A stretch of DNA of 32,000 nt from an uncultured Actinomycetes bacterium (lineage in GTDB: Bacteria; Actinomycetota; Actinomycetes; S36-B12; CAIYMF01): assembly GCA_963843975.1 (NCBI GenBank), contig CAWJMG010000001.1:450001-482000 (forward strand), read 5' to 3'. The notes under the pieces are model-generated. The model did not search any database. It worked only from the letters and a program-made list of their open reading frames with translations, and was not told the DNA's origin. The position numbers and the translations under genes are program-made. The first letter of the stretch is position 1, and every line of letters begins with the position of its first letter. Shown here piece by piece: positions 1 to 32,000 of the stretch.

Positions 1-1
1 G

Positions 2-1027
2 GTCGCCCGGTCCCCCGACCTCGCGGCCTGGTCGGGCGTGCTCGCGCTGACCTTCGTCCTCCCAGGCGCGGTGTCCGGCGTCCACGACGCCATCACCGCG
101 ATGCTCGACCACCTGCCCGACCTCATGGCGGAGCCGAGCGTCGAGGAGGCCATGCGCATCGCAGGCGAGCTCGTCAGCGGTGCGGCAGTGGCCCTCCTGC
201 CCATGCTCGGCGTCCTGTTCCTGACGGCGATCGTGGCCGGCGTGGCCCAGGGCGGTGCGCGGCCGTACGGCGCCCGTCTCAAGCCGAAGTTCTCCCGCGT
301 CAGCCCGATGCAAGGCCTCAAGCGCATGTTCGGGCCGCAGGGCGCCTGGGAGCTCGTGAAGTCCCTGGTCAAGACGGCCACCGTCGGGCTGCTCGCCTGG
401 AACCTCGTGTCCGGCGCCAGCACCCTCGTCATGGGCTCCGGCTCGCTGCCCCTGAGCGCGATCGTGACTGCGATCGGCGCGGCCGCACTCAGCCTGGTGC
501 GCGTCGTCGCCGTCGTCGCCCTCGTGATCGGCGTCGCCGACTACCTCGTGGCCCGGCGACGGGTCATGAAGGGGATGATGATGTCCCGCAAGGACATCAA
601 GGACGAGATGCGCCAGTCCGACGGCGACCCGATGGTCAAGGGCGAGATCCGACGCCGCGCGCTCATGATGTCGCGCAACCGCATGATGGCCGCGATCCCC
701 GAGGCCGATGTCGTCCTCGTGAACCCCACCCACGTCGCCGTCGCCCTGAAGTACACCCCGGGCCATGGAGCTCCGCGCGTCGTGGCGAAGGGACGCGGCG
801 TCATCGCCGCCAAGATCCGCACGATCGCCACCGAGAACCGCGTCCCGATGGTCGAGGACATCCCCCTCGCACGCACGCTGCACGGGGCCTGCGAGGTCGG
901 CGAGGAGATCCCGGCGGACCTCTACACGGCCGTCGCGCAGATCCTCGCCTTCGTCATGGGGCTCAAGGCCCGAGGCGCCGCGGTCGGCATGCACCGCGCC
1001 CGAGAACTGGCCATGACGCGCCGCTGA
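2..1027 (+). CDS. flhB: Flagellar type III export protein FlhB, 5'-partial (frame open to the window edge)
   Basis: The frame of ORF 38..1027 stays open back to nt 2. It contains the FlhB/YscU autocleavage motif NPTH (VVLVNPTHVAVALKY) and the conserved C-terminal segment ENRVPMVEDIPLARTL. It lies directly upstream of flhA. Confidence 0.9.
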   Translation, partial: VARSPDLAAWSGVLALTFVLPGAVSGVHDAITAMLDHLPDLMAEPSVEEAMRIAGELVSGAAVALLPMLGVLFLTAIVAGVAQGGARPYGARLKPKFSRVSPMQGLKRMFGPQGAWELVKSLVKTATVGLLAWNLVSGASTLVMGSGSLPLSAIVTAIGAAALSLVRVVAVVALVIGVADYLVARRRVMKGMMMSRKDIKDEMRQSDGDPMVKGEIRRRALMMSRNRMMAAIPEADVVLVNPTHVAVALKYTPGHGAPRVVAKGRGVIAAKIRTIATENRVPMVEDIPLARTLHGACEVGEEIPADLYTAVAQILAFVMGLKARGAAVGMHRARELAMTRR

Positions 1028-1065
1028 GCCTCCGGTGAGCCTGCTGCTCCGGATGGCGCGATCTG

Positions 1066-1094
1066 CTCAGGCGGCCCTCCCCGGTGCCGATGAG
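1066..1094 (+). promoter_or_regulatory. Candidate FliA (sigma-28 class) promoter in the flhB-flhA spacer, CTCAG-N16-CCGATGAGG
   Basis: CTCAG at 1066-1070, an exact 16-nt spacer, then CCGATGA at 1087-1093. The same motif and spacing recur at 9325-9297(-), 10506-10535(+) and 21453-21425(-). Confidence 0.55.
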
Positions 1095-1173
1095 GCAGGT
1101 GCCAGGACGGCATGCAGGGACCACGGACGGGCGGACCCGGGATCGAACGATCCCGCAGGCTCGAAGGACTCGC

Positions 1174-3240
1174 GTGCCCAACCGACGTGTCAGCCAGTAC
1201 GCCGTACCGGTGGCTGTCGTCGGCATCATCACGATGATGATCGTGCCGCTGCCGCCGGTCGTGCTCGACCTGCTCATCACGGTCAACATCGCCGCCGCGC
1301 TCTCGATCCTGCTCGCCTCGATGTACGTGCGCCGCCCGCTCGACTTCGCGATCTTCCCCGCGCTGCTCCTCGTCGCCACGCTCTTCCGCCTGGCCCTCAA
1401 CATCAGCGTCACGCGCAACGTGCTCACGAACGGCTTCGCCGGCAACGTCGTGGACGCGTTCGGCCACTTCGTGATCGGCGGCTCGCTCGTCGTCGGCCTC
1501 GTGATCTTCATGATCCTGATCGTCATCCAGTTCATCGTGGTCACCAAGGGTGCCGAGCGCGTCGCCGAGGTCGGCGCCCGCTTCACCCTCGACGCGATGC
1601 CCGGCAAGCAGATGGCGATCGACGCCGACCTCAACGCCGGCCTCATCAGCGATGACGAGGCCCGGCGGCGCCGGGCCGACGTCGCGGCCGAGGCCGACTT
1701 CTACGGCGCGATGGACGGTGGCTCGAAGTTCGTCAAGGGCGACGCCATCGCCGCGATCATCATCACCGTCATCAACCTCGTCGGCGGCATGACGATCGGC
1801 ATCCTGCAGCGCGGCATGAGCGCGGCGGACGCCGCGACGACGTACAGCCTGCTGACCGTGGGCGACGGTCTCGTCTCGCAGATCCCGGCCCTCATGCTCT
1901 CGGTCGCGACCGGCCTCATCGTCACGCGCGCCAGCACCGAGAACGACATGGGCTCGGACGTCATCGGCCAGTTCGCCAAGCAGAAGCGCGCCATCCAGGT
2001 CGCCGGCGCCGGCGTCGTCGCTCTCGCCCTCGTGCCCGGACTGCCCAAGGTCCCGTTCGTCCTCGTCGGCGGCGGCCTGCTGTTCATCTCGACGCGCCTC
2101 GAGCACGTCGCCTCCGCCCAGGCCGAGCGCGAGGCCGCCGAGGCCCTCGAGGCCGCCGGCCCGGCCGGACCCGCCCCCGACTCCCCCGAGGCCCTCCTCG
2201 CGGAGATGCGCGTCGACCCGGTCGAGCTCGAGCTCGCCTACGACATGGTCGACCTCGTCGACGCCAGCGTCGGCGGCGACCTGCTCGGCCGGGTGAAGGC
2301 CCTGCGCCGCAAGGTGGCGCTCGAGCTCGGCGTCGTCCTGCCGCCCGTGCGCACCCGCGACGACCTCGAGCTGCCGCTGTCGACGTACCGCATCCGCGTG
2401 CACGGCGTGGAGCTCGGTCGCGGCGAGGCCCCTCCCGGCCACGTGCTGGTGATCGGCGACGGGCTCTCCGGCATCCCGGGCACCGACACGCGCGAGCCGG
2501 TGTTCGGCCTTCCCGCCCGCTGGGTGCCCGGCACCTACCAGCACCAGGCCGAGCTCTCCGGCCACACGGTCGTCGACCGCTCGTCGGTCGTGATCACGCA
2601 CCTCGCCGAGATCGTGCGCCAGAACGCCGGTGCGCTGCTCTCGCGCGAGGACGTCCGGACCCTCGTGGACACCGTCCGCTCCTCGCACCCGTCCGTGGTC
2701 GAGGAGCTCACGCCCGCCGTCCTCACCCTCGGCGAGATCCAGCGCGTGCTGCAGGCCCTGCTCGACGAGCGCGTGCCGGTGCGCGACCTCTCCCGCATCT
2801 TCGAGGCCCTCTCGGCCCGCGGCCGGTCCGCCGGCGGTCAGAGCACCGAGGCCCTCGTCGAGGCGTCCCGCTCCGTCCTCGGCCCTGCGATCTGCGCGAG
2901 CCTCGCCGTCAACGGCGCGCTGCACGCGATCACCTTCGATCCGCTGCTCGAGCAGGACCTCCTCGCGTCGCTGCGCCCCTCAGACGGCGGCGACGTCGTG
3001 ACGGTCGACGCGAACGTGCTCGGCGCCGTCGTCCGCGATCTCGGCCGCCTGGTCGAGCAGGCGGAGCAGTCCGGCTTCTCGCCCGTCCTCGTGTGCAGCG
3101 CCCCGCTGCGTGCACCGCTCCGTCGCCTCCTCGGCGGCGAGCTTCCCCGACTCGCTGTGCTCGCCTACGGCGAGCTCGGCGGCCCGATCGACGTCCACAC
3201 CCAGGGAGTGGTGAGCCTTGTCCACGCGCATGCTTCTTGA
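1174..3240 (+). CDS. flhA: Flagellar type III export protein FlhA
   Basis: ORF 1084..3240. It has the typical FlhA N-terminal TM region (VPVAVVGIITMMIVPLPPVVLDLLITVNIAAALSILLASMYV), the conserved FVIGGSLVVGLVIFMILIVIQFIVVTKGAERVAEVGARFTLDAMPGKQMAIDADLNAG block and a large cytoplasmic C-domain. I placed the start at GTG 1174, which has GAAGGA at 1163-1168 five nt upstream. GTG 1084 is the longest alternative but lies inside the promoter-like motif. Confidence 0.9.
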   Translation: MPNRRVSQYAVPVAVVGIITMMIVPLPPVVLDLLITVNIAAALSILLASMYVRRPLDFAIFPALLLVATLFRLALNISVTRNVLTNGFAGNVVDAFGHFVIGGSLVVGLVIFMILIVIQFIVVTKGAERVAEVGARFTLDAMPGKQMAIDADLNAGLISDDEARRRRADVAAEADFYGAMDGGSKFVKGDAIAAIIITVINLVGGMTIGILQRGMSAADAATTYSLLTVGDGLVSQIPALMLSVATGLIVTRASTENDMGSDVIGQFAKQKRAIQVAGAGVVALALVPGLPKVPFVLVGGGLLFISTRLEHVASAQAEREAAEALEAAGPAGPAPDSPEALLAEMRVDPVELELAYDMVDLVDASVGGDLLGRVKALRRKVALELGVVLPPVRTRDDLELPLSTYRIRVHGVELGRGEAPPGHVLVIGDGLSGIPGTDTREPVFGLPARWVPGTYQHQAELSGHTVVDRSSVVITHLAEIVRQNAGALLSREDVRTLVDTVRSSHPSVVEELTPAVLTLGEIQRVLQALLDERVPVRDLSRIFEALSARGRSAGGQSTEALVEASRSVLGPAICASLAVNGALHAITFDPLLEQDLLASLRPSDGGDVVTVDANVLGAVVRDLGRLVEQAEQSGFSPVLVCSAPLRAPLRRLLGGELPRLAVLAYGELGGPIDVHTQGVVSLVHAHAS

Positions 3241-4721
3241 GGGTCCTGACATCAGGACGCTCCTCGCACAGGTCCGCGAGGAGCACGGTCCGGATGCCCG
3301 CATCGTGCACGCCGAGCGCGTGCGCTCCGGCGGCGTCGGCGGCTTCTTCGCCAGGCAGCGGTTCGAGGTGACCGTCGAGATCGACGGCGACGCCTCGGGC
3401 TCGGCGACGACGCCCGACCAGCTCGCCCAGCAGTTCTCGGCCGGATCCGGCGACAGCTTCACGCCGTCCGCCCGGCCGGCTCCCCGCCCGACCCCTGCCC
3501 CCTCGCTCGACCGCATCGAGCCGATCGAGGCCCCGGTGCCTGTCACGAGCCTGCGCCCGGTCGGCTCCGTCGCCCGCGGCGAGGCCGCGCTGGCGGCGAA
3601 GCCGCTGCCGTGGGCCCAGCCCCGGCCCGACGCCGCGGGCGCACCCGTCGACGCGCTGGTCGCCGCCATGGACCGTGCCGACGGCGCCGACGCCGGCGAC
3701 CGCCGCGGCCCCTCGCTCGTGCCGAGCGCGCTCACGGACCCGTTCACCCCCGGCCGTCTCCCGGTCGAGCCGATGCTGCCGATCCTGGACGAGGCGAGCC
3801 GCGCGGCCGGGATCGACCCGCGCCCCCTGACCCCCGTCGGCCCCCTGACCGTCGCCGCGGCCGAGGCCACCCCGCTCGGCGACCTCGTCGGCTGGCTCGC
3901 GACCCAGCAGGCCGCCCTCGCCGACGCCGTCACCGCCCGCACCCCGGCCGCCGCACCCGCGCCTGCCCCGGCCCCCACCGCTCCCTCCGTCGACCCGGCC
4001 GTGCTCGCCGGCATCGTCGCGCGCGCCGGCCTCCTCGCCGACGCCCCCGTCGTCGAGACGCCCGCCGCACCGGCTGCACCCTCGACGCCGATCGCGGACG
4101 CCGTCCAGCGCGAGCGCACCATGGCGACCGTCACGCCGCTCCCCGGCGTGGCCGCCACCGCGACCCGGCCGGCCGCACCGCGCGCGCCGCGCCGCCCCGG
4201 CGACGTCCTCGTGCTCGTCGGCGACGCCGGCCCCGCGTTCGAGACCGCTCGGGCCCTCGCCGCCTCGCTGCGCGTCCCGGCCGACCGCGTCCGCGTCGTC
4301 TCGCACGCCCCCGTCGCCGGCCTCGCCGAGGAGCAGCGCATCGTCGACGTCCTCGAGGCCCGCCTCGCCGGCGCCCAGCTCGCCATGGAGCGCACCCCCG
4401 GCATCGTCGTCGTCGACGCCCCTCTCGGGCTCGTCGCCGACGCGCACGGCTGCGACTGGGTCGACGACGTCGTCACCGCCCTCGACCCCACGGCCGTCTG
4501 GGCCGTCGTGGACGCCACCCGCCGCCACGACGACCTCGTCCGCTGGCTCGGCGTCCTCCCTGAGCCTCGAGGCCCTCGCCGTCCACGGTGTCGCGGTCAC
4601 GAGCGACCCCGAGGCCGTGCACCACCTCGGCGTCCCCGTCGCCCTCGTCGACGGCCGCGCCGTTCCCGACCCGACGCCCGCGCCGACCCCGGAGCCGACC
4701 GCCCGGCGGAGGACCTCATGA
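3218..4721 (+). pseudogene. FlhF-like SRP-type GTPase homologue with degenerate GTPase motifs; the frame is broken by an apparent +1 shift near 4556-4566
   Basis: The N-terminus MLLEGPDIRTLLAQVREEHGPDARIVHAERVRSGGVGGFFARQRFEVTVE matches the FlhF B-domain pattern. The C-terminal half aligns block by block with the FlhF G-domain (VLVLVGDAGPAFETARALAA / VVVDAPLG / VVDATRRHDD / VAVTSDPE / VDGRAVPDP). GC3 collapses in the 3218 frame after about 4558 and is near 100 percent in the next frame from 4566 to the TGA at 4719-4721. Alternative start at ATG 3230. Confidence 0.65.
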
Positions 4722-5002
4722 GGCTCATCACCCCGTCGTCGCTCGTGCTCGGCCTGCTCCTCGCGAGCCCGGCCCTGATGGCGGCCTTCAACGACCCCTC
4801 GGCCGACATCACGCCGGCGCTGCTGCGCTTCGTGCTCGCGGTGCTCGTCGCCGGCGCGGGCCTCTCGTTCCTGCGCGGCATCGTCGGCGCCTACCAGTCG
4901 TCCTCGATCCGCGCCGCCCAGGACCGTGAGAACACCATCACCACGCTGTCGCCGGCCACCGGCCAGGTCCTCATCGCCAGCGACGAGGTCCTCCCCGCCT
5001 GA
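4718..5002 (+). CDS. Small membrane protein (94 aa, two predicted TM helices), function unknown
   Basis: ATG 4718 overlaps the frame-shifted FlhF-like stop in an ATGA junction at 4718-4721. The sequence MRLITPSSLVLGLLLASPALMAAF...LLRFVLAVLVAGAGLSFLRGIVGAY is hydrophobic and GC3 is high. In the ORF track it is hidden inside the composite 594-aa ORF. Confidence 0.6.
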   Translation: MRLITPSSLVLGLLLASPALMAAFNDPSADITPALLRFVLAVLVAGAGLSFLRGIVGAYQSSSIRAAQDRENTITTLSPATGQVLIASDEVLPA

Positions 5003-5015
5003 TCGGCGCCACGAG

Positions 5016-5052
5016 GCCGCAGGAGCGCACCGCCGAGGGGTGCTCCTGCGGC
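5016..5052 (+). terminator. GC-rich hairpin after the export operon (terminator-like, no U tract)
   Basis: GCCGCAGGAGC (5016-5026) pairs perfectly with GCTCCTGCGGC (5042-5052), with a few extra inner pairs. It begins 14 nt after the stop at 5002. Confidence 0.5.
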
Positions 5053-5069
5053 TCTGGCACGCTGGTGCC

Positions 5070-5672
5070 ATGACCGACGGGGGAACACCGAGCGCACTGG
5101 CTCCGGCAACCGACCGGTCGACGGCGGGGCGGGCCCTCGGCTGGATCCTCGGCGTCCTGGTAGGCATCGCGACGTTCGCCACCCTGTGGGAGGTGTCCCT
5201 ACCCGGGTCGATGTTCTTCCTGCTGCTGCCCCTCGCCCTCGTGTGGCTGACAGCCGCCGGGATCTGGATCGCGCTCGTGGTGCACGACATCCGCCGCCGC
5301 CGGGCAAGCATCGTCACGCTCGTTGTCCCCCTCGTGGTCGCGGGGACCGCGGCACTGGGCCTCACCGACATCCCCCTGCAGGTCCGCTTCGACCTCGCAC
5401 GCGGCGCGATGCAGGACGCCGTCGACACCATGCCCGCGGACGACGACGCCGTCATCGGGAACAGGCTCGTCGGCACGTACATGATCAGGTTTCTCGACCG
5501 GGTCGACGGCGGTGTGATCCTGACCGAGGCGATCGGGAACTCGGTGGTCGACGACGCCGGATTCGCCTACCTGCCAGCAGGCCCCACGCCCGAGCCCGAG
5601 AACGGGTCCTTCGAGAGCCCGCAGTGGCACGACCTCGGCGGCGGCTGGTGGAGCTGGACCGCCAGCTGGTGA
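5070..5672 (+). CDS. Hypothetical membrane protein (200 aa; N-terminal TM helices plus a C-terminal soluble part)
   Basis: High GC3 from ATG 5070 (MTDGGTPSAL...). The longer ORF start at 4926 overlaps the previous gene and the hairpin. I recognise no family. Confidence 0.6.
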   Translation: MTDGGTPSALAPATDRSTAGRALGWILGVLVGIATFATLWEVSLPGSMFFLLLPLALVWLTAAGIWIALVVHDIRRRRASIVTLVVPLVVAGTAALGLTDIPLQVRFDLARGAMQDAVDTMPADDDAVIGNRLVGTYMIRFLDRVDGGVILTEAIGNSVVDDAGFAYLPAGPTPEPENGSFESPQWHDLGGGWWSWTASW

Positions 5673-5684
5673 CGCCATCACCGC

Positions 5685-5734
5685 GATTCGGTAGTGGAAA
5701 GGCGGCGCAGAGAGCGCTCTGGCACTACCGAATC
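5685..5734. terminator. Long inverted repeat between convergent genes (bidirectional terminator candidate)
   Basis: GATTCGGTAGTG (5685-5696) pairs perfectly with CACTACCGAATC (5723-5734). The loop contains an inner hairpin, CAGAG (5708-5712) with CTCTG (5717-5721). It lies between the stop at 5672(+) and the csrA stop at 5748(-). Confidence 0.5.
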
Positions 5735-5747
5735 GGTGGAATGGGAG

Positions 5748-5996
5748 CTACTCGGTCGGCGGGGTGGTGCGGGCGGCTACGGCTGCGGTGAGCGCCGACA
5801 CGGCGGCGGCATCGGGTGCGGCGGCGGCCTTGTTGGCGGCCTCGATGGCCTCGAAGACCTCGGAGCGGTGCACGGGCACCTCGCGCGGCGCGTCGACGCC
5901 GATGCGGATGATGTCGCCGCGCACCTCGAGGACGGTGACGACGACGTCATTGCCGATGACGACGCTCTCGCCGACCCGGCGGCTCAGCACCAGCAC
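5748..5996 (-). CDS. csrA: Carbon storage regulator / flagellin translational repressor CsrA
   Basis: MLVLSRRVGESVVIGNDVVVTVLEVRGDIIRIGVDAPREVPVHRSEVFEAIEAAN matches the CsrA consensus almost residue for residue. The start is GTG, preceded by GGGAGGAG. An Ala-rich C-terminal extension is present. It lies immediately downstream of fliW. Confidence 0.93.
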   Translation of the reverse strand: MLVLSRRVGESVVIGNDVVVTVLEVRGDIIRIGVDAPREVPVHRSEVFEAIEAANKAAAAPDAAAVSALTAAVAARTTPPTE

Positions 5997-6024
5997 GTCC
6001 CGCTCCTCCCTGACGCCGGCGGCG

Positions 6025-6468
6025 TCAGGCCGCCAGCGGTGCGCGCAGCGGGAGCGACGGGTCGTCCAGGACGACCTGCGCCGCCGTCTGCGCAGCGGTG
6101 TTCACGACGATCGGCGCCATGAGGTTGGCCGTCGACTCCGCGAGACTATCGCCCACGGTCACCATGAGGAGCACCAGCGCGTCGGCCGGCGCCGTGTCGG
6201 AGGTGCCGAGGCCCAGCCGGACGGCGGTGACATCGTCGATCTCGGGGGCGTAGTCGGGGAAGAACGCCACCGACGGGACGACGACGAAGCGGGCCGCGGG
6301 GTCGTCGAGGCTCTGCAGGTCGAGGACCAGGCCGCTCTCGTCGAGGCGCACGAGGACGAAGCGGGTCGCGCCGGGGAAGCCGGGGATGCCGTCGGCGAAC
6401 TCCAGGACGGGCAGGTCCGGGTCGGTGCTCACGCTCACGTCGTCTCCTCGCGTCAGGACGCTCATCAT
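6025..6468 (-). CDS. fliW: Flagellar assembly factor FliW
   Basis: 147 aa starting MMSVLTRG. It has the FliW-like core LEFADGIPGFPGATRFVLV...FVVVPSVAFFPDY...TANLMAPIVVN. ATG 6468 overlaps the flgL stop in an ATGA junction, and csrA follows it. Confidence 0.85.
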   Translation of the reverse strand: MMSVLTRGDDVSVSTDPDLPVLEFADGIPGFPGATRFVLVRLDESGLVLDLQSLDDPAARFVVVPSVAFFPDYAPEIDDVTAVRLGLGTSDTAPADALVLLMVTVGDSLAESTANLMAPIVVNTAAQTAAQVVLDDPSLPLRAPLAA

Positions 6469-7355
6469 CGCAGGAAGTCCATCAGGGAGGGCTGGATCAC
6501 CTTCGCGGTGGCGCCGAGCGCCGCCTGGTAGGACACCTGAGCCACGTTGAGGTCGTAGATCGTCTGGGCGAGGTCGATGTCCTCGATGCTCGACAGCGAG
6601 GTCGTCAGCTCGTCCGTGTGCAGGGTCACCGAGGTCACGGCGCTGTCCAGTCGGTTGTAGCGGGCCCCGACGTCGGTGAGCGCGGTGGTCATGCGCGCGC
6701 TCACGGCGTCCAGGTTGGTCAGGTCGGTGCCGAGGTTGGCCGGCGTGGTGCGCATGTCGTTGACGATCGAGGTGAGCGTCGAGAACAGGTCGGCGCCCGC
6801 CGGGCCGAACGCCTCTTGCCCGGTCACGTCCACGCGGACCGAGGTGGCCGAGCCGACCTCGCGGGTGACGATGCCGGTGTCGCCGAGGTACGCGCCCGTG
6901 GTCGGGTCGTACGCCGAGGAGCCGGACGTCGTGCCGCCGAAGAGGGGGCGGCCGAGGTAGGTCGTGTTGGCCGCGGCGAGCAGGTTCTTCTGCAGGCCCT
7001 CGACCTCGGTGGCGAGCGCGGCGCGCGACGTCGGCGTCATCGTGCCGTTCTGGCTCTGGACGACGAGCTCGCGGACGCGGCGCACCTGCTCGTTCATGCT
7101 CTGCAGAGCCGAGTCGGTGGTGCCGAGCCAGGCCTTGCCGTCGTCGGCGTTGCGCGCCCACTGCTTGGTCTGCGCCAGCTCGGACCGGATCCGGAGCGCG
7201 GAGGCCGTGCCGGCGGGGTCGTCGCTCGGCTTGGTGATAGTGCGACCGGAGGTCATCCGCTGGTTGATGCCGGCGAGCCGCGACTGGCTCGACTGCAGCC
7301 CCAGCATCGACTGGTTCACCATCATGCGCTGGGTGACGCGCATCCCTGCGTCCAT
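6465..7355 (-). CDS. flgL: Flagellar hook-associated protein 3 FlgL
   Basis: MRVTQRMMVNQSMLGLQSSQSRLAGINQRMTSGRTITKPSDDPAGTA is a typical FlgL N-terminus, and the C-terminal flagellin-like heptads are present. The start is ATG 7355 or, more like canonical FlgL, ATG 7343. Confidence 0.88.
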   Translation of the reverse strand: MDAGMRVTQRMMVNQSMLGLQSSQSRLAGINQRMTSGRTITKPSDDPAGTASALRIRSELAQTKQWARNADDGKAWLGTTDSALQSMNEQVRRVRELVVQSQNGTMTPTSRAALATEVEGLQKNLLAAANTTYLGRPLFGGTTSGSSAYDPTTGAYLGDTGIVTREVGSATSVRVDVTGQEAFGPAGADLFSTLTSIVNDMRTTPANLGTDLTNLDAVSARMTTALTDVGARYNRLDSAVTSVTLHTDELTTSLSSIEDIDLAQTIYDLNVAQVSYQAALGATAKVIQPSLMDFLR

Positions 7356-7357
7356 GG

Positions 7358-8731
7358 CTACCTACCCACCATTCCGGTGCGGTTGATGAGGGTGTCGAGC
7401 ATCGAGTCGACAGCGTTGAGCACGCGGCTCGAGGCCTCGTACGCGCGCTGGAACGTGAGGATGGAGGCCATCTCCTCGTCGACGTTGACGCCCGACTGCG
7501 ACTCGCGGGCAGCGTCGATGCCGTTGGCGACGGTCTGCTGCGTCGTGAGGCGGTTCGTGACCGTCTGGCTGGTCTGGCCGAGGTCGGCGACGAGCGAGCG
7601 GTAGCTGGCGTCGGCGCCGGTCGCGGAGGCGGCGAGCCTCGCGATCGAGGTGGCTACGCCGACGTCGAGCGAGGCACCGCCGGCACCAGGGGCCACGGCC
7701 GAGGCCGCGACCTTCCGCGGGTCGGTGACCGCGAGGCGGAGGGTGGCGGCCGTCGTACCGGTGAAGAAGGCGCCTCCTGCGGCGCCCGTCAGGTCGAAGC
7801 CGGTGGTGTGCAGCGCGTTCACGCTCGAGGCGAGGTTCGCCGCGACGGGGTCGAGGCGTGCGCTCCAGGCCGGGATCCCGCTGGTGGCGGCGGAGACGAG
7901 GCCCTTGAGCTCGCCGCCGGTGGCCTGGACGGGCGAGCCGTCGGCCGCCCAGGTGAGGGAGATCGCGCTGCCGGAGCCGGTGAGGCTCATCTGCCGGGCG
8001 CGGTCGCCCTCGACGAGCGGGGTGCCGCCGACCATGACGCGCATGGAGCCGGAGTCGTCGGTGCTGGCGACGCCGCCGACGAGGTCGGCCAGCTTCATCG
8101 CGAGGACGTCGCGCTGGTCCGAGAGCTCGTTCACCGGGAACCCGGCGTCCTGCGCCCGCGTGATCGAGGTGTTGAGCGTGGCGACCTGCGCCGCGATCTG
8201 GTTGACCTGGTCGACGTCCGAGCGGGCCTGCCCGCCGACCGCCTGGGCGAGCGACGCGAGCCGCGTCGAGGCCTCGTTGAGCCAGTCGGTCACGGTGGCA
8301 GCGCGCTGCAGCAGCGCCGTACGGGTGCCGAGGTCGGCGGGCTGGTTCGCGACGTCGTGGAACGAGGACCACAGGCCCGACAGCGCGGTGGAGAGGCCGT
8401 TGTCCGAGGGCTCGGGGAAGAGCTGCTCGACCTGTCCGAGCACGGTCTGGGTCGTGGTCAGGTCGGCGAGGCCGCCGTGAGCCTGCTGGCCGCGCACCTC
8501 GAGCAGCGCGTCGCGCAGTCGGTCGACGCCGGTGACGGTGACGCCGCCGGTGAAGGAGGTGCCCGACCAGATGCCGGCGACCGCGGGGGCACCGACGGAG
8601 TTCATGAGGACGCGCTGGCGCGAGTAGCCGTCGGTGTTCGCGTTCGCGACGTTCTGGCCCGCGATGTCGAGCGCACGGCGCTGCGCCGTGAGGCCGGACA
8701 GCGCGACGGAGAGACCGTCGAACGAACCCAT
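7358..8731 (-). CDS. flgK: Flagellar hook-associated protein 1 FlgK
   Basis: The N-terminus MGSFDGLSVALSGLTAQRRALDIAGQNVANANTDGYSRQRV and the C-terminus GVNVDEEMASILTFQRAYEASSRVLNAVDSMLDTLINR are hallmark rod/hook/HAP terminal motifs. Confidence 0.92.
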   Translation of the reverse strand: MGSFDGLSVALSGLTAQRRALDIAGQNVANANTDGYSRQRVLMNSVGAPAVAGIWSGTSFTGGVTVTGVDRLRDALLEVRGQQAHGGLADLTTTQTVLGQVEQLFPEPSDNGLSTALSGLWSSFHDVANQPADLGTRTALLQRAATVTDWLNEASTRLASLAQAVGGQARSDVDQVNQIAAQVATLNTSITRAQDAGFPVNELSDQRDVLAMKLADLVGGVASTDDSGSMRVMVGGTPLVEGDRARQMSLTGSGSAISLTWAADGSPVQATGGELKGLVSAATSGIPAWSARLDPVAANLASSVNALHTTGFDLTGAAGGAFFTGTTAATLRLAVTDPRKVAASAVAPGAGGASLDVGVATSIARLAASATGADASYRSLVADLGQTSQTVTNRLTTQQTVANGIDAARESQSGVNVDEEMASILTFQRAYEASSRVLNAVDSMLDTLINRTGMVGR

Positions 8732-8733
8732 GG

Positions 8734-9231
8734 TCAGATCGCCTCGTCGAGCAGGGCGGACCGCGTACGACGGAGGTCGACCTCCACCCGTCCGCTCGGC
8801 GCGTAGGACTGGGGGGACTCGCTGGCGCCGTCGAGACCCGCGAGCACGGCCTCGGTGGCGCGCGACGCGGCGATCGTCAGCTCCTTGTTGGCGTCGGCGG
8901 AGTGCTGGATGCGCGCGGACAGGGTGATGAAGGCGGAGTGGTGCTCCTCGAGCACGTAGCCCCAGGGCTCCGGGGCCTTCTCGGCGAGGGCGCGCAGGCT
9001 CGGGTCAGGGTCGAGGCCGAGCATCACGGCGGCGAGCTCGAACTCGACGGCGCGCTCGAGCTCGATGCTGCCGACGCGCTCGAGGACGGCCTCGATCTCG
9101 CGGCTCGCGCGCGGCAGCCACTCGGCGTCCCCGGAGACGAGCAGGAGGTTCTGCTCGTGCAGCTTGAACAGCAGGGTGTCGAGCAGGTCGCGCTCACGCC
9201 AGAGCAGGCGGGACAGCTGCGCGAAGTCCAT
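8734..9231 (-). CDS. flgN: FlgN-family flagellar export chaperone
   Basis: 165-aa helical protein (MDFAQLSRLLWRERDLLDTLLFKLHEQNLLLVSGDAEWL...) in the flgN position directly upstream of flgK. ATG 9231 is preceded by AGGAGG eight nt upstream. The 182-aa version would start inside the leader. Confidence 0.75.
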   Translation of the reverse strand: MDFAQLSRLLWRERDLLDTLLFKLHEQNLLLVSGDAEWLPRASREIEAVLERVGSIELERAVEFELAAVMLGLDPDPSLRALAEKAPEPWGYVLEEHHSAFITLSARIQHSADANKELTIAASRATEAVLAGLDGASESPQSYAPSGRVEVDLRRTRSALLDEAI

Positions 9232-9296
9232 CACGTGGACCTCCTGTCGGGGTTCAGCCGGTGTGCCGGTGCCAGGTCCCACGACCTGACGAGACC

Positions 9297-9325
9297 CCTA
9301 TCGGGGTCCGGCGGCGGGATCTGAG
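9297..9325 (-). promoter_or_regulatory. Candidate FliA-class promoter of the flgN-flgK-flgL-fliW-csrA operon
   Basis: The minus strand reads CTCAG (9325-9321), a 16-nt spacer, then CCGATAGGG (9304-9296). It sits about 65 nt upstream of the flgN ATG. Confidence 0.55.
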
Positions 9326-9613
9326 GTGTTTGCGCTCCGTGTCCGCGAAGAGTCGCCACCGATGCACGCGGAGTGATGACACGGGCCCCGGCACGCATGT
9401 ACGGGTCCTGCAAACTCTCGGCCCGCTCTCCGATGTCGCAGCGGGGCCTCATCAGACCCACCGCCACCTCTCGTAGACCCTTGGTACGGGCACGGGTGCT
9501 CACGGTTGCTCACCAAAACCCCGTGTCGGCGTTGAGGTTCAGGAGTTGCCCACCTCGCTGAAGCGAGCCTCAGATCCGAGGCTTCTGAACGCCGGATCAG
9601 CAACTCTCTCCTC

Positions 9614-10477
9614 ATGACCGCGCTTGCAACCGACACCCGCGACAACCACGAGCTCATCACGACGCACATGCCGCTCGTCGGCTACATCGTCCGTGAGATC
9701 GCCGTCCGCCTGCCCCGCCACGTCGACCTCGGCGACCTGCACTCCGCCGGCCTCCTCGGCCTGGTGCAGGCGGCCCGCGGGTTCGACGAGTCGCGCGGCG
9801 TCCCCTTCAAGCGCTACGCCAGCACCCGCATCCGCGGCTCCATCGTCGACGAGCTGCGCAGCCGCTCGTGGGCCAGCCGGTCGGTGCGCCAGGCCGGCCG
9901 CCAGCAGGCCGAGGCCGTCGAGGCCCTGTCCGCCATCCTCGGGCGCACGCCGACGCAGGCGGAGGTCGCCGAGCACCTCGGTGTCACGACCGCCGAGCTC
10001 GACGCCGTGCAGGACGACCTTCACCGCACGACCGTCCTCTCCCTCGACGCGGCCCCGAGCCCCGAGGCCATGGAGGCCGCTCTCCCCCACGACGAGATCA
10101 GCCCCGAGGGCGAGCTCCTGCGCTCCGAGGAGCACCGCTACTTGCACGCCGCCGTCGCCCAGCTCCCCGAGCGCCTGGCGACCGTCGTGACCATGTACTA
10201 CCTGCAGGGCCGCCCGATGGCCGACATCGCCGAGGTTCTCGACGTCACCGAGAGCCGCGTCTCGCAGATGCGCGCCGAGGCGCTCGTGCTCATCAAGGAC
10301 GGCATGAACAGCGCCCTGGACCCGGAGCGGGTCGAGGAGTCCGAGCGCCCCGGCGGCTGCGTCGACCGTCGTCGTACGGCGTACTTCGCCGCCGTCGCCC
10401 AGGCCGGCCAGCTGCGCAAGGTCACCGCTGGCACCTCCGTGCCCGCGGCGCGTGCTGCTGTCTACGCGACTGCCTGA
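9614..10477 (+). CDS. fliA: FliA/WhiG-family (sigma-28 class) RNA polymerase sigma factor
   Basis: Region 2 is HMPLVGYIVREIAVRLPRHVDLGDLHSAGLLGLVQAARGFDESRGVPFKRYASTRIRGSIVDELR. Region 4.2 is MADIAEVLDVTESRVSQMRAEAL. It lies between the flagellar operons. There is a tail of about 52 aa after region 4. Confidence 0.9.
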   Translation: MTALATDTRDNHELITTHMPLVGYIVREIAVRLPRHVDLGDLHSAGLLGLVQAARGFDESRGVPFKRYASTRIRGSIVDELRSRSWASRSVRQAGRQQAEAVEALSAILGRTPTQAEVAEHLGVTTAELDAVQDDLHRTTVLSLDAAPSPEAMEAALPHDEISPEGELLRSEEHRYLHAAVAQLPERLATVVTMYYLQGRPMADIAEVLDVTESRVSQMRAEALVLIKDGMNSALDPERVEESERPGGCVDRRRTAYFAAVAQAGQLRKVTAGTSVPAARAAVYATA

Positions 10478-10505
10478 ACCAGCAACAACTTCTCTCCGAA
10501 AACAT

Positions 10506-10535
10506 CTCAGCCCCAAGCCCCCGGCACCGATGAGG
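10506..10535 (+). promoter_or_regulatory. Candidate FliA-class promoter of flagellin
   Basis: CTCAG (10506-10510), a 16-nt spacer, then CCGATGAGG (10527-10535). It sits 56 nt upstream of the fliC ATG. Confidence 0.6.
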
Positions 10536-10543
10536 TAGCCGTA

Positions 10544-10585
10544 GCCCACGGACGGGCTTGCAACTCACCCAACTGACAAGGATGA
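10544..10585 (+). promoter_or_regulatory. Flagellin mRNA leader with two CsrA-type GGA sites, one in a hairpin loop and one overlapping the Shine-Dalgarno
   Basis: The hairpin GCCC-ACGGAC-GGGC (10544-10557) presents GGA in its loop. ACAAGGAUGA (10576-10585) matches the CsrA SELEX core ACARGGAUGU and contains the SD AAGGA eight nt before ATG 10591. Confidence 0.55.
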
Positions 10586-10590
10586 AGACA

Positions 10591-11382
10591 ATGGGTCTCC
10601 GCATCAACCAGAACATCGAGGCGCTCAACGCCTACCGCAACCTCTCGGCCACGTCCGGCCAGATGAGCAAGTCGCTCGAGAAGCTCTCGAGCGGTTTCCG
10701 CATCAACCGTGCCGCGGACGACGCTGCCGGCCTCGCGATCTCCGAGGGCCTGCGCTCGCAGGTCGGCGGGCTCAAGATGGCCGTCCGCAACGCTCAGGAC
10801 GGCGTCAGCCTCGTGCAGACCGCTGAAGGCGCCCTCGGCGAGGTCCACTCCATGCTCCAGCGCATGAACGAGCTGGGCGTGCAGTACAACAACGGTGTCA
10901 ACAACACCGACTCGAAGTCCGCTCTGAAGAACGAGTTCGACACCCTGAAGACCGAGATCGGCCGCATCACCGACAACACCTCGTTCAACGGCGTCAAGCT
11001 GTTCGACTCGGCCAACAGCCCGCTGTCGTTCCAGGTCGGCTACGCGTCGTCCGACAAGATCGACGTCAAGCTCGAGACCGTCGACGTCAGCAAGCTGGAC
11101 ATCGCCTCGACCACGGTCGCCGACGACGTCCAGGGCGCCATCACCGGCATCTCGACCTCGCGTGGCAACCTCGGTGCGGTCCAGAACCGCTTCGAGCACA
11201 CCATCAACAACCTCAACGTCGCGGTGGAGAACCTGTCCGCGTCGGAGAGCCGGATCCGCGACACCGACATGGCGTCGGAGATGGTGAACTTCACCCGCTC
11301 GCAGATCCTGAGCCAGGCCGGCACGTCCATGCTCTCGCAGGCCACCCAGGCCCCGCAGAGCGTGCTCAAGCTCCTCGGCTGA
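10591..11382 (+). CDS. fliC: Flagellin (short form, D0/D1 only)
   Basis: It has the N-terminus MGLRINQNIEALNAYRNLSATSGQMSKSLEKLSSGFRINRAADDAAGLAISEGLRSQ and the C-terminus LGAVQNRFEHTINNLNVAVENLSASESRIRDTDMASEMVNFTRSQILSQAGTSMLSQA. I chose ATG 10591 rather than TTG 10558 because of the SD and the canonical MGLRIN start. Confidence 0.95.
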   Translation: MGLRINQNIEALNAYRNLSATSGQMSKSLEKLSSGFRINRAADDAAGLAISEGLRSQVGGLKMAVRNAQDGVSLVQTAEGALGEVHSMLQRMNELGVQYNNGVNNTDSKSALKNEFDTLKTEIGRITDNTSFNGVKLFDSANSPLSFQVGYASSDKIDVKLETVDVSKLDIASTTVADDVQGAITGISTSRGNLGAVQNRFEHTINNLNVAVENLSASESRIRDTDMASEMVNFTRSQILSQAGTSMLSQATQAPQSVLKLLG

Positions 11383-11403
11383 GTTAGCTAGGCAAGCGCA
11401 GAT

Positions 11404-11438
11404 GTGTGGGGGCGTCCCGGTTCGGGGCGCCCCCACAC
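11404..11438 (+). terminator. Strong GC hairpin after fliC (intrinsic terminator or attenuator before fliD)
   Basis: GTGTGGGGGCG (11404-11414) pairs perfectly with CGCCCCCACAC (11428-11438), plus 4-5 inner pairs. It begins 22 nt after the fliC stop. Confidence 0.6.
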
Positions 11439-11491
11439 GTCGATCCGGCACCTGGGCCGGCAAGGGATCGACGAGACGAAGGAGCTGACCC

Positions 11492-12850
11492 GTGGCGAAC
11501 GCGATCGACGGCATCGGCACCATCAACGTGGCGCAGCTCGTGAGCTCGCTCATGAGCGTCGAGGGCGGTCAGCAGAAGCTCCTGCAGACCAAGCAGACCA
11601 AGGAGCAGACGGCGCTCACCGCGCTGCAGTCGCTCAACACCCAGACCCTTGCCATCCGCACAGCCGCCGAGAGCGTCATCGGCAGCGTCATCTCGCCGCG
11701 GGCCTGGAACAACACGACCGCGAGCTCCTCGACCGCGTCGGTCGCCGCCTCCTCGGTCGCCACCGCCCAGTCCGGCGAGCTGTCCTTCGACGTGACGTCG
11801 GTCGCCGCGACGCATCGCGTCCTCGTGGGTGCCCCGGTCCCCTCGGCGCAGACGCTGTCGAACGGCACGGTCACCTTCACATCGGTCGACGGCTCGGTCT
11901 CGAGCGTCGACCTCTCGAGCGCCAGCACCATCACCGACGTCGTCGCCGCGATCAATGCCGCCGGCATCAGCGGTGTCAACGCGATGGCCGTCCAGGTGAG
12001 CCCCGGCCTGTTCCGCCTCGGCCTCAACGCCAACAAGTCCGGTGCCGCCGGCGCCTTCACCGTGTCCGGCCTGGAGTCCTCGCTCGGCGCCACGACCGTC
12101 GTGAGCACGGGCAAGGACGCGTCGATCAAGATCGGTCCCGCGGACGCCGACGTCGTCACCTCGCCGACCAACACGTTCATCGACGTCTCGCCCGGCCTCA
12201 CCTTCACCGTCTCCAAGCCCGAGACAGGCGTCACGGTCTCCGTCGGGCGCGACACGGCGGGCATGACCAAGCAGGTCCAGTCGATCGTCGACGCCGTGAA
12301 CGCGACGCTCGGCACGATCTCGGCGAAGACGACGTACAACGCCAGCACCAAGAGCGGCGGGCCGCTGCTCGGCGACCAGCTCCCCGTGCGCCTGTCAGGA
12401 GCACTGGCCACCGCCACCCTCGGCGGCGGAACCCTTGCGCAGTACGGCATCCAGCTCGACCGCACCGGCCAACTCGTGTTCGACAGCGCGACGTTCCAGG
12501 GCTCCCTCGCGAGCGATCCCGCCGGGACCAGCAAGGCCATCGCAGACTTCGCCACCCGCGTCGGATCCGTCGCCAAGAGCGCGACCGAGTACGGCACGGG
12601 GTGGATCACCACCGCGATCAGCAACCGGCAGTCGCGCATCACGGACCTGGGGAAGACCATCAGCGACTGGGACTCGCGCCTCGCGGCGCAGAAGTCGGCC
12701 CTCACGACGCAGTTCGCGTCGCTCAACGCCCAGCTCACCAAGATGAACAACCAGGCCTCCTGGCTGTCGTCGCAGCTGGGCTCCACATCCAGCAGCAAGT
12801 CGAGCGGCAGCGGCGTGAGCACGTCCAACACAGCCAGCTCGAGCGGCTGA
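11492..12850 (+). CDS. fliD: Flagellar filament cap protein FliD (HAP2)
   Basis: GTG start with GAAGGAG seven nt upstream. The N-terminus is IDGIGTINVAQLVSSLMSVEGGQQKLLQTKQTKEQTALTALQSLNT and the C-terminus is RITDLGKTISDWDSRLAAQKSALTTQFASLNAQLTKMNNQASWLSSQL. Confidence 0.9.
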   Translation: MANAIDGIGTINVAQLVSSLMSVEGGQQKLLQTKQTKEQTALTALQSLNTQTLAIRTAAESVIGSVISPRAWNNTTASSSTASVAASSVATAQSGELSFDVTSVAATHRVLVGAPVPSAQTLSNGTVTFTSVDGSVSSVDLSSASTITDVVAAINAAGISGVNAMAVQVSPGLFRLGLNANKSGAAGAFTVSGLESSLGATTVVSTGKDASIKIGPADADVVTSPTNTFIDVSPGLTFTVSKPETGVTVSVGRDTAGMTKQVQSIVDAVNATLGTISAKTTYNASTKSGGPLLGDQLPVRLSGALATATLGGGTLAQYGIQLDRTGQLVFDSATFQGSLASDPAGTSKAIADFATRVGSVAKSATEYGTGWITTAISNRQSRITDLGKTISDWDSRLAAQKSALTTQFASLNAQLTKMNNQASWLSSQLGSTSSSKSSGSGVSTSNTASSSG

Positions 12851-12866
12851 CAGGTCAGGAGAGACG

Positions 12867-13355
12867 ATGAACCCCCGCCCCGGCGTGGCCTCGGCCTACA
12901 CCGCCAACTCGCTGACGACCGCGTCGCCGCAGAAGCTCATCGTGCTGCTGTACGAGCGGCTCGTGCTCGACCTCGTCCGTGCCGAGGACGACATCCGCAA
13001 CGGCCGTTCCCCGCACCAGCAGCTCATCCACGCGCAGGACATCGTGATGGAGCTGCTCGGCTCGCTGAAGCCGGAGCTGTGGAGCGGCGCCACCGGCCTC
13101 ACCAACCTCTACACGTTCCTCCACACCGAGCTGGTCAGCGCGAACGTCCGCCGCGACGCCGACAAGGTCGTGTCGTGCCGCGAGCTCGTCGAGCCGCTGC
13201 TCGACGCGTGGCGCCAGGCGTACGAGAGCACCCTCGCGGCGGCGGCGACCGCCGGCAGCGCAGCCGCGCTCGCCGCAGCCTCCGCGAGCGGCAGCGTCGT
13301 CGACCTCGCCGGCGGCGCGCCCGCCGCCCGTCAACCTCTCTCGGTCACGGCCTGA
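12867..13355 (+). CDS. fliS: Flagellin-specific chaperone FliS
   Basis: AYTANSLTTASPQKLIVLLYERLVLDLVRAEDDI...HAQDIVMELLGSLKPE...LTNLYTFLHTELVSANVRRDADKVVSCRELVEPLLDAWRQAY fits the FliS four-helix pattern. AGGAGAG serves as the RBS. Confidence 0.9.
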   Translation: MNPRPGVASAYTANSLTTASPQKLIVLLYERLVLDLVRAEDDIRNGRSPHQQLIHAQDIVMELLGSLKPELWSGATGLTNLYTFLHTELVSANVRRDADKVVSCRELVEPLLDAWRQAYESTLAAAATAGSAAALAAASASGSVVDLAGGAPAARQPLSVTA

Positions 13356-13356
13356 C

Positions 13357-13674
13357 ATGCCGACCACCACGCTCGTGAGCTGGCCCGAGGCCCTCGACCT
13401 GCTCGAGGCCGAGCTCGTGACGGTGGAGGCCGCACTCGCCTCCGGCCACGTGCTCGACCTCCCCGCTGACCTGTGGACGCCTCCGCAGGTGCTGACGCGC
13501 ATCCCGCAGCACCTCGTGCTGCGCGCGGTGGACCTGCTCACGCGCCAGGACGTCGTCCTCGCGCAGCTGCACGACTCGGTCGCCGAGGCGCGGGCCGAGC
13601 TGGCGTACGTGGCCTCGGTGGACGACGACCACACCGAGCGTCCGGCCCCCGCCTTCTTCGACGCCGCCCTCTAG
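13357..13674 (+). CDS. Hypothetical helical protein in the FliT position (possible FliD chaperone analogue)
   Basis: ATG 13357 lies one nt after the fliS stop, which suggests translational coupling. GC3 is high and the 105-aa product is predicted helical. The functional call rests on synteny only (fliD-fliS-fliT order). Confidence 0.6.
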   Translation: MPTTTLVSWPEALDLLEAELVTVEAALASGHVLDLPADLWTPPQVLTRIPQHLVLRAVDLLTRQDVVLAQLHDSVAEARAELAYVASVDDDHTERPAPAFFDAAL

Positions 13675-13697
13675 CCCCCCCCCCCGCGTGACCGGGG

Positions 13698-14678
13698 TCA
13701 GCGGCCAAAGCGCGCGGCCAGCGAGGCCTTGAGCGCCTGGGTGCGCGCCGGCCGGTGGAACGCGCGAGCCTCGGCGGTTAGCGCAGCCACCTCGTCGGCG
13801 GCGAGGTCGATGTCGGCGGCGGCGGCGTTCTTCTCGAGCTGCTCGACGCTCGACGCCCCAGGGATGGCGATCACGTTCGGCTGGTGCAGCAGCCACGCCA
13901 GCGCCGTCTGCGACATCGTCACGTCGTGCGCCTCGGCGACGTCGCGCAGCGTGCCGAGCAGGCCACGAGCGCTCTCGAGCTTCTCCGGCAGGAAGAGCGG
14001 GTTCATGTTCCTGACCCCGTTGGCCGGGCGGTTGTCGGCGTCGTACCGGCCCGAGAGGAACCCCTGCCCCAGGGGGCTCCACGCGATGACGACGCGGCCG
14101 ACCGATGCGGCGTACGGCACGAGATCGTCGAGCGGGTCCATGTGCGCGAGCGAGAACTCCACCTGGTTCGACAGCACCGGGCTCCCGAGCTGGCGCTCGG
14201 CGTCCTTCCACCGGCCGAGCGAGTAGTTGCTGACGCCGACGTCGGCGACGAGGCCGGCGGCCTGAAGCTGCCGCATGCCCGGCATGGTCTGCGAGTCCTT
14301 GACCACCGGGTTGGGCTGGTGCACCTGGTAGAGGTCGATGGTGCTGACGCCGAGACGCTCGGCGCTCGCCCTGCCCCGGTTCACGACGACCGGCGCGATC
14401 GGGAAGATCGGGAAGATCTTGGTCGCGACGTAGACCTTGTCGCGCAACCTGTGCTCGCGCAGGGCGTTGCCCACGATGCGCTCGCTCTCGCCGAAGCCGT
14501 ACGCCTCGGCGGTGTCGATGACCGTGATACCCAGCTCGACCGCGCGGGCGACGATGCGCCCCGCCTCGCCGGAGGAGAACTCGTCGCCGTACCCCCACTC
14601 GCGGGAGCCGAACTGCCAGGTGCCCAGACCGATCCGGGACAGCGGCTTGGCGCTGGGGACGCCCTCCAGGTAGCGCAT
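13698..14678 (-). CDS. Aldo/keto reductase family oxidoreductase
   Basis: 326 aa from ATG 14678, with GAAGGAGGA upstream. AKR signatures are present: LGTWQFGS...GITVIDTAEAYGFGESERIVG...IDLYQVHQPNP...VGVSNYS...VIAWSPLGQGFLSGRY...IAIPGASSVEQLEKN. The 458-aa ORF prefix is Arg-rich read-through and not part of the gene. Confidence 0.9.
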   Translation of the reverse strand: MRYLEGVPSAKPLSRIGLGTWQFGSREWGYGDEFSSGEAGRIVARAVELGITVIDTAEAYGFGESERIVGNALREHRLRDKVYVATKIFPIFPIAPVVVNRGRASAERLGVSTIDLYQVHQPNPVVKDSQTMPGMRQLQAAGLVADVGVSNYSLGRWKDAERQLGSPVLSNQVEFSLAHMDPLDDLVPYAASVGRVVIAWSPLGQGFLSGRYDADNRPANGVRNMNPLFLPEKLESARGLLGTLRDVAEAHDVTMSQTALAWLLHQPNVIAIPGASSVEQLEKNAAAADIDLAADEVAALTAEARAFHRPARTQALKASLAARFGR

Positions 14679-14754
14679 GCGGGTCCTCCTTCGACGACGT
14701 GGTCCCCACTCTCCCCCGCGGACGCCGACGCCGCAGAACCGGGGGTGCACGCGA

Positions 14755-14788
14755 GAGGAGGCCGGAGGGTGAACCCTCCGGCCTCCTC
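14755..14788 (-). terminator. Perfect 15-bp GC hairpin ending the chemotaxis operon
   Basis: GAGGAGGCCGGAGGG (14755-14769), loop TGAA, then CCCTCCGGCCTCCTC (14774-14788). It lies 73 nt downstream of the stop at 14861 and upstream of the AKR gene. Confidence 0.7.
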
Positions 14789-14860
14789 GGCACGACCCCG
14801 CGGGACGGTGCGGAGCCGACCAGGCTGCGGGGGCAGCCCGGGACTCGCGTGCGCCCGGTG

Positions 14861-15349
14861 TCAGGCGCGGCGCACGATCGACAGCGACCCGGTGCCGTAG
14901 CCGGCGATCGTCACCGACAGGTCGAGCCGACGGCCGAGACCGCGCGCGAGCTCGAGCACGTCGGCCGCCGGAGCTTCCCCGGGAGGGAACGACTCGTACA
15001 GGCGGACGTGCGGGGTGTCGTCGTGGTTGAGCAGCGAGATGCCGATGCTCAGCATCTCGGCGAAGTTCTCCCACATGGCGCCGTCGACGGTGCCGAGGCC
15101 GATGGCGTCCTGCGCGCCGCCGAGCGGCAGCAGGCCGAGCGCGGCACCGGCGTACGCCGCCAGCGGGACGTCGGCGACGACGACCGCCGACAAGGTGAGG
15201 TTGTCCTCGACGTACACGCCGACGGCGGCCCAGCTCGACACCGTCGGGGCGACGGGCTGACCGGGGGCCACCTCGACGCCACGGCCGAGCAGGCCCTCGA
15301 ACATGTCGCGGACGTCCTTGGGGTGGGGCAGAAGGACGGTGGTGCTCAT
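14861..15349 (-). CDS. Hypothetical protein, last gene of the che operon; possibly a degenerate CheX/CheC-fold paralogue
   Basis: AAGGAG lies seven nt upstream of ATG 15349 and GC3 is high. The N-terminus KDVRDMFEGLLGRGVEVAPGQPV resembles the CheX start. The segment MWENFAEMLSIGISLL occupies the position of the E-x2-N phosphatase motif but reads E-x2-S. Confidence 0.6.
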   Translation of the reverse strand: MSTTVLLPHPKDVRDMFEGLLGRGVEVAPGQPVAPTVSSWAAVGVYVEDNLTLSAVVVADVPLAAYAGAALGLLPLGGAQDAIGLGTVDGAMWENFAEMLSIGISLLNHDDTPHVRLYESFPPGEAPAADVLELARGLGRRLDLSVTIAGYGTGSLSIVRRA

Positions 15350-15371
15350 GGACTACTCCTTACGGCGGCGC

Positions 15372-15735
15372 TCACCCCAGCACGGGGGTGAGCGCCTCCT
15401 TGAACGACTCGGGCGTGAACGGCTTGGCGACGAGGAAGAGCGCGCCGGCGGAGGACGCCTTGTCGCGCATCTCCTGCGTGCTCTCGGACGTGACGAACCC
15501 GAAGGGCACCTCGTGGCCGCGGCCACGCAGGCTCTTGAGCAGGTCGAACCCGTTCATCTCCGGCATGTTCCAGTCGGACAGCACGAGATCAGGCGTCTCG
15601 GCCTGGACGAGCCTCGAACGCCTCGAGCCCGTTGGCGGCCTCGACGAGCGCCAGCTCGGTGTAGCCGGCCTGACGCAGCGTGCGCGTCACGATCTGGCGC
15701 ATCACGCGGCTGTCGTCGACGATCAGGACCTTCAT
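15372..15735 (-). pseudogene. cheY: CheY-like single-domain response regulator with an internal frameshift
   Basis: ATG 15735, with AGGAGG upstream, encodes MKVLIVDDSRVMRQIVTRTLRQAGYTELALVEAANGLEAFE and then hits TGA at 15591-15589. The rest, LVQAETPDLVLSDWNMPEMNGFDLLKSL...LVAKPFTPESFKEAL, continues in another frame (ORF 15372..15584). The junction is near 15610-15616. The total length of 364 nt is not a multiple of 3. Confidence 0.8.
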
Positions 15736-15747
15736 CTGTCAGGCCTC

Positions 15748-16185
15748 CTAGGCCGCCGACAGCACGCGGACGCGCAGCGGGTGCTCGAGCCAGCGAGACA
15801 CGACCTGCATCGCGAGCTCGAGCTGGTGGTCCAGCTCGGCGCGCGCGACGGCGGGGAGCGACAGGGTCGAGTGCCCGTCGACGCACGACTTCACCGAGCC
15901 GCCGACGATGTTGGCGAGCTCGCCCACCGCGTCGACCAGGTCGGCCTCGGAGAGGTCGTCGGCCGGGACGTCGAGCATCTGCGACGCGATGGCCGCAGCG
16001 CCCAGGTCGGTGGTCTCGACGCTGACGCGCCCGGCCCATCCGCCCGAGATCTCGACGTAGCCCGCGACGAAGTCGCTGTCGAGCTCGACGTGCTCGACGT
16101 CGACCGGGGTCGGGTTGAGCAGCGATGCCCAGACCTCGTCGACGATGCTCTTCAGCTCCGCAGGAGCCAGTGCGAGCGCGGTCAT
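15748..16185 (-). CDS. cheX: CheX-type chemotaxis (CheY-P) phosphatase
   Basis: ISGGWAGRVSVETTDLGAAAIASQML...DLVDAVGELANIVGGSVKS contains the CheC/CheX/FliY signature D-x3-E-x2-N (DAVGELAN). The gene is embedded between two cheY genes. Confidence 0.75.
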   Translation of the reverse strand: MTALALAPAELKSIVDEVWASLLNPTPVDVEHVELDSDFVAGYVEISGGWAGRVSVETTDLGAAAIASQMLDVPADDLSEADLVDAVGELANIVGGSVKSCVDGHSTLSLPAVARAELDHQLELAMQVVSRWLEHPLRVRVLSAA

Positions 16186-16562
16186 CAGGCCTCCACCCCG
16201 ACGAGCCCCAGCAGCTGGAGCTTCTCCTGGATCGCGTCAGCCGTGAACGGCTTGATCACGTACTCGTGGGCACCGGCGGCGAGGGCGCGCACGATCTGCG
16301 CGTGCTCGCCCTCGGTGGTGACCATCATGAGGGTGACGTCACGGAGCTCGCGGTTGTCACGGACCTCGGTGACGAAGGACAGGCCGTCGAGGACGGGCAT
16401 GTTCCAGTCGATGAGGGCGAGGTCCGGGATCGGACCGACGGCGATCTTGTCGAGCGCCTCCTGCCCGTCGGCTGCCTCGACGCACTCGAAACCCAGCTCG
16501 GTGACGATCCGGCGCAGGATCGAGCGCATGGCGCGGGAGTCGTCGATGACCATGGCAAGCAT
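16185..16562 (-). CDS. cheY: CheY-like response regulator
   Basis: 125 aa: MLAMVIDDSRAMRSILRRIVTELGFECVEAADGQEALDKI...PDLALIDWNMPVLDGLSFV...MMVTTEG...EYVIKPFTADAIQEKL. GGAAGGAG serves as the RBS. The 470-aa ORF prefix is antisense-type read-through. Confidence 0.9.
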   Translation of the reverse strand: MLAMVIDDSRAMRSILRRIVTELGFECVEAADGQEALDKIAVGPIPDLALIDWNMPVLDGLSFVTEVRDNRELRDVTLMMVTTEGEHAQIVRALAAGAHEYVIKPFTADAIQEKLQLLGLVGVEA

Positions 16563-17407
16563 CAGCGATGCTCCTTCCGATAGACAGTTGTTCGTCCGAT
16601 GACGTGTCGTGAGAAACCCTCGACGTCGCCGATCGACGTCTCGGAGCTGCCGAGCAGCAGGTAGCCGCCCGGGGTGAGGGTGTCCCGGATCTTGCGGATG
16701 ATGCGTGCTCGTACGTCGAGGTCGAAGTAGATGAGCACGTTCCGGCAGAGCACCACGTCGAACCGCGGCATGATCGGCCACGGCGCGATGAAGTTCAGCC
16801 GCTCCCACGTCGCCCTGCGCCGGAGCTGCTCGGAGACGAGGTAGTGGGCGCCGTCGCGCGTCATGTAGCGCGCGAGGTACTGGGCGGGGAGGCCGCGGTT
16901 GACCTCTAGGGCGGAGTAGCGACCGGCCTTGGCCTGCGTGATGACGTCGCGCGAGAGGTCGGTGCCGTGCAGGCGCACGTCCCACCCCTGCAGCTCGGGC
17001 ATCTGCAGGTCCATCATCATCGCCAGGCTGTAGAGCTCCTGGCCGGTGGAGCAGGCCGCGCTCCAGATCGTCAGCGAACGGTTCGACTTCGCGGCCATGA
17101 GCTCCGGGAAGATCGTCTGGCGCAGCGTCTCGAACGGGTGGATGTCGCGGAACCACGACGTCTCGTTCGTCGTCATCGCGTCGACGACATCCTCGCCGAG
17201 CCCGGAGTGAGCCCCGGACTTCAGCTTCTGCGCCAGCTCGCGCATGTCGGCGAGACCGTGCGCGCGCAGGACGGGCCGAAGGCGCGCCTCGAAGAGGTAG
17301 TGCTTGTCCGCGGGGCACAGGATCGCCGAACGGCTCTCGACGTACGTGCTGATCGTCGTGAGGTCGGCGTCCACCGCCCCCACGTGAGCACTGGTCATTG
17401 CTGTCAT
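16562..17407 (-). CDS. cheR: Chemotaxis protein methyltransferase CheR
   Basis: 281 aa from ATG 17407, which overlaps the cheB stop in an ATGA junction. Diagnostic segments are TTNETSWFRDIHPFETL..., LTIWSAACSTGQELYSLAMMM and FDVVLCRNVLIYFDLDVRARIIRKIRDTLTPGGYLLLGSSE. Confidence 0.92.
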   Translation of the reverse strand: MTAMTSAHVGAVDADLTTISTYVESRSAILCPADKHYLFEARLRPVLRAHGLADMRELAQKLKSGAHSGLGEDVVDAMTTNETSWFRDIHPFETLRQTIFPELMAAKSNRSLTIWSAACSTGQELYSLAMMMDLQMPELQGWDVRLHGTDLSRDVITQAKAGRYSALEVNRGLPAQYLARYMTRDGAHYLVSEQLRRRATWERLNFIAPWPIMPRFDVVLCRNVLIYFDLDVRARIIRKIRDTLTPGGYLLLGSSETSIGDVEGFSRHVIGRTTVYRKEHR

Positions 17408-18570
17408 CGCGTCCCCGTCCTGGACATGGTGGTGGATCGGTCGGTGGCGGAGACGATCGCTCCAGCGATGTCGTCCAGAGGTAGTACCCGGTCGGCGATG
17501 CCCTCGCGGACAACCGCTCCCGGCATGCCCCACACCACTGAGCTCTCCTCGTCCTGGGCCAGGACGCTTCCTCCGAGAGAGCGCAGGGCACGAGCACCGG
17601 CGAGGCCGTCGTGGCCCATGCCGGTCATGATCACGGTGAGGACGCGGGATCCCCAGGTGGCGGCGGCGGAGCGCAGCGTCACGTCCACGGCGGGCCGGCA
17701 CGAGTTCTCGAGCGGACCGTCGTCGTGGTGGAGAGCCAGCAGCCCGCGCTGCATCGTCACCTGCAGGTGCGAGCCGCCGGCGGCGATGTAGACGTGCCCG
17801 TTCTCGAGGGGCGCGCCGTCGACCGACTCCTGCACCGGCACGACGGACGACGCGTCGAGCCGCTCGGCGAGCAGCCGCGTGAAGACGGCCGGCATGTGCT
17901 GCACGACGAGGACGGGGACGGAGAGGTTGCTCGGCAGCATCGGGATGACGCGCGCGAGCGCCGTCGGGCCGCCGGTCGAGACGCCGATCACGACGGCGAT
18001 CGGAGGACGCCGGTCCTGCGGCACCTGCGGGAAGGACGGGCTGTGCTTGCCCGAGGACGTCGTCAGGTCGACGACGGCAGGAGCCGGGCGAGCCGGTGCC
18101 TGCGCCCGGGTGGGGAGCGGCGTCGCCTTGCCGAGCGCCGGGCGTGCGGTCCCTGGACGGTGCCGACGTCCCCACAGGTTGATGAGCGGGACGAGCGAGT
18201 CGCGGACGGCGGTGAGCGCCGCCTCGCGGTCGCGGGTGCCGGCCGGCTTGGTGACGTAGTCGTTGGCGCCGAGGGTCAGGGCGTCCAGGGTCGCCGACGC
18301 GCCGCGGGCGGTCAGCGTGCTGAACATGATCACGGGCAGGTGGTGCCAGCGCTGGCGGATCTCGGCGAGGGTCGCGAGCCCGTCCATCACCGGCATCTCG
18401 ACGTCGAGCGTGACCACGTCGGGGTTGAGCAGGGCGATCTGCTGCAGGGCCAGCCGCCCGTTGCTCGCCGTGCCGACGACCTCGATGTCGGGCTGCGCCT
18501 CGAGCACCTCGCTCACCAGACGGCGGATGACGGCGGTGTCGTCGACGACGAGCACGCGGATCGGTGCCAT
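17404..18570 (-). CDS. cheB: Protein-glutamate methylesterase/deamidase CheB
   Basis: The N-terminal receiver is IRVLVVDDTAVIRRLV...DVVTLDVEMPVMDGL. The C-terminal esterase domain is IAVVIGVSTGGPTAL...VLVVQHMPAVFTRLLAERL...VIMTGMGHDGLAG...AQDEESSVVWGMPG. GAAGGAGGA serves as the RBS. Confidence 0.93.
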   Translation of the reverse strand: MAPIRVLVVDDTAVIRRLVSEVLEAQPDIEVVGTASNGRLALQQIALLNPDVVTLDVEMPVMDGLATLAEIRQRWHHLPVIMFSTLTARGASATLDALTLGANDYVTKPAGTRDREAALTAVRDSLVPLINLWGRRHRPGTARPALGKATPLPTRAQAPARPAPAVVDLTTSSGKHSPSFPQVPQDRRPPIAVVIGVSTGGPTALARVIPMLPSNLSVPVLVVQHMPAVFTRLLAERLDASSVVPVQESVDGAPLENGHVYIAAGGSHLQVTMQRGLLALHHDDGPLENSCRPAVDVTLRSAAATWGSRVLTVIMTGMGHDGLAGARALRSLGGSVLAQDEESSVVWGMPGAVVREGIADRVLPLDDIAGAIVSATDRSTTMSRTGTR

Positions 18571-18647
18571 CGTTCCTCCTTCTGGTGTCTGGTGGTCCTG
18601 CGGGATGTCGAGCGGGATCGTGCGGGCGGTGCTGGTCGTGCGGGTCG

Positions 18648-19112
18648 TCAGCCGGCGGCGGCCGCAGCGACGACGTCGCGCAGGTGGACGTCCTGCAGCT
18701 TGCGGGTGTCGAGCACCAGCAGCAGGGCGTCGGGGAGCTTGTAGGCGCCCACGACCAGGTCGCGAGCAGGGCCGTCCAACGTGGGCGGGACGTCCTCGAA
18801 GGGCACGTCCACGACGTCGATGACGTCGCCGATCTGGTCGACCAGCAGGCTGATCGCCTCGTCGGCGTCGTCGCGGATGACGACGTTGACCGGGAGCTCG
18901 CCGGCCGCCAGCGGGGGCAGGTCGAGCATGTGGCGCAGGTCGAGCGCGGTGACGATCTGGCCGCGCAGGTTGATGAGCCCGCGGACGACCTTCGGCACGA
19001 GCGGCACGACGGTCATGCCCTGGTAGCGGATGACCTCCTGCACCTCGACGACGTCGACCCCGAGGTAGAGGTCGTCGACGTGGAACGTGCAGAGCTGGGT
19101 GGTCTCAGACAT
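18648..19112 (-). CDS. cheW: Chemotaxis coupling protein CheW
   Basis: MSETTQLCTFHVDDLYLGVDVVEVQEVIRYQGMTVVPLVPKVVRGLINLRGQIVTALDLRHML is a typical CheW domain. ATG 19112 overlaps the cheA 3' end and GGAGG lies five nt upstream. Confidence 0.9.
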   Translation of the reverse strand: MSETTQLCTFHVDDLYLGVDVVEVQEVIRYQGMTVVPLVPKVVRGLINLRGQIVTALDLRHMLDLPPLAAGELPVNVVIRDDADEAISLLVDQIGDVIDVVDVPFEDVPPTLDGPARDLVVGAYKLPDALLLVLDTRKLQDVHLRDVVAAAAAG

Positions 19113-21360
19113 AGGAGCCTCCACGGGCAGAGGCCACGAGGGCCGGGATGTCGACGAGGTCGGTCACGAAGCCCTGGATGACCGCGGAGCCCTGGAGGCC
19201 GCCGCGCAGGCCGACCTCGCTGAGGACGACCTCCTCCTCGACGACGTCGAGGATCTCGTCGACCACGAAGCCGATGGGCTGCTCGCCGTCGTGACGGTGG
19301 ACGACGACCGCGTAGGTGTCGGAGTGCACCGGGGCTGAGAGTCCGAGGAGCGATCCGACGTGCACGAGCTTCATGAGGTCGCCGCGGTACTTCACGACCT
19401 GGGCGTCGCCCGCGTGCTCGACCTGGTGGTCGGGGAACTCCTCGAGGCGCGCGATGTCGCCCATGGGCAGCGCGATCCGACGGTCCTCGCCGACGCGGCA
19501 GATGAGCAGGCCGTTGGCGTCCCAGTCCTGGGTCTCGTGCGACGCCTCGACGAGCGAGCTGGAGCCCGAGGTCACGTTCACGGCGTTCGCGCGCTGCGAC
19601 AGGCCCGACACGTCGAGGATCAGCGCGACGCGGCCCTCGCCGGTGATGGTGGCGCCGGCGAAGCCCTCGACGGGCTTGATCTGACGCGACAGCGGCCGGA
19701 CGACGATCTCCTGGGTGTCGACGACGTCCTCGACCACGAGGCCGAACTGGGTGCCGTCGGCCTGCAGCACGACGATGTTCATCGACTCGGCCGGGTCGCG
19801 GTCGAGCTCGAGCTGCTCGGCCAGGAAGACCAGCGGCAGCAGCGAGCCGCGCAGACGGTGCACCGGGGCTCCGGCGACGTGCTCTATCGCCGGGCCGTTG
19901 CCCTCGCCGTCGCCGTCGAGGCGCACGAGCTCGAGCAGGTTGACCTGCGGGATGGCGTAGAGCTCGCCACCCTGGCGCACCACGAGCGCGGGGATGATCG
20001 CGAGCGTCAGCGGGATGCGGACGCGAACGGTCGTGCCCTCGCCGACGACGCTCTGCAGGTCGACCGAGCCGCCGATCTTCTCGATGTTGGTGCGGACGAC
20101 GTCCATCCCGACGCCACGGCCGGACACGTTCGTGACGGCCTCGGCGGTGGAGAAGCCGGGGCGGAAGATGAGGTCGAGGATCTCGCGGTCGGACATGCGC
20201 GCGAGCTGCTCGCGGGAGACGAGGCCCTTCTCGACGGCCTTGTCGCCGACGCGCACCGGATCCATGCCCTTGCCGTCGTCGGTGACCTCGACCACGACCT
20301 GGCCGGACTCGTGGTACGCCTTGAGGAGGAGCGTGCCCTCGGCCGGCTTGCCGGTGGTCGCACGGTCGGCCGGCGACTCGAGGCCGTGGTCGATCGCGTT
20401 GCGCACGAGGTGGGTCAGCGGGTCCTTGACCGCCTCGAGCAGCGTGCGGTCGAGCTCGGTCTCGCGGCCCTCCATCACGAGGCGCACGGACTTGCCGCAC
20501 TGCGCACCGAGGTCGCGCACGACCCGGGGCAGGCGCGACCAGACGCCGTCGATCGGCTGCATGCGGGTCTTCATGACCCCTTCCTGCAGCTCGCTCGCGA
20601 TGAGGTTGAGGCGCTGGGCAGCGCGCTGGAGCTCGACGCTCTGCAGGTCGGCGGTGTACTGCACGACCTGGTTGCGGGTGAGCACGAGCTCGCCGACCAT
20701 GCGCATGAGCTGGTCGAGCAGGCCGACGTCCACGCGGATGCTGGAGTCGGCGACGCTGCGGCGGTGCTCCTCGTCGCCCGAGGCGGGGGCGGCGGCGGGC
20801 GCGGGCGTGGCAGCGGGGGCGACAGGCGCGGGGGCTGCGACGGCCTCGACCACGACGGGCGCCTCGACGACGGGCCCGGGCGTCGGCTCGGCCTCGGGCG
20901 CAGGCACGGGGAGCTCGACCGCTGCGACCGGGTCGGCAGCCTCCGCGGCAGGCGCGGGCTCGAGGCAGCGGGCCAGCGCGGCCTCGACCTCGGAGGTGTC
21001 GAGGTCGCCCTCGACACCGGTCTGCTCGATCTGGCCGAGCAGGGCGCGGACGACGTCCACCATCTGCAGCAGCACCGTGGTGATCCCGGGTGTGAGCTCG
21101 AGCTTGCCGTCGCGCAGCTTGGACAGCACGTTCTCGCCGACGTGGGTGACGGCCTCGAGGCGGTTGAAGGCGAGGAAGCCGCTCGTGCCCTTGATCGTGT
21201 GGATCGTGCGGAAGATCGAGGCCAGCAGGGGGCGGGAGGAGGGGTCCTTCTCGAGCTCCACGAGGGCGCGGTCGAGCTCGTCGAGGTTCTCGTACGACTC
21301 GACCAGGAACTCCTGGGCGATCTCGTCGAGTCCGTCGGCGAAGACGGGGGTGTTCGTCAT
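19105..21360 (-). CDS. cheA: Chemotaxis histidine kinase CheA (Hpt - Ala/Pro linker - dimerisation - HATPase - two CheW-like domains)
   Basis: Start at ATG 21360 (MTNTPVFADGLDEIAQEFLVES). The Hpt site is FRTIHTIKGTSGF, P3 is IRVDVGLLDQLMRMVGELVLTRNQ, and P4 is DPLTHLVRNAIDHG...GRGVGMDVVRTNIEKIGG. P5 and a second CheW-like block follow at the C-terminus. Confidence 0.93.
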   Translation of the reverse strand: MTNTPVFADGLDEIAQEFLVESYENLDELDRALVELEKDPSSRPLLASIFRTIHTIKGTSGFLAFNRLEAVTHVGENVLSKLRDGKLELTPGITTVLLQMVDVVRALLGQIEQTGVEGDLDTSEVEAALARCLEPAPAAEAADPVAAVELPVPAPEAEPTPGPVVEAPVVVEAVAAPAPVAPAATPAPAAAPASGDEEHRRSVADSSIRVDVGLLDQLMRMVGELVLTRNQVVQYTADLQSVELQRAAQRLNLIASELQEGVMKTRMQPIDGVWSRLPRVVRDLGAQCGKSVRLVMEGRETELDRTLLEAVKDPLTHLVRNAIDHGLESPADRATTGKPAEGTLLLKAYHESGQVVVEVTDDGKGMDPVRVGDKAVEKGLVSREQLARMSDREILDLIFRPGFSTAEAVTNVSGRGVGMDVVRTNIEKIGGSVDLQSVVGEGTTVRVRIPLTLAIIPALVVRQGGELYAIPQVNLLELVRLDGDGEGNGPAIEHVAGAPVHRLRGSLLPLVFLAEQLELDRDPAESMNIVVLQADGTQFGLVVEDVVDTQEIVVRPLSRQIKPVEGFAGATITGEGRVALILDVSGLSQRANAVNVTSGSSSLVEASHETQDWDANGLLICRVGEDRRIALPMGDIARLEEFPDHQVEHAGDAQVVKYRGDLMKLVHVGSLLGLSAPVHSDTYAVVVHRHDGEQPIGFVVDEILDVVEEEVVLSEVGLRGGLQGSAVIQGFVTDLVDIPALVASARGGSYV

Positions 21361-21424
21361 TGCGCGTGGACCTCGCTGCCCTCCATGGCCCCGGGCACCG
21401 TCCTGCCGGGGTTCCTGCACCAGC

Positions 21425-21453
21425 CCCATCGGTCGCCCGGGGGCCGGGCTGAG
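21425..21453 (-). promoter_or_regulatory. Candidate FliA-class promoter of the che operon
   Basis: The minus strand reads CTCAG (21453-21449), a 16-nt spacer, then CCGATGGGG (21432-21424). It sits about 65 nt upstream of the cheA ATG. Confidence 0.55.
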
Positions 21454-21479
21454 GGAAAGGAGGGTCGACGGGAGGTCAC

Positions 21480-21497
21480 CCTTCCCTCACGGGAAGG
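21480..21497 (-). terminator. Short hairpin downstream of the lipoprotein gene (weak terminator candidate)
   Basis: CCTTCCC (21480-21486), a 4-nt loop, then GGGAAGG (21491-21497). It lies 25 nt after the stop at 21522 and just upstream of the cheA promoter motif. Confidence 0.35.
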
Positions 21498-21521
21498 TCA
21501 AGCGGGCGAGCATCACACCGG

Positions 21522-22505
21522 TCAGCCGTTGGAGGCCTCGACCGACAGCACGGTGATCTTGTCGCCGATCGCGTCGGTCATGAGGAATGAGCCGTCGAGC
21601 AGCAGTACGTCCACGTTGGACCGGTCGCGCAGGTTGCCCGAGGCCGCGTCGTACAGAGGCGTGACCGAGCGCTCGCGCAGATCGACGATCGCGATCGCCG
21701 GACCCTGCTGGAGCCCGACGAGCAGAGTGGCCCTGGCCCCCATGGACCCGATCGCCAGCCCGTCGGGGCCGCCGGGCACCTTGATGCGCGCCACGACGGC
21801 GAGCGTCGCGGTGTCGACGCCGACGACGACGTCCTTCCCCATGCACGTGGCGTACAGCGTTCCGTCGAGGTACGCGACGTCCTGCGCGCCGGGGCAGACC
21901 GGCTTGGACGCCGTCACCTCCCCGGTGCTCGGCGTGACGCGCACGATGCGTCCGCCGCCGAAGTCGGTGACGAACAGCGAGTCGACCCCGGCGGTGACCA
22001 GTCGGGGCTCACCGCCGACGTCGTAGCGGGCCACGACGTCGCCCGTGCCGGGATCGACCTCCACGAGGGAGGCCTCCTTCTGCAGCACGACGAACAGGTG
22101 CCCGTCGAAGACCGTGACGCCCTCGGGCTCCTCGCCGACGTCCACCGTGCGGCCGACCATGCCGGTGGCGGCGTCCACCTCGGTGAGCCGGCCGTCGGCG
22201 AAGGTCGTGACCCAGAGCGACCCGTCGAGCGCCACCATCCGCAGCGGGGTGTCGCCCACCGCGACGGCCTCGCCGGGCTTCCCGTCCGCGTCGAGCGGGG
22301 AGACCGCACCGCTCGCCGACCACGCCACCCATGCCGTGCCGTCGACCTCGGCCAGCCCGACCGGGCCGAGCAGCAGGGGCGCGGGCTCGGACGACGAGGC
22401 CGAGGTCGGCGTCCCACCACCGGGCGCCGGGGACTCCCCCGCCGAGCACGCCGCGAGCAGCAGCGCGGCGGCCAGGATCGTGGCGGACGCTGCGAGCCGG
22501 GGCAT
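21522..22505 (-). CDS. Lipoprotein with beta-propeller (YVTN-like) repeats
   Basis: The signal peptide has a lipobox (MPRLAASATILAAALLLAAC-S). Units of about 40 aa repeat, of the form V-VG--P--V----G-L-V-------L-EVD--TG-V. Confidence 0.8.
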   Translation of the reverse strand: MPRLAASATILAAALLLAACSAGESPAPGGGTPTSASSSEPAPLLLGPVGLAEVDGTAWVAWSASGAVSPLDADGKPGEAVAVGDTPLRMVALDGSLWVTTFADGRLTEVDAATGMVGRTVDVGEEPEGVTVFDGHLFVVLQKEASLVEVDPGTGDVVARYDVGGEPRLVTAGVDSLFVTDFGGGRIVRVTPSTGEVTASKPVCPGAQDVAYLDGTLYATCMGKDVVVGVDTATLAVVARIKVPGGPDGLAIGSMGARATLLVGLQQGPAIAIVDLRERSVTPLYDAASGNLRDRSNVDVLLLDGSFLMTDAIGDKITVLSVEASNG

Positions 22506-22615
22506 GGCCGAATCATGGCCCCGCGACGCGGCCTCGTCAGCCGAGTCCCGTCAGCGGGCTCCCGGTCTGACGAGCCGGGGCGTGCGCGTGGGGAGCCGCA
22601 CGAGGGAAGTTGATC

Positions 22616-22629
22616 GGTAAACGGTTGCA
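22616..22629. promoter_or_regulatory. LacI/GalR-type operator-like site (distal)
   Basis: GGTAAACGGTTGCA compared with the family pattern TG--A-CG-T--CA has one mismatch at position 1. It lies in the divergent spacer between the lipoprotein and amylase genes. Confidence 0.3.
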
Positions 22630-22727
22630 GCGACAACCGCGACTGGCACCGGATAGCGGGGTGCATCCCGCGTGAAACACCGCTCAGCAGAGGCACTCAC
22701 CAGGTTCTCAGCCGAATCTCACTGCTG

Positions 22728-22741
22728 TGGAACCGTTGTCA
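22728..22741. promoter_or_regulatory. LacI/GalR-type operator-like site (proximal to the amylase gene)
   Basis: TGGAACCGTTGTCA fits TG--A-CG-T--CA at all constrained positions. It lies 48 nt upstream of ATG 22789. Confidence 0.4.
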
Positions 22742-22788
22742 TTAGCGTGCGAGGGCCAGCCCACCCCTCGACCGGACCGAGGTACCAG

Positions 22789-25700
22789 ATGCGCTCGACC
22801 CTCCGCACCTCCCTGCTGGCTGTGGCATCCGCCGCAGCCCTGACCGCCGGAGTGATCGGCACCGCCGCACCCGCGGCGGCCGACCACACGCCGCTCCCCG
22901 CCCGCGTCACGCTCATGGGCAGCCTGATGTCCGAGCTCGGCTGCCCCGCCGACTGGGACGGCGGTTGCGACCTGACGGACCTGCCCGAGGTCGGCACCAG
23001 CAGCGTCTTCGAGAAGGTCTTCGACGTCCCGGCCGGCAGCTACAGCTCAAGGTGCGCCTGAACGGCGCGTGGGACGAGAGCTACGGCGACGCGACCGGCA
23101 CGTTCGGCCTCGGCGGCAACATCGCGCTCGCGCTGCAGCACGACGCGCGCCTGCGCTTCACCTACGACCACGCGACCCACGGCGTGACCGTGGCCCCGGC
23201 AGACGAGCAGCCGGGGCTCCAGACGTCCGACCGCTCGCTGGCGACGTCGAGCCTGCGCAAGGACCTGTCGCGCGAGCGCTTCTACTTCGTGATGGCCGAC
23301 CGCTTCGCCAACGGCTCCAAGGCCAACGACACGGGCGGCCTGGCCGGCGACCGGCTCACGACCGGCTACGACCCCACGGCCAAGGGGTTCTACCACGGTG
23401 GCGACCTCAAGGGCCTGCTGGGGAAGCTCGACTACATCCAGGGCCTCGGCACCACCGCGATCTGGATGACGCCCTCGTTCAAGAACAAGCCGGTGCAGGG
23501 CTCGCCAGGCAAGGAGAGCGCCGGCTACCACGGCTACTGGATCACCGACTTCACCACGATCGACCCGCACCTCGGCACGAACGCCGACCTGAAGACCCTC
23601 ATCAAGGCCGCCCACAAGCGCGGCATCAAGGTCTTCTTCGACATCATCACGAACCACACCGCCGACGTCCTCGACTACCCGGACTCCGCGTACGTCGGCC
23701 CGACCGGCAACCAGTCCGTCCCCTACGTCTCGAAGGCGGACCAGCCGTACAAGGACGCCGCGGGCAACCCGTTCGACGACCGCGACTACGCGTCCGGCGA
23801 CACCTTCCCCGCCGTCGACCCGGCCGTGTCGTTCCCGTACCAGCCGGTGGTCCCCGCCGGCCAGGAGAACGTGAAGGTCCCCGCGTGGCTCAACGACCCG
23901 ACGATGTACCACAACCGCGGCACGTCGAGCTTCGTCGGCGAGGACTCCGAGTACGGCGACTTCCCGAGCGGTGACCGCTCCGCGCTCGACGACCTCTGGA
24001 CCGAGCGTCCCGAGGTGGTCAACGGGATGGTCGACATCTACAAGACCTGGGTGAAGGACGCCGGCGTCGACGGGTTCCGCATCGACACCGTGAAGCACGT
24101 CGACCTGCAGTTCTGGCAGCGCTTCGCCCCGGCTCTCAAGGGCTACGCCGCCAGCCTGGGCGACAAGGACTTCTTCATGTTCGGCGAGGTCTACGACGCC
24201 AACCCGGCGTTCATGTCCCGCTACACCACCGCCGGCAAGCTCCAGGCCACGGTCGACTTCGGCTTCCAGGCGAGCGCCACGGCGTACGCGCGGGGCGAGG
24301 TGGGCAAGTCGGGAGCGTCCGCGAAGAAGCTGCAGCAGTTCTTCGCGTCGGACGACTGGTTCACCGACGGCGACTCCAACGCCTACTCGCTTCCGACATT
24401 CCTCGGCAACCACGACATGGGCCGCATCGGCAAGTTTCTCACCGACAGCGGCGCCACCGGCAAGGCGCTGCTCCAGCGCGACGAGCTCGCGCACGAGCTG
24501 ATGTTCACCACGCGCGGCCAGCCGGTCGTCTACTACGGCGACGAGCAGGGCTTCACCGGAGACGGCGGGGACCAGGACGCGCGCCAGGACATGTTCGCCT
24601 CGAAGGTCGCCACCTACAACGACGACGACCTGATCGGCACGAGCCGCACCACGGCGAAGGACAGCTACAACACGTCGCACCCGATGTACCGGCTGATCAA
24701 GGCGCTCTCGAAGCTGCGCGCGAACAACCCGGCCCTGGCCGATGGCGCGCAGATCCACCGCTACGCCGATGACGGCCCGGGCATCTACGCCTTCAGCCGC
24801 ATCTCGCCGAAGGACAAGGTCGAGTACGTGGTCGCCGCGAACAGCGCCGACACGACCAAGTCCGCGACGTTCCCGACGTACTCGAAGGGCGTCACGTTCA
24901 CGAGGGTCTGGCCCAAGGGCGACACCGACGTGCGCGGCGCGCTGCGCACCGGCTCGGACAATCAGATCCGCGTGAAGGTCCCGGCTCGGTCGGTCGTGGT
25001 CTACCGCGCGACCAAGTCGCTGCGCGACGACTCCGTGTCGCCGCTACCGACCGTGTCGTCGCCGCAGCCGGGGGCGGTCCTCGAGGGCCGTACGCCGGTC
25101 GGCGTCGACGTCGCGGTCGACGACCTCAACCAGGCCACCGTGCTCTGGCGGACCGTCGGCGGCACCACCTGGACCCTCGCGGGCACGGACGACAACGCGC
25201 CGTACCGCGTCTTCCACGACGTCAGCGCCCTGCCGAAGGGCTCGATCGTGGAGTACCGAATCGTCGTCAAGGACCACGACGGCGACCTCGGCGTCACCTC
25301 CACGTGGGGCGTCGTCGGCAAGGCACCCGTGGTCGATCCCGCCGGTCGGCCCGGTCACGCAGCCGGCCGCCGTCTCGATCCCGGGGAGTCACGGCTCTGA
25401 GATCGGCTGCCCCGACAGCACCACCGACGGCGGCACCGACCCGGGCGACTGGGACCCGACCTGCGAGCAGGCGCAACTGGCCCTCGACGCCAACGACCAG
25501 ATCTGGAAGGGCACCAAGTCGCCGCAGGCCGGCGGTTACGCGTTCAAGGCCGCGATGAACAGGGCCTGGGACGAGAACTACGGCGCCGGCGGCATCGCCA
25601 ACGGCGGCGACATCGGCTACACGGCCGACGGCAACCCCGTTCACTTCTACTACGACCACCGCACGCACTGGGCCACCAACGACCGCATCAGCGACATCGT

Positions 25701-25974
25701 CGTCGCGACCGGCTCGTTCCAGAGCGAGCTCGGCTGCTCCACGGACGGCGACGTCGCCTGCATGCGGGCGTGGCTGCAGGATCCCGACGGCAACAAGGTC
25801 TTCAGCCTCGGCATGACCGACGTTCCTGCCGGCACCTACACCGTGCAGGTCGCGCGCAACGGCACGCTCGAGGGTCCGACCCAGACCTTCACCGTGGCCG
25901 ACGGCGAGGTCACGACCTTCACCTACGACCCGGCAGGCACCACCCTGACGGTCACCACGGAGCCCCCGGCCTAG
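22789..25974 (+). pseudogene. Secreted GH13 alpha-amylase-family glucanase with N- and C-terminal Cys-containing beta-sandwich repeats; two frame breaks
   Basis: The signal peptide is MRSTLRTSLLAVASAAALTAGVIGTAAPAAA. GH13 regions are present: FYFVMADRFANG, GGDLKGLLGKLDYIQGLGTTAIWMTP, HGYWITDF, GIKVFFDIITNHT, GFRIDTVKHV, FMFGEVYD, FLGNHDMGR. The frame changes near 23041-23046 (ORF 22672..23061 into 22965..25400) and near 25320-25326 (into the frame of ORF 25555..25974). GC3 follows these switches. Confidence 0.8.
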
Positions 25975-25996
25975 CTCTGGGGAGCACGACGGACGA

Positions 25997-26020
25997 GGCC
26001 CGGTGCTGCTGCACCGGGCC
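25997..26020 (+). terminator. Intrinsic terminator-like hairpin after the amylase gene
   Basis: GGCCCGGTGC (25997-26006), loop TGCT, then GCACCGGGCC (26011-26020), a perfect 10-bp stem. It begins 23 nt after the stop. Confidence 0.6.
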
Positions 26021-26102
26021 CCGTTCGTGGTGCGTCGTCCCCGATCAGGCGACATCGCCCGCCGAAGACGCTTGTGTCACCGGCCGGTGCCATGCTGCAC
26101 AG

Positions 26103-26318
26103 ATGGCTGAGCGCGGGATGGTGGGCTTCGTGCGGAGCCCTGCCGTGCCCGCGTTCGACGACGCCGGCGGGCCGCTCGACGACTCGGTCGAGCACGAGCT
26201 GCTCGACTGGAGCGGCGGCGAGGCCCGCTGGCCCGACGGCGCGATGGAGACGACCGTCGTGCTGCCCAACCTGGACGTGCCGTGGCAGCGCCGTTGGGCG
26301 ACCGGCGGCCGGCTGTGA
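26103..26318 (+). CDS. Small hypothetical protein (71 aa)
   Basis: GC3 is near 95 percent across the ORF (MAERGMVGFVRSPAVPAFDDAGGPLDDSVEHELLDWSGGEARWPDG...). There is no clear SD and I recognise no family. Confidence 0.4.
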   Translation: MAERGMVGFVRSPAVPAFDDAGGPLDDSVEHELLDWSGGEARWPDGAMETTVVLPNLDVPWQRRWATGGRL

Positions 26319-26333
26319 CCGCTCGGACCCGGC

Positions 26334-27503
26334 TCAGTAGTGCTCGAGCAGCTTCCTGGCCATCACGATGCGCTGGACCTGGTTGGTGCCCTCGTAGATC
26401 TGGGTGATCTTCGCGTCGCGCATCATGCGCTCGACGGGGTAGTCCTTGACGTAGCCGTAGCCGCCGAGCACCTGCACAGCGTCGGTGGTGATCTCCATGG
26501 CTGCGTCCGAGGCGAAGCACTTGGCAGCGGCGCCGAAGAACGTGAGGTCGGCGTCTCCGCGCTCGCTCTTGGCGGCCGCGACGTACACGAGCTGGCGGGC
26601 GGCCTCGAGCTTCATCGCCATGTCGGCGAGCATGAACTGGATGCCCTGGAACTCCGCGATCGCCTTGCCGAACTGGCTGCGCTCCTTGGCGTACGCCGCG
26701 GCCGCGTCGAGGGCGCCCTGCGCGATGCCCACGGCCTGCGCGCCGATGGTCACGCGCGTGTGGTCGAGGGTCTGCATCGCGATCGCGAAACCCTCACCCA
26801 CACCGCCCACGCGGCGGGAGTCGGGGATGCGGACGTTGTCGAAGTAGAGCTCGCGGGTGGGACTGCCCTGGATGCCGAGCTTGCGCTCGGGCGCACCGAA
26901 CGAGAACCCCTCGTCGCCCTTCTCCACCACGAACGCCGTGATCCCGCCGCGGGTGCGCTTCTCCGGATCGGTCAGCGTCATGACGGTGTAGTACTCCGAG
27001 ACGCCCGCGTTGGTGATCCAGCGCTTGGCGCCGTTGAGCACCCAGTCGTCGCCATCGCGGACGGCCTTGGTGGTCATGCCTCCGGCATCCGATCCGGCGC
27101 CCGGCTCCGAGAGCGCGTACGAGAACATCGCCTCGCCGCGGGCCAACGGCGGCAGGTAACGCTGCTTGACCTCGTCCGAGCCGGCGAGGATCAGCGGCAG
27201 CGAGCCGAGCTTGTTGACCGCGGGGATGAGCGACGACGACGCGCAGGCGCGCGCCACCTCCTCGATCACGATGCACGCGGCGAGGGCGTCGCCGCCGGCG
27301 CCGCCGTACTCCTCCGGCACATGGATGGCGTGGAAGTCGCTGGCGACGAGCGCGGCGAGCACGTCGTGCGGGAACTCGTGCGTCTCGTCGATCTCGGCGG
27401 CCCGCGGCGCGATCTTGTCGGTCGCCAGGGCCCGGATCGCCTCGCGGAGCTGGTCGTGCTCCTCGCGCGGGCGATAGAGGTCGAAATCGCTGCTGCCGGC
27501 CAT
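26334..27503 (-). CDS. Acyl-CoA dehydrogenase
   Basis: 389 aa from ATG 27503. ACAD motifs are present: MFSYALSEPGAGSDAGGMTTKA...WVLNGAKRWITNAG...GFSFGAPERKLGIQGSPTRELYFDNVRIP...QFGKAIAEFQGIQFMLADMA...LGGYGYVKDYPVERMMRDAKITQIYEGTNQVQR. Confidence 0.93.
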   Translation of the reverse strand: MAGSSDFDLYRPREEHDQLREAIRALATDKIAPRAAEIDETHEFPHDVLAALVASDFHAIHVPEEYGGAGGDALAACIVIEEVARACASSSLIPAVNKLGSLPLILAGSDEVKQRYLPPLARGEAMFSYALSEPGAGSDAGGMTTKAVRDGDDWVLNGAKRWITNAGVSEYYTVMTLTDPEKRTRGGITAFVVEKGDEGFSFGAPERKLGIQGSPTRELYFDNVRIPDSRRVGGVGEGFAIAMQTLDHTRVTIGAQAVGIAQGALDAAAAYAKERSQFGKAIAEFQGIQFMLADMAMKLEAARQLVYVAAAKSERGDADLTFFGAAAKCFASDAAMEITTDAVQVLGGYGYVKDYPVERMMRDAKITQIYEGTNQVQRIVMARKLLEHY

Positions 27504-27633
27504 CGTGGCCACCTTCCCTCGTACGGTCCCTTCGATGTTAACGACCAGTAACCCCGACGGCGCGGGCGGCCTCGGGCCCCGATCGGGTGGTGCGGAAACA
27601 CGTCCGAGACGCATGCACGGATAGGCTCACGAG

Positions 27634-28983
27634 GTGACTTCGAGCGACTTCAAGCCCCGCCGTGTGACCGTGGTCGGCTGTGGCTACCTGGGTGCAGTCC
27701 ATGCCGCCGCCATGGCCGAGATCGGCCACGACGTGGTCGGCTTCGACGTCGACGAGGCGAAGGTGGCGCTGCTCAACACCGGGCACACGCCGTTCTACGA
27801 GCCGGGGCTCGACGACCTGCTCGCGCGCACGCTGGCCACCGGCCGCCTGCGCTTCACCACGTCGTACCAGGAGGCCGCCGACAACGGCGACGTGATCTTC
27901 CTGTGCGTCGGCACCCCGCAGCGCAAGGACTCCAACGCCGCCGACCTCATCTACGTGCGCTCCGCGGTCGAGAACCTCGCGCCGCTGCTCACCAAGCCGG
28001 CGTTCGTCCTCGGCAAGTCGACGGTCCCGGTCGGCACCGCCGAGTGGGTGCGCGACACGCTGCGCGAGCTCTCCCCCGCGGGCGACTCGGTGCGCCTGGC
28101 GTGGAACCCCGAGTTCCTGCGCGAGGGCTTCGCCGTCAAGGACACGCTCTCCCCCGACCGCCTGGTGGTCGGCGTCGACGACCCGGCCGACGCCGAGGAG
28201 CTCGCCACCGTCTACGGCCCGATCCTCGAGCAGGGGATGCCGTGGGTCGTCGTCGACCTCGCGACGGCGCAGCTCGTGAAGAACGCCGCCAACGCGTTCC
28301 TCGCCACCAAGATCTCCTTCATCAACGCCATGGCCGAGCTGTGCGAGGCCACCGGCGCCGACGTCGTCGCCCTCGCCGATGCCATCGGCCACGACGCCCG
28401 CATCGGACGCCGCTTCCTGCAGGCCGGTGTCGGCTTCGGCGGCGGCTGCCTGCCCAAGGACCTGCGCGGCTTCATGGCCCGGGCCGAGGAGCTCGGCGTC
28501 GACCAGGCGCTCGCGTTCCTCTCGGAGGTCGACTCGATCAACCTGCGCCGCCGCAGGCGCGCGGTCGACGTCGCCACCGAGCTGCTCGACGGCGACGTCA
28601 CCGGCAAGAAGATCGCGGTGCTCGGTGCGGCGTTCAAGCCCGACAGCGACGACATCCGCGACTCGCCCGCGCTCGACGTCGCCGGCACTCTGCACGAGAT
28701 GGGCGCCGACGTCCGCGTGCACGACCCCAAGGCGCTCGACAACGCGCGGCGCACCCGCCCTGGCCCGACGTACTGCGACGACCTGCGCGAGGCCGTCGCC
28801 GGTGCCGACGTCGTGCTGCACCTCACCGAGTGGCGCGAGTACCGCGAGCTCGACCCCGAGGAGATCGGCGGCCTCGTGGCGAGCAAGAAGCTGCTCGAGG
28901 GCCGCAACGCGCTCGACGTCGACCGCTGGGTCGCCGCCGGGTGGGACGTCAAGGCGCTCGGACGCCCGCGCGTCGGCGGATGA
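27634..28983 (+). CDS. ugd: UDP-glucose 6-dehydrogenase (UDP-glucose/GDP-mannose dehydrogenase family)
   Basis: The Rossmann N-terminus is VTVVGCGYLGAVHAAAMAEIGHDVVGFD. FLCVGTP is present, the catalytic Cys region is GVGFGGGCLPKD, and the C-terminal domain is AVLGAAFKPDSDDIRDSPAL. The start is GTG 27634 or GTG 27664. Confidence 0.85.
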   Translation: MTSSDFKPRRVTVVGCGYLGAVHAAAMAEIGHDVVGFDVDEAKVALLNTGHTPFYEPGLDDLLARTLATGRLRFTTSYQEAADNGDVIFLCVGTPQRKDSNAADLIYVRSAVENLAPLLTKPAFVLGKSTVPVGTAEWVRDTLRELSPAGDSVRLAWNPEFLREGFAVKDTLSPDRLVVGVDDPADAEELATVYGPILEQGMPWVVVDLATAQLVKNAANAFLATKISFINAMAELCEATGADVVALADAIGHDARIGRRFLQAGVGFGGGCLPKDLRGFMARAEELGVDQALAFLSEVDSINLRRRRRAVDVATELLDGDVTGKKIAVLGAAFKPDSDDIRDSPALDVAGTLHEMGADVRVHDPKALDNARRTRPGPTYCDDLREAVAGADVVLHLTEWREYRELDPEEIGGLVASKKLLEGRNALDVDRWVAAGWDVKALGRPRVGG

Positions 28984-28984
28984 G

Positions 28985-29419
28985 ATGACGCGCGACCCCG
29001 ACCTGTACGGCGACGACGCCACGGCCGAGCGGCTGCTGCGCGACACCGACGTGTGGGTCGTGGCCGGGCTGTCGCAGGATCAGTCGCGGGCGGCGTACGG
29101 CGTCTCCCGCCTGCTGCAGAGCCGCGGCAAGCGGATCGTGCCCGTGCACCCGCGCGCGCAGACCGTGCACGGCGAGCAGGGCTACGTCACCGTGGAGGAT
29201 GCGTCGTTCTCGCTCGGCCCGATCGACGTCGTCGACTGCTTCGTGAACTCCCGCCGCGTGGGTGAGGTGGTCGACGCCGCGATCGCCGTCGGCGCCAAGG
29301 CGGTGTGGCTGCAGCTCGACGTGATCGACGAGGCAGCCGCACGCCGTGCGAGGGACGCCGGCCTCGAGGTCGTCATGGACCGCTGCCCCGCGATCGAGTA
29401 CCGCCACCTCGCCCTCTGA
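28985..29419 (+). CDS. CoA-binding domain protein (YccU/YneT-like)
   Basis: 144 aa from ATG 28985, two nt after the ugd stop. It contains VWVVAGLSQDQSRAAYGVSRLLQSRGKRIVPVHP...IDVVDCFVNSRRVGEVVDAAIAVGAKAVWLQLDV. The longer ORF 28379.. is an out-of-frame overlap with ugd. Confidence 0.75.
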   Translation: MTRDPDLYGDDATAERLLRDTDVWVVAGLSQDQSRAAYGVSRLLQSRGKRIVPVHPRAQTVHGEQGYVTVEDASFSLGPIDVVDCFVNSRRVGEVVDAAIAVGAKAVWLQLDVIDEAAARRARDAGLEVVMDRCPAIEYRHLAL

Positions 29420-29430
29420 GGTCCGCGAGC

Positions 29431-29481
29431 TACTGCCCAGAGTGGGGCTTTCGAGGCACGTGTTACCCACTTCGGGCAGTA
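29431..29481. terminator. Imperfect long inverted repeat between convergent genes (bidirectional terminator candidate)
   Basis: TACTGCCCAGAGTGGG (29431-29446) pairs with CCCACTTCGGGCAGTA (29466-29481), 14 of 16 positions pairing, with a 19-nt loop. Confidence 0.45.
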
Positions 29482-29491
29482 ACTCGGAGGC

Positions 29492-30025
29492 CTACAAGGA
29501 CTGGCGGAGGGAGGCGCCCTTGTCCTTGGCGCTCTGGTTGAGCTGGGACTGGAAGGCGGCCATCCGCTGACGCAGCACGGCGCCGCGCTCGTCGTCGCCG
29601 GCCGCCAGCATCCGCACGGCGAGCAGGCCCGCGTTGCGCGCGTTGCCGATCGCCACGGTCGCGACCGGCACTCCGGCCGGCATCTGCACGATCGAGAGCA
29701 GCGAGTCCATGCCGTCGAGGTTCGCGAGCGGCACGGGCACGCCGATCACCGGCAGCGGCGTGAGCGAGGCGAGCATGCCGGGCAGGTGCGCGGCGCCGCC
29801 GGCGCCGGCGATGATCACGCGCAGGCCGCGGTCGATCGCGGTGCGGCCGTACTCGAGCATCTCCTCGGGCATGCGGTGGGCAGACACGACGCCGATCTCG
29901 TGCGCGACGCCGAACTCCGCGAGCGCGTCGGCCGCGGCCTTCATGACCGGCCAGTCGGAGTCCGAGCCCATCACGATGCCGACGAGCGGCACTCCGCCGA
30001 CCGCGGTGGTGAGGCCGTCACTCAT
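29492..30025 (-). CDS. purE: N5-carboxyaminoimidazole ribonucleotide mutase PurE
   Basis: [45 protein letters not shown]...[29 protein letters not shown]...[21 protein letters not shown]. Confidence 0.95.
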
Positions 30026-31202
30026 CGATGACTCCCGTGAGGTAGTCGGCGGCGTGGTGGGCGCGCGCCAGCAGGTCGTCGAGGTCGTCCCCGACGACGG
30101 TCACGTGGCCGAGCTTGCGCCCGGGCCGCACGTCCTTGCCGTACATGTGGATCTTCAGCCCCGGGTCGCGCGCCATGCAGTGCAGGTAGGCCCGGTAGAG
30201 GCCGTCCTCCTTGTCGCCGCCGAGCACGTTCACCATCACGGAGTACGGCGCGATCGCGGACGGGTCGCCGAGCGGCAGGTCGAGCACCGCGCGCAGATGG
30301 TTCTCGAACTGCGAGGTGACCGCGCCGTCGATCGACCAGTGGCCGGAGTTGTGCGGGCGCATCGCGAGCTCGTTCACGAGCACGCGGCCGTCGCGGGTCT
30401 CGAACATCTCGACCGCGAGCATGCCCACGACGTCGAGCACCTTGGCCACGGTGAGCGCGGCCTGCTGAGCAGCGACAGCCTCGTCGTCGGTGAGCCCCGG
30501 CGCCGGGGCGACGACCTCGGTGCAGATGCCATCGGTCTGCACGGTGCGCACGACGGGGTAGGCCACGGCCTGGCCGTGCGGGCTGCGGGCGACCTGCGCC
30601 GACAGCTCCTGCACGAAGTCGACCTTCTCCTCCGCGAGCCAGCGCGCGCCCGGGTTCAGCGTGGTCGAGGCGATGAGCGCTGCACCCTCGTCGAACGAGT
30701 CGACCACCCACACGCCCCGGCCGTCGTAGCCGCCGCGCGAGGTCTTGAGCACCAGCGGCCACCCGGCCTCGGCGCCGAACGCCTCGAGCTGCCCGACCTC
30801 GTCGATCGCCGCCCAGCGCGGGCACGGCACGCCGGCCGCGGTGAGCGCCTCGCGCATGATGATCTTGTCCTGCGCGTGCACGAGCGCCCGCCCGCCGGGG
30901 CGCACGGCGACGCCCTCGTCCTGCAGCGTCTTGAGCAGCAGCGGCGGCACGTGCTCGTGGTCGAACGTGACGACGTCGCAGCCGGCGGCGAAGGCACGCA
31001 GGTCGTCGAGGTCGTCGTGGTCGCCCAGCCGCACGTCGCGCACGGCGTGGGCGGCGCTCTCCTGCATCGACGTCGCCAGCACTCGCAGTCCGACACCGAG
31101 CGCGATGGCGGGCTGCTGCAGCATGCGGGCGAGCTGGCCGCCGCCGATGACACCCACGACGGGGAACCCGGGCGCGACGTGCGCGTCGACGGATGAGGTC
31201 AC
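30018..31202 (-). CDS. purK: N5-carboxyaminoimidazole ribonucleotide synthase PurK
   Basis: [15 protein letters not shown] is followed by an ATP-grasp body ([21 protein letters not shown]...[18 protein letters not shown]). The 3' end overlaps purE by 8 nt, the classic purK-purE order. Confidence 0.92.
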
Positions 31203-31234
31203 CGCCAGAGCCTAGTCGGGCGTTCGGCGGTGTC

Positions 31235-32000
31235 CTACGAGCGGTGCCGCAGCTCGATCTCGTAGACGGCCGTGACGGTCTCGCCCGGCTCGCACTGAGC
31301 CAGCGGCCACCAGCCGCGGAACGGGTCGGTCGGTGCGGTCATCGGCTCCACGCACACCGTGTCGAAGATGAGCGGCGCGAACACGACGGCCACGTCGTAC
31401 CCCTGCACGTAGCGCACGACCACCTCGAGGTCGCCGGCGGCGACCGACACCTCGGTGCCGTCGGGCACCTCGAGGAACACGTCGTCGAGGAAGACGTCGC
31501 CGAGCGCGCCCTGCGGCAGCGGCGAGTCGGTGACCTCGCCCGTGGGGATGTTCTCGGCGTCGAGCGTCGCCCGGCGCGAGAGCGGTCCGCGCACCTCCCA
31601 CTCGGCGCGCGGCACGGCCGGGAAGTCGAACCACGGGTGCCACCCGAAGGCCACCGGCACGGCGACGTCGCCGACGGCGTCGAGCTCGGTCGTCACGCGC
31701 AGCACCGAGCCCTCGAGCTCGACCGTCACCACCAGGTCGTGCCGGAAGGGGAACTGCGCGAAGCAGTCGAGCGACTCGTCGAACCGCAGCCGCGACCGGA
31801 GCACAGCGGAGTCCTCGGACGCCCCGACATGCTCGACCGCCCACTCCGACGCGCCTGCGAGCAGTCCGTGGATCGGGTGGCCGTTGTCATCGGGGTGCAC
31901 GCGCGGGTCACCGACCTCGACGGTCCAGGCCACGTCGTCGACGGCCTGCGATGACGTCGAGAGGCGGTTGGCCCAGGGCGCGAGCAGCGGGATCCCGAAC
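31235..32000 (-). CDS. Aldose 1-epimerase (galactose mutarotase-like) family protein, 5'-partial at the window edge
   Basis: The frame is open to nt 32000. The upstream in-frame codons read FGIPLLAPWANRL, the family's N-terminal motif. Downstream it contains AFGWHPWF and CVEPMTAPTD. Confidence 0.75.
   Translation of the reverse strand, partial: FGIPLLAPWANRLSTSSQAVDDVAWTVEVGDPRVHPDDNGHPIHGLLAGASEWAVEHVGASEDSAVLRSRLRFDESLDCFAQFPFRHDLVVTVELEGSVLRVTTELDAVGDVAVPVAFGWHPWFDFPAVPRAEWEVRGPLSRRATLDAENIPTGEVTDSPLPQGALGDVFLDDVFLEVPDGTEVSVAAGDLEVVVRYVQGYDVAVVFAPLIFDTVCVEPMTAPTDPFRGWWPLAQCEPGETVTAVYEIELRHRS

Follow-up and report, generated by a model that had tools for sequence, protein, structure and literature searches.

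A "flagellar" promoter consensus has been described with the -35 element TAAA and the -10 element GCCGATAA (PMC8325347). Enteric FliA promoters accordingly read TAAA-N15-GCCGATAA, and the consensus of SigD from Bacillus subtilis is TAAA-N15-GCCGATAT (PMC5200910). For motile actinobacteria other elements have been reported. The consensus of the FliA factor (WhiG1) of Actinoplanes missouriensis is CTCA-N16-17-GCCGAACT (Hashiguchi 2020, cited after the Denis et al. preprint, PMC12871210), and all flagellar genes of this organism are said to have promoters that are recognised by FliA1/FliA2 (PMC13083903). A phylum-wide consensus for WhiG1/2 promoters, given by Denis et al. 2026 (PMC13595943), consists of the -35 element XT(C/A)AX and the -10 element GCCGA, with one mismatch allowed in the first two -10 bases. 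According to the same paper, such promoters are predicted repeatedly in the flagellar clusters of Actinoplanes, Cellulomonas and Geodermatophilus, with flagellin among the most frequent predicted targets. Finally, the WhiG factors of Streptomyces and Rubrobacter, which belong to the WhiG2 clade, read T(A/C)AA-N16-GCCGATAA, where conservation is strongest in the central CGA. RsiG and c-di-GMP govern these factors, whose targets are sporulation or pilus genes and not flagella.

Here we analysed a stretch of 32,000 nucleotides from an uncultured actinobacterium, called the window in the following, in which a flagellar and chemotaxis cluster is adjoined by unrelated metabolic genes. The cluster contains four copies of a bipartite motif, CTCAG-N16-CCGATRRGG. 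Like the promoters of Actinoplanes FliA1/FliA2, these sites combine the -35 element CTCA with the gap CTCA-N16-xCCGA and the CCGA core. As in Actinoplanes, there are several of them in one flagellar cluster, one stands before flagellin, and the sigma gene lies within the cluster. The two differ in the -10 tail, which is CCGAT(G/A)(A/G)GG at the window sites and not GCCGAACT, and in the base after CTCA, which is G in the window and mostly A in the Actinoplanes-group loci. Additionally, several Actinoplanes loci have a motif copy about 180–190 nt upstream of fliA, whereas the window does not.

In comparison with the classical sigma-28 promoters of enteric FliA and B. subtilis SigD, the spacing is identical once TCAG is aligned with TAAA, the geometry of the window sites being TCAG-N15-xCCGAT in all four cases. 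The CCGAT core is shared as well, and the targets are likewise flagellin, hook-associated proteins and chemotaxis genes. In contrast, the -35 element is TCAG and not TAAA, G-rich bases replace the AT-rich -10 tail, a FliA-class promoter also stands before flhA, and no FlgM was found in the window. In enteric bacteria flhA is an "early" export-gate gene. An earlier note on this DNA had equated CCGAT with the core of the sigma-28 -10 element, which agrees with the published consensus, as does the spacing. The same note had pointed to CTCAG in place of TAAA. This difference is real, but it is not unusual, being a published actinobacterial -35 variant. With the WhiG2-clade promoters the window shares the sigma family and the -10 core; its sigma gene is however embedded in the flagellar cluster, as is typical of WhiG1 and unlike WhiG2. 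The window promoters are a further instance of the published actinobacterial FliA/WhiG1 type, in an uncultured lineage labelled Nanopelagicales, a lineage that is not named in the available parts of the text of PMC12871210 and PMC13595943. Because promoters of the CTCA...CCGAT type have been described before in motile actinobacteria, the finding holds but is nothing out of the ordinary.

Four sites and the units behind them

The pattern CTCAG-N16-CCGATRRGG matches the window at exactly four places, 1066-1095(+), 9296-9325(-), 10506-10535(+) and 21424-21453(-), and this search reproduced the sites and sequences quoted in the earlier note. In 100 dinucleotide-preserving shuffles the pattern gave 0 matches (0 expected), so that its recurrence is indeed very unlikely by chance, as had been supposed. 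When one mismatch was allowed in CTCAG-N16-CCGAT, we obtained 7 matches in the window versus 3.2 expected, the three extra copies all being intragenic; two mismatches gave 37 matches versus 44.7 expected, which is chance level. These scans of the window with one or two mismatches, which could have revealed weaker extra promoters, furnished only intragenic matches at chance level, and the looser pattern T[CA]A-N16-18-CCGA added no intergenic site. Because the mismatched versions occur at chance level, only the four exact copies stand out. Exact, mismatch and relaxed scans therefore agree with the statement, made earlier by eye, that no other copy with this spacing exists in the window.

All four motifs are intergenic and lie on the strand of the gene that follows. 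Their ends are 55–78 nt away from the start codon in four of four cases, close to the 55–80 nt estimated before. The base that precedes CCGA is G at one of the four sites and C, A and A at the other three, and the canonical GCCGA is therefore imperfect in the window. Additionally, a G sits 6 nt past the motif at every site. This G is probably the transcription start, and the starts so predicted fall at the lower edge of the 6–9 nt that had been expected.

Gene identities were assigned with Pfam, and start codons were corrected from the sequence. The first site, P_flhA, is composed of CTCAG at 1066-1070, a 16-nt spacer and the -10 element CCGATGAGG at 1087-1095 on the plus strand. It is placed between the stop codon of flhB (38-1027, +) at 1027 and the GTG of flhA at 1174, 78 nt ahead of the latter, with a predicted start at G1101. 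P_flhA would drive flhA (1174-3240, +), the first gene behind it, which encodes the FHIPEP export gate (Pfam FHIPEP, E = 3e-248), together with the following genes. After flhA comes a long ORF from 3218 to about 4800-5002 (+), whose first ~90 residues match the N-terminal region of FlhF weakly (TIGR03499, 1e-10, below the cut-off) and which has this match only; neither a Pfam domain nor a GTPase domain was detected in it. At this position the relatives have a gene of 455–529 amino acids, followed by a gene of ~100 amino acids. In the window the two appear to be fused in frame, which could be either a frame problem or a real fusion.

P_flgN on the minus strand has CTCAG at 9325-9321 and, behind the spacer, CCGATAGGG at 9304-9296. 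It stands 61 nt ahead of the flgN GTG at 9234, with a predicted start at G9290. The unit that it would drive is flgN-flgK-flgL-fliW-csrA, which extends from 9234 down to 5748 and comprises flgN (8734-9234, -; Pfam FlgN), flgK (7358-8731, -; FlgK_D1), flgL (6465-7355, -; Flagellin_N/C), fliW (6025-6468, -; FliW) and csrA (5748-5996, -; CsrA). The order is identical in the syntenic relatives L081, L083 and L084, and with its position beside flagellin we take it to resemble the B. subtilis layout.

P_fliC consists of CTCAG at 10506-10510, the spacer and CCGATGAGG at 10527-10535 on the plus strand, 55 nt ahead of the fliC ATG at 10591; the predicted start is G10541. It would drive the flagellin gene fliC (10591-11382, +; Pfam Flagellin_N/C). 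Just 22 nt past the fliC stop codon lies a GC-rich, perfect-looking hairpin of 16 bp that has no U-tract, at 11404-11438(+). Its fold has z = -3.6, and 0 of 200 shuffles were as stable; it probably terminates a monocistronic fliC mRNA or stabilises its 3' end. No FliA-type promoter was found between this hairpin and fliD (11492-12850, +), which is followed by fliS (12867-13355, +).

Finally, P_cheA on the minus strand has CTCAG at 21453-21449, the spacer and CCGATGGGG at 21432-21424, 63 nt ahead of the cheA ATG at 21360, with a predicted start at G21418. Behind it lies the che operon, from 21360 down to 14861 (-), which comprises cheA, cheW, cheB, cheR, a response regulator (RR), cheX, a cheY-like gene and orf162. 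These calls come from Pfam, except that cheR rests on synteny with L081, which the content of the operon likewise follows. P_cheA would head this unit, cheA-cheW-cheB-cheR-RR-cheX-cheY-orf162.

Conservation in relatives and the spacing control

The nearest genome is L001 (JBFWNE010000024.1), a MAG labelled Candidatus Nanopelagicales bacterium, with a FliA that is 86% identical. Exact-protein look-ups gave further syntenic relatives at 81–82% (L081/L082 and L083) and at 71% (L084/L085). Although the closest genome carries this label, the window has 71% GC and a complete-looking flagellar and chemotaxis cluster. The name Nanopelagicales is usually tied to the streamlined, low-GC and non-motile freshwater acI members, from which the window differs.

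In L001, L081, L083 and L084 the motif is kept at three of the window's positions: 77–78 nt upstream of flhA, where the spacers differ, 60–83 nt upstream of flgN and 53–56 nt upstream of fliC. When L002 and L004 join these four genomes, the distance to flagellin becomes 51–59 nt. At the conserved sites the motif is retained amid divergent 16-nt spacers and flanking intergenic sequence. Relatives of cheA were covered less fully than they could have been in the single metagenome scan; among the retrieved loci, L086 has CTCAG-N16-CCGAT with a different spacer at 3308-3333, just upstream of a cheA gene whose product is 93% identical to the window CheA over residues 197-751. Further away, CTCA(G/A)-N16-CCGA(T/A) is found about 50–70 nt upstream of flagellin in Nocardioides, Actinoplanes and relatives, Pilimelia, Motilibacteraceae and Acidothermaceae, and the relaxed motif stands ahead of flgN in 35 of the 45 upstream regions listed, the window included.

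The spacing was examined in 83 non-redundant, fliA-anchored actinobacterial loci, which amount to 1.36 Mb. Here CTCA[AG]-Nk-CCGAT gave 85 matches at k = 16 and only 1–13 at every other k between 10 and 23, the next-highest value being 13 at k = 17. The control with the two motif halves in reverse order gave 1–10 matches. Such a rigid 16-nt gap is expected from a sigma factor that contacts two promoter elements. The loci were chosen because they contain fliA and flagellar context is thereby enriched, a bias that leaves the spacing control unaffected.

The k = 16 matches stand directly upstream, and on the same strand, of homologues of the window motility and chemotaxis genes in 65 of 85 cases (flgN 23, fliC 17, fliA 13, che 5, flhA 4, fliD 1 and fliS 1), and no match falls within any gene recognised as homologous to a motility gene of the window. 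Among the other 20, three stand before FlgB and further ones before an MCP, a GGDEF diguanylate cyclase, PIG-L-type proteins or a family-2 glycosyltransferase; these gene categories are ones already reported for WhiG-type regulons. For five of these 20 no ORF was called downstream. When positions were counted over 140 sites, CCGA was preceded by G in 99 and followed by T in 89, the positions two and three bases past this T were rich in G, and A stood three bases before CTCA in 76, as for example in gAAAACatCTCAG at fliC. A purine is found 6 nt past the motif in 102 of the 140.

The sigma factor and competing readings

A gene for a sigma factor of the FliA/WhiG1 type is located at 9614-10477 (+), within the flagellar cluster between flgN and fliC, which is a trait of the WhiG1 clade. 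The product contains the sigma-70 regions 2, 3 and 4 (Pfam) and reaches 201 bits on the NCBIfam model TIGR02479 FliA_WhiG, above the cut-off of 189.6, which confirms that a FliA/WhiG-type sigma is encoded in the same window, as had been noted. Its best matches, at 49–57% identity, are FliA proteins encoded within such clusters in Actinoplanes, Nocardioides, Pilimelia and others, and homologues carry the name FliA from JGI.

We believe, with a probability of about 0.9, that the four sites serve as promoters for RNA polymerase bound to this cluster-encoded sigma-28 family factor, a reading that is strongly supported. What the sequences show directly is a motif with strict spacing and a consistent placement and orientation, which is conserved where the genes are orthologous, and a sigma gene of the matching family. 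From this we infer that the factor encoded at 9614-10477 would read the sites and that transcription would begin at the predicted positions. CTCA(G) would then be the -35 element, contacted by sigma region 4, and (G/C/A)CCGAT(R)(R), 16 nt downstream, would be the -10 element, contacted by sigma regions 2 and 3.

The sites could also be promoters that are read by another alternative sigma factor whose gene lies beyond the window, such as a further FliA/WhiG paralogue or a factor resembling SigB/F. Several actinobacteria indeed possess two or more FliA/WhiG paralogues whose promoter specificities overlap, the Actinoplanes loci hold two fliA homologues, and the window covers only 32 kb of the host genome. 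We nevertheless give this a slim chance. The gene at 9614-10477 sits between two of the four promoters and is of the cluster-associated type that the literature ties to flagellar genes, and in the syntenic relatives the cluster holds a single fliA.

It is very improbable that the motif is instead the operator of an activator or repressor of motility, with the true promoters elsewhere in the same intergenic regions. Such an operator would be common to co-regulated motility units, as the motif is, and in A. missouriensis some flagellar promoters do have a binding site upstream for a regulator, TcrA. However, the motif is asymmetric and bipartite, it has a single orientation relative to the gene and a rigid 16-nt gap, and its CCGAT core and geometry are those of sigma-28 promoters. 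A purine is conserved at a fixed distance, 6 nt past the motif, in keeping with a start site. Additionally, a scan of 9200-10700 for the sigma-70 consensus and for terminators, which covers the region upstream of fliA (9326-9613), gave no match. That the recurrence is a functionless by-product of base composition or a short dispersed repeat, as the GC-rich genome and the C/G-rich motif spacers might suggest, is effectively refuted by the shuffles, by the retention of the motif at orthologous positions in different genera, by a spacing profile that peaks at N16 alone, and by spacers that are mutually dissimilar and thus do not form a repeat family.

Under the preferred reading, promoters recognised by the cluster-encoded factor, one would look for a FliA-type motif upstream of fliA as a sign of autoregulation. 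It is absent there in the window and in the close relatives, so that a sigma factor other than FliA presumably starts the cascade. Actinoplanes-group loci (L034, L039, L050, L052 and others) have, at about 8.6–9.2 kb of the locus, CTCAA-N16-CCGATGG before a gene for a PIG-L (LmbE-like) deacetylase just upstream of fliA. Together with the copies ahead of fliA in other Actinoplanes loci mentioned above, this suggests FliA autoregulation or co-transcription, without a counterpart in the lineage of the window. Furthermore, no FlgM-type anti-sigma factor was found in the window with Pfam and NCBIfam, even when unassigned ORFs were included. This is in line with the report that FlgM, like FlhF, is missing from the later actinobacterial classes (PMC10746217).

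Leader hairpins and a possible role of CsrA

Compared with the promoter spacers, the mRNA leaders that follow the promoters show stronger conservation. In the fliC leader we found a hairpin at 10543-10558, AGCCC-ACGGAC-GGGCT, whose GGA is located ~40 nt before the ATG, and an AAGGA Shine-Dalgarno sequence at 10578-10582, which also contains GGA. The genes csrA and fliW are located in the flgN operon, next to the fliC region. In B. subtilis, CsrA represses hag via two GGA stem-loops, the upstream GGA being at -39 to -37 (PMC13443453), and the GGA hairpin and GGA Shine-Dalgarno sequence of the fliC leader resemble the hag sites BS1 and BS2. A hairpin with an invariant A-N-GGA loop lies upstream of flagellin in 33 of 34 actinobacterial loci examined. 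Its stem covaries: 87% of the cells are paired versus 67% in shuffles, where 0 of 500 reach the observed value, and 48 cells are double changes versus 16, while slid controls gave 24–48%; in this statistic the GGA site with the best stem was chosen wherever a leader offered several candidates.

The flhA leader contains the hairpins TGCC-AGGAC-GGCA at 1100-1112 and CCACGGACGG at 1121-1130, and also a covarying hairpin, CGGGATC-GAAC-GATCCCG, at 1138-1155. In the cheA leader there is GGCA-GGACGG-TGCC at 21407-21394 on the minus strand. The GGA hairpins of flhA and cheA are kept in close relatives (L001, L081, L083, L084; L086), and those of the cheA type are absent from more distant cheA leaders. 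The GGA-loop hairpins look like CsrA-binding elements; those of fliC occur throughout the phylum and those of flhA and cheA in this lineage only, and the latter two leaders may be extra CsrA targets beyond flagellin. The core CAC?GGA[CT]GG is not enriched window-wide, with 10 copies versus 6.2 expected, of which 4 lie in ~200 nt of leader sequence; weight can be given only to its clustering in the three leaders and to its retention in them. A scan of the whole window at the Rfam gathering thresholds gave no family, and this includes the leader elements.

In summary, we obtained a confident promoter and operon map for the flagellar and chemotaxis cluster of an uncultured high-GC actinobacterium labelled Nanopelagicales. 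The map adds a further lineage to the FliA/WhiG1 promoter type CTCA-N16-GCCGA, for which conservation and spacing speak independently. For sigma-28 itself no new question is opened, and the practical value of the map lies in annotation and in the prediction of regulons in MAGs. More promising leads than the promoters are the RNA elements in the leaders and the lack of a recognisable anti-sigma factor. One may speculate, and we regard this as a tentative idea that is rather less probable than not, that in a lineage without FlgM one class of FliA-type promoters drives the early gene flhA, the late filament genes and the che operon alike, and that expression would be coupled to assembly post-transcriptionally by CsrA and FliW, whose genes lie in a FliA-dependent operon, with CsrA acting on flagellin and additionally on the leader hairpins of flhA and cheA. 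If true, this would mean that an expanded CsrA regulon replaces the classical FlgM checkpoint and reaches beyond the flagellin-only action seen in Bacillus.
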